Source of the DNA: Candidatus Entotheonellaceae bacterium
GTDB lineage: Bacteria > Tectomicrobia > Entotheonellia > Entotheonellales > Entotheonellaceae
DNA length: 64,000 bases
Direction: 5' to 3'
NCBI GenBank assembly: GCA_965238075.1
Contig: OZ250173.1
Coordinates: 2,304,001-2,368,000 of the forward strand
How positions within the stretch are numbered: position 1 is the first letter of the stretch; every line of letters starts with the position of its first letter. Shown in pieces: positions 1 through 64,000 of this stretch. The translations under genes were made by a program, and so were the position numbers. Under the pieces are notes generated by a model. The model worked only from the letters and a program-made list of their open reading frames with translations, was not told the origin of the DNA and made no database searches.

Positions 1-2
1 CG

Positions 3-875
3 ATCACGCGGCTGTCGTCGGACGACCGGGAAAACGAGCGCATCTGGGAGTCCATGCCGGAGCTGGATGCCCTCAATCGTGTCGGTAAGGCAAAGCCCGG
101 CGCCACCGTCCTGGCCGTGACCGGCGAGTCCTCCGAGGATGGCTCCGGGGCGCCACTGCTGGCCATGCAATCCGTTGGCGAGGGCCGTACCCTGGCGCTG
201 ATGAGCGATTACACCTGGAAGTGGAATTTCCAACTGGCCGGCCGCATGGACTCGAACCAGTACTACCTGCAGTTCATCCGCCAGATGGTGCGCTGGCTCA
301 TCCACGACCCGGTTCTGAAACAGGTCCGCAGCATGGCCGACGCCCGCGAATTCCCCGTCGGCAGCGAAGTCACCGGCCTGTTCCAGGTGCTGCAGGACGA
401 TTACCGCCCCGCCACGGAGGCCGTTTTGCGCCCCACCTTGCGCACCCCTAGGGGGCAGGAGATGGCCGTGCCGTACCGCCCGACCGGCAATCCGGGTGAA
501 TACCGTTATCGCTTCCGGGCCGAGGAGGAGGGGCTGTACGAGCTCGACGTGCAGGCGCAGATTATGGACAAAACGCACGAGGCCAACCGGTTGCTGCTGC
601 CCGTCCGACGTCCGGGCAACGAAAACCATCACGGCGCACCGAACCACGACCTGCTGCGCGACATCGCCGACCGCACGGACGGCACCTTCTTTACCCTGGA
701 CGACCGCGCCCGGCCCACCCTCGCCAGTCTGGCGCAGTTCTTCGGCGGCGAGCCGGATTACCGCGTGCTGGAAGAGAGCCGACTGCGCTTGCGCGAATCC
801 CTGCCGCTGTTCCTGGTGCTTCTCACCGTTTTGGCCGTCGAGTGGTGGTGGCGGCGGCGTGTTGGGTTGCTGTAG
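3..875 (+). CDS. C-terminal part of a membrane-anchored protein (glutamine-amidotransferase-like/VWA-associated type); 5' end lies outside the window
   Basis: Frame open from base 3. GEGRTLAL..W.W motif and C-terminal TM segment ending LAVEWWWRRRVGLL, typical of this family. Confidence 0.6.
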   Translation: MTRLSSDDRENERIWESMPELDALNRVGKAKPGATVLAVTGESSEDGSGAPLLAMQSVGEGRTLALMSDYTWKWNFQLAGRMDSNQYYLQFIRQMVRWLIHDPVLKQVRSMADAREFPVGSEVTGLFQVLQDDYRPATEAVLRPTLRTPRGQEMAVPYRPTGNPGEYRYRFRAEEEGLYELDVQAQIMDKTHEANRLLLPVRRPGNENHHGAPNHDLLRDIADRTDGTFFTLDDRARPTLASLAQFFGGEPDYRVLEESRLRLRESLPLFLVLLTVLAVEWWWRRRVGLL

Positions 876-972
876 GGCGTGCCTGGGTTTGAGGGAATTG
901 CCAATGGCTCCCGTTCAAGCTGGAGGCGGGTTCTGCCGGGCCGCATACAGAATAATGGAAATAGATTCCCAG

Positions 973-1066
973 AGCGTCACTCCCGCGAAAGCGGGAGTCC
1001 AGGGTTTCTGGGGGCCGGGAGCCGAGCCGGAATCACTGGTTTTCGGGTCAAGCCCGGAATGACGCT
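973..1066. repeat. Palindromic REP/RPE-like element, family A
   Basis: GTCACTCCCGCGAAAGCGGGAGTCC ... CGGGTCAAGCCCGGAATGAC: two hairpins with complementary ends (AGCGTCA/TGACGCT). Related copy at 62513-62594. Confidence 0.75.
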
Positions 1067-1104
1067 TTGGGTGCTGGATAGGCTCTCTTCATAGGATCGA
1101 GGAG

Positions 1105-1305
1105 ATGATGACGCCCGAGGAAATTCAGGCTCTGCGCGAGCATACGGAAATGACCCACGTGCAGATGGCGCAACTCTTTCGCGTGCGGCCGGCGGATGTG
1201 ATCGCCTGGGAGAACGGCGAGTTGGAACCCAGCGATGAGGAGTTGGAGAAGTTGCAGCGGTTGTCGGCCTCCGGGGCCAAGAAGGCCCGGTTCAAATTCA
1301 ATTAG
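1105..1305 (+). CDS. Small Cro/C1 (XRE) helix-turn-helix protein
   Basis: EIQALRE..MTHVQMAQLFRV...VIAWENG..P pattern; GAGGAG SD. Confidence 0.75.
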   Translation: MMTPEEIQALREHTEMTHVQMAQLFRVRPADVIAWENGELEPSDEELEKLQRLSASGAKKARFKFN

Positions 1306-1335
1306 GTCGCGGGCCGACATTCTTTTCCTTTTGAA

Positions 1336-1369
1336 GGACATTTTTGTTACGCTTGACACAAAAATGCCC
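1336..1369. promoter_or_regulatory. Inverted repeat, putative enhancer-binding-protein (NtrC-type) site
   Basis: GGACATTTTTGT-N10-ACAAAAATGCCC (11/12 match), about 90-120 bp upstream of the sigma54 promoter. Confidence 0.55.
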
Positions 1370-1456
1370 CGACCCAGTGATGGTGTTTCCTACCCCGAGC
1401 CGTCCGCAAGGCCGCCAAGCCGCTATCTGCGAGGTTTTGGGCCATGTCATCGTTTG

Positions 1457-1472
1457 TGGCATGGATATTGCT
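1457..1472 (+). promoter_or_regulatory. sigma54 (-24/-12) promoter of glnB-glnA
   Basis: TGGCATGGATATTGCT with GG at 1458 and GC at 1470, canonical spacing. Confidence 0.85.
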
Positions 1473-1493
1473 GATTTGTTGTTTGACTCATAG

Positions 1494-1964
<471 letters not shown>

Positions 1965-2020
1965 GCGATGTCGGCTGGCGCTGCATCCGTTGGTGTACGT
2001 TAAGAAAGGAGGCAATTGTT

Positions 2021-3433
2021 ATGACACCGAGTGAAGTACTCAAATTGGCTGCGGACAAGGGGGCCAAGGTCTTCGACTTGCGTTTTCTGGATTTCCCGGG
2101 CCTGTGGCAGCACATGACCCATCCCATCAGCGAGCTCACCGAGGACGTGTTCGCCGAGGGCCTTGGCTTCGACGGCTCCAGCATCCGCGGCTGGCAGGCG
2201 ATCGACGCCAGCGACATGCTGGTGATGCCCGATCCCACCACGGCCCGCATGGACCCGTTCATGAAAGAGCCCACCCTGGTGATGATCTGCGATATCGTGG
2301 ACCCGTTGACTTACGAGCGCTACACCCGCGACCCGCGCAACATCGCCAAGAAGGCCGAGGCCTACGTGAAGGCCGGCGGTCTCGCGGATACGGCCTACGT
2401 GGGGCCGGAAGCGGAATTTTTCATTCTGGACGACATCCGCTACGACAGCAACGAGCATTCGGCGTATTACTTCGTGGATTCGGTGGAAGGGCAGTGGAAC
2501 ACCGGGCGCGTCGAGGGGCCCAACCTGGGTTACAAGCCGCGCTTCAAGGAAGGCTACTTCCCGGTGCCGCCCGCAGACAGCATGCACGACATCCGCACCG
2601 AGATGATCCTGACCATGGAGAAGCTGGGCATCCGCGTCGAGACGCATCACCACGAGGTCGCCACCGCCGGTCAGGCCGAGATCGACATGCGTTTCAACTC
2701 GCTGGTGACCATGGCCGACAATCTCATGTGGTACAAGTACATCATCAAGAACGTGGCGCGGCGCCATAATAAGACGGTCACGTTCATGCCCAAGCCGCTA
2801 TTCAACGACAACGGCAGCGGCATGCATGTGCACCAGAGTCTGTGGAAGGACGGCGAGCCGTTGTTTGCGGGCGACGGCTATGCCGGGGTCAGTCAGATGT
2901 GCCTCAACTACATCGGCGGCATCCTCAAACACGCCCCGGCGCTGTGCGCCTTCGTGGCGCCAACGACCAACTCGTACAAGCGCCTGGTGCCGGGTTTCGA
3001 GGCGCCGGTGAACCTGGCGTATTCCAGCCGCAACCGCAGCGCGGCGGTGCGCATCCCCATGTACTCGTCGAGCCCGAAGGCGAAGCGCATCGAGGTGCGC
3101 TTCCCCGATCCGTCCTGCAACGGCTACCTGGCCTTTTCCGCCATGCTGATGGCGGGCCTGGACGGCATCGAAAACCGCATCGACCCCGGCGAACCGCTGG
3201 ACAAGGACATTTACGCCCTCACGCCTGCGGAACTCAGCAAGGTTCCCTCCGTGCCGGGTTCGCTCGAAGGCGCCCTCGACGCTCTGGAACAGGACCACGA
3301 CTTCCTGCTCAAGGGCGACGTGTTCACCGCCGATGCCATCGACACGTGGCTCGATTACAAACGCACGAATGAAGTGAATGAGGTCCGCCTGCGGCCGCAT
3401 CCGTTCGAGTTCAAGCTGTACTTCGATATCTAG
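2021..3433 (+). CDS. glnA: Glutamine synthetase type I
   Basis: [42 protein letters not shown], adenylylation-loop DKDIY. Confidence 0.98.
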
Positions 3434-3482
3434 AATACGTTTGGATCAAGACGGCTTAACTTAGGGCTTTCCCCCTTCCGAT

Positions 3483-3520
3483 TCCCTCCCCCCTTGAGGG
3501 GGAGGATTAGGGTGGGGGGT
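3483..3520. repeat. REP-like element, family B (CCCTC..GAGGG..GGGTG)
   Basis: CCCTCCCCCCTTGAGGGGGAGGATTAGGGTGGGGG between convergent genes; related copy at 6343-6381. Confidence 0.65.
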
Positions 3521-3566
3521 CGCTCCCGCTGGCACCCGATCCCGCCTTTTGAGGAGAGGGGGGGTA

Positions 3567-3740
3567 TCACGCCTCCTTCTTGCCGGCGAAATGCCGCAGC
3601 AGGAACGCCGCATCGGCGGGAGAGAGATCGAAACGCAGACTGGCTTCATCCACCACCTTCACCGAGAAGGTCCCCTGTTCGGAAATCCACCGCACCGCCC
3701 GCCGCAGGTTTTCCTTTTCCGGTAGTATTGTTTCACCCAT
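3567..3740 (-). CDS. Small conserved hypothetical protein (57 aa)
   Basis: MGETILPEKENLRRAVRWISE...VDEASLRFDLSPADAAFL; SD GGAAAGGA before the ATG at 3740. Resembles a small deltaproteobacterial family (from memory, unverified). Confidence 0.7.
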   Translation of the reverse strand: MGETILPEKENLRRAVRWISEQGTFSVKVVDEASLRFDLSPADAAFLLRHFAGKKEA

Positions 3741-3831
3741 AATCATCCTTTCCATGACATGGCCGCCATCTGCAGGCCGCCCGCTCCGCTCTGATTGAAC
3801 CCGACGTGCTGGCACGGAGACCCCACCAACC

Positions 3832-5031
3832 ATGACCGCAGCCCTGCAGGGCATCCGGGTGCTGGACCTTTCGCGCTACGTGGCCGGCGCCTATTGCGCC
3901 AAGTTGCTGGCGGCGTTCGGGGCCGAGGTGATCAAGGTCGAGCCGCCCGGCACGGGCGATCCGGCGCGCGCCATGGGGCCGTTTCTGCATGGCCGGCTCA
4001 ACCCGGAAACGAGCGCGCTGTTCCTCTACCTCAATCCCGGCAAGCAGGGCCTGACGCTCAATCTCAAGCACCCGCAGGGCCGGGACATTCTCCAGGCACT
4101 GGTTCGGGACACCGACGTGTTGGTTGAAAATTTCACGCCGCGTGTGATGCCGGCGCTCGGTTTGGATTACGCTACCCTGAGCGCCGTCAACCCGCGCTTG
4201 ATCATGGTGTCCATCAGCAGCTTCGGGCAGAGCGGACCGTATCGCGACTACAGGGCCAATGACATGATCTCGTACGCCTTGGGGGGTTACATGTACCTCA
4301 ACGGCCACCCGCAGCGACCGCCCTTGAGCGGGGGCGGCCATCAGCCGGCCTATCAGGGTGCCCTGCATGGCTACAGCGGCGCCATGGCGGCGCTCATGTC
4401 GCGGGAACAAAGCGGGCAGGGCCAGCACGTGGACATCTCGATCCAGGAATGCATGGCCTCCATCCACCAGTTTACCATCAACCGCTATGTGTACGTCGGA
4501 CGCATTCAGAAACGCCTTGGGAACCGCTATCAACGCGCTCATCCGATTACCATCTATCCCTGCAAGGACGGCCTGATCTCCCTGGCCGTCAGCACGCAGG
4601 AGCAATACGAGCGGTTCCTGGCCCTGGCCGGTCTGACGGCCTTGCTGGAGGATGCGCGGTTTGCCACGCCGTTCGCGTGCTCCGAGCATGCCGCGTCGTT
4701 TGACGAAAGTCTTGCCCCCTGGTTGCAGGCGAACGGCAAGCACGACATCGTGCATCGTTGTCAGGAAAACCGTATCCCGGCGGCCTTCGTCAACGACGTT
4801 GCCGAGGTGATGGACGACCCGCAGTACCAGTTCCGCGGCTTCTGGCACGATTTGGACCACCCCGTCGCCGGTCGTCAGACGTACGCCGGCTTTCCCTTCC
4901 ACATGACCGCAACGCCGCCGGTGCTGCAGCGGGCGTGTCTGTTGGGCGAACATACCCAGGACATCCTGGCCGCGCGGCTGGGCTGCAGCCACGTTCAACT
5001 GGCCGACTGGCGGACGCAGGGGGTCATCTAG
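3832..5031 (+). CDS. CaiB/BaiF family III CoA-transferase
   Basis: LQGIRVLDLS, GAEVIKVEPP..GD, DVLVENF.P, GQGQHVDIS. Confidence 0.92.
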   Translation: MTAALQGIRVLDLSRYVAGAYCAKLLAAFGAEVIKVEPPGTGDPARAMGPFLHGRLNPETSALFLYLNPGKQGLTLNLKHPQGRDILQALVRDTDVLVENFTPRVMPALGLDYATLSAVNPRLIMVSISSFGQSGPYRDYRANDMISYALGGYMYLNGHPQRPPLSGGGHQPAYQGALHGYSGAMAALMSREQSGQGQHVDISIQECMASIHQFTINRYVYVGRIQKRLGNRYQRAHPITIYPCKDGLISLAVSTQEQYERFLALAGLTALLEDARFATPFACSEHAASFDESLAPWLQANGKHDIVHRCQENRIPAAFVNDVAEVMDDPQYQFRGFWHDLDHPVAGRQTYAGFPFHMTATPPVLQRACLLGEHTQDILAARLGCSHVQLADWRTQGVI

Positions 5032-5051
5032 GGCGAGGAAAGGGGCCTGCC

Positions 5052-6316
5052 ATGAACGGTGCGCTGCACGGTGTGCGCATGATCGATATGACCCGGGTAT
5101 GGGCCGGTCCTCACGCCACCCGGATGCTGGCCGACGTGGGAGCCGAAGTGATCCACGTCACCAGCCGCAAGCTGGTCGGCCCCCTCACCGTTACCCGGGA
5201 GACGGCCCGTATTCTGGGGGTCTATCCCGACGACGAGCCGGGCGAGCGGCATTGGAACCGTAACTCGCAAACCAATGACCTGATGCGCAACAAGTACGAC
5301 ATCACACTGGAGCTGGATACCCCCGACGGCCTGTCGTTGTTGCGCCGCCTCATCGCCATCAGCGACGTGGTGATCGAGAACTACAGCCCGCGCGTCATGC
5401 CCAAGTTTGGCCTGGATTATCCCCGCCTGCAGGAATTGAACCCCCGGATCATCTTGTGCTCGATGCCGGGCTACGGTTCCCAGGGACCCTACCGCGGCTT
5501 CATCTCCTACGGTACGAACGTGGACCCGGCAGCGGGACTTGCCAGTCTGATGGGCTACCCCGGTGAAGCGCCGCACATGAGCGGCAATGCCTACCCGGAT
5601 CCGGTGGCCGGCCTGTTCGCCGTCGGTGCCATCTTGACGGCGCTGTATCACCAACGGCGCACCGGGCAGGGGCAGCACATCGACCTCTCCCAGGCCGAGG
5701 CGACCACCGCCCTGCTGGGTGAGGTTTCGCTTGGCACCCGGCTGAACGACGTCGTCCCGCCCCGCATGGGGAACCGTCATCCGCGCCAGGCGCCGCATGG
5801 ATGCTATCCTTGCGCGGTGACGACACCTGGGTGGCCATTGCCGTGCGCAGCGACGAGGAATGGCACGCCTTTACGCGTGTCCTGGGCCATGCGGCCTGGT
5901 GTGCTGAGGCTCGTTTTGCCACGTTGCCCGGGCGCTTGCAACACCACGATGAGTTGGACCGCCATATCACCGCCTGGACGGTGAAACAGGACGCCTACCA
6001 CGTGATGCACACCTTGCAGAACGCCGGTGTGCCGGCCGGCGTGGTCGTCAACGCCGAGGAGTTGGTCAACGACCCGCACTTACACGCCCGCCATTTCTTC
6101 TGGGACATCGATCATCCCGAAGCGGGTATGCGACGTTACGCCGGTCAGCCGGTGCGGTTATCGGCGACCCCGGCACGGCTCTATCGCTCGGCGCCTTGTC
6201 TGGGGCAGCACAATGACCAGGTGCTGGGCGGATTGCTCGGGCTGTCAGCCGACGAACTCGCCGCCCTGCGCGACAAAGGCGTGATTGGCGATCATCCTTT
6301 GCCGCGAAATGGATGA
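5052..6316 (+). CDS. CaiB/BaiF family III CoA-transferase, frameshifted near 5813
   Basis: N-part MNGALHGVRMIDMTRVWAGP...HGCYPC continues as RGDDTWVAIAV in the -1 frame; one C is missing at TGC(C)GC. Confidence 0.85.
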
Positions 6317-6342
6317 CCCGCCGTCACGCCGTTGGTTTATGT

Positions 6343-6381
6343 TCCCTCGCCCCTGGAGGGAGAGGGTTGGGGTGAGGGGGA
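6343..6381. repeat. REP-like element, family B
   Basis: TCCCTCGCCCCTGGAGGGAGAGGGTTGGGGTGAGGGGG. Confidence 0.65.
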
Positions 6382-6478
6382 AAGCGGAAGTGAGACACGA
6401 TCCAGATGCGAGCCGTCATAATCCGAAAACGATCTGGCGAGCGCGCCTCAGAGTGGATGTTTCAAGGAGGGTAAGACA

Positions 6479-7378
6479 GTGATCGAGATACGACCCATGT
6501 CGATTCATATCGGCGCGGAAATTCACGGTGTCGATCTGACCCAACCGCTGGCGTCGGAAGCGGTGCAAGAGATTCGCGCGGCCCTGCTGCAGTGGAAGGT
6601 GGTGTTTTTTCGCGACCAACACCTCAATCATCAACAGCAGACCGACTTTGCCCGGCAGTTCGGCCAACTCACCCCTGGGCACGTGGTGTTTGGCAACGAC
6701 GCCACCTATCCGGCCGTTTACTCGGTGGCCAAACACCGCATGGCGAATCGCCACCAACGCCAAGGGGTGATGAAGCCCTGGACGGGTTGGCACACCGACA
6801 TCACCGCCGCCATTAACCCACCAGCCGCCTCCATTTTGCGCGGCGAGATTGTTCCACCCTACGGCGGCGACACGCAATGGACCAACCTGGTGGTCGCCTA
6901 TGCGAACCTGTCGCCCACCTTGCAGGGCTTTATCGACGAGTTGCGCGCCGTGCACCGCTATGCCGCCCCGCAAACCGCCCAGGATACCGAGGAATATAAC
7001 GAACTGGTGCGCCGCTGTACGCTGGTGAGTGAGCACCCGCTGGTGCGGGTCCATCCCGAAACGGGCGAGCGCGCCCTGTATTGCAGCCCGTCGTTTCTCA
7101 AGTCAATCGTTGGCCTGACGCCGCGCGAGAGCGAGCAATTGCTGGAACTCCTATGGGAACACGCCATCCGGCCGGAATTCACGGTGCGCTTCAAGTGGGA
7201 ACCGGGCAGCCTGGCGTTTTGGGACAATCGCTCGACCGCCCACCTCGCCCCGCGCGATATCTTTGCGACCGATTTTGATCGGCAGTTCTACCGCATCACC
7301 CTCATGGGCGACATCCCGGTGGGGGTTGACGGCAAGGAGTCCGTGTCGGTCGCCGGCGATCCCATCACGTCTGTATGA
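6479..7378 (+). CDS. TauD/TfdA family Fe(II)/2-oxoglutarate dioxygenase
   Basis: GAEIHGVDL, WHTD (HxD), GGDTQW, HPLVRVHPETG, WDNRSTAH. Confidence 0.93.
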   Translation: MIEIRPMSIHIGAEIHGVDLTQPLASEAVQEIRAALLQWKVVFFRDQHLNHQQQTDFARQFGQLTPGHVVFGNDATYPAVYSVAKHRMANRHQRQGVMKPWTGWHTDITAAINPPAASILRGEIVPPYGGDTQWTNLVVAYANLSPTLQGFIDELRAVHRYAAPQTAQDTEEYNELVRRCTLVSEHPLVRVHPETGERALYCSPSFLKSIVGLTPRESEQLLELLWEHAIRPEFTVRFKWEPGSLAFWDNRSTAHLAPRDIFATDFDRQFYRITLMGDIPVGVDGKESVSVAGDPITSV

Positions 7379-7416
7379 AAGGCGCCTGCCACAGCCATTG
7401 CCCGGCGTTTGGGCAC

Positions 7417-7449
7417 AAAAAAACCCCGGAGGCGGGATGCCTCCGGGGT
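7417..7449 (-). terminator. Rho-independent terminator of a minus-strand small transcript
   Basis: 11-bp stem ACCCCGGAGGC/GCCTCCGGGGT with an A7 run on the plus strand (U-tract on minus). Confidence 0.85.
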
Positions 7450-7515
7450 CGCGGTGGGCTGCTTGGACTAGCCGAGGCACGTGTGTGCCGACGCCTATGC
7501 GCCCAAGCCGATGCC

Positions 7516-7551
7516 TCAAGCCTCAGCCACCTCGCTGATCGTGTGTTGCAT
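7516..7551 (-). CDS. Putative small ORF MQHTISEVAEA (11 aa) inside a ~170-nt structured transcript
   Basis: SD AGAAAGGAGGTGATC directly upstream of the ATG; own promoter and terminator. Confidence 0.5.
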   Translation of the reverse strand: MQHTISEVAEA

Positions 7552-7579
7552 TAGATCACCTCCTTTCTTGCGTGCCGCA

Positions 7580-7607
7580 AGCATACCATTCCGCAACGTC
7601 GTGTCAA
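7580..7607 (-). promoter_or_regulatory. sigma70-type promoter of the small transcript
   Basis: TTGACA-N16-TATGCT with extended -10 TG. Confidence 0.7.
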
Positions 7608-7669
7608 GCGCCATTTAGGTGGCCCGCGGGCGGCCCTGCAAGCGGGTTCCGGGACGCCTGGACATGCCA

Positions 7670-7698
7670 TTGACTCGACTCCTAATCGCGTCTAGGAT
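7670..7698 (+). promoter_or_regulatory. sigma70-type promoter of the E1/E2 operon
   Basis: TTGACT-N17-TAGGAT. Confidence 0.6.
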
Positions 7699-7772
7699 AA
7701 ACGCCGCTCACGATCAGCCGCGGGCGGAGCCGGCTCCGCCCGCTTGCCATGGTTCAAACGGAGGACGTACTG

Positions 7773-8756
7773 ATGCCAGTTGAAGCTCCCTCGGCGGAAA
7801 AGCTTCTCGACATGTACGCGCGCATGTGGCGCATTCGCCTGTTCGAGGAACAAGCGGAATACCAGTCCAGCCAGGGTAAGGTGATGGGAGCCCTGCATAC
7901 CTACATTGGTGAAGAAGGCGTGGCAGTGCCCGTCTGCGCGCACCTGCAGGACACGGATTACATCACCAGCACCCACCGCGGCCACGGCCACTGCATTGCC
8001 AAGGGCGCCGATATCAGTCGCATGATGGCCGAGCTCTTTGGCCGCTCCACCGGTTATTGCAAGGGCAAGGGCGGCTCCATGCACATTGCCGATTTCAAGA
8101 TCGGCATGCTGGGAGCGAACGGCATCGTGGCCGGCGGGTTCGGGATCGCCACCGGCGCCGGTCTGGCGGCCCAGTTGCGCGGTAGCGGGCAGGTGGCGGT
8201 GTGCTTTTTCGGCGACGGGGCGGCCAATCGCGGTCCGTTTCACGAAAACATCAACATCGGCGCCGTATGGAAGCTGCCGGTGGTGTACGTGTGTGAGAAC
8301 AATCAATTTGCGCAGTGGACGCCGCAGAAGGACGTGACGCTGGTGACCGACATCGCCAACATGTCGCCCGCCTACGGCATCCCGGGCGTGCAGGTGGACG
8401 GCATGGACTCCCTGGCCGTGTACGAGGCGGCCGGCGAAGCGATCGACCGCGCGCGCCGGGGCGAAGGGCCGACCCTGCTGGAGTGCAAGACCTACCGCTT
8501 CCACGGCCACAATTTCGGTGACCCGCAACAGTACCGTACCCGAGAGGAAATCGCCGAGTGGTCCGACAATCGCGATCCCATCAAACAACTGGCGGCGCAC
8601 ATGCGCGACGCCGATGTGCTCAGCGACGAACAGGATCAGGACATCCAGAACACCGCGCAGGAAGAGATCACCGCAGCGGTGCGCTTTGCTGAGAGCAGCC
8701 CGTATCCAACACCGGACGAACTGTACAAAGACGTCTATTCCTACGATATCGGTTGA
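7773..8756 (+). CDS. TPP-dependent acetoin/pyruvate dehydrogenase E1 alpha subunit
   Basis: STHRGHGH, GKGGSMH, GANGIV, GDGA..N TPP motif, TYRFHGH; GGAGG SD before the ATG at 7773. Confidence 0.93.
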   Translation: MPVEAPSAEKLLDMYARMWRIRLFEEQAEYQSSQGKVMGALHTYIGEEGVAVPVCAHLQDTDYITSTHRGHGHCIAKGADISRMMAELFGRSTGYCKGKGGSMHIADFKIGMLGANGIVAGGFGIATGAGLAAQLRGSGQVAVCFFGDGAANRGPFHENINIGAVWKLPVVYVCENNQFAQWTPQKDVTLVTDIANMSPAYGIPGVQVDGMDSLAVYEAAGEAIDRARRGEGPTLLECKTYRFHGHNFGDPQQYRTREEIAEWSDNRDPIKQLAAHMRDADVLSDEQDQDIQNTAQEEITAAVRFAESSPYPTPDELYKDVYSYDIG

Positions 8757-8799
8757 TGACACCCGGCCTGCAGGCCGGGCCTGGAAGGGGAGCTAGCTG

Positions 8800-9771
8800 A
8801 TGCCGAAAAAGAACATGCGTGACGCGCTGCGTGAGGCACTCCACGAAGAGATGGCGCGGGATGACAGCATTATCGTGCTGGGCGAGGACGTGATTGCCCA
8901 CGGCGGGCCGTATGCCGTGACGCGGGGCATCGACGAGAAATTCCCTGGACGAATTCGCCAGACGCCGATCTCCGAGGCGGGCATTGTCGGCACTGCCCTC
9001 GGCGCGGCGCTGTGCGGCATGCGTCCGGTGGCGGAGATCATGTACGTCGATTTTGCCACCTGCGCCATGGACGAGGTGGTCAATCAGATGGCCAAGGTGC
9101 GCTACATGTTCGGCGGCCAGACCGACGTGCCCGTAGTGCTGCGACTGCCGTCGGGCTCGGCGCGCTTGCTGGCGGCCCAGCATTCGCAGTGTCTGGAGGC
9201 GTGGTTCCTGCACGTGCCCGGCCTGCAGGTGGTGGTGCCGTCGACGCCGTATGACGCCAAGGGCCTGCTGAAAACCGCCCTGCGCGGCAAGGACCCGGTG
9301 CTGTTCATGGAGTACAAACGGCTGTACACCAATGAGGGCGAGGTGCCGGACGAGGACTACACGGTGCCGTTCGGGCAGGCGGACGTGAAGCGCGAAGGGC
9401 GCGACGTGACCATCGTGGCCACCGGACCCATGGTGCCGAAGGCGCTGGAAGCGGCCGGCATGCTGTCGCAAGAAGGCATCGAGGCCGAGGTGGTGGATAC
9501 TCGCACGCTGGTGCCGTTTGACAAGGCGACGGTGTTTGCTTCGGTTGAAAAGACCAACCGGGTGATCGTGACCGACGAGGAGGTGAAGCGCGGCGGCACC
9601 AGTGCCGAGATCGCTTCGCTGATTGCCGAGGAGTGTTTCGACGCGCTGGACGCGCCGGTGAAGCGCGTGGCGGCGGCGGAAGTGCCGATGCCGTTCAGCC
9701 CGGAACTGGAAAAGCTGGTGGTGCCAAAGACCGAGCATCTGGTCGCCGCGGCCCGCGAACTCGTCGGCTAG
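8800..9771 (+). CDS. Dehydrogenase E1 beta subunit
   Basis: GEDV, TPISEAGIVG, PVAEIM, AAQHSQ, PYDAKGLL. Confidence 0.93.
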   Translation: MPKKNMRDALREALHEEMARDDSIIVLGEDVIAHGGPYAVTRGIDEKFPGRIRQTPISEAGIVGTALGAALCGMRPVAEIMYVDFATCAMDEVVNQMAKVRYMFGGQTDVPVVLRLPSGSARLLAAQHSQCLEAWFLHVPGLQVVVPSTPYDAKGLLKTALRGKDPVLFMEYKRLYTNEGEVPDEDYTVPFGQADVKREGRDVTIVATGPMVPKALEAAGMLSQEGIEAEVVDTRTLVPFDKATVFASVEKTNRVIVTDEEVKRGGTSAEIASLIAEECFDALDAPVKRVAAAEVPMPFSPELEKLVVPKTEHLVAAARELVG

Positions 9772-9784
9772 AGGAGACGGGTGG

Positions 9785-11182
9785 ATGGCCATCACATTCG
9801 GTATGCCCAGCCTCGGGCATACGATGGAAAAAGGCAAGATCATCGAGTGGCTGAAGCAGGAAGGCGACGCCGTGGCCAAGGGCGAGCCGCTGGTGGTGAT
9901 TGAAACCGACAAGGTGATTACCGAGGTCGAATCGCCTGTCGACGGCGTGGTGTTGAAGATCGCCGTTGGCGCCGAGGAGGAACGGCCGATCGGGTCACCG
10001 CTGGTGTTGCTGGGGTCTGCTGACGAACAGCTCAGCGAGGCTGATATTCAGCAGTTGCTCGGCGATGCGGCAGCCGAGGCGCCGGCTGCGGCGCCAACCC
10101 CGCCACCCGTGCCGGCTGCGGCTGCGCCAGGGAGGGCGGGGCAAGGCTTGCCAGCTCGGGCCTCCGGTGAGCGTGTGAAGATTTCCCCGATCGCCCGCAA
10201 GTTATGCGACGAGTTGGGCATCGATCCGGCCACCGTGACCGGCACCGGGCCGGGTGGCAGAATTACCCGCGAGGACGTGCAAAAGGCTGCGCAAGCTGCT
10301 CCAGCGCCGGCCGCTGCCGAGCGCGTCAAGATTTCTCCGGTGGCGCGCAAGTTGTGCGACGAGTTGGGTATCGATCCGGCCACCGTGACCGGCACCGGAC
10401 CGGGCGGCAGAATTACCCGCGACGACGTGCTGAAGGCTGCCGAGGCGGCGAAGGCGGCGCCCGCTCCGGCCGCCGCGTCGTTGGGTGCCGGCAGCACCGT
10501 GCCGCTGCGCGGCATGCGCGGGCGCGTTGCCGAGCGCATGTTCCAGAGCTGGAACACCATTCCGCGGGTCACCGAGGTCATGCTCGTCGACATGAACGCC
10601 ACGGTGACCTTCCGCCAGGCCATGCTGGGGCAGTGGGAACAGCAGTATGGGGTTCGCATTTCGTTGAACGACCTGATCACCAAGGCGGTCGCCGCGGCCC
10701 TGCGGCGCCATCCCAGGCTGAACGCCACCCTCGTGGATCAGGAAGTGCGCCTGCACGAAAGCGTTAACGTCGGTGTCGCCGTCAACCTCGATGAGGGGCT
10801 CATTGTGCCGGTGATTGCTGACGCCGACCGCAAGGACCTCGGTCAGATCGCCCATGAGAGCCGCGAGCTAGCCGAGAAGGCCCGCGCCGTGCCGATGCGC
10901 CTGTCGCCGGACGAGGTCAGCAACGGCACTTTCACCATTACCAATCTGGGCACTACCGGCATCGACCTTTTCACACCCATTATCAATCCGCCGCAGGTCG
11001 CCATTCTGGGGGTGGGCATGGTGCAACGCCGGCCCGTGGTCGTCGGGGACGCCTTGGCGATTCGCCCCTCGGTTTACCTCTGCCTGGTGTTCGATCACCG
11101 CGCCGTGGACGGCGTGCCGGCGGCCAATTTCCTGCAAGAACTGCAACGTCTGTTCGAAAAACCCCAGGAATTCTTACTCTGA
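9785..11182 (+). CDS. Dihydrolipoamide acyltransferase E2 with one lipoyl domain and two subunit-binding domains
   Basis: ETDKV lipoyl site, two ISP.ARKL..ELGIDP..V.GTGPGGRITR.DV domains, FDHRAVDG catalytic motif. Confidence 0.93.
   Translation: MAITFGMPSLGHTMEKGKIIEWLKQEGDAVAKGEPLVVIETDKVITEVESPVDGVVLKIAVGAEEERPIGSPLVLLGSADEQLSEADIQQLLGDAAAEAPAAAPTPPPVPAAAAPGRAGQGLPARASGERVKISPIARKLCDELGIDPATVTGTGPGGRITREDVQKAAQAAPAPAAAERVKISPVARKLCDELGIDPATVTGTGPGGRITRDDVLKAAEAAKAAPAPAAASLGAGSTVPLRGMRGRVAERMFQSWNTIPRVTEVMLVDMNATVTFRQAMLGQWEQQYGVRISLNDLITKAVAAALRRHPRLNATLVDQEVRLHESVNVGVAVNLDEGLIVPVIADADRKDLGQIAHESRELAEKARAVPMRLSPDEVSNGTFTITNLGTTGIDLFTPIINPPQVAILGVGMVQRRPVVVGDALAIRPSVYLCLVFDHRAVDGVPAANFLQELQRLFEKPQEFLL
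10169..10440 (+). repeat. Intragenic direct duplication (period 150 bp) of the E3/E1-binding domain
   Basis: Near-identical copies at 10169-10290 and 10319-10440. Confidence 0.9.
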
Positions 11183-11215
11183 GTCGGCGATGGGGGCTCG
11201 TATAACCGAGTCCCC

Positions 11216-12298
11216 TCAGCCGGCGTTCCCCTGCATGCGCTCGTAATCGCGCACAGCCTCCAGCACCTTATGGTTGGCCTTGGGGAGCGGGTAGGCGCCG
11301 ATGTCTTGCAGACTCACCCAGCGCACCTCGTCGCTTGTCAGCGCCTTGGCCTTGCCGCTGCGCCATTCGCAGTGATAGGCGGTCAGGGTGATTTTGAAGT
11401 GGGTGTAGCCATGCTCAACTCGACAGTATGGGAAGCCGACACGGACGCGCAAGCCGGTTTCCCTCCTGAACTCGCGGCGCAGCGTGTCGGCGGGGGCTTC
11501 ACCGGGCTTTGACTTGCCGCCCGGAAACACCCACAGCCCGCCGAGCATCTGATCCTGCCGCCGCCGTGCCAGCAGAAATTTTCCGTCCTTCCAGACGATC
11601 CCGGCTACGATCTGGTAATGCGGTACCGGCTTGCGGGCGCTCTTCACCGGCAACTCGGCGGTGCGTCCGGTCTGAAAGGCCACACAGTCCGCCTGCAGCG
11701 GGCAGGCTTCGCAGCGCGGCGCCTGCGGGCGGCAAACCAGCGCGCCGACCTCCATCATCGCTTGGTTGAACGCCGACGGCGGCGCCGCGGCGATGAAGGG
11801 CGTCAAGCGGGTCTGCAACTCGCTGCGCAGGCGGGGCTGGCGGATGTCGGTCTCGATGCCCCAGAAACGACAGAACACCCGCAGGACGTTGCCGTCGACC
11901 ACTGGCAACGGATGCCCAAATGCAATGCTGCCGACGGCGGCCGTCGTGTATGGACCGAAACCGGGCAGGCGGCCCAGCGCCTCGACATCTCCGGGCAATT
12001 CACCGTCGTGCTGCGCCACGAGCAGTTGGGCGGTCTTATGCAGGTTGCGGGCGCGCGAGTAGTAGCCCAGTCCTTCCCATAGCTTGAGTACCGCCTGCTG
12101 GTCCGCTGCCGCCAGGGTCGGCACGTCCGGGAAGGCCCGGACGAAGCGCTCGAAATAGGGGATGACGGTGTCCACCTGGGTTTGTTGCAGCATCACCTCG
12201 CTGAGCCATACGTAGTAAGGCCGGCTGTCGTCCCGCCACGGCAGGCGGCGTTGGTGCTGCCCGAACCAGTTCAGCAACCGTGTCACCCAATCGGTCAT
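11216..12298 (-). CDS. mutY: A/G-specific adenine glycosylase
   Basis: LPWR, WLSEVMLQQTQV, WEGLGYYSRARNL, LPGFGPYTT, VDGNV.RV, Fe-S C-x6-C-x2-C-x5-C, C-terminal NUDIX-like domain. Confidence 0.95.
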   Translation of the reverse strand: MTDWVTRLLNWFGQHQRRLPWRDDSRPYYVWLSEVMLQQTQVDTVIPYFERFVRAFPDVPTLAAADQQAVLKLWEGLGYYSRARNLHKTAQLLVAQHDGELPGDVEALGRLPGFGPYTTAAVGSIAFGHPLPVVDGNVLRVFCRFWGIETDIRQPRLRSELQTRLTPFIAAAPPSAFNQAMMEVGALVCRPQAPRCEACPLQADCVAFQTGRTAELPVKSARKPVPHYQIVAGIVWKDGKFLLARRRQDQMLGGLWVFPGGKSKPGEAPADTLRREFRRETGLRVRVGFPYCRVEHGYTHFKITLTAYHCEWRSGKAKALTSDEVRWVSLQDIGAYPLPKANHKVLEAVRDYERMQGNAG

Positions 12299-12341
12299 TG
12301 CGCTTCGTTCCTGATTTCCGACACGGTTATCAAAGGCAAGA

Positions 12342-12354
12342 GGCTTTGCACAAA
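12342..12354. repeat. GGCTTTGCACAAA end motif of a QRFDA cassette
   Basis: Identical to the terminal inverted repeats at 51637-51649 and 52303-52315; lies 3' of the paralogous gene. Confidence 0.7.
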
Positions 12355-12422
12355 ATGTCAGGCGTGTTTCACGCCGTTGCGGGCAGGAACCGTCTGAGTT
12401 GGATGAGCTTGCGGTGGGTTCT

Positions 12423-12759
12423 TCAGGGCGAGGGCGTGTCTGCAGCCTGAATTTGTTCCCGGATGACGTCAATTTCCCTCGTTCCTTGAAACGCGCTCGC
12501 TGATGCTGACGGAGAGCTTGCGGAGTTCGGAGACTTCCTCGGTGAGGCGGTCGATGCGCTTGTCCATCGCGTCAAAGCGTTGGTCGACGGCGTCAAAGCG
12601 TTGATTGATGTGTCTGTCCTGGGCATCAAAACGCTGGCTGATGAGTTCGTCTTGGGCGTCCAGGCGCTGATCGACGATGGTGACCAGTGCGGCGAAAGCG
12701 ACGATGATGGTCGCGATGGTGATGAGGGTGTCGCTGTGTTTCTCGATCCAGCTGGGCAT
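12423..12759 (-). CDS. Membrane-anchored coiled-coil QRFDA-repeat protein, copy 1; frameshift near 12476
   Basis: N-terminal TM helix, QRFDA repeats, ERVSRNEG then EIDVIREQIQAADTPSP in the +1 frame, matching copy 2; GGAGG SD. Confidence 0.75.
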
Positions 12760-12924
12760 GGAACGTAGCCTCCAAGGCCGGCCGCATGATTTGAGGGAGT
12801 GTATCACAGTTGGACTGGGGCGGGGAGCGCTGACGCCTCAACCGCAACACAGGCCAGCGAGCCCCTGCTATACTGGTCAAATTCGATTGGCAGACCAACA
12901 CGTTACGGAGAGAAAGGGACGCAC

Positions 12925-13995
12925 ATGCCACGCTTTAACCCGGCCGATCTGAGGACAGTCGGCTACACCCTGTTCGCCGCCCTCGGATGCCGGCCCGAGG
13001 ATGCCGAAGCAGTCGTCGATCACTTGGTCGAGTCCAACCTGTTCGGCCACGACTCGCACGGCGCCATTCGGTTTTACGAGTATGCCCAGGCGATCCGCGA
13101 GGGGCGCTTTCAGCCGCAGGCGGTGCCCAAGGTGGTGCGCGACAAGCCGTGCCTGGCGGTGGTTGACGCCGGCGGCGCCATGGGACAGGTGGGCGCCACT
13201 TTCGCCACGCGGCTGGCCATCGACAAGGCCCGGCAGCACGGCGTCGGGGCGGTGTCGCTGCGCAACACCAGCCACATCGGTCGGGTCGGTGCGTACCCGC
13301 TCATGCTAGCGCGCGAGGGGCTGATCGGGCAGATATTCGTCAACGCTGGGCACATGGGCCATCAGGCTGTCCCATTTGGCGGCATCGACGGCAGGCTGAG
13401 CACCAACCCGATTGCCTTCGCGGCCCCGCGGCGCGACGCCGAGCCACTGCTCGTGGACATGACGACGTCGGTGGTTGCCGAGGGCAAAATCCGCGTGGCG
13501 CTCAACAAGGGCGACCGGGTGCCCGAGGGTTGGATCATTGATTCGCAGGGCAATCCCACCACCGATCCGAAGGATTTCAAGGGCGACCCGCCGGGGGCCA
13601 TGTTGCCCATGGGCGGCGTCGTGGCCCACAAGGGCTATGCCCTGAGCCTCATGGTCGAGATTCTCGGCGGCGCCCTGAGCGGCCTGGGATGTGCCAGCGG
13701 CGCGCCCACCATGATCAGCAACGGCGTGTTCCTGCAGGCTTACAACATCGAGCATTTTGTCGACATGGAAGATTACTACCGCGAGGTGGAGTCGCTGATC
13801 GCGCACGTCAAATCGAGCCGCCTGGCGCCGGGCTTCAGCGAGATCATGTTGCCGGGCGAGCCGGAATTCCATAGCGCCGAGCGGCGCTCACGCGACGGCA
13901 TCGAGGTGGACGACACCACATGGTCGCGCATTTGTAAGGAGGCCGAGGCGGTCAACGTGGACGTAGGCCAGTGGGAGACCCTGCTGACCGCCTAG
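12925..13995 (+). CDS. Ldh_2 (malate/L-lactate/sulfolactate-type) oxidoreductase
   Basis: GHDSHG, HIGRVGAY, STNPIAFAAP, DMTTS, HKGYAL, LPGEPE. Confidence 0.9.
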   Translation: MPRFNPADLRTVGYTLFAALGCRPEDAEAVVDHLVESNLFGHDSHGAIRFYEYAQAIREGRFQPQAVPKVVRDKPCLAVVDAGGAMGQVGATFATRLAIDKARQHGVGAVSLRNTSHIGRVGAYPLMLAREGLIGQIFVNAGHMGHQAVPFGGIDGRLSTNPIAFAAPRRDAEPLLVDMTTSVVAEGKIRVALNKGDRVPEGWIIDSQGNPTTDPKDFKGDPPGAMLPMGGVVAHKGYALSLMVEILGGALSGLGCASGAPTMISNGVFLQAYNIEHFVDMEDYYREVESLIAHVKSSRLAPGFSEIMLPGEPEFHSAERRSRDGIEVDDTTWSRICKEAEAVNVDVGQWETLLTA

Positions 13996-14017
13996 GCGTC
14001 GAAGGGAGCCCGTGTGC

Positions 14018-15244
14018 TCAGCTTGGCAGCGGCGCGGCCACGGCCCGTTGCGCCAGCGGCTGCGGATACCAGTGATCCTCGTAATCGCTCCACAGGCCGC
14101 GCAGGTGCGGCATGACGTCCTGGGCAAAGCGCTGGGTGTTTTCGCGTGTCAGCTCGTCGCCCATGTTGCCGATCTGGCACAGCAGCATGGCATTGCCGAC
14201 GCGCATGCTGGTGAACGCCTCGCGCAGGGTGTCGCGCACGGTGGCGGCGCTGCCGGCCACCACGTAGCCGTGCTCAATGAAGTCCTTCCATTTCAACTGC
14301 TGGCGTGCCGCCGAGGCGATACCGCCGACTTGCGGGGTGAATCCCGCCCGCATGGTGGCCATGGTGCGGTAGCCTGGCGCGTCGGCGAAACCGGGGTGGA
14401 CGTGTAGGCAGCGGTTGAAGAAGTAATCGATGTGCGGTGCGTACAGCCGCTCGGCTTCCTGATCGCTGTCGGCCACGCAGACGATTTGCGCGTAGCCGGC
14501 GCGGTAGGGGTTGTCGTCCTTGCCGAGCGCCGCGGCCCGCTCCCAATAGCCGTCCATCACCTTCTGCGCCCGCTTGTAGCCGTAATAGCTGAGGTTGGAG
14601 TAGTTGTAGTCGTGCTGCAGGCAGAAGTCCCAGGTTTCGACGCTACCGCCGCCGGGAATCCAGATGGGCGGGTGCGGTTGCTGCAAGGGCCGCGGCCAGA
14701 TGTTCACATAGCGCAACTGGGTGTACTTGCCGTTGAAGCTGAACGGTTCCGGACGCGACCATGCCTGGATGATCAGGCGGTGCGCCTCGTCGTACTTGTC
14801 GCGTAGCGTGGCGGGTGGTTCCCCGTAGCAGAAATTGGTGTCCATCGATGTGCCGACCGGGAACCCGGCGATGAGCCTGCCGCCGCTCATCACGTCGAGC
14901 ATGGCAAACTCCTCGGCCACGCGAATCGGCGGGTTGTACAGGGCGATACTGTTGCCCATCACCACCAGCGCCGCCTTCGACGTGCGGCGCGTCAACGCCG
15001 CCCCCATGATGTTGGGCGAGGGCATGAGGCCGTAGGCGTTCTGGTGATGCTCGTTCACGCAGATACCGTCGAACCCGAGACCGTCGGCGAACTCCAGCTG
15101 ATCCAGATATTGGTGGTACAGATGGTGACCCCGTTCGGGATCGAACAGCGCACTCGGCACGTCCACCCACACGCTACGGTACTTGTCCTTGAAATCATCC
15201 GGCAAATCCGGGTACGGCATTAAATGGAACCAGTGAAAACGCAT
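14018..15244 (-). CDS. LLM-class (luciferase-like) flavin-dependent oxidoreductase
   Basis: GFDGICVNEHH, P.RVAEEFAMLDVMSGGRL, PRPLQQPHPPIW. Confidence 0.92.
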   Translation of the reverse strand: MRFHWFHLMPYPDLPDDFKDKYRSVWVDVPSALFDPERGHHLYHQYLDQLEFADGLGFDGICVNEHHQNAYGLMPSPNIMGAALTRRTSKAALVVMGNSIALYNPPIRVAEEFAMLDVMSGGRLIAGFPVGTSMDTNFCYGEPPATLRDKYDEAHRLIIQAWSRPEPFSFNGKYTQLRYVNIWPRPLQQPHPPIWIPGGGSVETWDFCLQHDYNYSNLSYYGYKRAQKVMDGYWERAAALGKDDNPYRAGYAQIVCVADSDQEAERLYAPHIDYFFNRCLHVHPGFADAPGYRTMATMRAGFTPQVGGIASAARQQLKWKDFIEHGYVVAGSAATVRDTLREAFTSMRVGNAMLLCQIGNMGDELTRENTQRFAQDVMPHLRGLWSDYEDHWYPQPLAQRAVAAPLPS

Positions 15245-15439
15245 GAACGGTTCTCTCTCTGTTAAGGTTATGGTAGCGGACTCGCGTGCCCGTTTGGCGC
15301 TTCAAGCCGATACAGGAGAACCCAGCACGGTATCGACGAGGTGGAGAGCAGCCCCATCCTACCAAAGAATAGGGAATGAGGCACAAGTGCGTGAAGCTTT
15401 ATTGACAACCGTAACGTTCTTATTTCTGGAGCCATCACC

Positions 15440-17815
15440 ATGACAGACAATCCCGATCACCTTTCCGGCATGCTGCAAGGCGTGCGCGTTCTGGAAGTCA
15501 CCGAGCCGCTGGGCGCTCTCGTTGGCCGCTTTTTGGCTGACCTGGGCGCCGACGTCATCAAAATCGAACCGCCAGAGGGGGATGGAGGGCGCCACGCCTC
15601 GCCGTTCGTCGGCGCGGGCGACGAGCGCCTCAGCCTGCCCTTTGTGCGGGCCAACGTGAACAAGCGCAGTGTCATTCTCGATCTCACGCAACACCGCGAT
15701 CAGGAACGCTTTCGCAGCTTGGCCGAGCGGGCCGACGTGGTGGTGAGCACCGACGGTATCGCCGCCTGGGCGGCCAGGGGCGTTGATCTGAACGCGCTGG
15801 CCACGGTTTACCCGCGCCTGGTGTGGCTGTCCATATCCACCTTCGGCCTCAGCGGGCCGCACAGCGGCTACGCCGGCAACAACATCATCGCCGAGGCCAT
15901 GGGCGGGCTGACGTACATTCAGGGCGACGATGCCAAGCCGCCGTGTGTGTCGCCGTGCGAGCAGGGCGTCTATCTGGCCAGCCTGCACGCCGCCTTTGGC
16001 GCCCTGATGGCGCTGTGGGAGTGCCGCGCCAGCGGTCGGGGGCAGCTGGTGGAGACGAGTGTACAGGAGGTGCTGGCTAGCCTGTATTTCCTGATCGTGA
16101 ATTACGGCTTGCAGAGCGACATTCCGTACCGCATCGGGGCGCGCAATTTCATGCCGCCGAACGGCTATTACCGCTGCCGGGACGGCCACGTGTTCATTGC
16201 CACCCTGATGTCGGGCCTATGGGAGAAGCTGGCCGGCGCGGTTGGCGATCCCCGGCTGGCGGATGATGCCCTGCGCAACGCCGATTACCGCAACGAGCAC
16301 CCGGAGCTGGTCGATCCGATTCTGGAGGAATTCGCGTCGGGTTTCGATCGTTGGGCGTTCACCAGTTTGCTGCAAAGCCACGGCGTGCCGGCTGCACCAT
16401 GGTCCAGTGTGGCGGACGTGGCGGACAACGAGCATCTACGCGCGCGCGAGTTTTTCATTGATTTCGAGCAACCGCCGGTTGGCCGCCTGCGCAGCGCCGG
16501 GCCGATGTTTCTCGCCCCTGCCGCGCCGCTGCGCATTCGGCGCCCGGCGCCGCGAGCCGGGGAGCACCAGGACGAGGTGCTGGCCGAGATTGAGGCGCCA
16601 CCGCAACGGTTCTCGACCCCTGCCGGGGGCATCGGGCGCCGTCTGCCCCTGGAAGGTATCCGCATTCTGGACCTCAGCCGCGCCTGGGCCGGCCCCTACG
16701 GAACCCGCTACCTGGCGGATTTCGGCGCCGATGTCATCAAGGTAGAAACCGGCAAGTACCCCGACGGACGGCAGCCCGACAACCCCGGATACGGCGAGGT
16801 CAATCGCAACAAGCGCTCGGTGACGCTGAATTTTCAGACGCCCGAGGGCCAGGACCTGCTGCGGCGTCTGGTGGCCGTCAGCGATGTGGTGGTCGAAAAT
16901 TTCAGTCCGCGCGTCATGGTCAAATACGACCTGGGTTACGCCCATCTGAAAGAGGTGCGGTCCGACCTCATCATGGTCAGCCTGCCGGGCTTTGGGCGCC
17001 AGGGGCCGCACGGCGGCTTCGTCAGCTTCGGCGGCCCGCTGATGGCCTATACCGGCATGTCGTACCTGTGGGGTCACCCCGACTCGCCGCCGAACGCGCG
17101 CGTGAAGGTGGCGCAGCCGGACTACATCGCGGCCGCCACACAGACGCTGGCGGTGATGGCGGCCCTCCATCACCGGGCGGCTACGGGCGAGGGACAGCAC
17201 ATCGAAATCGCCCAGGTGGAGACGACGATTGCCGCCATGGAACTGGTCTACCTCGATTACTTCGCCAACGGCACAGTGGCCGGGCCCATGGGCAACCGCG
17301 ATCCGAATGCGGTGCCGCAGGGCTGCTATCCGTGCCTCGGGCACGAGGCATGGTGCGTCATCAGCTGCACCACCGACGCGCAGTGGCGCACCCTGGCGAC
17401 AGTGATTGGCGGCGAGGCGCTGGCTGATGATGCCAGCTTGGCGACGGCAGAACAACGCTGGCAGCGGCACGACGAACTCGACGAGTTGATCGGCAACTGG
17501 ACGCGCGACCGAACCCCGTACCAGGTCATGCGCGACCTGCAGGCCGCCGGGGTGCCGGCCGGCGCCATGCAGACGTCTGAGGACCTATGGCGGGACGTGC
17601 ATCTGCGAGCGCGGGATTATCCGGTGATGATGGCGCATCACGACCTCGGCACCCTCGAGCACGCCGGTATGTCGGTGCGGCTGCACGCCACGCCGGGCCA
17701 GATTCAAAGACCCGTGGGGCCGATGGGCGAGGCAAACGCGGAGGTGTTTCACGGGCTCCTGGGGCTCTCGGAATCCGAACTCGGCAGGCTTATGGCAGCG
17801 GGCGTCATTGCGTAG
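15440..17815 (+). CDS. Tandem two-domain CaiB/BaiF CoA-transferase
   Basis: Two LxGxRxL(E/D)...GADVIK(I/V)E...NKRSV modules in 791 aa. Confidence 0.92.
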   Translation: MTDNPDHLSGMLQGVRVLEVTEPLGALVGRFLADLGADVIKIEPPEGDGGRHASPFVGAGDERLSLPFVRANVNKRSVILDLTQHRDQERFRSLAERADVVVSTDGIAAWAARGVDLNALATVYPRLVWLSISTFGLSGPHSGYAGNNIIAEAMGGLTYIQGDDAKPPCVSPCEQGVYLASLHAAFGALMALWECRASGRGQLVETSVQEVLASLYFLIVNYGLQSDIPYRIGARNFMPPNGYYRCRDGHVFIATLMSGLWEKLAGAVGDPRLADDALRNADYRNEHPELVDPILEEFASGFDRWAFTSLLQSHGVPAAPWSSVADVADNEHLRAREFFIDFEQPPVGRLRSAGPMFLAPAAPLRIRRPAPRAGEHQDEVLAEIEAPPQRFSTPAGGIGRRLPLEGIRILDLSRAWAGPYGTRYLADFGADVIKVETGKYPDGRQPDNPGYGEVNRNKRSVTLNFQTPEGQDLLRRLVAVSDVVVENFSPRVMVKYDLGYAHLKEVRSDLIMVSLPGFGRQGPHGGFVSFGGPLMAYTGMSYLWGHPDSPPNARVKVAQPDYIAAATQTLAVMAALHHRAATGEGQHIEIAQVETTIAAMELVYLDYFANGTVAGPMGNRDPNAVPQGCYPCLGHEAWCVISCTTDAQWRTLATVIGGEALADDASLATAEQRWQRHDELDELIGNWTRDRTPYQVMRDLQAAGVPAGAMQTSEDLWRDVHLRARDYPVMMAHHDLGTLEHAGMSVRLHATPGQIQRPVGPMGEANAEVFHGLLGLSESELGRLMAAGVIA

Positions 17816-17849
17816 CGCGCAAGCCTGGGGTGGCATGCGGCCGGGGGAA

Positions 17850-17922
17850 TGGAGAATGCGGGATTCGAACCCGCGACCTCCGCCTTGCAAGGGCGGCGCT
17901 CTCCCAACTGAGCTAATTCCCC
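17850..17922 (-). tRNA. tRNA-Ala(TGC)
   Basis: GGGGAATTAGCTCAGTTGGGAGAGCGCCGCCCTTGCAAGGCGGAGGTCGCGGGTTCGAATCCCGCATTCTCCA; CCA not encoded. Confidence 0.96.
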
Positions 17923-17965
17923 AACAGCAGGGTAAGGGGTGGACAAGGGAGTGAAGCAGGGGGGA

Positions 17966-18039
17966 TGGGCCTGGGTAGAGTCGAACTACCGACCTCACGC
18001 TTATCAGGCGTGCGCTCTCACCAGCTGAGCTACAGGCCC
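17966..18039 (-). tRNA. tRNA-Ile(GAT)
   Basis: GGGCCTGTAGCTCAGCTGGTGAGAGCGCACGCCTGATAAGCGTGAGGTCGGTAGTTCGACTCTACCCAGGCCCA. Confidence 0.96.
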
Positions 18040-18077
18040 CGGAACCATGTTGTCTTCGTGGTATAACAAGGAGGCAA

Positions 18078-18106
18078 AATCTAGCAACTCGCCCCGGATG
18101 TGTCAA
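18078..18106 (-). promoter_or_regulatory. sigma70 promoter of the tRNA pair
   Basis: TTGACA-N17-TAGATT, about 40 bp upstream of tRNA-Ile. Confidence 0.75.
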
Positions 18107-18193
18107 GCGCGTTCAGGGCCAACATCTCCAATCATATCCTCCAATGGAATGCCACATCATGCCCCCGAAAGGGCGGCTAAGGGAAGCGTCAGC

Positions 18194-19378
18194 ATGCCGC
18201 AGCCACGTCTGATTCTGCGCACAGGCCGCGAACAGCGCCAATTGCAAGGCCACCCGTGGGTCTACGAGGGCGAAATTGCCCGCGTCAAAGGCACGCCGCG
18301 CGACGGCGGGGTGGCGGATTGCTACAGCCACGATGACGTGTTCCTTGGGCGCGGCTACTTCAACAGCCGCTCCAAGATTCGCCTGCGGGTGCTCACCCGT
18401 CACATTGCCGAGGACGTTGACGACGCGCTGCTGCGCCGCCGTCTCGTGGCCGCGTTGGGGCGCCGACGGCGCCTGTACCCGGAGGCGACCAGTCTGCGGC
18501 TGGTACACGCCGAGGGAGACGGACTGCCAGGTCTGACGGTGGACCGCTACGGGTCGGCTCTGGTGCTGCAATATGCTTCGATGGGTCTTGACCGGCACCG
18601 GGAAACCATTGAGCGGTTGTTGCAGGAATTGACGGGCCTCGATTGCCTCTATGCGCGCAACGATCTGACACCGCGGCGTCTCGACGGCTTGGAGCTGGGT
18701 AAGGGATTCATCGCGACGCCGTTCGAGACCACCGTGTCCATACAGATGCATCAGGTTAGCCTCGAAGTGGACGTGGCCGGCGGGCACAAGACGGGGTTCT
18801 ATCTGGACCAGGCCGATAACCACCTCGTCCTGGGCGCCTTGGTTCCGGCTGCCGGCACGGTGCTGGATGCTTTCTGCTACACCGGCGCCTTCAGCCTGCA
18901 CGCCGCGGCGGCCGGGGCGGCCGAGGTGCTGGGCGTGGACAGCTCGACGCCGACCCTGGAGCAGGCGCGGCGCAACGCCGAATTGAACGGCCTCGGCGAC
19001 CGTTGCCAGTTCGAGAACGGCAATGTGTTCAACTGCTTGAGGCATCTGCAGCGGCAGGGGCGGCGGTTCGACGTCGTGGTGCTCGACCCGCCCTCTTTCA
19101 CCCACCAGCGCGGCGCCGTGGACAAGGCCCTCGACGGCTACAAGGAAATCAACCTGCAGGCGCTCAAGCTGCTGCGCCAGGGCGGCGTCCTGCTGACCTT
19201 TTCATGCTCGCACCACATTTCGCGCGAGCGCTTCGAGGCGATGGTGCAGGCGGCCGCCCGTGACGCCCGCCGACAACTCATCGTGCGGCAGCGTCTGAGC
19301 CAGGCGGCGCACCATCCGGAGGTCATGGCAATCCCCGAAACGAGTTACCTCAAAGGGCTCGCCGTCGAGTCGTGGTGA
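18194..19378 (+). CDS. RlmI-like class I SAM-dependent rRNA methyltransferase
   Basis: GHPWVY PUA domain, EGDGLPGLTVDRY, GHKTGFYLDQ, FCYTGAFS, LDPPSF, FSCS, PETSYLK. Confidence 0.9.
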   Translation: MPQPRLILRTGREQRQLQGHPWVYEGEIARVKGTPRDGGVADCYSHDDVFLGRGYFNSRSKIRLRVLTRHIAEDVDDALLRRRLVAALGRRRRLYPEATSLRLVHAEGDGLPGLTVDRYGSALVLQYASMGLDRHRETIERLLQELTGLDCLYARNDLTPRRLDGLELGKGFIATPFETTVSIQMHQVSLEVDVAGGHKTGFYLDQADNHLVLGALVPAAGTVLDAFCYTGAFSLHAAAAGAAEVLGVDSSTPTLEQARRNAELNGLGDRCQFENGNVFNCLRHLQRQGRRFDVVVLDPPSFTHQRGAVDKALDGYKEINLQALKLLRQGGVLLTFSCSHHISRERFEAMVQAAARDARRQLIVRQRLSQAAHHPEVMAIPETSYLKGLAVESW

Positions 19379-19504
19379 ACCCTTTTGCTCCGCCCGCGGC
19401 GGTTGGCCCGCCCGCGGCGAATTGTGTATAGTGGCTGGCCCGCCGCGACCCATACCGCCGTGCGGGGCGGATGGTGATTTCGTTGCCGAGACGGAGGACG
19501 ACGC

Positions 19505-20500
19505 ATGCCCGCCAACCTCACACCGCAATACATGGAAGCCGAGCAACGCTTCAAGCAAGCTGCCACACACCAGGAGAAAGTGGCTTGCCTGGAGGAGATG
19601 TTGCGGGTTATTCCCAAGCACAAAGGGACGGACAAGCTCCAGGCCGACTTGAAGCGGCGGTTGTCCAAGCTGCGTCAGGAGGCTCAGAAATCGGGGGGTG
19701 CGCGGCGGGCTGCCGGCCCGTCAGTCGTGAAGGAGGGCGCCGGGCAGATCGCCCTGCTTGGACTTCCGAACGCCGGTAAATCCGCGCTGTTGGGGATGCT
19801 TTCCAAGGCCGTCACGGAGGTCGCCGATTACCCGTTCACGACCCGCAAGCCTATTCCCGGCATGGTGATTTATGAGAACATCCAGATCCAGCTCGTCGAT
19901 CTGCCGCCCATCTCCCGCGATTACATGGAATCGTGGCTGCAGCAGATCGTGCGCAATGCGGACGCGCTGCTCCTGGTCGTGGATTTGAGCGACGCCGAGG
20001 CGCTCGAGGCGGTCGAGTTCGCCTGCGCCACATTGGCCGAGTGGAAGGTGTTGCCGGTCGCTCCCGGTATGTTATCAGACCCGGACGACCTGCCGGTCGG
20101 CGTAGTGGAACGGCCAACGATGCTGCTGGGGACGAAATACGACAGCCCGGACGGCGAGGACTCCTGGGCGATGGTCGAGGAGCTATACGGCGAGCGCTGG
20201 CCGCGGCTGGCGGTGTCGGCCTTTGACGGGCATAACCTTGAGGAATTGCGCGCCGCGTTGTACGCCTTGCTGGATAAGATTCGGGTGTACACCAAGGCGC
20301 CGGGCAAGAAGCCGGACCTCACGGCGCCGTTCACCCTGCCGCGCGGCAGCACGGTGTCGGACGTGGCCGCCACGGTGCACAAGGATTTCGCGGTGCGGCT
20401 CAAGTTCGCGCGCATCTGGGGCAAGGAAAAGTACGACGGACAGATGGTGCAGCGCGACTACGTGGTGCAGGAAGAGGACGTGATCGAACTGCACGTTTAA
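19505..20500 (+). CDS. DRG/OBG-like GTPase with TGS domain
   Basis: [40 protein letters not shown]...VH.DF...FARIWG. Confidence 0.88.
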
Positions 20501-20528
20501 CACCGGGACAGCCTGGGAAGGGGACATT

Positions 20529-21536
20529 GTGGCTTGCGTCGGCATCATTGCCAATCCGGCTTCGGGAAAGGACATCCGGCGCCTGGTCGCCCACGGATCG
20601 GTGTTCAACAACTACGAGAAGGTGAACATCGTGCGCCGCGTCATGCTCGGTTTGGACGCGGTGGGGGTGGACCGCATCGTTACCATGCCCGACACGTTCA
20701 ACATTTGCGGCAAAGCCCAGGATAATCTCAAGCTGAGCGCCGACGTGCAGCCGCTCGACATGCCGATCGACGACACCCAGGCGGACACGACGCGGGCTGC
20801 CGGGCGCATGCGCGACCTCGGCGTCGATTGCCTCGTCAGCCTTGGCGGCGACGGCACCAACCGTGCGCTCGCCAAGACGTGCGGCTCGGTTCCGCTCCTA
20901 CCGCTGTCCACCGGCACCAATAACGTGTTTCCGTACATGCTCGAAGGCACCCTGGCGGGCTTGGCGGCGGGCTTGGTAGCGAGCGGCGCGGTTGCGGCCG
21001 CCGAGGCGGTCGAGCAGCGCCCCTACCTGGAGGTGGAAATCAACGGCGAGGCGGCGGACATGGCCTTGATCGACGCCGTGGTGTGCGATGACCTTTACAT
21101 CGCCTCGCGCGCCGTGTGGGACATGAACAAGGTTCGCATAGTCATTGTGACCCAGCGCGTGGCGGCGCAGATCGGCTTCATGGCGCTGGCGGGCAATCTG
21201 CCGCCGCCCAGCCCGCCCCGGTGCGGCGGCATGGTTATTGAGACCGACCCGCAGGCGCCGCCGGTTCTGGCGCCGATCGCGCCCGGTCTGATCCAGCCCG
21301 TCGGCGTGCGGCGCTATGCGCACCTAGACTTCGATGAACGGGTGGAGTTGCCGGCGGGGAGGGGGACTATCGCTCTGGACGGCGAGCGGGAAATCGTGAT
21401 GCGGTCGCATGACTGTATTGCGGTGTGCCTGCGCGCCGCCGGGCCGCGCGTCGTGCAGCCGCAGAAGGCGTTGGCGTTGGCGGCCGAACAGGGATTTTTC
21501 ATGAGCGGACGGCAAGGGCGCTGTCTGGAAACGTGA
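20529..21536 (+). CDS. AcoX-like ATP-NAD kinase family protein
   Basis: GIIANPASGKDIRRLVA, LGGDGTNR, STGTNNVFP, LDGERE. Confidence 0.85.
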   Translation: MACVGIIANPASGKDIRRLVAHGSVFNNYEKVNIVRRVMLGLDAVGVDRIVTMPDTFNICGKAQDNLKLSADVQPLDMPIDDTQADTTRAAGRMRDLGVDCLVSLGGDGTNRALAKTCGSVPLLPLSTGTNNVFPYMLEGTLAGLAAGLVASGAVAAAEAVEQRPYLEVEINGEAADMALIDAVVCDDLYIASRAVWDMNKVRIVIVTQRVAAQIGFMALAGNLPPPSPPRCGGMVIETDPQAPPVLAPIAPGLIQPVGVRRYAHLDFDERVELPAGRGTIALDGEREIVMRSHDCIAVCLRAAGPRVVQPQKALALAAEQGFFMSGRQGRCLET

Positions 21537-21553
21537 GGGGCGGGGAGGACGAC

Positions 21554-22432
21554 ATGCCTGTCGAATATATAGAACGCATCCGGGAGAAATACGAATCGCT
21601 GAGCTATGGCGCCTATCAATGGGTGTTCAGTGCGGACACCCCGTCGTGGCATCCTTTGCCGAAGCCGCTGTCCGAGTGTCGGTTGGGTTTGGTCGCCTCG
21701 GGCGGCATCTACGTCAGCGGTCAGGTGGCGTTCCACTACCGCGACGACACGTCTCTGCTGTCGATTCCGATGGACGTACCGACCAGTGAGTTGCGGGCGA
21801 CGCATTTTGCCTATGACCTGACCGACGCCCGCCAGGATCCGAACGTCGTGTTTCCCATCGACACGCTGCGTGGGCTGGTTGGCGAGGGCGTCATTGGCAG
21901 CCTGGCCGCGAACGCTTACACCTTCATGGGTGGCATTTATTCGTCCCGGCGCGTGCGGGAGGAATTGGCCCCGCGCGTCACCGAGTGCCTGTTGGCTGAA
22001 GAGGTCGATGCCGTCCTGTTCGTGCCGGCTTGACCCGTGTGCCATCAGTCCGTCGGACTGCTCGCCCGCCACGCCGAGGCCGTGGGGATATCAACCCTGT
22101 GCATGACCAGCGCGCTGGATATCACGCAGGCGGTGAATCCGCCGCGCGCCGCCTTCCTCGATTACCCACTGGGGCACACCACCGGCAAGCCGTACCAACC
22201 GGTTCTGCAGCGCGAGATCCTGCTTGCAGCGCTTGCGGGGTTCGGCGAGCTCACCACCCCGGGGATGGTAAAAATGCTTCCCTTCAAGTGGTCGGATGAC
22301 CGGACGTGGCAGGAAACCGCGCAACGCGGGCCGGATGACCGGCGTCCGCGCTATGATACGCCACAGTACCAGTACGAGGAGGACCGCGACCGCGCCGAAG
22401 CGCATGTCTTGGCGGTTCAATTCACCGGGTAA
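21554..22432 (+). CDS. GrdB/PrdB-like selenoprotein (292 aa, Sec at codon 160)
   Basis: The two ORF-track halves are in one frame, separated only by TGA 22031-22033, giving VLFVPA-U-PVCHQSVGLLAR (UxxC). Also PLSECRLGLV, DPNVVFPID, PPRAAFLDYPLGH. Confidence 0.9.
22046..22060 (+). promoter_or_regulatory. Bacterial SECIS-like hairpin
   Basis: CAGTCC-GTC-GGACTG, starting 12 nt after the UGA. Confidence 0.75.
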
Positions 22433-22471
22433 CCAACGGTGGGCTGGGGGAGCGCCGTCTACGAGCGCGGT

Positions 22472-22511
22472 TAGGAAAACCCCTCCGGGATATCCCGGAG
22501 GGGTTTTCCTA
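22472..22511. terminator. Bidirectional terminator (perfect 40-bp palindrome)
   Basis: TAGGAAAACCCCTCCGGGATATCCCGGAGGGGTTTTCCTA between convergent genes. Confidence 0.85.
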
Positions 22512-22575
22512 CTGGAAGCCGAAAATTGACTCCAGTAGAAGCTGAGGAAGGAGTTGCGGGGCGATTAGGGATTGC

Positions 22576-24126
22576 TCAGCTTGCCTTGGCTTTGGCTCTC
22601 GACTTAGCCTTGGCTTTGGCAGCCGGTGCCGGCATGCTCTCCAGGGTTTCCAGCAGCAGGCGGATGCCCCAGCCGGTTGAGCCTTTGGGCACGTACGGCT
22701 TGCCCTCGCGTGTCCAGGCCAGGCCGGCGATGTCGAGATGCACCCAGGGGGTGTCGCCGACGAATTCCTTGAGAAAGGCACCGCCGATGATCGAGCCGGC
22801 CTCGCGCCCGCCGGTGTTCTTGATGTCCGCGAAATCGCTTTTGATCTGCTTGCTGTATTCGTCGAACAGGGGCAGTTGCCAGACCCGTTCCGCGCAGCGC
22901 TCACCCGCTTCGCGCAGCCGCGTCATCATGTCGTCGTCGGTGCCCATCATGCCGGTGGCCTGGCTGCCCAAGGCGACCACCACGGCACCGGTCAGGGTGG
23001 CCAGATCGATGATGCAGGCGGGCTTGTATTTTTCCACGGCATACGCCAAAGCATCGGCGAGAATCAAACGGCCCTCGGCGTCGGTGTTGATCACCTCGAC
23101 GGTTTTGCCCGACATGGCGCGCAGGATGTCGCCGGGTTTAACGGCTGTGCCGCTCGGCAGGTTTTCCGAAGCGGGGACCAGACCCACCACACGGCGGGGA
23201 TAATTCAGGCGTGCCAGTGCCTGCATGGTTCCGAGCACCGCGGCGCCGCCCGACATGTCCATCTTCATGTCTTCCATGCCGCCCGCCGGCTTGATCGAAA
23301 TGCCGCCGCTGTCGAAGGTCAGCCCCTTGCCAACCAGCACGATCGGTGCGCCGCTGGTACCCCGGGGCGTGTGTTCCAGAATGATGAAGGCCGGCGGTTG
23401 TGCGCTGCCCTGCGCGACGCCCAGCAGGCAGCCCATGTTCAGTTCTTTCATTTCCGCCGGATCTAGGAGCCGGCAGCCCAGCGACGTGGTTTCCGCCAGG
23501 GTCTGGGCGGTAGCCGCCAAGTAGGAAGGATTGATGTCGTTGCCCGGGCTGTTGCCCAGGTCGCGGGCCAAAGAGACGGCCTCGGCAATCACTTGGCCCC
23601 GCTCGGCGCCGCGTTGTAATTCCTTTTGGGCCGACGCGCTGGTGGCCAGGAGGGTCAGTTGCTCCAGGGCGTTCTGGCTGGCCTCGTCGTCCGCTGTTTT
23701 ATACTTCTTTAATGTATATAGACCCAGGAGGGCGCCTTCCGTAATGGCCTGTGCAAGCTCGGAGGCAGTGGCAGATATGGCGGGTGGCAATACCGCGAGG
23801 CTGGCGCCGAGCTTGCGGGCCGTGGTTGCGGCGCTGGCGCTTGCCTGGCGCAAGTGCTCCAGTTCGCGCGGCTGAGATTTCTCACCCAGACCCACCAGCA
23901 GGACCCGCGGCGCCGCTATCATGCCGCGTGTGCGGAGCAGCGCCGTGCTGTTCAGCGTGCCCTTGAAATCGCCGCTCTCGATATAGTCGCCGATCAGCCC
24001 CTCAAGGCGCGCGTCGAGTTGGGCCGCCGCGCCCCTCGTGCCTACTGTCGCGCCCTGCCAGAGTGGCACTGCTAACACGTCCGCCGCCACCGCCTCGGGT
24101 TTGTCTCGTTTAATCTCGATAAGCAT
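22576..24126 (-). CDS. pepA: Leucyl aminopeptidase (M17)
   Basis: GKGLTFDSGG, MKMDMSGGA, NTDAEGRL, DLATLTGA, WVHLDIAG. Confidence 0.95.
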   Translation of the reverse strand: MLIEIKRDKPEAVAADVLAVPLWQGATVGTRGAAAQLDARLEGLIGDYIESGDFKGTLNSTALLRTRGMIAAPRVLLVGLGEKSQPRELEHLRQASASAATTARKLGASLAVLPPAISATASELAQAITEGALLGLYTLKKYKTADDEASQNALEQLTLLATSASAQKELQRGAERGQVIAEAVSLARDLGNSPGNDINPSYLAATAQTLAETTSLGCRLLDPAEMKELNMGCLLGVAQGSAQPPAFIILEHTPRGTSGAPIVLVGKGLTFDSGGISIKPAGGMEDMKMDMSGGAAVLGTMQALARLNYPRRVVGLVPASENLPSGTAVKPGDILRAMSGKTVEVINTDAEGRLILADALAYAVEKYKPACIIDLATLTGAVVVALGSQATGMMGTDDDMMTRLREAGERCAERVWQLPLFDEYSKQIKSDFADIKNTGGREAGSIIGGAFLKEFVGDTPWVHLDIAGLAWTREGKPYVPKGSTGWGIRLLLETLESMPAPAAKAKAKSRAKAKAS

Positions 24127-24343
24127 GCCGTTCCCTCGCTATGCCGCGTTGTGAACCCTGTAAACGAAGGCACCCACTATACGAACTGGCATACGGCAAT
24201 TCAAGGCGCCGGAGGCTTGATCCGGTGGCTGCCGGCAGGTTTGCGCCGCGCGCGTTTCGGTCTTTCCAGGCGGCTCCGATTCAGCGCCGGAAAAGGAGAC
24301 TCCTATCCTTGTAACTATCTAATTTTTGTGGGTTAACGCTTCC

Positions 24344-24373
24344 TTGACAAAGGTTTTGGGGCGTCGCTATAAT
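24344..24373 (+). promoter_or_regulatory. Consensus sigma70 promoter of the yceD-rpmF-fab operon
   Basis: TTGACA-N18-TATAAT. Confidence 0.8.
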
Positions 24374-24437
24374 GGGCGCTACTAACTCAACAGCCCGCAC
24401 TTCTTCTTATCCTGTTGATATCCAATGACTTGCAGAG

Positions 24438-25022
24438 ATGAGGGCAGAGCCCGTGGCGCTGTCACAGCAGGGTAGTGTTGCCGCTTTAGCGGTGGATATT
24501 CTTCGCATTCCGGATGAAGGGTTGCCGCTGGACGTGGAGGTCGGCGTGGAAGAATTGCGCTTGCCACAGGTGGCGGAGATTACCTTCCCGATTCCGGTGC
24601 GCATTCTCGGGCGCCTGACTCGGGTTGCCGAGCAGGTTTATTTTCAGGGCGCGATCTCCGGTACGATGAGCGCGCCGTGCAGCCGTTGCGTGGAGTCGGC
24701 GGCGCACGATTTTGAGGTTGAGACGCAGGTTATGTTTCTTCGGCCGAGCGCCGCTGACCCCCATGAAGACGCCGAGGCGGTAGGTCTGGAAGACGAACCC
24801 GACATCTACGTGCATGACGGGATGAAGCTTGACTTGGCGCCCCCGGTCTACGATCAGGTTGTTCTCGCCTTTCCCGTTCAGCTTTTGTGTCGTCCTGATT
24901 GTGCAGGGCTCTGCCAGATCTGCGGGGGCAATCTCAACGAAGCGTCGTGTGCGTGCCGCACCGAGAGCGGCGATCCGAGGTTTGCCCTGCTGAAAAACCT
25001 TTCATTTTCCGAGCCATCATAA
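24438..25022 (+). CDS. YceD/DUF177 family protein (start uncertain)
   Basis: CSRC and LCRPDCAGLCQICGGNLN..C.C..DPRFA.L; directly upstream of rpmF. Confidence 0.9.
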   Translation: MRAEPVALSQQGSVAALAVDILRIPDEGLPLDVEVGVEELRLPQVAEITFPIPVRILGRLTRVAEQVYFQGAISGTMSAPCSRCVESAAHDFEVETQVMFLRPSAADPHEDAEAVGLEDEPDIYVHDGMKLDLAPPVYDQVVLAFPVQLLCRPDCAGLCQICGGNLNEASCACRTESGDPRFALLKNLSFSEPS

Positions 25023-25056
25023 CGAGGCGCTACGCCGTCTGAAGGATATATTCCAA

Positions 25057-25233
25057 ATGGGTGTGCCAAAACGCAAGACATCAAGGTCGCGTCGTGACAA
25101 GCGGCGCAATCATCAACGTATGCACGTGCCGAGCCTGAGCACCTGCCCTCAATGCGGCGCGGCGCAGCTTCCCCATCGCATTTGCCCAAGTTGCGGGTTC
25201 TATAAGGAACGCGAGATCATTGCCGCGCAATAG
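25057..25233 (+). CDS. rpmF: 50S ribosomal protein L32 (absent from the ORF track)
   Basis: MGVPKRKTSRSRRDKRRNH...CPQCG...PHRICPSCGFYKERE. Confidence 0.97.
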   Translation: MGVPKRKTSRSRRDKRRNHQRMHVPSLSTCPQCGAAQLPHRICPSCGFYKEREIIAAQ

Positions 25234-25303
25234 GACCCTGGCTGCGGGGAAGGCGAGCGGGTTTCGAGTTCTCGGCGCCTGCCCTCGCAAGGTGTCATGA
25301 TCA

Positions 25304-26410
25304 ATGAAAATCGCGGTCGACGGCATGGGTGGAGACTTCGCCCCTCAGGCGATAGTCGAGGGCGCTGTCCTTGCCGCGCAACAGCACAACGCCAACATTA
25401 CCCTGGTGGGCGACGAGGGGCAGCTGGAGCGCGAATTGGACCGCTTACAGGCTCACGCGCTGCCCATCACCATCTGCCACGCCTCGGAAGTCGTGCACAT
25501 GGACGAGACGCCGGCCATGGCGCTGCGCAAGAAACGGTTTTCCTCCATCCGCGTGGCCATGGAGTTGGTACGAAGCGGAGAGGCGCAGGCGGTTGTCAGC
25601 GCCGGCAACACTGGTGCCGCCCTGGGCGCGGCGACGATGATCCTGCGGCCTCTGCGCGGCATCGACCGTCCAGCCATAGCGACGCTGTTGCCCACTCAAA
25701 AGGGCGCCTCGATCCTTCTCGACGTTGGCGCCAACGTGGATTGCAAGTCAACCCAGCTTTTCCAGTTCGGGATCATGGGGGACGTTTTTGCCAAGTACAT
25801 TCTGGATAAGCCAAACCCCGCCGTCGGCCTGTTGGCAATCGGCGAGGAGGATACCAAGGGCAATGACGTAACCCGAGAAGCCTTTCTCATGCTGAAGCAA
25901 AGTGACCTCAATTTCATCGGCAACATCGAAGGCAAACCTTTTTTCCACGGTGTCGCTGACGTGGTGGTGTGCGACGGGTTTATTGGCAACGTGGCGCTGA
26001 AGATGTGTGAGGGGGTTGCCGAGATGTACGGGCAGGCCCTCAAGACAGCCTTGACGCGAACGCCGTGGCGGCGCTTGGCGGCGACGTTGTTGCGTCCCGC
26101 CTTGCAGGACATTCGCCGCCGTGTGGATGCTTCCGAATATGGCGGCGCGCCGCTTCTTGGCGTCAACGGCACGTGTATCATCGGTCACGGCAACTCGACC
26201 CCCAAGGCCGTCAAGAATGCCATCCACATGGCGCAGCGCTTCCTCGAAGAACGGGTCACGGAGCGCATCCAGGAAGAGGTCGAACGCAACAGCGACATCC
26301 AGGATGCCAGCGGCGTCCGCGGCCGCAACATCTGGCGCCACATCCGCAGCACCATGTCATTCCGCGGCGAGCGTGAGGAAGAGGACGAGGAGGTCACGTC
26401 CGAACCTTAG
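25304..26410 (+). CDS. plsX: Phosphate acyltransferase
   Basis: IAVDGMGGDFAP, SAGNTGA, IDRPAIA, DVGANVD, CDGFIGNV, YGGAPLLGV. Confidence 0.96.
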   Translation: MKIAVDGMGGDFAPQAIVEGAVLAAQQHNANITLVGDEGQLERELDRLQAHALPITICHASEVVHMDETPAMALRKKRFSSIRVAMELVRSGEAQAVVSAGNTGAALGAATMILRPLRGIDRPAIATLLPTQKGASILLDVGANVDCKSTQLFQFGIMGDVFAKYILDKPNPAVGLLAIGEEDTKGNDVTREAFLMLKQSDLNFIGNIEGKPFFHGVADVVVCDGFIGNVALKMCEGVAEMYGQALKTALTRTPWRRLAATLLRPALQDIRRRVDASEYGGAPLLGVNGTCIIGHGNSTPKAVKNAIHMAQRFLEERVTERIQEEVERNSDIQDASGVRGRNIWRHIRSTMSFRGEREEEDEEVTSEP

Positions 26411-26460
26411 CCGCCTCGCGCCGTTTTTTCTCCAGGTTGCAACAAGAGGGTCACGCCATT

Positions 26461-27372
26461 ATGGCCAGGCGCATCATCTGCGTTTTCCCGGGTCAAGGTT
26501 CACAATACGTTGGCATGGGCAAGGACCTCTGTGAGGTCGATGCCGAGGTGCGGGCCCTGTACGAAGAGGCCAACGAGGTTTTGGGCTACGATCTGCAGCG
26601 CTTGTGCTTTGAGGGGCCGGAAGACGAGTTGCGGCTGACGCAGAACACCCAGCCCGCCATTCTGGTGCATAGCGTGGCGACGTGGACCCAAGTGGTAAAG
26701 GGGGGGCTGAAACCCACGTTACTGGCCGGGCACAGCCTGGGCGAATACTCGGCGCTGGTGGCGGCCGGTGTGCTGACGTTTGCCGATGCGGTGCGCACGG
26801 TGCACAAGCGGGGTTTGTTCATGCAGGAAGCGGTGCCGCCGGGCGCCGGGAGCATGGCGGCGCTCCTCGGCGTGGCACGGCAGGACGTGGACGCGCTGTG
26901 CGCCGAGTTCGGTAGCGACGACGTTCTGCAGGCGGCGAACTACAACGATCCGGGTCAGACCGTCATTGCCGGCGAGACGAGTTGCGTCAAGGCGGCCACC
27001 GCTGCCGTCAAGTCGCGGCGCTTGGGCCGCGCGATTCCTCTGAAGGTAAGCGCGCCATTTCACTGCCGCATGCTGGCGCCGGCGGCCGAGCGCTTGGCTG
27101 ACGTATTGGCGCCTGTGGGTTGCGGAGACTTCGCGTATCCTGTCATATCGAACGTCACGGCGGCCCCGCACCCGTCTCCCGACGCCGTAAAGGAGCTTCT
27201 GATCGAGCAGGTCTGCGCGCCGGTACGCTGGGAAGAATCGATGTGTTATGCGGTCTCGCAGGGCTGCGCCGCGCTGCTCGAAGCGGGACCGGGGAAAGTG
27301 CTCGGCGGCATGATGGGGCGTATCGCGCCGCAGGTTGAGGTGATGACGGTGTCGGAAGCGGCGGCAGGCTGA
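26461..27372 (+). CDS. fabD: Malonyl-CoA:ACP transacylase
   Basis: FPGQGSQ, TQPAI, GHSLGEY, VSAPFH, PVRW. Confidence 0.96.
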   Translation: MARRIICVFPGQGSQYVGMGKDLCEVDAEVRALYEEANEVLGYDLQRLCFEGPEDELRLTQNTQPAILVHSVATWTQVVKGGLKPTLLAGHSLGEYSALVAAGVLTFADAVRTVHKRGLFMQEAVPPGAGSMAALLGVARQDVDALCAEFGSDDVLQAANYNDPGQTVIAGETSCVKAATAAVKSRRLGRAIPLKVSAPFHCRMLAPAAERLADVLAPVGCGDFAYPVISNVTAAPHPSPDAVKELLIEQVCAPVRWEESMCYAVSQGCAALLEAGPGKVLGGMMGRIAPQVEVMTVSEAAAG

Positions 27373-27381
27373 GCGGGAAGC

Positions 27382-28128
27382 ATGACGGAATTGCAGGGTA
27401 AAGTAGCCGTTGTAACGGGTGGCTCGCGCGGCATCGGACGCGCCATCGCGCTGGCCTTGGGCGGTGCTGGTGCGCGCGTCGCCATTACCTGCACGCAGCA
27501 GTATCAGGCGGCCGAGGAGGTGGCGGCGGCCCTGAAAGACATGGGCGGCGAAGGGCGTGTGTATCAGTTCGACATTGCTGACTTTGAGGCCACGTCGCAG
27601 GCTTTTGACCGGATCGGCAGCGATTTCGGCGGCCTCGATGTGTTGGTGAGCAATGCCGGTGTCACGCGCGACCAACTCCTGGTGCGCATGAAACCGGCGG
27701 AGTGGGATATCGTTCTGCAAACCAATCTGTCGGGGACGTTCAACTGCAATCGCGCCGTGGTGCGAACCATGTTGCGCCAGCGTTCCGGGCGCATCATCAA
27801 CATTACCTCGGTCGCCGGGTTGACGGGCAACCCCGGCCAAACGAATTATGCGGCTTCCAAGGCCGGCATCGTGGGGTTTACCAAGGCGTTGGCCAAGGAA
27901 TTGGCGCCGCGCAACGTCACGGTTAACGCGGTGGCGCCGGGATTCATTGATACCGATATGACGCAAGTGCTGCCTGACGCGCAACGGCAGGCGGTGTTGC
28001 AGCAGATCCCGGCAGCGCGCTTTGGCACCCCGGAAGACGTTGCGGCGTGCGTGCTCTTTCTTTCTTCTGAGGGTGCGCAGTATATTACCGGGGAGGTTAT
28101 TCGGGTAAGTGGTGGCTTGGCCATCTGA
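27382..28128 (+). CDS. fabG: 3-oxoacyl-ACP reductase
   Basis: [33 protein letters not shown]. Confidence 0.96.
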
Positions 28129-28154
28129 TTCCATCCGTATGGGGGAGAAAACGT

Positions 28155-28400
28155 ATGAGCGTTGAGGCAAAGGTGCAAGGGATTATCGCCGAGCAGCTCG
28201 GTGTGGATGAAAAAGAAGTCACCGAGTTGGCGTCATTCATCGATGATTTGGGGGCCGATTCGCTGGACACCGTCGAATTGGTCATGGCCTTTGAGGAAGA
28301 GTTCGACATCGAGATATCGGACGAGGACGCCGAAGAGATTACAACCGTGGCCGACGCCATCCGATACATTACCGAGAAGACCTCCGAAAAGACGTCCTGA
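28155..28400 (+). CDS. acpP: Acyl carrier protein
   Basis: [20 protein letters not shown]. Confidence 0.97.
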
Positions 28401-28472
28401 GCGTGGCGCAAGCTGCCAGCCGGGTCGCCGTCGGAGCGAGCATCGGAGGCTGACGTAAGGACGGCCATCAGC

Positions 28473-29752
28473 ATGGCGAACAGCAACGAGCACAACAGGG
28501 CGGTGAGGCGTGTGGTCATCACGGGTCTAGGAGCCGTGACCCCCCTTGGCACGGACGTCCCGACCTCCTGGCAAGCCGCGCTGCGCGGCGACAATGGCAT
28601 CGGCGGGATCCAATGTTTTGATGCCAGCGCGTTTCCGTGCCGGATTGCCGGCGAGGTGAAAGAAGATTTCCAGCCGCTCGACTACATCGACAAAAAAGAA
28701 GTGAAGCGCATGGACCGCTTCGTGCAGTTTGCCTTGGCCAGCGCGGACATGGCGGTGGCCGATGCCGAAATGCGCTTTGCGCCCGACGAATCACAGCGCT
28801 CCGGGTGCCTGCTGGGCGTAGGGCTCGGTGGCATGGCGACGTTCGAACGCAACCATGAAAGTCTGTTGCGGACGGGTCCGCAGCGCGTTTCCCCTTTCTT
28901 CATTCCCATGCTGATCGGCAACATGGCGGCGGGGCACGTCTGCATGCGCTACGGGCTGCGGGGTCCGAATTCCTGCGTGTCCACGGCGTGCGCGGCCGGC
29001 ACACGCACGCCATCGGCGATTCCTTCAAAATCATTCAACGCGGCGACGCGGACGTGATGCTGAGCGGGGGTTGTGAGTCCGTTGTCACGCCGCTGGGGGT
29101 TGGCGGCTTCTACGCCATGCGCGCCCTCTCTACCCGTAACGACGAGCCCGACCGTGCCAGTCGTCCTTTTGACGAGCAGCGGGATGGCTTCGTGTTGGGC
29201 GAAGGCGCCGGTATCCTGGTGCTGGAAGAACTGGAGCGGGCGCGGCAGCGGGGCGCGGCGATTTATGCTGAAGTCGTGGGCTATGGCATGAGTGCCGATG
29301 CCTACCACATGACGCAGCCCGACCCCGAAGCCAAGGGAGTCGCCATCTGTATGCAGCGGGCGCTCGACGATGCCGGGCTGGAGCCGGACGAGATTGCCTA
29401 TATCAATGCGCACGGCACCTCGACGCCGTACAACGATAAGTATGAAACGCTGGCGATCAAGAAGGTCTTCCGGGGCCAGGCCTATCGTCTTGCCGTGAGT
29501 TCTACGAAATCGATGACGGGCCATTTGCTGGGCGCCGCCGGCGGCGTCGAAGGGGTTTTCACCGCGCTCGCCGTGCGGCATGGCGTGGTGCCACCGACCC
29601 GGAACTGGGAGCATCCGGACGCGGATTGCGATCTCGACTACGTCCCGAACGAGACGCGGACGATGCCCGTGGGTGCGGCCATGTCCAACTCCTTGGGCTT
29701 TGGCGGAACGAATGCGTGCGTGGTCTTCAAACAATATACGGAGCCGATGTGA
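28473..29752 (+). CDS. fabF: Beta-ketoacyl-ACP synthase II, frameshifted at 29001-29004
   Basis: RRVVITGLG..., TACAAG then HAIGDS...[26 protein letters not shown] in another frame; extra AC dinucleotide. Confidence 0.92.
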
Positions 29753-30450
29753 TAGCCCCCGAGCGTGCGGAACGTCTGGCCTTGTTTCAACGGCGGCTGG
29801 GATATTACTTTACGGCTCCTCAACGGCTGGACCGCGCGCTGACGCATCGTTCATACACCGCCGAGACAGCCGAGGACACAGGGGACTACGAGACCCTGGA
29901 GTTTCTGGGTGATGCCGCACTGGGGCTGATTTTGGGGACCTACCTGTACGAACGCTATCCCGGCTGCAACGAGGGCCAACTGTCGCAAATGCGCTCGCGC
30001 CTGGTAAGCGAGACCAGCTTGGCCGGTTTGGCGCGTCAGATCGATCTGGGGGATTTCCTGCTGCTCGGACGGGGCGAAGAGAGGTCCGGCGGACGTCACA
30101 AGGATTCCTTGCTGGCCGCTTCGCTTGAGGCCGTGGTTGCTGCCTTGTATCTCGACGCCGGCTTGCAGCGCACCCAAGATGTTTTTCTGAACTGCTATGC
30201 CGAGGCTATCGAGCGGCGCTTGGCCTCGCCTCAGGGTCAAGATTACAAGGGGCTTCTCCAGCAAAAGGCGCTAGGGGCTTTCGGCTGTGTACCGACCTAT
30301 CAGACCGTCCGCGAAGAAGGCCCTCCACATCAGAAGACGTTTCACGTACGGCTGAGCCTGACACCCGAGTATGACTGTATCGGGATAGGCCCGAGCAAAA
30401 AAGCCGCCGGGCAACACGCTGCTCAGCAGCTTCTCGGACTGCTGTGCTAG
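29749..30450 (+). CDS. rnc: Ribonuclease III
   Basis: [25 protein letters not shown], dsRBD DYK..LQQ..GPPH; GTG start overlaps the fabF stop. Confidence 0.93.
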
Positions 30451-30541
30451 CATGGCGCCTGATCCTGACCCACCTTGTTTCCTGAAACAGGTGCTGCCTT
30501 AAAATGGACGGCGGCGGTTTGCACCAACAAAGACGCGCGGA

Positions 30542-31486
30542 GTGGAGAAGAATGTGGCGTCGGGAAGCGGTTTTTTACAGCGTTTGCGCAGCGGGTTGCA
30601 GAAGACCCGGCAGAGCCTCATGGGGAGTCTCGAGGCCGTTTTCAGTCGCAAGCGGCTGGACATCGACACCCTTGAAGAATTGGAAGAGGCCCTGATTCTC
30701 GCCGACCTCGGGGCGCGTACTGCCGACAAGGTGTTGCAAGAAGTCAACGTTCGCGTGAAGAACAAGACGATTGAGGCGGGGGACGGCCTGCGGGACGGGG
30801 TGATCGACATTTTGCGCGACATCATGACCGGGGCGATGCCGTCGGCGGCGGAGACAATCGCCCAACCGCGGCCGTGGGTGCTGATGATGGTGGGGGTGAA
30901 TGGGGTCGGCAAAACCACCACCCTGGGCAAGCTCGCGCATCATTTTCGCCAGCAGGGCGGCAAGTCGTTGCTGGTGGCGGCTGATACTTTCCGTGCCGCG
31001 GCGATTGAGCAGGCGGCGATCTGGAGCGAGCGTGCCGGTGTCGATGTCATCAAGGGCCAGCCGGGCGGCGACGCCGCGGCCGTTGCCTTTGATGCGGTTC
31101 AGGCCGCCTGTGCCCGGCGCATGGACCGGGTGCTGATCGACACCGCGGGGCGCCTGCACACCAAGGCGCCGTTGATGGAAGAGTTGAAGAAGATGCAGCG
31201 CGTGCTTGGGCGTGCCTTGCCCGATGCGCCGCATGATATCTGGCTGGTCCTGGATGCTACCACTGGGCAAAACGGCCTCGCCCAAGTGCGCCAGTTTCAC
31301 GAGAGTCTTGGCCTCACCGGGCTGGTGCTGACCAAGCTGGACGGCACCTCGAAGGGCGGCATCGTCATCAACGTCGCCCAGGAATTTCAGTTGCCGATCC
31401 GCTACATCGGCGTCGGCGAAGGGGTGGACGATTTGCGGCCGTTCGACGTCGCCGAATTTACGGCGGCCCTTTTTGACAAGGTATAG
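30542..31486 (+). CDS. ftsY: SRP receptor FtsY (NG domain only)
   Basis: GVNGVGKTTT, DTFRAAA, DTAGRLH, TKLDGTSKGG, GVGE..DDL. Confidence 0.96.
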   Translation: MEKNVASGSGFLQRLRSGLQKTRQSLMGSLEAVFSRKRLDIDTLEELEEALILADLGARTADKVLQEVNVRVKNKTIEAGDGLRDGVIDILRDIMTGAMPSAAETIAQPRPWVLMMVGVNGVGKTTTLGKLAHHFRQQGGKSLLVAADTFRAAAIEQAAIWSERAGVDVIKGQPGGDAAAVAFDAVQAACARRMDRVLIDTAGRLHTKAPLMEELKKMQRVLGRALPDAPHDIWLVLDATTGQNGLAQVRQFHESLGLTGLVLTKLDGTSKGGIVINVAQEFQLPIRYIGVGEGVDDLRPFDVAEFTAALFDKV

Positions 31487-31512
31487 GTATAGATGGAAGA
31501 AGGATACGAAAC

Positions 31513-32629
<1,117 letters not shown>

Positions 32630-32635
32630 CCCCCC

Positions 32636-33925
32636 ATGTACGAATTCTTCGTCAGTTTGCGATACCTCAAATCGCGCCGCCGTCAGGGATTCATCTCGCT
32701 GATCACCTTGATCTCGGTGGGCGGGGTGGCCGTTGGCGTCATGGTGCTGATCGTCGTCTTGTCGGTGATGAGCGGATTTGAGACGACCCTCAAGGAGAAA
32801 CTCCTCGGCATCAATGCGCATCTGTGGGTTCTGCCGCAGCGTGCGGGTCGTCTTCAGGGATACCGGGATTTGACGAGCCGGATCGAGACCATACCCCGTG
32901 TGACGCATGCAACGCCGTTCACCGCCCACGAGGTGATGCTGATGGCCGGCGGGCGCGTTGCCGGGACGATCGTGCGGGGTATCGACCCCGATGAGAGGAG
33001 CCGAACGAGGGATTTTGCTCGGCTGTTTGAGGGCCGGGACTTGACGGCGTTGCTCAACCCTCGGGCATCCGACCCGGGAAGCCCTGACGACGACGGGGCA
33101 CAATCGGCGCGCCGGGGCATCGTGCTGGGCACGGAGTTGGCGCGCACACTGCGCGTCGCTCCCGGAGAGCGGATCATTCTCAACTCGCCGCTGGGCATTC
33201 TGCAACCGGCGGGCATCTTGCCCAACATGCGCGGCTTCACGGTTACCGGGACGTTCGAGACCGGCATGTACGAATACGACGCCAAGCTCGCCCTGATTTC
33301 CCTGGATGAGGCGCAAGAGCTTTTCGATCTCGGGGAAGTCGTGCACGGCATCGAGGTCAGGGTGGAGGACATCTACCGTGTTCGCGACGTAGCGGAGGCG
33401 ACCGAGGCGCTGCTGGGGCCGAGTGTCTGGACGCGCGACTGGATGCAGATGAATCGGACGCTTTTTTCGGCGCTGCGGCAGGAGCGGGTGCTGATGTTCA
33501 TCATCCTGGCGCTGATCATCCTGATTGCTGCCTTCAACATCATCAGCACGCTGATCATGATGGTGATGGAGAAGACCGGCGCCATTGCCATCCTGAAGGC
33601 GATGGGCGCAAACAATCGGGGCATCTACCGCATTTTCATGATCCAGGGTCTGGTGATCGGCTTGGTCGGAATGGTTATTGGGACGATCGCCGGTTTGATC
33701 CTGGCCTGGAATCTGCCGGCCATTGCCACGGTGATCGAGGGCTGGCTGGGTATTCAGTTCTTCCCCCCGGACGTTTACGTCATTGATCAACTCCCTGTAG
33801 AGATCCGACCGCTGGATGTCGTGGCGATTGTGGTAACCTCGATCTGCGTGAGCTTTCTGGCGACCTTGTACCCGGCTTGGAATGCCTCCCGGCTCGATCC
33901 GGTGGTAGCTTTGAGATATGAATAG
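32636..33925 (+). CDS. LolC/LolE-family lipoprotein-releasing permease
   Basis: LRYLKSRR..FISLIT, VLSVMSGF, AAFNIISTL, IAILKAMGA, LATLYPA..A. Confidence 0.93.
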   Translation: MYEFFVSLRYLKSRRRQGFISLITLISVGGVAVGVMVLIVVLSVMSGFETTLKEKLLGINAHLWVLPQRAGRLQGYRDLTSRIETIPRVTHATPFTAHEVMLMAGGRVAGTIVRGIDPDERSRTRDFARLFEGRDLTALLNPRASDPGSPDDDGAQSARRGIVLGTELARTLRVAPGERIILNSPLGILQPAGILPNMRGFTVTGTFETGMYEYDAKLALISLDEAQELFDLGEVVHGIEVRVEDIYRVRDVAEATEALLGPSVWTRDWMQMNRTLFSALRQERVLMFIILALIILIAAFNIISTLIMMVMEKTGAIAILKAMGANNRGIYRIFMIQGLVIGLVGMVIGTIAGLILAWNLPAIATVIEGWLGIQFFPPDVYVIDQLPVEIRPLDVVAIVVTSICVSFLATLYPAWNASRLDPVVALRYE

Positions 33926-33933
33926 TTCATGCT

Positions 33934-34656
33934 ATGATTGAGCCACTTAACAGATGCAGCATGGACCAAGGCGGCCTGAAGTCTGTGGCGATTTCGGTTG
34001 ACAAGGTGTATAAACGGTACGCTCAAGCCGATACCACGGTTGAGGTTCTGCAAGACGTGCAGATGCAGGTTGCCAGCCAGGAAATGGTGGCTATCGTAGG
34101 GCCTTCGGGTGCCGGGAAAAGCACGTTGTTGCATCTGATAGGCGGCCTGGATCGGCCGACGCAAGGCCGCATCTGTTGTGCCGGGATTGACCTGTCGCAG
34201 CTTTCGGACCGACGGTTGGCCGATTTCAGGAGTCGTCGTGTTGGCTTCATCTTTCAGTTCCACCACCTCTTGCCCGAGTTTTCAGCCTTGGAAAACACCA
34301 TGATGCCTGCCCTCATCCAGCGACGACCCAAGCAAGAGGTAGAGCACCAAGCACGCCAGCTCTTGGCCAGCGTTGGGTTGACTGATCGACTTCATCACCG
34401 GCCCGGTGCGCTTTCCGGCGGCGAGCAGCAGCGGGTTGCAGTCGCCAGAGCCCTTATCAACACCCCAGACGTTTTGTTAGCCGATGAGCCCACCGGGAAT
34501 CTTGACCGTGCCACCGGCCAGACGATACAAACGCTTCTGCGTCAACTGAATCAAGAATTGGGGCAAACGTTCGTCGTTGTGACGCACGACCAGAAGTTTG
34601 CTGCACACATGGATCGGGTGATATCCCTTGTCGATGGCAAAGTCAGCGCAGCCTGA
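33934..34656 (+). CDS. lolD: Lipoprotein-releasing ABC ATPase
   Basis: [41 protein letters not shown]. Confidence 0.92.
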
Positions 34657-34668
34657 GGAGATGTGACA

Positions 34669-37107
34669 ATGTTCAAGCGATTTACGGAACGGGCCAGACG
34701 GGTAATTATCCTCGCCAGAGAAGAAGCGGAGCGCCATCACCACGAGTATCTGGGGCCCGAACACATCTTGCTGGGCATGTTGAAAGACGGGGGTGGTATT
34801 GCCGTTACCGTGTTGCAAAAGGCCGGCTTGAGCATTGATCACGTTCGGATGGAAATTGAGCGCCACCTGCCGCGCAATGCCAACGCGCTGATTGTCGGCG
34901 AAATCCCATTCACTCCGAAAGCCAAAAAGGTGCTGGAGTACGGCGTGGAAGAAGCCCGCCTCATGGGCCACAACTACATCGGCACCGAGCACTTGCTCCT
35001 TGGCCTCCTCAAGGAGAAAGAGGGCATTGGCGCCAAGGTGCTGAACAATCTGGGCATTCGCCTCGTCGAAACGCGCGAGAAGATTCTCAACCTGCTGCAG
35101 GAACCTACGACGAAAACCAAGGAAAAAAGCAAGACCCCGGCGCTCGATGAGTTTGGCCGTGATCTCACCGAGCTGGGCCAGAACGACAAGCTTGACCCGG
35201 TAATCGGGCGCGAGAACGAGATCGAGCGCGTGGTGCAGATCCTGAGCCGGCGGACCAAGAAAAACCCGGTGCTCATCGGCGAGCCCGGTGTCGGCAAGAC
35301 GGCGATCGTGGAGGGGCTGGCGCAGCGTATCGTCAATCGCGAAGTGCCGCAGTTGCTGTTTGACCGTTGCGTGGTGGCTCTCGACCTCGGGGCACTGGTA
35401 GCCGGCACGAAGTATCGCGGCCAGTTCGAAGCCCGTATGAAGGCGATCATGAAGGAGATCGTGCAGGCGGAAAACATCATTATTTTTATCGATGAGCTGC
35501 ACACCTTGGTGGGGGCTGGCGCTGCGGAGGGGTCCGTGGATGCCTCCAATATGCTCAAGCCAGCGCTTTCGCGCGGCGAGATTCAGTGCATCGGCGCTAC
35601 GACCCTCGACGAGTACCGCAAGTATATTGAAAAGAATGGCGCTTTGGAGAGACGTTTTCAACCCATTATGGTCGACCCGCCGAGTGTCGAGGAAAGCATC
35701 GAAATCCTGCGTGGCTTGAAGGACCGATATGAAGCCCACCACCGCCTGCGCATTCCCGATGAATCGATCGTGCAAGCCGTCAAGCTTTCTGCCCGTTACA
35801 TCACCGACCGTTTTCTTCCCGATAAGGCCATCGACGTCATGGATGAGGCCGGCGCTCGCGTGCGCCTGCGGAGCGTGACGCCACCGTCGATGATGCGCGA
35901 CCTGCAGCGGCAAATTAACGAGATCGTCAGGTCGAAGAAAGAGAAGATCGAGAATCAGGAATTCGAGCGCGCCGTCGAGTTGCGGGATCAGGAAGAGGGA
36001 ATGCGGCGCCAAGTGGAAGACCTGAGGACCGAGTGGGAAGAGGCGCAAGAGGAATCCGAAATACCCGTGACGGAAGAGGACATGGCGTACGTCGTGTCCC
36101 GGATGACAGGTATCCCGCTGTCGAAGATTGAGGAAGCCGAGTCGCGCCGTCTGCTCAATATGGAGGCGGAGCTCCACAATCGTGTGGTCGGCCAGGAGGA
36201 GGCGATTGCCGTGGTCACGCGGGCGATCCGTCGCTCACGGGCCGGCCTCAAAGACCCGCGCCGTCCTGTGGGAACGTTCATTTTTCTGGGCCCCACGGGG
36301 GTCGGCAAAACCGAGTTGGCGCGTGCCCTCGCCGAGTTTTTGTTCGGCCACGAGAACTCGCTCATTCGGGTTGACATGTCGGAGTACATGGAACGTTTCA
36401 GCGTATCGCGCCTGACAGGGGCGCCTCCTGGATATGTGGGGTATGACGAGGGTGGACAGCTCACGGAGCAGGTGCGGCGGCGGCCATACTCGGTCGTGCT
36501 TCTCGACGAGATCGAGAAGGCGCACCCGGACGTCTACCACATGTTGCTTCAGGTAATGGACGACGGGCATCTCACTGACAGCTACGGGCGCAAGGTGGAC
36601 TTCAAGAACGTCGTGCTCATCATGACCTCGAACATAAGCGCTCGCGCGATCGAGAAAAACACGGCGATCGGCTTCCAGAGGGGTGAGGAGGACACGTTCG
36701 AGAAGATCAAAGAGAACGTCATGAACGAGCTCAAGCGCACCTTCAACCCGGAATTTCTCAATCGCATCGACGAAGCGATCATGTTCCACTCGTTGAGCCT
36801 TGACCATATGCGGCACATTGTGGACATTCTGCTTGGCCGTTTGAACGAGCAGATGGCCGAAAACGGTATCACGCTCGAGATCGACGACAGCGCTAAGACT
36901 TGGTTGGCGGAGCAGGGATACGAACCGGCTTATGGTGCGCGGCCCCTGAAGCGCGCCATCCAGCGCCACATTGAGGACCCCCTGTCCGAGGAGGTGTTGC
37001 GTGGCGAGTTTGCGCAAGGCGGCGTCGTGGAGATCAAGCTGGCAGGGGAAGAATTGGTGTTCCTCTCCAAGGAGGAAAATGCGGTGGAAACCCTGTCCGA
37101 TAGCTAA
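34669..37107 (+). CDS. clpC: ATP-dependent Clp protease ATPase subunit
   Basis: [12 protein letters not shown], two AAA+ modules ([16 protein letters not shown]), UVR middle domain, IGF loop. Confidence 0.94.
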
Positions 37108-37251
37108 CCGGGGTTCCGGTGTCCCGATGTAAATTCCAAGGCCCGGTGGGGAAACTTCTCCATCGGGCTTTGGTATGTCTGGAGGAAGGCAAGACCTTGG
37201 GCCGGGTGCGTACGTAGGGGTTTGGCTGGCGGTGGTGGGAGAACGTGGTTC

Positions 37252-39510
37252 ATGATGTGGCGAAGATGGTTCGGTCTGATCGTGTTGCTGTCGAGTCTCC
37301 TGATAGTCGCTTGCAACGCAGCCGCGCAAGTCGGACCGGGCGCCATCGTCCGTGACATCGAGATTCGCGGCAATCGTCTGACCCAAGAGTCCACCATTCG
37401 GTTTTATTTGGAAACGGAGGACGGCAAGGCCTACGTTCCCCGAACCCTGAGCGAAGACATCAAGCGGTTGTACGCCCTGGAAACGTTTGATGATATCCGG
37501 GTGACGGCGGAAGAAGTCGAAGGCGGCATGCGCCTGATTATCACGGTTACCGAAAAACCCACCGTGCGCCAGGTGACCTACTCGGGCAATCGAGCGATTC
37601 AAGAGGAAGAAATCGACGAGCGTATCCAACTCAAGGAACGTTCGACTTTCGATCGCGGCCTTCTCAACGACACGATTACCGGTTTGCAAAATCATTACCG
37701 TGAATCCGGTTATTATTTCGCGCACGTGCGTCCGGAGATCACGCCGGTAGCCGATAATCAGGTCGATATCGACCTGATTATCACCGAGGGCAGGCGAATC
37801 CGCATCCGCAGGATTCAGTTCACCGGCAACACGTATTTCACCGATAATCAATTGCGCAAAGAGGTCCAGCTCAAGGAATACTTCCTACCGATCGTGAGCG
37901 ATTCGGCGTCGCTCTATCGGCCCGAGGTGCTGCGGGTCGATCTCCAGCTTCTGGAGCAGTTATACCAGAACAGCGGCTTCGTGAACGTGCAGCTTGGCGA
38001 GCCCGTTGTCGAGATCAACCGGGAAGCCGGCGCCATCGCCGTTACCGTGCCCATTGCACGGGAGGGCGAGCAGTACAAGGTCGGCGCGGTCACCCTCACC
38101 GGCAGCGAGGTGTTCAACTCGGAGGAACTGCGTGACTTGGTTCGTGTCACCAGTGGCGAAATCTACAGTCGAGAGACAGTGCGGCGCGATATTCTCACCC
38201 TGACGGAGGCATACGCCGACCAGGGCTATGCCTTTGCCGACATCGTCCCAACGGTATCCCTCGACCAACAGACCCGGCTTGTTAATCTCAGCTTTACGAC
38301 CCATCCCGGTCCCAAGGTTTATATCGGGCGGATTGATATCATCGGTAACGAACGCACCCAAGACCGGGTCATCCGCCGCGAATTGCGGCTCGATGAAGGG
38401 GAGTTATTCAGCGGTAGCAAACTGCGCCGGTCGCGCCAGCGACTCAATAATCTGCAATACTTCGAAGAGGTCAATATCGACACTAGAGGTCGTGCCGAGG
38501 ACGATCTGCTCGACTTAGAGGTGCAGTTGAGAGAGCGCGCAACCGGACAATTCAGCGCCGGCCTCGGATTCAGTTCGGTTGAAAACGCCATCTTCACGGC
38601 TTCCGTGGTGCAGAGTAACCTCTTCGGCCGCGGCCAGATGGTGAGCGCAAATGCGCATATTGGCGGCATCTCGCAGGACTTTTCCCTTTCCTTCCGTGAG
38701 CCATGGCTCTACGGTCGGCCCATCAGCCTTGGAGCAAGCGTCTTTAACCGCGCGGAGGATTTTCAGGCCTTCGACGTGAACCGCACGGGTGCCAGTCTGA
38801 GCCTCGGGCGCGTGATCGGCGAATTCGCCCGCATTTCGGCCGCTTACCAATACGAAGTGCTCGATATCAGCAATCTGAGCGCCAGCGCCTCCGAATTGCT
38901 TCAGCAGTCGCAGGGTAAATCGACAACCAGCAGCGTTACCCCAAGCATCTTGCGAGACTCGCGCGACAACGTGTTCAACCCGTCGGAAGGCTCGGTCAAT
39001 TCGTTTGAGATCCAGCTTGCGGGCTTGGGCGGCGACAACCGCTACTACAGGGCGATTGGCAATTCCACCTGGTATTTCGCGCTACCCGCTGAAATGACGG
39101 GCTTCGTGCGCGGCCGGTTCGGTTTCGGCGACGGCTTTGGTGACAGGGTCTTGCCGGCCTCGGAGCGGTTTTTCCTCGGCGGCGTCACGACCATACGCGG
39201 CTTTGAGTTCCGCGATATAGGACCGGAGGACGAGGCAGGTAATCCTTTGGGCGGGACGTCCTTCGTGCAGTTCAATATCGAGATTGGCAGGAGCCTCGGC
39301 AGCGTGCTGCGGGTGGTTGCTTTCGTTGACGCGGGTAACGTGTACGACTCCGATAACGACTTCGACATCGGCAGTCTGCGCCGTAGTGCCGGTCTCGGTA
39401 TTCGCATCGTAACGCCAATAGGGCCGATTCGATTGGACTACGGTTTTAAGCTGGATAAGAAGCCGGGCGAATCGGCCGGCAGGCTGGGCTTTCTCTTGGG
39501 CACTTTTTAG
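37252..39510 (+). CDS. bamA: Outer membrane protein assembly factor
   Basis: POTRA repeats (GN...T...IRRE), IRGF motif, C-terminal Phe. Confidence 0.95.
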   Translation: MMWRRWFGLIVLLSSLLIVACNAAAQVGPGAIVRDIEIRGNRLTQESTIRFYLETEDGKAYVPRTLSEDIKRLYALETFDDIRVTAEEVEGGMRLIITVTEKPTVRQVTYSGNRAIQEEEIDERIQLKERSTFDRGLLNDTITGLQNHYRESGYYFAHVRPEITPVADNQVDIDLIITEGRRIRIRRIQFTGNTYFTDNQLRKEVQLKEYFLPIVSDSASLYRPEVLRVDLQLLEQLYQNSGFVNVQLGEPVVEINREAGAIAVTVPIAREGEQYKVGAVTLTGSEVFNSEELRDLVRVTSGEIYSRETVRRDILTLTEAYADQGYAFADIVPTVSLDQQTRLVNLSFTTHPGPKVYIGRIDIIGNERTQDRVIRRELRLDEGELFSGSKLRRSRQRLNNLQYFEEVNIDTRGRAEDDLLDLEVQLRERATGQFSAGLGFSSVENAIFTASVVQSNLFGRGQMVSANAHIGGISQDFSLSFREPWLYGRPISLGASVFNRAEDFQAFDVNRTGASLSLGRVIGEFARISAAYQYEVLDISNLSASASELLQQSQGKSTTSSVTPSILRDSRDNVFNPSEGSVNSFEIQLAGLGGDNRYYRAIGNSTWYFALPAEMTGFVRGRFGFGDGFGDRVLPASERFFLGGVTTIRGFEFRDIGPEDEAGNPLGGTSFVQFNIEIGRSLGSVLRVVAFVDAGNVYDSDNDFDIGSLRRSAGLGIRIVTPIGPIRLDYGFKLDKKPGESAGRLGFLLGTF

Positions 39511-39552
39511 GCGTAGGACGATGGTTTTAACTTGGCAGGAAAAGGAGTGCAG

Positions 39553-40149
39553 ATGACGCATCCATGGAGTTTGAAAAGGCTGGGACTCCTGATGTTGGCA
39601 TTCGCTGTGAGCCTGGGCTTAGCCGGCATGGTTCAGGCGCAGGGCGTCAAGGTGGGAGTGGTCGATTTGCAAGCGGTGCTGGATGGCTCGGTGCGCGGCA
39701 AGGCTGCGAAGGAGCGCCTGAAGGAACTCGGCGACCAGTTGCAGCGCGAGATTCAAGCCAAGCGCGAATTCAAGGAGCGCAAGGAGGAAGAGCTGCAAAA
39801 TCTTCGCAGCGAGATCCAACGGCAGGGTCTCGTGCTCAGTGAGCAGGCGCGCATGGGGAAGGAAGAGGAATTCCGCAAGAGCATCCGGGAACTGAAGCGT
39901 TTTATCGACGATACCAATAATTTCATCGACGACGCCACGCAGGAATTCCGCGAGAAGGAGGTTCGCGAAACCCAATTGCTGCTCGTTGCCATCCGGGACG
40001 TCGTGCGCGAGGTCGGCACGCGCGGTCAATACACCTTGATCCTGGAGGGTAACGACAGCGCCGCTCTTGTTCTCTACATTGATGCCACCGTTGACCTTAC
40101 CGAAGAGGTCATTCAGTTGTTTGATCAGACGTCGGCTGAGGCCGAGTAA
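39553..40149 (+). CDS. skp: Skp/OmpH periplasmic chaperone
   Basis: Signal peptide, KVGVVDLQ, coiled coil, VDLTEEVI; between bamA and lpxD. Confidence 0.88.
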   Translation: MTHPWSLKRLGLLMLAFAVSLGLAGMVQAQGVKVGVVDLQAVLDGSVRGKAAKERLKELGDQLQREIQAKREFKERKEEELQNLRSEIQRQGLVLSEQARMGKEEEFRKSIRELKRFIDDTNNFIDDATQEFREKEVRETQLLLVAIRDVVREVGTRGQYTLILEGNDSAALVLYIDATVDLTEEVIQLFDQTSAEAE

Positions 40150-40160
40150 CCTGCGAGGGG

Positions 40161-41204
40161 ATGGTCGTGCGTGCGACGCTGGCCGAATTGGCGCAGTTGC
40201 TCGGAGCTGAGATCGTCGGCGACGGGCAGACGACGGTCTGCGGCCTCGCGTCCCTCGAGGAAGCAAAGGCCGGCGATTTGGCTTTCGTGGTTGGCGATCG
40301 CAGCGCCCGGGATCGTCTGGCCGAGTCGCACGCCAGTGCGGTCCTCGTCGCGCCGGATATGCCGGTGGATCGGCCCGCTGTTCGCGTGCCCGACCCGTAT
40401 CTCGGATTCATCCGCTTGGTGGAGGAATACTTCCCACAGCAGCACCCGGCCTGGGGCATTGATGATCGCGCTGTGCTGGCACCGGACGTTGTGGTGGGTC
40501 GGCGCGTGAGCGTCGGACCGTACGTGGTGATCGGCGATGGTACCCGGCTGGGAGACGATGTTGTCATCTATCCCGGAACCTACATTGGACCTGGGTGCCA
40601 TATCGGACCGGGAAGCATCTTATATGCCAACGTGAGCCTGTACCCTCGGGTGGCGCTGGGGCGTGGTGTGGTCGTTCACAGCGGCGCGGTCATTGGTGCG
40701 GATGGCTTCGGGTATCGCCGCTTGGACGGCGGGGACTATCGCAAGATCCCTCAGATTGGCGGCGTCCTTGTCGGCGATGGCGTAGAGATCGGCGCCAATA
40801 CATGCATTGATCGTGCCACCCTCGGCAACACGATTGTTGAAGCCGGTGTGAAGCTTGACAACCTTGTGCAGATTGGCCACAACAGTGTGGTGGGGGCTTA
40901 CACCGTTATGGCTGGGCAGGCGGGGGTATCGGGAAGCGTGCGGGTGGGCACCGGGGTGCGCATGGGCGGGCAGGCCGGCATCGCTGATCACGTGACTGTC
41001 GGCGATGGGGCGGCCATCGCCGGGCAGGCCGGCGTGGGGACCGACGTGGCACCCGGTACCGCGGTGTTCGGCTCTCCGGCGGTTCCCTCGACCCTGGCCA
41101 AGCGAGCATACCTCTATGGGCTGAAGCTCGGGGAATTGTTTCAACGTGTCAAGCGGCTTCAACGGCGCCTTGAGGCGCTGGAGAGCCGAGACGAGGGGAC
41201 GTGA
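40161..41204 (+). CDS. lpxD: UDP-3-O-acylglucosamine N-acyltransferase
   Basis: Hexapeptide repeats, IGADGFG, KIPQIG, IDRAT, KLDNLVQIGHN. Confidence 0.95.
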   Translation: MVVRATLAELAQLLGAEIVGDGQTTVCGLASLEEAKAGDLAFVVGDRSARDRLAESHASAVLVAPDMPVDRPAVRVPDPYLGFIRLVEEYFPQQHPAWGIDDRAVLAPDVVVGRRVSVGPYVVIGDGTRLGDDVVIYPGTYIGPGCHIGPGSILYANVSLYPRVALGRGVVVHSGAVIGADGFGYRRLDGGDYRKIPQIGGVLVGDGVEIGANTCIDRATLGNTIVEAGVKLDNLVQIGHNSVVGAYTVMAGQAGVSGSVRVGTGVRMGGQAGIADHVTVGDGAAIAGQAGVGTDVAPGTAVFGSPAVPSTLAKRAYLYGLKLGELFQRVKRLQRRLEALESRDEGT

Positions 41205-41668
41205 TGTTACTGGGGCCCGAAGACATTTTGGCGCTATTGCCCCATCGGTACCCTTTTATTCTGGTGGATCGCATCCGTGAAATTAAGGCGGACGAATACG
41301 CCATCGGGGTCAAAAACGTCAGCCTCAATGAGCCGTTCTTTCAGGGGCATTTCCCGCATTATCGAGTGATGCCCGGCGTGCTCATTGTTGAGGCCATGGC
41401 GCAAGTTGCCGGGGTCCTTGTTGGCTATTCGAAACCACAGGCGATTACCAGCACTCGGCTGCCGCTGCTCGCGGGTGTCGATCATTGTCGATTCAGGCGT
41501 CAGGTCGTCCCGGGGGATCAACTCGTCATACGCCTTGAGGTGGTTCGGCGACACGGCTCGCTGTGGCGCGTTGCGGGTCAGGCCTGTGTGGACGGAGAAC
41601 TGGCGGCGCAGGCCCAACTGCTGGTGTTTCTCGGCGACAAACCCGACGCCGAAGAAGGGGCCCAATAA
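41204..41668 (+). CDS. fabZ: 3-hydroxyacyl-ACP dehydratase
   Basis: LPHRYPFILVDR, FFQGHFP..VMPGVLIVEAMAQ. Confidence 0.96.
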   Translation: MLLGPEDILALLPHRYPFILVDRIREIKADEYAIGVKNVSLNEPFFQGHFPHYRVMPGVLIVEAMAQVAGVLVGYSKPQAITSTRLPLLAGVDHCRFRRQVVPGDQLVIRLEVVRRHGSLWRVAGQACVDGELAAQAQLLVFLGDKPDAEEGAQ

Positions 41669-42498
41669 TGCGGATCGACCCGCGGGCGATTGTCGACCCG
41701 AGCGTCAACTTGGCGGAGGATGCCGTCGTTGGCCCCTTCAGTATCATCGAGGCGGGTGTCACCATCGGCGCCAATACCGTGATTGGCTCCCACGTTGTTG
41801 TCGAGTCAGGTACTACCATCGGCGTGCGGTGCCGCATCGGCAGCGGCGCCAAACTGGGCGGCGCTCCCCAAGACGTGAACTATGAGGGCGGGGCGAGTTA
41901 TCTGAACATCGGCGACGAGTGCGACATTCGTGAGCTGGCCGTCATCCACCGCAGCGCGACAATGGGCGGCTGTACGAAAATCGGATCGTACAACTTCATC
42001 ATGTCGCAAGCTCACATCGCTCACGACTGTGTTCTCGGCGATCATGTCATCGTGGCCAGTTTGACGGCCTTGGCGGGTCACGTCGAGGTCGAAGATTGGG
42101 CGGTGGTGGGAGGCGTAACCGGCGTCCATCAATTCGTGCGTATCGGCACGCACAGCATGGTAGGGGGTGCCTCGCGTTTGATTCAGGACGCGCCGCCTTA
42201 TATGCGCACTGCGGGCAGCCCGGCACTAGTGCGCGGCGTGAACACCATAGGCCTGAGGCGGTCGGGCTTTACACCGAAACAGCGCAAGGAGCTCAAAGAC
42301 GTCTACCGCCTGCTCTACCGTTCGGATTTGAATATCACGCAAGTTCTTGGTACATTGCGACACCAGCCACACCTCAGCGCACCTGTGGCTCACTTGGTGC
42401 GCTTCATCGAACGGTCCAAACGGGGCCTCTGCTCATCGCCACGCAAGTCGTCCAGCCATGATACGGAAGGTGAAGGGGAACAATGGAACAAAAACTGA
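41668..42498 (+). CDS. lpxA: UDP-GlcNAc (or GlcNAc3N) acyltransferase
   Basis: Hexapeptides, PQD, HIAHDC, LAGHV, HQFVRIG, N.IGLRR.GF. Confidence 0.95.
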   Translation: MRIDPRAIVDPSVNLAEDAVVGPFSIIEAGVTIGANTVIGSHVVVESGTTIGVRCRIGSGAKLGGAPQDVNYEGGASYLNIGDECDIRELAVIHRSATMGGCTKIGSYNFIMSQAHIAHDCVLGDHVIVASLTALAGHVEVEDWAVVGGVTGVHQFVRIGTHSMVGGASRLIQDAPPYMRTAGSPALVRGVNTIGLRRSGFTPKQRKELKDVYRLLYRSDLNITQVLGTLRHQPHLSAPVAHLVRFIERSKRGLCSSPRKSSSHDTEGEGEQWNKN

Positions 42499-43451
42499 GA
42501 GTCGGCGTTGTCGGTGTCGGGCATATGGGGCGGTATCATGTGGGGCTTTACAGCGAATTGCCCGACGTCGATTTGGTAGGCGTTGCCGACATCAATCACG
42601 GCCGCGCGTATAGTACCGCTCAACAATACAACACCACTGCCTATACCAATTACCACGACCTCATTGACGAGGTGGACGCCGTCAGCATCGCCGTTCCGAC
42701 CTCCTTGCACCATCCCGTTGCCAGGGATTTTTTGGATGCCGGCGTACATGTCCTCCTCGAAAAGCCCATTGCCCACACCATGGACGAAGCCCAGGACCTG
42801 TTTGAATTGGCCGAGTCCAGGAACATGGTCCTGCACATCGGGCATGTTGAGCGCTTTAACGGCGCGGTGCAAGAACTGAAAAAGATCGTCCACGAACCCC
42901 TGATGATCGAAAGCCGCCGCCTGGGTCCTTTCGTCCCGCGCATCAAAGATGACGGGGTGATTCTGGACCTCATGATTCACGATATCGACATCATCCTGGG
43001 GCTCGTTCCGTCCCCCATTCAGCGCATACAGGCCCTGGGCCGATCGGTATACACCGGCAAGGAAGATCTGGCCAACGTGCAGATCTGTTTCCAGAATGGT
43101 TGTATCGCCACCCTCCTCGCCTCCCGGGCTACCGAGGTCAAGGTTCGTACCATGGCGATCACGCAGCCCAATGCCTATATCCTGCTGGATTACACCGATC
43201 AGGACATTCGCGTGCACCGCCAAGCCTCCTCGGAGCACATCGTTGCGCGCGGCACCTTGCGCTACAAGCAGGAATCATTCATCGAGCGCATCTTCGTGCA
43301 CAAGGACAATCCCCTCAAGCTGGAAATCAAGAACTTCATCGACAGCACCATACATCAAGTCTCACGGGTGCCTACCGTGGCCGAGGAACTGCACTCGCTG
43401 CAGGTGGCCCTGCAAGTCCTCGAAATCCTGGAAAAAGATGGTATGTTCTGA
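42483..43451 (+). CDS. Gfo/Idh/MocA oxidoreductase, GnnA-like
   Basis: GVGHMG, EKPIA, GHVERFN, DLMIHDID; overlaps the lpxA stop. Confidence 0.85.
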   Translation: MEQKLRVGVVGVGHMGRYHVGLYSELPDVDLVGVADINHGRAYSTAQQYNTTAYTNYHDLIDEVDAVSIAVPTSLHHPVARDFLDAGVHVLLEKPIAHTMDEAQDLFELAESRNMVLHIGHVERFNGAVQELKKIVHEPLMIESRRLGPFVPRIKDDGVILDLMIHDIDIILGLVPSPIQRIQALGRSVYTGKEDLANVQICFQNGCIATLLASRATEVKVRTMAITQPNAYILLDYTDQDIRVHRQASSEHIVARGTLRYKQESFIERIFVHKDNPLKLEIKNFIDSTIHQVSRVPTVAEELHSLQVALQVLEILEKDGMF

Positions 43452-43491
43452 TCCCGCGCGTTGCTGCACGACATGGCGTAGGAGAACGGCC

Positions 43492-44364
43492 ATGGCCGGA
43501 GATGATGGCGCCCACCGCCTCGTTTCGGATGCCGCGTGTGGCTTCGACGGGTCTCGGCTCGGCATGATTGCCGGTGCCGGCGACATCCCGCTCCTCATCG
43601 CGCGTCAAGCCAGACGCGACGATCGCTCTTTGCCCACCATTGCACTTTCGCCTCAAATCGCCGCCAATTTGGCGCCGTATTGCCCCATTTTGTGCCAGCA
43701 CGGTCCCGGTCAACTCAGTAAAATCATCCGTACCTTACGGCACCACGACGTGCGCCAAGTCGTCATGGTCGGCAAGGTGGAGAAGCGTTTCCTCTTCCAG
43801 ACGCCGCGTCTGGACCTACGAGCCCTGCGTCGCCTCGGTCAGTTGCCGGATTACCGGGATGTCACCATGATGGAGGCCGTGGCGGATGAATTTGCCAGGG
43901 AGGGCCTGCAGGTGGTTGAGCAGACACGCCTGCTGGGGCATTTGTTGACGCCGGAGGGCGTGTTTGGCAGGCGCCAGCCGGACAGCCGGGCCTGGGAGGA
44001 TATTGGCTACGGCTTTGTACAGGCCAAGCAGCTTGCCTCGATGGATATCGGGCAAACGGTTGTGGTGCGCCACCGTACGATTCTCGCCGTGGAGGCGCTG
44101 GAGGGCACGGATGCCGCGATCCGGCGCGGCTGTGCGTATGGACGCGGCGCCGTGGTGGTGAAGGTCAACAGACGGCAGCAAGACATGCGCTTCGACGTGC
44201 CCGTTGTCGGGCCGAACACCCTGGCGGCAGCGGCGGAAGGCCGGGCCGGCGTGTTGGCGGTGGAGGCGGGAACGACCGTTATGCTGCACCTCCCGGATTT
44301 GATTGCGACGGCCAACGCCAATCGCCTGGCGTTGGTCGGGCTCACGCCGGCGCTGCTGCAATAA
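43492..44364 (+). CDS. lpxI: UDP-2,3-diacylglucosamine diphosphatase LpxI
   Basis: GMIAGAG.IP, DIGQTVVV, AVEALEGTD, QDMRFDVPVVG. Confidence 0.92.
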   Translation: MAGDDGAHRLVSDAACGFDGSRLGMIAGAGDIPLLIARQARRDDRSLPTIALSPQIAANLAPYCPILCQHGPGQLSKIIRTLRHHDVRQVVMVGKVEKRFLFQTPRLDLRALRRLGQLPDYRDVTMMEAVADEFAREGLQVVEQTRLLGHLLTPEGVFGRRQPDSRAWEDIGYGFVQAKQLASMDIGQTVVVRHRTILAVEALEGTDAAIRRGCAYGRGAVVVKVNRRQQDMRFDVPVVGPNTLAAAAEGRAGVLAVEAGTTVMLHLPDLIATANANRLALVGLTPALLQ

Positions 44365-45566
44365 TGCGGCGGGAGAGCGTTATGGACAATCACGCGCAGG
44401 ATGCACCACTTCTCATCATCGCGGGTGAAACTTCAGGCGAACAGCACGGCGCGGCAATGGTCGGCGTTTTGCGAGAGGACTTCCCGGACCTGCCGATCTT
44501 CGGAGTAGGTGGCGAGGCCATGCGTGCGGCCGGCGTGGAAACGCTGTTCGACGTCGAGGCGCTGAACGTGGTGGGTCTCGTCGAAGTGCTCGCCAAGGTT
44601 CCCTCGGGCCTGTTGATGGCGCGCCGCCTTCTGCGGGCCGCCCGTGAGCGCGGCGCCCGCGTGGTGGTGCTGATCGACGCGCCGGGCTTTAATCTGCCCT
44701 TTGCCCGTTGGGCCAAACAGGCGGGATTACGGGTTGTCTACTACGTTAGCCCGCAGATTTGGGCTTGGCGGCAGAACCGTGTCCACAAGGTGGCGCGCCG
44801 CGTGGACAAAATGCTGACGCTGTTTCCGTTTGAGGTGCCGTTCTACGCCGCTGCCGGGGTCGACGCCGAATATGTCGGGCACCCGCTCCTCGATTGCCTG
44901 CCCGGCCTGCCGGACCGCAGCCAAGCCGCCCAGACGCTGGGATTGGACGCGCAACGGCCCATCGTCGCCCTGCTCCCCGGCAGCCGTCGTCGGGAAGTGG
45001 AACTCCTGTTGGAGCCCATGCTGGCGGCGTTGAGTCTGATCCGACGCGATTTGCCTGAGGTGCAAGGCGTTCTGCCAGTAGCGCCGACCGTGGCGGCCAC
45101 GGTGCAGCAGATCGTATCCGGGTTCTCCGGCACGCTAACGGTGGCCCGCCAGCAGAGCCTGACGGCGTTATGCGCAGCCGATTTCGCGCTCGTTGCTTCC
45201 GGCACGGCGACTCTGGAAGCGGGTCTGATTGGTACCCCCATGGTGATCGTCTACCGCGTCAACCGCCTCACCGCGTGGCTGGCCAAGCGGCTTCTGCGGG
45301 TTCCCCACATCGGACTGATCAACATTGTCGCAGAGCGTCAGGTCGTTCCCGAACTGCTACAGGAAGCGGTATCCCCGCGCACCATGGCCGCCGCGGCCTT
45401 GAGCGTCCTGCGGGATTCTGCCGAAGCCCGGCGGATCAGAGGGGAACTGACGGCGTTGCGTGCAACGATGGGCGAAGGCGGCAGCAGCCGGCGAGCGGCC
45501 GCCAGCGTCGGCGCGGCCCTGCGCCAGGCGCGTGACCGACACACGAGCGTTCGGGTGCCCGAATGA
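44364..45566 (+). CDS. lpxB: Lipid-A-disaccharide synthase
   Basis: AGETSG, IDAPGFN, YYVSPQIWAW, VGHPL, LPGSR..E, SGTATLE. Confidence 0.95.
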   Translation: MRRESVMDNHAQDAPLLIIAGETSGEQHGAAMVGVLREDFPDLPIFGVGGEAMRAAGVETLFDVEALNVVGLVEVLAKVPSGLLMARRLLRAARERGARVVVLIDAPGFNLPFARWAKQAGLRVVYYVSPQIWAWRQNRVHKVARRVDKMLTLFPFEVPFYAAAGVDAEYVGHPLLDCLPGLPDRSQAAQTLGLDAQRPIVALLPGSRRREVELLLEPMLAALSLIRRDLPEVQGVLPVAPTVAATVQQIVSGFSGTLTVARQQSLTALCAADFALVASGTATLEAGLIGTPMVIVYRVNRLTAWLAKRLLRVPHIGLINIVAERQVVPELLQEAVSPRTMAAAALSVLRDSAEARRIRGELTALRATMGEGGSSRRAAASVGAALRQARDRHTSVRVPE

Positions 45567-46243
45567 AATCGTTTGGGGTGCTGCTGAGTTCGTCCCCTGT
45601 GGCGAGGCGTGCCGTTGTGCGGCTCCTCAGTTGGCTGTTGCGTGGGCTCTTTGTCACGCTGCGCCCCGAGTACGTTCAGCGGCAGGTCGAGCGGCGGGTG
45701 CAGGGCGCCCGGACGCCGATCCTGTTGGCCCTCTGGCATGGGCGGATACTGTATTTCCTGAAGCTGTACGAGTACCTCGGATCACGGATGACGATTCTCG
45801 CCAGTCGGAGCAGCGATGGCGAATTGGTAACGCAACTGTTGTCGTGCTTCGGCCTGCCGACAACCCGCGGTTCCACGAGCCGAGGCGGCGCTCGCGGGCT
45901 CCTGGCCGTCGTGAACAAGGTGCGAAGCGGCGCCCACGCCGGTTTCACTCCGGATGGACCCCGCGGCCCGCGCTACCAGGTGCAGCCCGGCTTGGTCCTG
46001 GTGGCCAAACGCACCGGCGCTCCCATTTTGCCGATGACCTTCGGCGCCCAATGGAAGCGGGTGCTGGCGAGCTGGGACGCCTTTCTGCTGCCACTACCCT
46101 TCAGCCGTGTCGTGGTGGTATACGGCGAACCGATCTATGTGCCGGCCGACGCTTCCGCCGCCGACTTGGAGACCAAGCGCCGGGAAGTCGAGGCCAGCCT
46201 CCGGCGCATCACGGAAACGGCCGACAACTACTTCACAGCCTGA
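45563..46243 (+). CDS. DUF374 / lysophospholipid acyltransferase family protein
   Basis: WHGR, SRSSDG, RGSTSRGG, TPDGPRGP, SWD.F.LPLPF. Confidence 0.88.
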   Translation: MKSFGVLLSSSPVARRAVVRLLSWLLRGLFVTLRPEYVQRQVERRVQGARTPILLALWHGRILYFLKLYEYLGSRMTILASRSSDGELVTQLLSCFGLPTTRGSTSRGGARGLLAVVNKVRSGAHAGFTPDGPRGPRYQVQPGLVLVAKRTGAPILPMTFGAQWKRVLASWDAFLLPLPFSRVVVVYGEPIYVPADASAADLETKRREVEASLRRITETADNYFTA

Positions 46244-47521
46244 ATGTCTGTCCTCTATACCTTTATCCTCATCGGCGCCGGCATTGCCTCGCTGCCGTAC
46301 CTTCTGTGGCGCTGCCTGCGCGGTGCGACCTACCTGCAGGAGCTGTCAGAACGCTTTGGTGGCGTCTCCTTTTCACATGGGGAGCTGCAGGGTTGTTTAT
46401 GGTTTCACGCGGCCTCTGTGGGCGAAGTGCAGGGGTTGCAACCGATTGTTGCCGCTTTGCACGACCGTTTTCCGTCACGGCCCGTGGTGCTCTCCACGTT
46501 TACTCCCGCCGGTAAGGCCCTGGCGCGGAAAGTGGTTCCGCAGGCTGCGCGAGTGTTCCTGCTGCCGCTTGATTTACCGTGGACCGTCAGAAAGATAGTG
46601 CGGCACCTGCGTCCCAGCGCCCTGATCGTGCAGGAGACGGAATTGTGGCCGAACCTGTTCCGTGAGTTGGGGCGGTTGCAGGTCCCCGTTGTGCTGGTGA
46701 ACGGGCGTATTTCGCCGCGCTCTTTTCGGAGATACGCCCGGGTTCGCCCGTTCATGCGCCGCGTGCTGGCCAATGTGTCGCTGATCGTGGCGCAGTCCGA
46801 CAGCAGTGCGCGGCGGTTCCAGGGCCTTGGCGTGCCTGCGCATAAGGTTCAAACGGTGGGAAACACCAACATCGACCGAGCGCTCAGCCAAGCGGAACAA
46901 CCCGCACCGCCGCATCCCATGGCACCCCTTCTGGCAGACAGGCAAGTGTTGGTAGCCGGAAGCACGCACGAAGGCGAGGAGGCGACCCTGCTGTCGGTAT
47001 CCCAGCGGCTGCGCGCGCAGCATCCCGACCTCTGTCTGGTTCTGGCGCCGCGTCATCTCGAACGGGTCGAAGCCGTTGCGCGGCACGTGCAAGCCTGCAA
47101 GTTGTCCGCCATCCGACGGTCCCGGTATCCCAGCGAGTCCAACGCCCGGCCTGACGTGGTCATTCTCGATACCTTGGGTGAGCTTGTCGCCTTCTACAGG
47201 TTGTGCACCGTGGCCTTCGTCGGCGGCAGCCTGGCGCCGGTCGGCGGGCATAACATCCTGGAACCGGTCATGTTCGCCAAGCCTCTGCTATTCGGCCCGC
47301 ACATGCACCACTTTCCGGAACTGGCGGACCTGTTGCGCAACGCCGACGGCGCCATCCAGGTATGCGATGAGACCGGCCTGTACACGCAGATAGCGCATCT
47401 GCTTGCGAACCCCACCGAAGCCGCTGCCATGGGCCAACGCGCTCTCCGGGCTCTCGGTTCCAACCGCGGTGCGCTGCAGCGCACCTGCGAGGCGCTGACC
47501 CAAGTGATCGAAGGTGCGTAG
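46244..47521 (+). CDS. waaA: Kdo transferase
   Basis: WFHAASVGE, ETELWPN, NGRIS, AGSTHEGE, APRH.ER, FVGGSL..GGHN.LEP. Confidence 0.95.
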   Translation: MSVLYTFILIGAGIASLPYLLWRCLRGATYLQELSERFGGVSFSHGELQGCLWFHAASVGEVQGLQPIVAALHDRFPSRPVVLSTFTPAGKALARKVVPQAARVFLLPLDLPWTVRKIVRHLRPSALIVQETELWPNLFRELGRLQVPVVLVNGRISPRSFRRYARVRPFMRRVLANVSLIVAQSDSSARRFQGLGVPAHKVQTVGNTNIDRALSQAEQPAPPHPMAPLLADRQVLVAGSTHEGEEATLLSVSQRLRAQHPDLCLVLAPRHLERVEAVARHVQACKLSAIRRSRYPSESNARPDVVILDTLGELVAFYRLCTVAFVGGSLAPVGGHNILEPVMFAKPLLFGPHMHHFPELADLLRNADGAIQVCDETGLYTQIAHLLANPTEAAAMGQRALRALGSNRGALQRTCEALTQVIEGA

Positions 47522-47589
47522 GACCTCAACGGTGAGCTGAAGTATTTCCGTATCGGAATGAATCATGTGGGGGCTGCCGGCGGCTTCAA

Positions 47590-47680
47590 GTAGGTCGGGT
47601 TTAGCCATAGGCATAACCCGACAGCGGGAGCCTGCGGGGCGCGGTGGAATGTCGGATTACGCTTCGCTAATCCGACCTAC
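47590..47680. repeat. Inverted pair of GTAG-type REP sequences (REPIN-like), family C
   Basis: GTAGGTCGGGTTTAGCC..GGCATAACCCGACA ... TGTCGGATTACGCTTCGCTAATCCGACCTAC; near-identical half copy at 62656-62690. Confidence 0.8.
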
Positions 47681-47788
47681 AGATGGAAGCCGCTTCGGCG
47701 GGTTGACACAGCTTGTCCGAGCGCGAAATAATCAACCTTTCATATGCACACCAGTGACATCCAAAACTCACCAGGGAGCAGCATCCTT

Positions 47789-48832
47789 ATGGGCGACGAG
47801 CCGATTCGTATTGGCGTGATCGGTGCGGGCAACAACACCCGCGTGCGGCATATTCCGGGGCTGCGAGCCATTGACGGCGTTGAGGTGGTCGGCGTCTGCA
47901 ATCGCAGCCGCGAGTCCTCGCAGCGGGTGGCGGAGGCCATGGCGATCCCGCAGGTGTACGATGACTGGCGGGAGATGATCGCCGCCAATGATATCGACGC
48001 GGTGGTGATCGGCACGTGGCCCTACATGCATTGCGAGATGACCTGCGCCGCGCTGGAAGCCGGCAAGCACGTCATGTGCGAAGCGCGCATGGCGAAGAAC
48101 CCGGAGGAGGCCCGCACCATGCTCGCCACCGCGCAGGCGCACCCGAACCTGGTGGCGCAGATCGTGCCGTCGCCGTTTACCTTGCGCGTCGACCGCACCA
48201 TCCAGGACCTGCTGGCCGACGGCTATCTGGGCGAGTTGTACACCATGACGGTGCGCGGCACCGTGCCGGGTTTCGTCACTCCCGATGCGCCGCTCACTTG
48301 GCGGCAGCGGCAGGACCTCAGCGGTCTCAATATCCTCAACATGGGCATTTGGTACGAAGCCGTCATCCGCTGGGTGGGGCCCGCCGCAAACGTTTTTGCG
48401 CGTTCCCAAATCCTGGTGCCGCAACGCCACGATCCGGAGACCAACGCACCCTTTCAGGTTGACGTCCCGGATCACGTCAACGTCATCGCCGACCTGGCGC
48501 ACGGTGGTCAGGCTGCCTTTGAATTTAGCTCGGTATGCGGCTTGGTTCCGGACCCCGGCGCGTGGCTCTTCGGCAGCTCCGGCACCCTGCACTACGATCA
48601 GATGAGCAACAAGTTGTTCGGTGGCCGGAGAAACGATCCATCCCTGCAGGAAATCGACATCGCCCCGGAGAAGGCGGGCAATTGGCGCGTGGAGGAGGAA
48701 TTTATTGGCGCCATCCGCGGTCAGGAAGAGATCGTTCTGACGGACTTTGCCACCGGCGTGAAGTACATGGAATTCACCGCCGCGGTACATAAAAGCGCGG
48801 CTACCGGCCAGATCGTGCCCGTGCCTGCATAG
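47789..48832 (+). CDS. Gfo/Idh/MocA oxidoreductase
   Basis: IGVIGAG, DAVVIGTWP..H, GKHVMCEARMA. Confidence 0.88.
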   Translation: MGDEPIRIGVIGAGNNTRVRHIPGLRAIDGVEVVGVCNRSRESSQRVAEAMAIPQVYDDWREMIAANDIDAVVIGTWPYMHCEMTCAALEAGKHVMCEARMAKNPEEARTMLATAQAHPNLVAQIVPSPFTLRVDRTIQDLLADGYLGELYTMTVRGTVPGFVTPDAPLTWRQRQDLSGLNILNMGIWYEAVIRWVGPAANVFARSQILVPQRHDPETNAPFQVDVPDHVNVIADLAHGGQAAFEFSSVCGLVPDPGAWLFGSSGTLHYDQMSNKLFGGRRNDPSLQEIDIAPEKAGNWRVEEEFIGAIRGQEEIVLTDFATGVKYMEFTAAVHKSAATGQIVPVPA

Positions 48833-48874
48833 GTTTACGGGTGAGGCAGAGCCATTATGAGTAAGGGAGGGCCA

Positions 48875-49417
48875 GTGGGTCCACAGCGCGATCATCCGGG
48901 CGCCGACATGCAAGGCTTCGTGCGCGAATTGGTGGCGTTCGTCGGCCTCACCGACGACGACGTGGCGCTCATTCGCCGCACCGCCCCGATTGTGTTGCAG
49001 CACGAACGCGCGATCACCGATGCTCTGTACGGGCACTTCCTGAAGTTCCCGTCCACCGCGCGTTTCTTCCTTGCTGAGGATGGCAGCCCGGACCCCCAGC
49101 GCCTCGAACGGCGCAAGCACAGCCTGGCGCGCTGGCTGCGTGAGACCGCTGAGGTGGCGATGACGCATGATTTTGTCTACTACCTGCTCGCTGTCAGCCT
49201 GTCGCACAGCCACCGGCAGCACGGCCCCGGCGGCAAGGTGCCGCCGCAGTTCATGGTGGGCGCCATGAGCTTGGCGCAGACGGCCTTTGCCGGGCTGTTC
49301 CAGGAAGCCTTGGATGCGCCTGACGCCTTGGACGCCACCGTGGCGTGGAACAAACTGTTGCTGGTCCATCTGAACGTTCTGTTGCTTGGCTATTTCCTGC
49401 CGCAGCCGGCCAAATAA
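48875..49417 (+). CDS. Stand-alone protoglobin / sensor-globin domain protein
   Basis: FVGLTDDD..L......I.D.LY.H...F, L.RW, candidate proximal His in SLSHSH, AWNKLL; AAGGGAGG SD before GTG 48875. Confidence 0.75.
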   Translation: MGPQRDHPGADMQGFVRELVAFVGLTDDDVALIRRTAPIVLQHERAITDALYGHFLKFPSTARFFLAEDGSPDPQRLERRKHSLARWLRETAEVAMTHDFVYYLLAVSLSHSHRQHGPGGKVPPQFMVGAMSLAQTAFAGLFQEALDAPDALDATVAWNKLLLVHLNVLLLGYFLPQPAK

Positions 49418-49429
49418 CGCCGAGCGGGG

Positions 49430-50575
49430 GTGGGCATGCGAATGATCGAGATGCACCGCGGCGGCTGGCGCCGTGCCGTGTATGACGGCATGCAGGGGTC
49501 GCCGGTGCCGTTCTGGGTTCGCGCGGGCCTGTCGCCGTTGTGGCTCGCTTCTCAGGGCTACCGGGTCGCGGCGGGCGCGCACCGGGTGGGTTACGCGTCG
49601 GGCGTGCGCCGGCGTCGGCGGCTGCCGTGCCCCGTGGTCAGCATCGGCAATCTCACCCTCGGCGGCACGGGGAAGACGCCACTCACCGAGTGGACAGCAC
49701 AGTGGTACCAGCGTCAAGGCTGGCGTGTGGCGGTGTTGAGCCGGGGATACGGCGGCACGTCAACCGAGCAGCCGCAGGTTGTGTCGGCGGGCGATGGACC
49801 CGTGACGGATTGGCGCACCGCGGGCGATGAAGCCTTTCTCCTGGCCCGCCGCTTGCCGGGCGTGCCGGTGCTTGTCGGCCGCAACCGCTATGCAAGCGGC
49901 CTTTATGCTTATGAACGATTCGGCGCGCAGGTGCTGGTGCTCGACGACGGATTCCAGTATCACGCCTTGCACCGCGATTGCGACATCGTGTTGATCGATG
50001 CCAGCAACCCATTCGGCCACGGCGCCCTGTTGCCGCGCGGCACGCTACGCGAGCCGCTGCACGCATTGCGGCGGGCGCGGGTCATCGTGCTGAGCAGGAT
50101 TGAAACGGCCGGGGACGAGGTGCCGGGGCTTTGCGAGCAGATCAGGCGCTACGCCGGCCGGCAACCGATTTACCGCATGGCCGTCAGCCCACACGGCCTG
50201 TATCGCCACGGCACAGGTTGCTCAGTGGATCCGTCGTGGCTTCAGCAGCGCCGCGTGGTGGCGTTTGCGGGTCTCGGCAATCCGCGGGCCTTCTCTGCCA
50301 GCCTCGCGCAATGCCGGGCGCGGGTAGCGGCGTTTCTGGCCTTCCCGGATCATCATCCCTACACCCCGGCAGACTGGAAGGCCATTTGCGATGCTGCTCG
50401 CCGCGAAGGAGCGGAAGCCTTGGTCACCACGGAGAAAGACGCCGTTCGCCTTGATGCGGCCTGGCCGCTGCCGGTACCGCTCTACACGCTGCGCATCAAC
50501 GTCGACATGGCCCCGCACAATCCGCCGTTAACGACTCATCTGGACGCGCTCATGCACCATGCAACGCCTTGCTGA
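49430..50575 (+). CDS. lpxK: Tetraacyldisaccharide 4'-kinase
   Basis: SIGNLTLGGTGKTP, LSRGYG, GDE, LDDGFQ, LLPRGTLRE, FPDHH, TTEKDAV. Confidence 0.95.
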   Translation: MGMRMIEMHRGGWRRAVYDGMQGSPVPFWVRAGLSPLWLASQGYRVAAGAHRVGYASGVRRRRRLPCPVVSIGNLTLGGTGKTPLTEWTAQWYQRQGWRVAVLSRGYGGTSTEQPQVVSAGDGPVTDWRTAGDEAFLLARRLPGVPVLVGRNRYASGLYAYERFGAQVLVLDDGFQYHALHRDCDIVLIDASNPFGHGALLPRGTLREPLHALRRARVIVLSRIETAGDEVPGLCEQIRRYAGRQPIYRMAVSPHGLYRHGTGCSVDPSWLQQRRVVAFAGLGNPRAFSASLAQCRARVAAFLAFPDHHPYTPADWKAICDAARREGAEALVTTEKDAVRLDAAWPLPVPLYTLRINVDMAPHNPPLTTHLDALMHHATPC

Positions 50576-51443
50576 ATCTGTTGCCGACGTCCTGGTCTCG
50601 GCGATGGCCGCCACCTTGGCGCGCCTGCCGCGGCGTCCGGCCTATTGGCTGGGCAGGCGCTTCGGTGATCTGGCGTACTTGTGTCTCGCCCGGCGCCGGC
50701 GGGTTGCGCTGGACAACCTCGAGATCGCGTTCGGCAGCGAGAAATCGGCCGCCGAGCGCCGCGCCATTGCTCGCGCCACGTTCCGCAATCTCGGCGAGCA
50801 TCTGATCGATTTCAGCCGCATGCGCCGGTTGACGCCGGATACGTTCTCATCGGTGTGCACGATCGAGGGTCTTGAGCGTGTTGAACAACTCCTGGCGCGC
50901 CGAGCCGGGCTGCTCATGCTTTCGGCGCATTTCGGAAGCTGGGAGTTGGCCTCGGCCATCGCACTGCGCCTGGCGCCCCGCATGCACGTGATTGTCAGAC
51001 CTCTGGACAATCCTGCCCTGGCCCGCCTGGTTGACGCCTACCGGCGTTACAGCGGCTACCACGCTATCCCGAAGAACCAGGCGCTGTCTGCCAGCCTCAA
51101 GGCGCTGCGACGCGGCGAAATCATCGGCCTGCTCATGGATCAGAGCAGCCTGCGGCATGAGGGTATCCCGGTGCCGTTCTTCGGGACCGATGCGTACACC
51201 TCGATCGGCCCGGCGCTGATGGCCTTACGCGCCGGGTGCCCGGTCATCGGCGTCTTCCTGGTTCGGCAGGGTCTCGGAAAGCACCGGCTAGTGTTCAGCG
51301 AGGAAATTCCGATTCAGCGCAGCGGCAATCTGCGGCAGGACATCGCGGACAATACGCGGCGTTTCAACCAGCTTATCGAGTCCTACGTGCGGGCGTACCC
51401 GGATCACTGGTTCTGGCTGCATCGCCGCTGGAAAAAGCGGTAG
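50559..51443 (+). CDS. Lipid A late acyltransferase (LpxL/HtrB family)
   Basis: AHFGSWE, RPLDNP, LMDQ, VPFFG, P..WFWLHRRWK. Confidence 0.92.
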   Translation: MQRLAESVADVLVSAMAATLARLPRRPAYWLGRRFGDLAYLCLARRRRVALDNLEIAFGSEKSAAERRAIARATFRNLGEHLIDFSRMRRLTPDTFSSVCTIEGLERVEQLLARRAGLLMLSAHFGSWELASAIALRLAPRMHVIVRPLDNPALARLVDAYRRYSGYHAIPKNQALSASLKALRRGEIIGLLMDQSSLRHEGIPVPFFGTDAYTSIGPALMALRAGCPVIGVFLVRQGLGKHRLVFSEEIPIQRSGNLRQDIADNTRRFNQLIESYVRAYPDHWFWLHRRWKKR

Positions 51444-51455
51444 GGTCGTCCGACG

Positions 51456-51636
51456 TCGTCTGCCTACAATATGTTGGCCGTGGATGCCGCTGTCTTCAGA
51501 GCGTGGGCCAAGCTCATGGCACCGGTGATCGGGCACCCTGACGCAGGACGCCATAATCGCCACCGTAGCCATCTTGCACCGGCTGATTGTGGCGGCCCGA
51601 AACGTCTGCGACTATGGAGCCGTCTGGGGTAGGGAT
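51456..51636 (+). pseudogene. Remnant of the C-terminal half of a VapC/PIN-domain toxin
   Basis: SAYNMLAVDAAVFRAWAKLM, then after an indel DAIIATVAILHRLIVAARNVCDY (cf. DAxIAATAxxHxLxVVTRNxxDF). Confidence 0.65.
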
Positions 51637-51787
51637 GGCTTTGCACAAACAGTCGCTGACCAGTGGGACTTTTGCGCAACATGATTTTCCGCACGGAAGT
51701 CCCGCCGTGCCGGGTATCAGACGAGTCGGAATACTCTCAACCTGTGATACTATTCTTCAAGTCCCACTACCCTGGAGGCTACCCACC

Positions 51788-52237
51788 ATGTGGAACTGGA
51801 CTAAAGAACAAGCAGGGCCCATAGCGGCAATTGCCACTGTCCTCATCGTACTTACCGGCCTTATCCAATTTGGCGTCATCAATCCCATGCACCAGCGCTT
51901 TGACGCCATCAACCAGCGCTTCGACGCTCAGGACAAGCGCATGGACGACCTCAAAGCAGAGATGAACCAACGCTTCGACGCAGTAGATCGGCGCTTTGAC
52001 GCTCAGGACAAGTACATCAACCAGCGCTTTGACGCTCAGGACAAGTACATCAACCAGCGCTTTGACGCTCAGGATAAGTACATCAACCAGCGCTTCGACG
52101 CTCAGGACAAGCACATCGAGGACCTCGCCAAGGGCGTTTCAGACCTCCGCAAGCTCGGCGAACGCGTCTCCCGGAACGAAGGAGAGATCGACGTCATCAG
52201 GCAGCAGTCGCAAACCTCCGACGTGCCCTCGCCCTGA
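51788..52237 (+). CDS. Membrane-anchored coiled-coil QRFDA-repeat protein, copy 2
   Basis: GGAGG SD, TM helix, (QRFDAQDKYIN)n, ERVSRNEGEIDVIRQQ..DVPSP. Confidence 0.8.
   Translation: MWNWTKEQAGPIAAIATVLIVLTGLIQFGVINPMHQRFDAINQRFDAQDKRMDDLKAEMNQRFDAVDRRFDAQDKYINQRFDAQDKYINQRFDAQDKYINQRFDAQDKHIEDLAKGVSDLRKLGERVSRNEGEIDVIRQQSQTSDVPSP
51991..52117 (+). repeat. 33-bp in-frame tandem repeat, about 3.9 copies
   Basis: GCGCTTTGACGCTCAGGACAAGTACATCAACCA starting at 51991, 52024, 52057 and 52090. Confidence 0.93.
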
Positions 52238-52451
52238 ACCCCATGCAAGCCCGCCCGATTCAGACAGAACTTGGCACCAAATACACAAGGCGTAACTGAT
52301 TTTTTGTGCAAAGCCGGGAGGGGTCATTCCGCCGAATGACCGGCGGCCACGCGGCTTGACGCTGCGTGAATTTCGGGCGCGTTTGGAGCGTGAGGCGAAA
52401 GCATGCCGGCCATTGTTCCGGCCGGTCAAGGTGGTATGTGGTGGAGGAAGC

Positions 52452-52700
52452 ATGACGATGCGTGACATTGCCATCGTCGGTCGCAACAACTGATATGGCT
52501 TGACCCGGGATGCCGAAATCCTGCGCCAGGGGCTTGTGACCATAGGCGTTCAGGCTGCTCTGTTCGACAGGCGAAAGCGGTCATTGATGGACCGTTTGTG
52601 CCGCCGGGAAGTGGCTGATCTGGTCATCCATCTTGAGCGCATTCATCCAGCTTGATTGGGGGCGGAGAGCCGCTGCGCTCTGATATCGTCGTCGCCCGGG
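52452..52700 (+). pseudogene. Glycosyltransferase-like N-terminal fragment with two in-frame TGA stops
   Basis: GGAGG SD; MTMRDIAIVGRNN*YGLTRDAEILRQGL...DLVIHLERIHPA*L. Confidence 0.5.
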
Positions 52701-52825
52701 TGTATCAATAGGACGCTCCCCTTATAGAAATTCGATGAATCGGCGAGAGTTGAAGGCTTGCAGTGATGTTAAGCGATTCCCAAAATGTCGTTACGTGTCG
52801 ATAGAAAAGAACTGCAAAGCTAGAA

Positions 52826-54022
52826 ATGAGCAAACCCGAAGAGCCCCTGCGAATTGCCCTTGCTATTCCTCATTTGGGTGGTGGCGGCGCGGAACGTTCC
52901 GTACTGAGGTTGGCGCGTGGGTTGATTGAACGCGGTCATGCGGTAGATATCCTTGTGTTCGGAAAAACAGATACGCTTGCAAGCGAGGCTCCCGCCCAGG
53001 CTCGCCAATTCTCGTTGGAGCAGCAACGGATCAATGAGTTCCGTGATCGCATGCGCATTGTGCGACGCTTCGGTTTCAGAATACTCAGGTTTCTGCGGAG
53101 AGATTTGCTCAGCGACGCCCGCTCCGTGGCTGCCTATATCGACGAAGAACAGCCGGACTGCATCCTCCCTTCACTCCCCAGAGCTAAATTGGCAACATTG
53201 CTGGCAGTCTGTTTTACCAAGCTGAACCCGGTAATAATTCCGATTATGCACAGCGTTTTGATGAACAGAAGGCGGAGGTTGCGGAACCTCTACGCTACCC
53301 TGTTTCCCATTGCAGATCATATTCTTGCCGTATCGGATGGCGTTGCCGACAGCGTCGCTTTCAAACTCCATGTCCCTCGCAACAGAATTTCTCGAGTCTA
53401 CAATCCGGTTGCCATCGCAGAAATCGATGAGTTGGCTCGGGCTATTCCCGAGCATCCCTGGATGCTGGACGACGGACCCCCGATTGTGTTGAGCACTGGA
53501 CGGCTGGCGCGGGTCAAGGATTTTCCCACCTTGCTGCGAGCGTTCCGGCAAGTCTCCCGGAATCGCCAAGTCCGCCTGATTATTCTTGGGGAAGGAAGCT
53601 GGCGACAACGGTTGGAAAACATGATCCGCAAAATGGGCATTGAAGCAATCGTGTCTTTGCCCGGCTGGGTCTCGAATCCCTACGCCTTTATGAGCCGCGC
53701 CTCGGTGTTCGTTCTTTCATCCAAGTTTGAAGGCTTAGGCAACGTCTTGATTGAGGCAATGGCATGCGGCTGCCCCTGTGTTAGCACGAACTGCCCCTCC
53801 GGTCCGGCGGAGATTCTCGATGATGGCCGATTCGGACCACTTGTTCCGGTAGGAAACGAATCAGAACTTGCGGCGGCTATGGAACACGTTCTCGATTCCC
53901 CCCTGAACAAAGACATATTGCTGGCCAGGGCGAAAGCGTTCTCGTTCGACGCCTCGGTCGGTCTCTACGAGCGTATTATCGTTGATCTGATAGGCAGACG
54001 TCGCCATCGGCAGCCGCACTGA
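52826..54022 (+). CDS. GT4 glycosyltransferase
   Basis: GGGAERS, GRLARVKDF, SSKFEGLGNVLIEAMACGCP.VST.CPSGP.EIL. Confidence 0.92.
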   Translation: MSKPEEPLRIALAIPHLGGGGAERSVLRLARGLIERGHAVDILVFGKTDTLASEAPAQARQFSLEQQRINEFRDRMRIVRRFGFRILRFLRRDLLSDARSVAAYIDEEQPDCILPSLPRAKLATLLAVCFTKLNPVIIPIMHSVLMNRRRRLRNLYATLFPIADHILAVSDGVADSVAFKLHVPRNRISRVYNPVAIAEIDELARAIPEHPWMLDDGPPIVLSTGRLARVKDFPTLLRAFRQVSRNRQVRLIILGEGSWRQRLENMIRKMGIEAIVSLPGWVSNPYAFMSRASVFVLSSKFEGLGNVLIEAMACGCPCVSTNCPSGPAEILDDGRFGPLVPVGNESELAAAMEHVLDSPLNKDILLARAKAFSFDASVGLYERIIVDLIGRRRHRQPH

Positions 54023-54096
54023 ACATACAAGGCGTTATATGTCGACACTGTTCGGCGGATAATTGAAAAGACTTGCCATCACGAGGGGACCAGACC

Positions 54097-54891
54097 GTGA
54101 AACTGTTTGTCATCAATCTCGTCAAGGCCGAGAAACGCCGTCGCCGGATGGAGCAGCAATTCGCGTCGTTGGGTTTGGAAGCGACGTTTCATCGCGCCCT
54201 TGACGCTCAAGAACTCACGCCAGAGCATTATGCCCAAGTTGACAGGGAAACCCGGCGACGGCTGGGCCTGTGGCCCCAAGCCGACGGCTCAGTCGCCAAT
54301 TGGATAAGTCAGCGTCAGGTGATGCGAGAGATCGTGGAGAACGGCCCGGAAACTGCGGCGATATTTGAGGACGACGCCGTGTTGTTGCCAGACCTCCCGG
54401 AGGTTCTCGATGCGCTGGAGCGCAGGCCGTTCGCCTTCGACATCGTAAAATTGAATCGCCGATCGCTTAAAAAGACCTTCGTTCCGGTGAGCGTCTTGAC
54501 AACAGGACATCAGGTCGGCCGAGTACGCTACTCTGACTATGGCAACGAAGGCTACGTCATGACGCGCGATGCCGCTCGTCACTTCCTGGAAAACACGCCG
54601 AAGATGATTTGGGAAATCGACCAAGCGCTTCCTCGTTTTTGGGAAAGTGGGCTGAACGTATTTTATCTCGACCCGCCCGTCGTCTCGCTAGATGAGCGAA
54701 GTGAATCACAGATTGAACGCTATCGTGAACTTTCACGCCAGAAACAAAGGAGCGACGATGGTGTTATGTATGTGCTCTGGAGGCGTGTGGTAAGCGCCCT
54801 GGTTCGGGAGGCGCATCGGCGCTTGGCATTCCACCGTTCGATGCATGGGGAAATCGGCGTTACACCGTGGCCACCGGACTCAGGCGCATAA
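54097..54891 (+). CDS. GT25 (LPS/LOS biosynthesis) glycosyltransferase
   Basis: FVINL....RR..M..QF, IFEDDA, GYVM...AA. Confidence 0.85.
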   Translation: MKLFVINLVKAEKRRRRMEQQFASLGLEATFHRALDAQELTPEHYAQVDRETRRRLGLWPQADGSVANWISQRQVMREIVENGPETAAIFEDDAVLLPDLPEVLDALERRPFAFDIVKLNRRSLKKTFVPVSVLTTGHQVGRVRYSDYGNEGYVMTRDAARHFLENTPKMIWEIDQALPRFWESGLNVFYLDPPVVSLDERSESQIERYRELSRQKQRSDDGVMYVLWRRVVSALVREAHRRLAFHRSMHGEIGVTPWPPDSGA

Positions 54892-54921
54892 AGGTTAAAG
54901 TCCATGCCAGTGGACAATGCC

Positions 54922-55170
54922 TTACCCTGAATAAGTGAGTGCAAGACCGGCGGGGAATGAGACGGCAGGTTGCCAGCCAAGGAGGGGCGCGCGGCTGTAG
55001 TCGGCGGCTTTGCGGCGTTCCTCGAACGAACCGCGAGGGTTCGGGTAGATGTGCTTGACTTCGCTGCCGATGAGCCGGGCGATTTCCAGCACCGAGGTTT
55101 CCTCGTTAGTGCCGATGTTCAGGACGGTGTTGCGGGAGGCGGGAAGGTCTGCGTGGCAGGCTGACATGGT
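54922..55170 (-). pseudogene. C-terminal fragment of an NAD-dependent epimerase/dehydratase
   Basis: VLNIGTNEETSVLEIA...AD.SRA.LLGWQP.VSF..GL; no Rossmann N-terminus. Confidence 0.7.
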
Positions 55171-55497
55171 TGCCCGCACAACAGCCCGGAATTTTCAAAC
55201 CTGCGCAATCCTCACAACATGTGCATCATGGCAATGTGCAGTTCGGCATCCTTGGTTTGGCAAGCTTGCCGTACATATTCTATTTCAGATTCGCCATGCC
55301 CTCGGCACGCAGCACACCGTCCTCAGACAAGTCGGCGCGGCACTCCCGCTGTTATTTCTGGTGGTCAACTTTGGCGAATCCTACCTTTCCGCTCATGCCA
55401 CGTCGTTGCTCTTTGCGGCGTTCAGTTCATTCCTTTACAGGGACATATAAACTGCCCGTGTTTAGGATGTCCTCTTGCATGACAGTTTATCTGGTAG

Positions 55498-56378
55498 TTA
55501 CCGGCCATCGTTTGACTCTGCTTCCGACAAATTTTCATCTTGTCGGCCAATATACTTGTCCAAGCCTTCTACGGCGCGGGTAGCGCGTGATTCCACAACC
55601 ATTCGGAGGAGTTGCCGATTATGGTCCTCACGGCTTCGATCGGCAACCGGGTGCCACAAGTGCATAACGCCTGTGCCATAGCGCCCATCCTTGCGGTAAA
55701 TGCCGGCGTTCATTAAGCGCGTAACCAGTTCCTTATCCTCGCCACCCCAGCCTGCAAACCGTTCGTCGAAGCCGCCAACGGTTCTCAAGTCTTCCATCCA
55801 CACGGCCATATTGCAGCCATACAGCCGATTAAAGACCTCGGTCTAAAGTGCCGCCAAGGGCCATCCGGAAGGGAAAAGAAGTACAGGAGGTGGTTGGCCT
55901 TTTTGGTGCGGCGCATCCATACCCAATCTCTGAAGGTAGATCGGTGCAGAAGTTTCCGGCTTGACAGCGCTTCGTCCGTGAATGCCTGAGAAAGTTTAAT
56001 TCGACCGCCGGTTACGCATCTTCCCCTTTGGGCCAACGTCGCGTGACGAGACACGAAGTTGGGAAGCGGCACGCAATCGCCGTCGAGAAAGACGATGTAT
56101 GCCCCCGACGCCTTGAAAATCGCTTTGTTGTGCACCTCCGCTTTGCGGAACCCTTCATCCGGTTGCCACACGTGATGCACGGCACGCTGCCGGCAGACTT
56201 CATGCTCACGAATCAGCGCCGCGGTCGCCTCGTCCGAGCCGTCATCGGCAATGATGATCTCGAAGTCGGGGTAGTCCTGCTCATTCAGTGCGCACAGTGT
56301 TAGGTCCAAAGCGTCCGGTCTGTTGTAGGTGGATACGATGACGGTGATCTCAAGGGTGCTCGTTGTACTGTTCTTCAT
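55498..56378 (-). CDS. GT2 glycosyltransferase with GT7-like C-terminus, frameshifted at 55831-55833
   Basis: STYNRP, ADDGS, DGDC; continues FNRLYGCNMAVW..GFDERFAGWGGED in another frame; one T missing in a T-run. Confidence 0.85.
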
Positions 56379-56381
56379 TCG

Positions 56382-57161
56382 TTAAACCGTTCCCTTAGGT
56401 AGTCTGCTGCGCAAAACCCGCTCGGCGGAGCGCAAGCTTTCCGGTGTGTCCACGTCTACCCAGAACGCCTCACCGATGTCCAATGCCTGGAACTGCCGAC
56501 GTGGAATCAGGTGGCGCCAGCCCGCGCTGAGAGAGCCCTCGCCAGCGGCTCGCGCTTGTTGCAGGGCGTCGAAGACCTTTGGCTGGCAGAAGAAGAGACC
56601 GGTATCAACCGCCGCGTAGGACTGAAGGTCCTTGCCGATAGCGGTGATCGTGCCGTCGGTGAGTTGAACCTTGGTGGCGTCGTCGAGGCGAAACACCCGT
56701 TCGGGGCGGTAATCTACCGCCAGCAGGCACTCGGCGCCTTCGCTGCCGGCATCCACCAGACGCTGCAGGATGGCTGGGTCAAAGACGTGATCGCACATGG
56801 CCAGGAGAAACGGCCCGCGTATATATGGCTGTGCTGCTAGCGCCGAGGTGCCGTTTCCCTCCTCCCAGTAGGGATTTTCCACGCCACGTACGACGATGCC
56901 AACACGGTCGGCCAATTCGTCGAGCCGTTCGTCGATGCTCTCCTTGCCGTAACCGAGCACGACGATGCACTCTCTGACCCCCACGTCACGGCAAGCCAGA
57001 ACGACGCGCTCCAGCAGGGTGACGCCCAGCAGTGGTGTCAGCGGTTTCAGGTATCCCCCGGGGCGCAGGCGTTGGCCCTTGCCGGCGGCCAGGATGACGG
57101 CCTGCAAACCGCTGCTTTCAGCGTACTGAGAATCGGCGAGTTGCCGCACGTGTGACCCCAT
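56382..57161 (-). CDS. Nucleotidyltransferase (IPCT / phosphocholine cytidylyltransferase-like)
   Basis: ILAAGKGQRL, KPL, GNGTS, MCDH, DDATKV, VDTGLF, WVDVDTPE. Confidence 0.82.
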   Translation of the reverse strand: MGSHVRQLADSQYAESSGLQAVILAAGKGQRLRPGGYLKPLTPLLGVTLLERVVLACRDVGVRECIVVLGYGKESIDERLDELADRVGIVVRGVENPYWEEGNGTSALAAQPYIRGPFLLAMCDHVFDPAILQRLVDAGSEGAECLLAVDYRPERVFRLDDATKVQLTDGTITAIGKDLQSYAAVDTGLFFCQPKVFDALQQARAAGEGSLSAGWRHLIPRRQFQALDIGEAFWVDVDTPESLRSAERVLRSRLPKGTV

Positions 57162-57231
57162 TTACAAGCGCGTCCTCCAACGCCACTACCGGAAAACCGT
57201 GTTCTCGGTAGAAACCGACGGTTACCAGCAA

Positions 57232-57426
57232 CTAGGAATCGGACTCCGACAACTGTTCCTTGAGAGCCTGGAATCCGGCGTCGTTCAAACCGGTGGCGGC
57301 TTCGATGACCTCCCAGGTCACTCCGACCTTCAACAAGCCTTCCACGACTTCCACCTGACCTTTTATACGGCCTTTCACTTCGCCTTTGGCCTCCCCTTCA
57401 GCCAGCAACTCCTGCGCGTACGTCAT
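57232..57426 (-). CDS. Putative intragenic RpnS (64 aa) translated from an internal start
   Basis: AAGGAGG-N7-ATG in frame at MTYAQELLAEG. Confidence 0.65.
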   Translation of the reverse strand: MTYAQELLAEGEAKGEVKGRIKGQVEVVEGLLKVGVTWEVIEAATGLNDAGFQALKEQLSESDS

Positions 57427-58168
57427 AATCTCGCCTCCTTGCTCAAGTCCACGGCGTTGCAGCCTTTCCCTGAACCTTTCGATTACCTCACGATCCTGCG
57501 TTGCCATCAAGTACACGAAGAACTGACGAAACTCATTTGAGTCATCACTGGCGTGCAGCGACAAGACCAGTTGCGCCGTCAGTTGCAGTGCCGCTTCCAC
57601 GTGACGGTTGAATGCTGCCATCATCAACAACTGGGTGATGCGGCCTTTAACGCCGCCGGCGACCGCTTCGGGTTCCAGGGGCCGTCTGGTCTAACAGTTC
57701 ATGTTTAAACCGCGGTACCCACTGCCAGGGCCGTATGGCTTCAGGGAACAGATCGGCAAATTCGGTTGAGTAGGTCCAACCCCTTGGCCCTTGATAGAAC
57801 ACCACTGGCACGATGGGCCGCAACTCGGATGATTCCGGGTCATGTCGGCGATCGGTTTCCCAGATGCGGCAGCAATACTTCAGGAGTCGGAATCGCATCC
57901 AAGGGTCTGGTGACGACTGGTGCTCAAAGAGCAAATACATCGAAATTGGTTGTCCCGTCTCGTTATGTTCGATCTGGTAAAGCAGGTCGGATTGGCTGCC
58001 GCGCATCTCGTCATCGACAAAGCTGCCGTCAAGCAGAGTTAGGGTGGTCCAGTCGAAGTGATCTCGGATCGCACCGGGCAAGGCGGTTTGCAACAGACCG
58101 GCGGCTTCGTCGGCATTGGAAAAGACGGCCCGGAAAATCCTATCATGGGGTTGGTGGATGTCAGCCAT
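57232..58168 (-). CDS. Rpn / YhgA-like (PD-(D/E)XK) recombination-promoting nuclease, frameshifted at 57678-57681
   Basis: PHDRIFR, SFVD, SDLLY, YLLFEHQS, RLLKY, PVVFYQG; extra C in a C-run, then LEPEAVAGG...MTYAQELLAEGEAKG. Confidence 0.88.
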
Positions 58169-58531
58169 AGCCGAAGCCTTTGTAGGAAACCTTGCAGACA
58201 ATAATACCGTAACACACATAATCAGTAACCAGCCGCTTTCCACTTGCAGCGAGGTCGTTCGGTTTGGCGAATTCTGCCTGTTCATTCATGTGGCTGATCG
58301 CTGTTTGCGGTATTCAACTCCTTCCTGTACAAGGACATGTAACCTGCCGACGCCAGGGGTGTTCAAGTGTGACCGTTCATTTCGATGAATGGGAGGGGCG
58401 CCGCCACTTCGGCACCACGCCTGACAGACCGCCACGACCTCAAAACCATTGCCATGATTCTTCCTCAATCGGGTCGCACGACTTGAAAATCACTTATCTC
58501 AACGCACGACTATCCCGCATGGTGTATCATA

Positions 58532-59605
58532 ATGGCCTCAAACACCGTCCCGCTTAACGGTTTCCTCGCGTTCGACGAATTGCGACGTCTCCTGCTTATC
58601 CGTCTAAGCTCGTTGGGCGATATTCTGCTGCTGACGCCGCTGCTGAACCTGTTGCGCACTACGTGTCCCCAGGCGCAAATCGATGTGCTCGTGAAGGCCG
58701 AATACCATGACCTGTTGCGCGCCCATCCAGGCATTACCCGCCTGCTGATTTTCGATTCCCGGCAATCCTTGCTGCGCACGTTGCGCAGCCTGCGCGTGGA
58801 CTGCTATGACCTCGCCCTGGACTTGCACTGCACGCCGCGCAGCCAATTGCTCCTGCGGGGACTGAGGGCGCGCCGCAAGCTGGTGTACAACAAGCGGGTC
58901 CTGCGTCGAGCCCTGCTGGTGCGTCTGGGCTGGAACACGTTGCGGTGCATGACGCCGGTGCCCGAACTCTATGCGGCACCTCTGCGGCGTCTGGGCCTTA
59001 CGGGCCGTCTGGGTCCGCCGACAATGCACCTCGATGGTGAGAGTATGGAGGCGATGGAGGCCCATATCACCGGCAGCTTGCCCGACGCCCCGAATCAGCC
59101 GTTGCTGGCGGTGGCGCCCGGCGCCCGCTGGGCCACCAAGCGCTGGCCTGTGGAACGCTTCGCCGCTGTAGCACAGGAATTGGCGCGGGAAAAACAGGCG
59201 GCCGTGGTCATCCTGGGTGGCCCGGATGAAGCGCAACTGGCCCGCACCCTATGCGACAAGCTCGACGTGCCGGTCGTCAACGGCGCCGGCACCCTGTCAC
59301 TGATGAACAGCGCCGCCCTGCTGAGCCGATGCCGGTTGCTTATCAGCAACGATTCCGGCCTCATGCACATGGCTACTGCCCTACAAGTTCCCGTTGTGGC
59401 CATTTTCGGCCCCACCGTGCAGGAGTTCGGCTTCTATCCGTTTCAGGCCCGCGCCGAGGTCGTCAGCGAGCCCTTGTCCTGCCGCCCGTGCAGCACCAAG
59501 GGCTCGCAGCGTTGCCCGTTGAGGCATCACGCCTGCATGCAGGACATCTCAAGTGCCCGCGTTGTGGCCGCGGCCAAGGCCATGTGGAAAAGCGGTGTCG
59601 CATGA
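58532..59605 (+). CDS. GT9 heptosyltransferase (WaaF-like)
   Basis: IRLSSLGDI, APGA.W.TKRWP, NDSGLMHMA.A, IFGPT, CRPC. Confidence 0.9.
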   Translation: MASNTVPLNGFLAFDELRRLLLIRLSSLGDILLLTPLLNLLRTTCPQAQIDVLVKAEYHDLLRAHPGITRLLIFDSRQSLLRTLRSLRVDCYDLALDLHCTPRSQLLLRGLRARRKLVYNKRVLRRALLVRLGWNTLRCMTPVPELYAAPLRRLGLTGRLGPPTMHLDGESMEAMEAHITGSLPDAPNQPLLAVAPGARWATKRWPVERFAAVAQELAREKQAAVVILGGPDEAQLARTLCDKLDVPVVNGAGTLSLMNSAALLSRCRLLISNDSGLMHMATALQVPVVAIFGPTVQEFGFYPFQARAEVVSEPLSCRPCSTKGSQRCPLRHHACMQDISSARVVAAAKAMWKSGVA

Positions 59606-60708
59606 TCAGACTGCTTTTCGAAATCGGGCATTTATATCACCGTGCCGCTATCGACCCGCTTTACCAAGTGTTTCGCCGAGACCCACGTTACGATATCGCC
59701 TTCGTCTGCCCGAACGACGCTGAGCGCCGCTTCGGCCTGTTTAACCGCTCGCTTCGTCGGAACCTGGAGGCCCGTTTTCGCGCCGAAGGATTGCCGATTG
59801 CCGATGATACCCGCGGCTTTGACGTTGTAATCGTGGGCGATACGGTGCGTGACCCGAAGCGTTATGGCACCACCCTGTTGTGCTTCGTCAACCACGGCAC
59901 CGGCATCAAGAACATCCTGTACCGCAGCCTGCGTCGGCAGCCCCACACCCGTTACCAGATTTTCGTGGAAGGGGATTACCGGGTCGACAGGATTCGGCAG
60001 GCGAACGCATTGGGTGTGTCGACGGTGCACAAGGTCGGCCTGCCGAAGCTCGACCCTCTGTTCGGACCGCAAAAGCCGTCGCGCAGCGAGATCCTTCGCC
60101 GCCTCGGGCTTGACCCTGCCAAGCCGACCGTGCTGTTTGCGCCTACCTACAAGCCGAGTTGCATTGATATCATCCGGGAGCGCATCCTGACCGAAACGCG
60201 GCGGTATAACCTGATCATCAAGCTGCATCAATACAGTTGGCGGGGCAAATACGCCCCACACTGGCACCACAGGTTGTACCAGCGCGCCGTGAAGGCATTC
60301 CCGCACGCTGTGCTGTTACCGGTGGATGACTACAACATCGTGCCCTATCTGCATGCCGCGGATACGCTGATCAGCGAGGCGTCGAGCACCCTGTTCGATT
60401 TTCTGGCCCTCGACAAAACCGGCATCATTTTCGTGCTGCCCGACGCCGGTATGCACCATCACGACGGCGAGCCCCTGCTCGGCGAAACCATGCAGGACTT
60501 CCTCACGGGCGCCTTCCTGCACATCACCCGCCCCGATGAGATCGGCGACGCCGTAGCCGATGCTTTGCGGGACGATGCGGAGCGCCGGCAGCGTTCCCAG
60601 GCTTACCGCAACTACTTGTTTCACGGCCTCGACGGGCGCGCCTCGCAACGTACCAAGGCGGTGATTGAACGCCTGCTCGACGAGGGTGGGCACGCCAATC
60701 TGCCGTGA
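59602..60708 (+). CDS. CDP-glycerol glycerophosphotransferase (TagF-like) family protein
   Basis: NHGTGIK, GLPKLD, LFAPTY, IKLH, ADTLISEASS..FDFL.LDK, DGRASQR. Confidence 0.8.
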   Translation: MIRLLFEIGHLYHRAAIDPLYQVFRRDPRYDIAFVCPNDAERRFGLFNRSLRRNLEARFRAEGLPIADDTRGFDVVIVGDTVRDPKRYGTTLLCFVNHGTGIKNILYRSLRRQPHTRYQIFVEGDYRVDRIRQANALGVSTVHKVGLPKLDPLFGPQKPSRSEILRRLGLDPAKPTVLFAPTYKPSCIDIIRERILTETRRYNLIIKLHQYSWRGKYAPHWHHRLYQRAVKAFPHAVLLPVDDYNIVPYLHAADTLISEASSTLFDFLALDKTGIIFVLPDAGMHHHDGEPLLGETMQDFLTGAFLHITRPDEIGDAVADALRDDAERRQRSQAYRNYLFHGLDGRASQRTKAVIERLLDEGGHANLP

Positions 60709-60739
60709 TGCCGGCACCCAGTGCCACAAAGCCTATAAA

Positions 60740-60755
60740 CGTTGTTATAACAACG
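60740..60755. promoter_or_regulatory. Perfect 16-bp palindromic operator candidate
   Basis: CGTTGTTATAACAACG in the AT-rich leader of the carboxyltransferase gene. Confidence 0.65.
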
Positions 60756-60797
60756 AATTCCAGTACAATTGGGAAGCTGTGAGAAAAGGATATGTAA

Positions 60798-62456
60798 GTG
60801 GAGACAGACGACACAATGGACGAAAAGACATCAACCATTAGCGAGCGAACATCCATCGACTTGGCGGAAACCCTCTCGCGCCTGCACGAGGTGTGGACGT
60901 GCTCGGACTTTCAGGCTGCCGCACGGCAGCATGCCCGGGGCAAACTGACCGTCCAGGAGAAGATCGCCTGTCTGTTCGACGCCGGAACGTTCACGGAAGA
61001 GCACGCGCCCAGCCCCGACCTCGATCCGCGGCATGGCGAACGCCGCCTGCTCACTGGCTGCGGCGACATGAGCGGCCGGCCTGTTGCCGTGGCCATATTC
61101 AACTCCGCCATTGCCGCTGGCGCGGTCACCATCTCCACCGGCGACAAGCTCATCAAGCACATGCAACTCGCCGAGCGGCGGCGCTGCCCGCTGCTGATTG
61201 ATTGGGATTCCGGCGGTGCCGACATCAACGACGGCGTGGCCTCGCTCGATATCTTCCGGAAGATTTTCACGCAGATCAACGAACTCTCCGGCCGCATCCC
61301 CATGCTGTCCATCCTGTCCGGACTGAACGCCGGCGGCGGCGCCTACGCACCCGTGATGACCGACACCGTCATCATGATCGACGGCAGCATGATGGCCGTC
61401 ACCGGGCCGCAGGTGATTCGCGTGGCCACCGGCGAGGAGGTCACGCCGGACGAGATGGGCGGCGCGCAACTGCACAGCGAGCAGTCCGGCGAGGCGCACT
61501 ACCGGGTTGCCACCTACGAGGCGGCGTCGGCCTTGGCGCGCAAGTGGTTCTCTTACCTGCCGCAGAGCATGTGGTCCCTGCCGCCGCGGAACGCGTCGTG
61601 GGACAAGCGCGGCGTGCCCACCGACTTGCGGGCCATCGTGACGCAAGCCCGGCACAACGCCCGTCTCAAGCGCAACGCCACCTGGGACGTGCGCACGTTT
61701 ATCGAAGCGGCGGTCGATGATGACTCGTGGTTTGAGTACCACGAGAAATTCGCCACCTCCGCGGTCATTGGCCTGGCGCGCATTGCCGGCATTGCGGTCG
61801 TGGTCATCGCCAATCAGCGGCAGGTGCTGGGGGGTTCCATGACGGCGGCCTCGTCGTCCAAAGTCACGCGCATCCTGAAGCTGGCGAACGCCTATCACCT
61901 GCCCGTCATCACGCTGGTGGACGTGCCGGGTTTCATCGCTACGCAGGCGGAATCGGCGGGCCAGATCCTGTCCAAGGGCGCCGGGCTACTGATGACCTAT
62001 CCCAACCTCATGGTGCCGCGCATTTCGGTGGTCATCGACAAGGCGTTCGGCGGCGCCTACTGCGCGATGGACAGTCACGCCACCTCCGTGCGTTCCGGCC
62101 TGTATCGCCACTATGGCTTCACCACCGGGCAGGTCGCCGTGATGGGCAAGGAAGCGGGGCCGTTTTTCACCTACGGCCCGGACGGCGGGGACGCGGCTGT
62201 CAGGGAGCAGCATCAGGACCGCTACGAGAACGAGTACCTCAACATGAACCTCGCCTATGAGGATCGCCTCGTCGAACCGCTGGAGCCCGAAGCCCTGCGC
62301 CCGTGCCTGGTGGCCGAACTGCCGCCGCTGTACGACGCCTACGAGGCGTATTGGCAACGCCTGGTGGACGACCTCGAGCGGGTACGAGAAGAATGCCCGG
62401 ACCTGTTTGCCGAACTGCGTCACGGCGCCCTGCGCGGCCTGATTCATCCCCTGTGA
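60798..62456 (+). CDS. Acyl-CoA carboxyltransferase (PccB/MmdA-like), divergent
   Basis: QHARGKLT, DSGGA, TGPQVI...TGEEV...MGGA, LVDVPGF, KAFGGAY. Confidence 0.88.
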   Translation: METDDTMDEKTSTISERTSIDLAETLSRLHEVWTCSDFQAAARQHARGKLTVQEKIACLFDAGTFTEEHAPSPDLDPRHGERRLLTGCGDMSGRPVAVAIFNSAIAAGAVTISTGDKLIKHMQLAERRRCPLLIDWDSGGADINDGVASLDIFRKIFTQINELSGRIPMLSILSGLNAGGGAYAPVMTDTVIMIDGSMMAVTGPQVIRVATGEEVTPDEMGGAQLHSEQSGEAHYRVATYEAASALARKWFSYLPQSMWSLPPRNASWDKRGVPTDLRAIVTQARHNARLKRNATWDVRTFIEAAVDDDSWFEYHEKFATSAVIGLARIAGIAVVVIANQRQVLGGSMTAASSSKVTRILKLANAYHLPVITLVDVPGFIATQAESAGQILSKGAGLLMTYPNLMVPRISVVIDKAFGGAYCAMDSHATSVRSGLYRHYGFTTGQVAVMGKEAGPFFTYGPDGGDAAVREQHQDRYENEYLNMNLAYEDRLVEPLEPEALRPCLVAELPPLYDAYEAYWQRLVDDLERVREECPDLFAELRHGALRGLIHPL

Positions 62457-62512
62457 CGTGTGATGCATGTCGGTTCTCTCCTATGAAAATTTCCCATGCA
62501 ATGCCAGAATCG

Positions 62513-62594
62513 GTCATTCCGGCGTATGCCGGAATCTAGCGACCTTGACTTGCCTCCTGGAAAGCCACTGGACTCCGGCCGCCGCCGGAGTGAC
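62513..62594. repeat. REP/RPE-like element, family A
   Basis: GTCATTCCGGCGTATGCCGGAATC ... GACTCCGGCCGCCGCCGGAGTGAC. Confidence 0.75.
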
Positions 62595-62655
62595 GTCAGG
62601 CAGGCGGCGGTTACAGGAACCGTTACAGGCGTCAAGGGAGCCTGAGGATCGCTGC

Positions 62656-62690
62656 GGAATGTCGGATTACGCTTCGCCAATCCGACTACA
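62656..62690. repeat. REP-like element, family C
   Basis: GGAATGTCGGATTACGCTTCGCCAATCCGACTACA, near-identical to 47646-47681. Confidence 0.8.
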
Positions 62691-62762
62691 TCTCACTCGT
62701 TTCCCTCGATATATCGTGGCTCCCGGATTTTTCGGGGCCGTCTCACCAGCGAGGAGTTGCCT

Positions 62763-64000
62763 GTGCGGCTGAAACCACGACTGTTCATCCTGACCCTGGT
62801 CGCTGTTATGTCGCTGGCGTCTGCGGCCATTGCCGACCGAGGCGCCGACGGCCAGTTGAAAATGCTCTACTGGCAGGCGCCGTCCATCCTGAACCCGTTT
62901 CTGTCGGGCGGGACCAAGGACATCCACGCGGCGTCGCTGGTGCTTGAACCCCTGGCGCGCTATGACGAGAACGGCACCATGGTTCCGGCCTTGGCTGTGG
63001 AGATTCCAACCGTCGAAAACGGCGGCCTCTCGGCGGACCTCCTGTCCGTCACCTGGAGGGTGCGAGACGACGTGGTGTGGTCGGACGGAAGTCCGTTTAC
63101 CGCCGCGGACGTCGCCTTCACGGCGGCCTATTGCATGAACCCCGAAGGCGCCTGCAGCGCCGCCAGCCGGTTTCAGGACGTGACGGCCGTTGAGGCCGTC
63201 GATAGCCATACGGTGCGCATCACGTTCCAGGTGCCCACGCCGTTCCCCTACGTGCCGTTCGTCGGCTCGGTATCGCCCGTCATCCAGGAAAAGCAGTTCG
63301 CGGCGTGCACGGGCGCGCGAGCGCCGGAATGCACCGAGCAAAACTTCGGCCCGGTCGGCACCGGCCCCTTCAAGGTGCAGGAATTCCGCCCGAACGACAT
63401 CGTCCTGTACGAAATGAACGACCGGTACCGCGACCCCAACCAGCCGGCCTTCTCCTCGGTTCTGCTGAAGGGCGGCGGGGACGCCGTTTCGGCGGCGCGC
63501 GCCGTGCTGGAGACCGGCGAGTTCGACTACGCCTGGAATCTCCAGGTCGAGCCCGAAATCCTCGCCGCCATGGCTGCGGCGGGCAGGGGGGAGGTCGTCT
63601 CGGCCTTTGGCAGCATGGTCGAGCGCCTGGTGGTGCAGCTCACCAATCCCGATCCGGCGCTGGGCGACAAGCGGGCAACCTACCAGGACGGCGCCAATCC
63701 GCACCCGTTTCTGTCGGATGCGGCGGTGCGGCGCGCGCTGTCGATGGCGATCGACCGGGAAATCCTGGTTGCTGCCGGTTACGGGCCTGCCGGTCGGATG
63801 GCCTGCAGCGTGCTGCCGGCGCCGGCGATCTATGCCTCGACTGCTAACGACTGGTGCAAAACCCAGGATATTGCGGGCGCCAACAAGCTGCTGGACGATG
63901 CCGGCTGGGTGCGCGGCGCCGACGGCATCCGCACCAAGGACGGGGTCCGGCTTTCGATCCTTTACCAGACCTCGACCAATTCCGTGCGCCAGGGCACCCA
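62763..64000 (+). CDS. Peptide/nickel ABC transporter substrate-binding protein (family 5), truncated by the window end
   Basis: GAGGAG SD, GTG start, signal peptide, WQAPSILNPFLSGGTKD, WSDGSPFTAADV, GTGPFKV; no stop before 64000. Confidence 0.9.
   Translation, partial: MRLKPRLFILTLVAVMSLASAAIADRGADGQLKMLYWQAPSILNPFLSGGTKDIHAASLVLEPLARYDENGTMVPALAVEIPTVENGGLSADLLSVTWRVRDDVVWSDGSPFTAADVAFTAAYCMNPEGACSAASRFQDVTAVEAVDSHTVRITFQVPTPFPYVPFVGSVSPVIQEKQFAACTGARAPECTEQNFGPVGTGPFKVQEFRPNDIVLYEMNDRYRDPNQPAFSSVLLKGGGDAVSAARAVLETGEFDYAWNLQVEPEILAAMAAAGRGEVVSAFGSMVERLVVQLTNPDPALGDKRATYQDGANPHPFLSDAAVRRALSMAIDREILVAAGYGPAGRMACSVLPAPAIYASTANDWCKTQDIAGANKLLDDAGWVRGADGIRTKDGVRLSILYQTSTNSVRQGT

Follow-up and report, generated by a model that had tools for sequence, protein, structure and literature searches.

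A sub-threshold relative of Ms_IGR-5 in a Candidatus Entotheonellaceae genome: a conserved small RNA gene and candidate ribosome-engaging mini-mRNA

What would a gene make that consists of little more than a promoter, a Shine-Dalgarno (SD) sequence of unusual length, 11 codons and a terminator? Such an element lies at 7607-7415 on the minus strand of a 64,000-nt stretch of contig OZ250173.1 from a Candidatus Entotheonellaceae bacterium; this whole stretch is called the window here, and all coordinates refer to it. An earlier note, written from the letters alone, had proposed a micropeptide gene, a dual-function sRNA, a ribosome-binding decoy or a tiny selenopeptide. All parts that it had named were re-found in the sequence, and they are given below in the order of transcription together with the helices discussed later.

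7580..7607, minus strand: sigma-70-like promoter, TTGACA at 7607-7602, a 16-nt spacer, and TG-TATGCT at 7585-7580
7554..7568, minus strand: extended SD AGAAAGGAGGTGATC (AGAAAGGAGGUGAUC), complementary without mismatch to the final 15 nt of the genome's own 16S rRNA
7536..7558, minus strand: predicted hairpin P1, UGAUC (7558-7554, the 3' half of the SD) pairing with GAUCA (7540-7536, codons 4-6)
7516..7551, minus strand: mini-ORF of 11 codons, MQHTISEVAEA, from ATG (7551-7549) to TGA (7518-7516)
7528..7533, minus strand: internal SD-like motif GAGGUG (the Glu-Val codons), ending 9 nt ahead of the stop codon
7524..7531, minus strand: 5' strand of helix P2a, GGUGGCUG, partner 7461-7453
7513..7519, minus strand: 5' strand of helix P2b, UUGAGGC, which includes the stop codon, partner GCCUCGG at 7478-7472
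7507-7462, minus strand: fold-back CTTGG..GGCAC-ACAC-GTGCC..CCAAG, read from the sequence
7479..7512, minus strand: variable apical domain, including the hairpin GGCAC-ACAC-GUGCC
7472..7478, minus strand: 3' strand of helix P2b, GCCUCGG
7462..7471, minus strand: conserved bulge CUAGUCCAAG (the AAUYCC motif of the family), alternative partner CUUGGGC at 7507-7501
7453..7461, minus strand: 3' strand of helix P2a, CAGC(C)CACC, its anti-SD-like CACC immediately ahead of the terminator
7415..7450, minus strand: intrinsic terminator, stem 7450-7422 with 12 pairs (9 G-C) and a 5-nt loop, T7/U7 at 7423-7417

The proposed TTGACA-N16-TATGCT promoter was confirmed, matching the consensus at 10 of 12 positions with an additional TG ahead of the -10 hexamer. 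Two promoter-like sites were seen in 6800-8200 versus 0.4 expected, and both hexamers were kept in 6 genomes of the genus and in genome G012 (alignment A1). Promoter spacing and the conserved 5' ACAC of the family point to a transcription start near A7573, which would give an RNA of about 157 nt. The terminator with its U7 held as well, although we counted 12 pairs in the stem instead of 11 bp; it was conserved in G012 with compensatory changes (A1), and in homologues it comes after the CACC strand. The predicted fold of the RNA reached -72.3 kcal/mol versus -59.1 kcal/mol in shuffles (z = -3.1), and none of 200 shuffles equalled it. Both the fold-back and the 11-codon ORF were present as described, and the apical domain varied widely in length and sequence across homologues. 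The sequence supports a self-contained small transcription unit with a structured 3' part, as had been claimed. Metatranscriptome contigs of near relatives (90-99% alike; 4 RNA runs from 2 studies) lay over the locus, spanning 6905-7694 (X1), 6905-7495 (X3), 6905-8033 (X4) and 6905-8084 (X6); since they carry no ends, strand or level and may derive from DNA or read-through, they were not counted as evidence for a discrete transcript.

Ms_IGR-5 was reportedly found in M. smegmatis, by Li et al. in 2013, through co-immunoprecipitation with heterologous Hfq. It is filed in Rfam (RF02471) as 'Actinobacteria sRNA'. The available parts of the relevant papers describe ribosome footprints on its homologues in M. 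abscessus and M. smegmatis (PMC4974804) and expression of members as small RNA, including in Streptomyces (PMC8079986, PMC8780764). The locus matched RF02471 over its full length (model positions 1-184) at 25.3 bits (E 6e-4), below the gathering threshold of 45 bits, and Rfam-based annotation therefore misses it; at gathering thresholds, Rfam returned two tRNAs only for the whole window. The same model scored 67.5 and 65.1 bits in the same-class genomes G015 and G014, 40.8 bits in G012, and 179.4 (the mycobacterial level), 67.7 and 66.2 bits in L058, L083 and L064. A covariance model built in this analysis from 34 sequences across phyla (R1) scored the locus at 73.6 bits and the G- and L-genome loci with RF02471 matches at 46-101 bits; for the six loci just named, taken together with the locus itself, a range of 66-97 bits was also noted. 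By sequence, the locus is demonstrably a sub-threshold homologous relative of Ms_IGR-5, connected to it via intermediate sequences. The earlier note had set its unannotated gene against a match to a known Rfam family; homology to such a family was found, at a score short of its threshold.

The order of parts is common to both: 5' ACAC, extended SD, GAGGUG, a long-range helix to ...CACC, and terminator. Bona fide members (L058, L064, L083, G014 and G015) fit the single model R1 together with the locus. Unlike them, the locus has an ORF of 11 codons with Ser in place of Cys before Glu-Val, a bulge reading AGUCC versus AAUUCC, and a bulged C in P2a. The search for homologues that the earlier note had suggested found the element in 5 of 5 other genomes of the genus and far beyond it. 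A motif scan (at least 120 loci) placed it in Actinomycetota, Acidobacteriota, Planctomycetota, Myxococcota, Thermodesulfobacteriota and Rokubacteria/Methylomirabilis, with further loci labelled Zixibacteria, Ignavibacteria, Sumerlaeota, Binatia and Heliobacteriaceae. The family was single copy in 23 of 23 positive genomes. Within the genome of the locus, weaker second R1 matches scored 17.1 and 12.2 bits. We are highly confident that the locus is a real conserved RNA gene of the Ms_IGR-5 / rre family.

The gene is divergent from E1-alpha (7749 onwards) and convergent with a TauD-family gene ending at 7378. With this arrangement, the RNA might regulate the E1/E2 operon or the TauD-family gene, either in cis as a leader or attenuator or by antisense action. 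Five mycobacterial loci lie behind a class IV aminotransferase gene, and aminotransferase IV and the 2-oxoacid dehydrogenase operon could both concern branched-chain amino acids. Regulation of neighbours is nevertheless very improbable, in that the strong terminator stops 37 nt short of the convergent gene, no co-directional gene comes after it, and the neighbours vary by lineage. Among the 68 upstream fragments scanned (of 101), 10 carried an amidohydrolase, 5 aminotransferase IV, 2 an ABC transporter, 3 singletons and 48 no family; synteny was lineage-specific only, and no neighbour was conserved across lineages. Transcription is divergent from the E1/E2 operon, as first noted, and a functional link to the operon was unsupported because neighbourhoods differ between lineages.

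The 15-nt perfect complement of the 16S tail was verified against the genome's own 16S rRNA: since that rRNA ends ...GGATCACCTCCTTTCT, the SD 15-mer exactly complements its last 15 bases. The base after the 15-mer is a mismatch to 16S, and the ATG begins 2 nt beyond. Elsewhere in the 3.35-Mb genome, the 15-mer and all its 13-mers occurred only on the rDNA antisense strand, with about 0.006 chance copies expected for a given 15-mer (hand arithmetic). The second-best anti-SD complement was 12 nt, so that the 15-mer is the longest in the genome. The extended SD was invariant in alignment A1, and contiguous complementarity of 13-18 nt was found in 104 of 104 loci listed, with G-U allowed and a canonical 16S tail assumed. 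An SD-like sequence can also serve a purpose other than a normal start, as in the STAB-SD of the Bacillus thuringiensis cry3A mRNA, which binds 30S near the 5' end; that element lacks a start codon and belongs to a long mRNA, whereas the locus is a gene of its own whose ORF is conserved.

The closest experimentally studied counterparts are rreB and rreR, the alpha-proteobacterial 'ribosome-regulated expression' mini-mRNAs (Hahn et al. 2016, PMC5711450). According to the available part of that paper, rreB bound 30S strongly and was weakly translated, occurred mainly in the ribosome fraction where it co-sedimented with 30S subunits, and was stabilised once its start codon was changed to a stop; the 5' side of its SD is single-stranded and the 3' side lies in a hairpin. 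The authors argued that rreB is far rarer than ribosomes, saw no growth effect of its overexpression, and called its function elusive. The 30S binding, weak translation and start-codon-dependent turnover are known experimentally for this alpha-proteobacterial analogue only. As far as the published description available to us goes, the locus resembles the rre genes in being a stand-alone RNA (about 165 nt for rre, predicted about 157 nt here) with its own promoter and terminator, in an SD extended over nearly the entire 16S tail, in an SD whose 5' part is free and 3' part in a hairpin (in predicted folds at the locus, with weak backing family-wide), and in an sORF of fewer than 20 codons (14 or 18 for rre, 11 here). 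It differs in an SD of 15 nt versus 16-17 nt, which stops 2 nt short of ATG where the rre SD includes the first base of GTG, and in an organism outside Alphaproteobacteria. The accessible text of PMC5711450 mentions for rre no CACC helix, no AAUYCC bulge and no internal SD-like motif placed at a set distance ahead of the stop codon, all of which the locus has. Our favoured reading, at a probability of about 55%, is that of a stand-alone gene: its transcript, about 157 nt long, would belong to the Ms_IGR-5 / rre kind and act as a ribosome-engaging mini-mRNA/sRNA. The dual-function or ribosome-binding RNA of the earlier note comes close to this.

An RNA that merely held small subunits as a decoy or sponge, or was protected by them as by a stabiliser-type SD, with its ORF incidental, would account for the genome's longest anti-SD complementarity, for the 13-18 nt over the family loci listed and for the sedimentation of rreB. 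A pure decoy, however, needs neither an in-frame start nor a precise stop, and both were conserved far above the other frames (below). One copy per genome, together with the rarity of rreB and its overexpression without slower growth in what is available of Hahn et al. (PMC5711450), also speaks against it, and we regard it as rather unlikely.

Conservation at the level of codons, another proposed check, favoured the mini-ORF. A short ORF in the GAG-GUG frame was present in 104 of 120 loci listed, whereas the other frames gave counts of 4 and 15; these 104 started with ATG (62), TTG (29) or GTG (13). At the equivalent position they ended in TAG (62), TGA (29) or TAA (13). The gap from GAGGUG to the stop was exactly 3 codons in 101 of the 120 loci listed, and the ORF of G012 carried an in-frame insertion of one codon (A1). 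The pattern scan required SD and WGYGAGGTG, so their invariance in the 120 loci is by construction, and the unbiased set consists of the 9 model-found hits alone; these were found without the motif as a filter, and 9 of 9 read G[A/G]GGUG, 9 nt and a stop. The conservation of GAGGUG could also reflect pairing with CACC alone, as an anti-anti-SD with no ribosome anchor. Re-initiation at the TTG overlapping the TGA (a 122-codon frame, 7519-7151) was considered and rejected: the frame had no Pfam match, and no overlapping start at the stop codon was seen by eye in other lineages. From its conservation, we consider the mini-ORF very probably translated.

Whether the product itself matters is a separate question. 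Were this a micropeptide gene, the effector would be the 11 residues or their C-terminal part x-E-V-x-x-x, and the RNA structure would do no more than tune stability and translation. The start, frame and stop kept in the loci above would fit this, as would similarity within clades, such as LIxxWTCEVAAR in mycobacteria and MSSNHSEVAAA in Pyrinomonadaceae. RreB and RreR are likewise well conserved within their own clades, yet the same source, in the part available, describes the synthetic peptides as unstructured and their overproduction as without phenotype (PMC5711450). Across clades, Glu-Val alone is common to the peptides, and it coincides with the RNA motif GAGGUG, which keeps the spelling GAG GUG in G035 despite the low GC content of that genome. 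Among the model-found hits, Glu-Val was preceded by C, S, A, R or V and was replaced in one lineage by Gly-Cys (GGGGUG), and N-terminal residues differed freely among homologues. The other conserved codons form P1/P2 strands that covary with non-coding partners, and the conserved bulge and 5' end lie outside the ORF. The peptide TCEVAAR had no match in the literature searched. Because the peptide sequence is not conserved, the micropeptide gene of the earlier note is the weaker reading, and we think it doubtful. What is conserved, as judged from the alignments, is the ORF as such, the GAGGUG 9 nt before the stop and the covarying long-range helices, and not the peptide.

The stop codon bears on the remaining coding proposal, that UGA 7518-7516 is read as selenocysteine to give MQHTISEVAEA-U-GIGLGA. 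The readthrough product GIGLGA-TAG had been read correctly from the letters, a tRNA-SeC is present at another place in the genome, a hairpin lies 3' of the UGA, and TGA was kept in all 6 genomes of the genus. The selenopeptide fails, however, because all three stop codons occur in the family. The stop also covaries with its pairing partner in helix P2b. Directly after the TGA, 2 nt are inserted in G004, a genome of the same genus, which breaks the frame, and G012 is wholly different downstream, so that no conserved readthrough frame exists. The in-frame UGA was kept neither as UGA nor as Cys among homologues, with no conserved coding downstream, and a selenopeptide is scarcely credible.

Structural covariation, a further check proposed earlier, was found in the long-range helices. 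Changes on both sides of a pair numbered 207 versus 95 in shuffles, and 0 of 500 shuffles reached 207, a control that overstates the support because the sequences are related. Paired cells made up 72.6% versus 64.0% in shuffles and 18-50% in slid controls, in an alignment (A3) that was built on the model's own structure and so favours it. Helix 2 (P2a) was 78% paired with both sides changing in 6 of 10 pairs, for example GGUGGUUG/CAACCACC and GGUGACCA/UGGUCACC, and helix 4 (P2b) was 75% paired with 5 of 6 pairs changing on both sides. The stop-codon bases took part, one pair being A-U in 23 and G-C in 15, and the adjoining one G-C in 35, A-U in 17 and G-U in 12. P1 was predicted in both the minimum-energy and the centroid folds with the AUG in its loop; its family helix was 62% paired, with a register that shifts between lineages and weak covariation. 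These folds left AGAAAGGAGG mostly without local structure and paired UGAUC with GAUCA. The minimum-energy fold also paired GCAAGAA with the U tail, a pairing that we judged doubtful. An attenuator was considered and rejected: the 3' strand of P2b could pair with the 5' stem of the terminator here, and no mycobacterial equivalent was seen by eye.

The AAUYCC bulge and the 5' ACAC were conserved beyond the limits of the ORF, the columns of the bulge at A 88%, A 70%, U 78%, Y 83% and C 85%. In this genus, an alternative pairing of the bulge extends over 7 nt and appears in the minimum-energy fold, and 3-13 of 200 shuffles reach the same. Searched sequence by sequence within the variable domain, the mean longest complement of the bulge was 5.0 nt versus 4.25 nt in shuffles, and 23 of 78 sequences had a complement of at least 6 nt. 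No partner stood out convincingly by mutual information between alignment columns. The sequence-wise result is suggestive of a pseudoknot partner in some lineages, this genus included, and not in general.

A conserved unpaired AAUYCC adjoining the terminator would also suit an ordinary trans-acting base-pairing sRNA, with the C-rich bulge or the CACC strand as seed and an incidental SD-like 5' end. Many Gram-positive sRNAs carry UCCC-type seeds comparable to it. Rfam lists both Ms_IGR-5 and CC2171 as sRNAs, and small-RNA expression in Streptomyces and Methylorubrum is reported in the available parts of PMC8079986, PMC8780764 and bioRxiv 2022.01.24.477521. A base-pairing sRNA would leave unexplained the conservation of the ORF and the ribosome footprints described in what is accessible of PMC4974804. 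For a seed to persist in more than 10 phyla, its target should be conserved to the same degree, and no such target was found; in some lineages, moreover, a stretch of the RNA itself is complementary to the bulge. As a full account it is improbable, and base pairing in trans is compatible with the favoured mini-mRNA as its output arm.

How the favoured mini-mRNA might work can be pictured from these parts. The free 5' end (AGAAAGGAGG...) would dock on the 3' tail of 16S rRNA by a 15-bp helix, and docking would melt P1, in which the 3' half of the SD is paired and the AUG displayed, after which the ribosome would read 11 codons. The second half of the ORF, GAG-GUG-GCU-GAG-GCU-UGA, may double as the 5' strand of P2a/P2b, with the anti-SD-like ...CACC strand immediately before the terminator as partner, so that a ribosome at the stop codon would have to open both helices. 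In that position, GAGGUG would lie 6 nt upstream of the P-site codon; as this falls within the 5-14-nt SD-to-start spacings of the family (5 nt at the locus), the motif could hold the ribosome. Opening of the helices would free the CACC strand and AAUYCC for intramolecular pairing or for pairing with other RNAs, and would probably expose the RNA to decay. The 11-residue peptide would be a by-product, and ribosome binding and translation at defined positions would be what is under selection. We advance the incidental peptide and translation-gated remodelling tentatively, at somewhat less than even odds. If the RNA is remodelled in this way, we infer that it would be a device reporting or using ribosome availability.

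The relation to the rre genes may go further than analogy. Twelve Rhodobacteraceae loci from the scan had an 18-codon GTG ORF, as described for rreR in the available part of Hahn et al. 2016 (PMC5711450), and this variant looks like the published 18-codon rreR mini-mRNA. GAGGUG was present in these loci, a CACCUCC strand preceded the terminator, and another SD-like motif lay 8-9 nt ahead of the stop. With R1 the rreR-like loci, which had been pre-selected by motifs common to the model, scored only 15-25 bits. One of them (L028) matched CC2171 (RF01867, a Caulobacter sRNA) over its full length at 42.5 bits, below the 75-bit threshold; the locus itself, by contrast, gave no RF01867 match. CC2171 was validated by northern blot in Methylorubrum extorquens (available part of bioRxiv 2022.01.24.477521), and rre-like genes were reported in Caulobacterales (Hahn et al., PMC5711450, as far as accessible). 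CC2171 may be an rre gene, and homology of the alpha-proteobacterial rre RNAs with the Ms_IGR-5-type family is plausible. The small RNA rnTrpL/peTrpL of Sinorhizobium likewise ends at a terminator and is both translated and active as an RNA; it derives from an operon attenuator, unlike the locus, which is independent and has no downstream gene (PMC6614838, part available).

At its widest, Ms_IGR-5, the alpha-proteobacterial rre genes, CC2171 and the locus could form one ancient single-copy superfamily in more than 10 phyla, a ribosome-side counterpart of 6S RNA. Its members would dock the whole anti-SD tail, be read for about a dozen codons and park the ribosome at the stop via a second SD-like motif, so that the capacity of free ribosomes is turned into a regulatory output, either exposure of CACC/AAUYCC or decay of the RNA itself. 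We offer this as speculation that is more probably wrong than right by a wide measure.

The family is among the few small RNA genes kept in single copy across distant phyla, yet it is annotated only in Actinobacteria. In the literature searched, we found no description of its mini-ORF or its multi-phylum spread, and it is treated there as a non-coding actinobacterial sRNA. The locus adds a member that the Rfam threshold had missed, evidence that the ORF as such, the SD-like motif before the stop and the covarying helices are conserved and the peptide is not, and a link with the rreB/rreR mini-mRNAs, which have been studied by experiment. Evidence would be needed before the mini-ORF is labelled a selenopeptide or a bioactive micropeptide. 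If the idea of ribosome sensing is false, annotation would still be corrected, in that a so-called sRNA is in all likelihood translated; if it is true, the family would represent a general, so far unrecognised layer of translational homeostasis.

All parts of the self-contained unit proposed in the earlier note (promoter, 15-nt Shine-Dalgarno (SD) sequence, 11-codon ORF, fold-back region and terminator) were re-read on the minus strand, which confirmed that the feature is real and was correctly described:

7607-7602 and 7585-7580, minus strand: promoter, TTGACA and TATGCT with a 16-nt spacer
7568-7554, minus strand: extended SD, AGAAAGGAGGTGATC
7551-7516, minus strand: mini-ORF, ATG at 7551, MQHTISEVAEA, TGA at 7518-7516
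between mini-ORF and terminator, minus strand: fold-back region
7450-7422, then 7423-7417, minus strand: terminator from the consensus scan, 12-bp stem, then seven T

By the consensus scan, the promoter had 10/12 consensus matches with TG ahead of the -10 hexamer. The predicted folding energy of the RNA was -72.3 kcal/mol, compared with -59.1 for its shuffles (z = -3.1). The 5' segment GCAAGAA (7565-7571) pairs with the terminator U tail (7415-7421, both minus strand) in the minimum-energy fold; this predicted pairing may be an artefact, or a contact between the 5' and 3' ends by which the beginning of the SD is masked.

Since the 16S rRNA of this genome ends in ...GGATCACCTCCTTTCT, the SD 15-mer is exactly complementary to its last 15 bases. 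Except for the rDNA antisense strand, 13 nt or more of the 15-mer occurred nowhere else in the 3.35-Mb genome, and the next-longest copy (12 nt) was found at one place. A single match was obtained with the anchor pattern for the 16S 3' end (near 1694130 of G000:C1, in this genome outside the window), which suggests that there is one rRNA operon. The spacer right after the mature 16S 3' end at that place is AAGGAG, complementary to the anti-SD.

A permissive Rfam scan gave a full-length match to Ms_IGR-5 (RF02471) at 25.3 bits (threshold 45); at gathering thresholds, Rfam found nothing in the whole window beyond two tRNA genes (17850-17922 and 17966-18039, minus strand, 74.9 and 73.3 bits). By DNA search the element was present in all five same-genus genomes and in G012, a further compared genome, giving 7/41 with its own genome counted. 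The promoter hexamers, SD, ATG, ISEVAEA-TGA and terminator were kept in the alignment of these seven, and G012 carried an in-frame insertion of one codon in the mini-ORF. With the RF02471 model, two genomes of the same class scored 67.5 and 65.1 bits, G012 reached 40.8 and an unrelated genome of low GC content 38.6; 0/14 control genomes gave a match. The locus is a divergent member of the Ms_IGR-5 kind, below the Rfam threshold.

A motif scan (SD core, gap of 10-40 nt, WGYGAGGTG; one genome per species) returned at least 120 loci, which, by record titles of the matches listed, came from Actinomycetota, Acidobacteriota, Planctomycetota, Myxococcota, Thermodesulfobacteriota, Rokubacteria, Methylomirabilis, Zixibacteria, Ignavibacteria, Sumerlaeota, Binatia, Heliobacteriaceae and Rhodobacteraceae. 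An 11-17-codon ORF that started 5-14 nt past AAGGAGGTG and ended x-E-V-x-x-x-stop was present in 104 of 120 listed loci; 12 were Rhodobacteraceae loci with an 18-codon GTG ORF, one was a variant and three lay within ordinary genes. These three (L035, L102 and L116), inside ordinary long reading frames, are chance matches, so the false-positive rate of the pattern is roughly 3/120 among the matches listed. When 20 diverse loci were searched against Rfam, three passed the Ms_IGR-5 threshold (179.4, 67.7 and 66.2 bits), six fell below it, one Rhodobacteraceae locus matched CC2171 (RF01867) sub-threshold, and 10 had no Rfam match at E up to 0.01. Our own covariance model, R1, was built on 34 sequences from many phyla and gave 93 matches across the 96 loci searched, with family members scoring 46-101 bits. 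It found one strong copy in this genome (73.6 bits) and exactly one copy in each of 23 positive genomes among 151 taken around the window and across families; 11/134 genomes of other families were positive.

Of 120 listed loci, 104 had the ORF in frame with GAG-GUG, versus 4 and 15 for the two alternative frames, and the gap from GAGGTG to the stop was exactly three codons in 101 of 120. Among the 104 listed ORF loci, start codons were ATG (62), TTG (29) and GTG (13), and stop codons TAG (62), TGA (29) and TAA (13). Nine real hits found by the model with no motif filter (the G070 ORF being read by eye) had C, S, A, R or V as the residue preceding Glu-Val, and one had GGGGUG (Gly-Cys) in place of the Glu-Val codons; all nine kept G[A/G]GGUG, 9 nt and a stop. 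Judged from these sequences, what is conserved is the ORF as an ORF and not the peptide, and it is unlikely that the peptide is the effector. The earlier note had also raised a tiny selenopeptide made by UGA readthrough. A tRNA-SeC (anticodon tca) was called by aragorn at G000:C1:617194-617290, outside the window, so selenocysteine usage in this organism is probable, but not in this mini-ORF: the homologous stop was TAG or TAA in 75 of 104 listed ORF loci, and the same-genus genome G004 had a 2-nt insertion directly after the TGA. Because no readthrough frame was conserved, this explanation was rejected as scarcely credible.

The conserved RNA structure comprises three helices: P1, in which the SD 3' half pairs with codons ahead of GAGGUG; P2a, joining GGUG and the next codons to a ...CACC strand that lies immediately 5' of the terminator; and P2b, in which the last codon and stop pair immediately upstream of a conserved AAUYCC bulge. 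In a 93-sequence model-guided alignment, 72.6% of cells were paired versus 64.0% in shuffles, with 207 double-sided changes versus 95 (0/500 shuffles as high), counts that come from related sequences and an alignment fitted to the structure. Slid-partner controls gave 18-50% paired. The stop-codon bases covaried with their pairing partners. P1 was weakly supported (62% paired, with its register shifting among lineages). Outside the ORF, a 5' ACAC and the AAUYCC bulge were conserved; within this genus, the apical domain contains CUUGGGC, 7 nt complementary to the bulge.

The element is flanked by a divergent E1-alpha/E1-beta/E2 2-oxoacid dehydrogenase operon and a convergent TauD-family gene ending at 7378. 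A promoter-like TTGACT-17-TAGGAT (7670-7698, plus strand) is directed at E1-alpha (start 7749), which would place the two divergent promoters ~60 nt apart. In mycobacteria (L040, L058, L063, L078, L092), the RNA directly followed a co-oriented class IV aminotransferase gene, and an amidohydrolase gene directly preceded it in ten Acidobacteriota loci (L022, L031, L038, L045, L070, L071, L076, L088, L090, L099; six titled Pyrinomonadaceae, L099 Blastocatellia, L038 and L071 by phylum only), on the same strand in nine and the opposite strand in L090. Both syntenies are lineage-specific, and cis regulation of neighbouring genes is very improbable. A 122-codon frame (7151-7519, minus strand), antisense to the TauD-family gene, starts at a TTG overlapping the mini-ORF stop (TTGA) and continues through the terminator; since it had no Pfam match and no equivalent was seen in other lineages, it is probably an accident of high G+C content.

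Lists of expressed sRNAs from Streptomyces lividans and S. avermitilis include Ms_IGR-5 (PMC8079986, PMC8780764), and its M. abscessus and M. smegmatis homologues are reported to carry ribosome footprints (PMC4974804). A plain base-pairing sRNA is a rather remote reading. The Bradyrhizobium rreB is described as a 165-nt mRNA with a 17-nt SD, whose 5' part is free and remainder within a hairpin, and a 14-codon GTG ORF (Hahn et al. 2016, PMC5711450). According to that report, rreB was weakly translated and found in the ribosome fraction, co-sedimenting with 30S subunits, and changing its start codon to a stop increased its stability. A role for our RNA as 30S decoy or stabiliser is doubtful. Its authors call the function "elusive" and give these genes for Alphaproteobacteria only; in their rreR, from the Rhodobacter/Roseobacter clade, the ORF is 18 codons long, as in the 12 listed Rhodobacteraceae loci (L026, L028, L034, L050, L052, L055, L056, L068, L077, L094, L124, L137). 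These rreR-like RNAs have three SD-like motifs (the 5' SD, GCGAGGUG mid-ORF, and a GGGAGG-like motif 8-9 nt ahead of the stop) and a true anti-SD copy, CCACCUCC or CCGCCUCC, 5' of the terminator. In literature of incomplete coverage, we found no paper linking Ms_IGR-5 to rre genes or describing the family in other phyla.

The earlier suggestion that the RNA engages ribosomes and is translated is supported as the main reading. A 30S subunit would dock where the 15-nt SD is free, in its 5' part, and open P1; for all that follows, we infer that the ribosome would read the 11 codons and that P2a and P2b would be unwound once the stop is reached, with the internal GAGGUG then located 6 nt 5' of the codon in the P site. 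This spacing is within the SD-to-start range of the listed family loci (5-14 nt; 5 in this window), so GAGGUG could hold the ribosome. Once released, the CACC/AAUYCC strand could re-pair, and the RNA would be remodelled or degraded as a result. Such a mechanism is consistent with conservation of the frame, of the stop position and of those GAGGUG purines that have no intramolecular partner, and with a turnover of rreB that depends on its start codon. The locus contributes one member and comparative detail to a widespread family, not a new principle; the Rfam threshold misses this divergent member, and the family has thus far been without annotation in its lineage.
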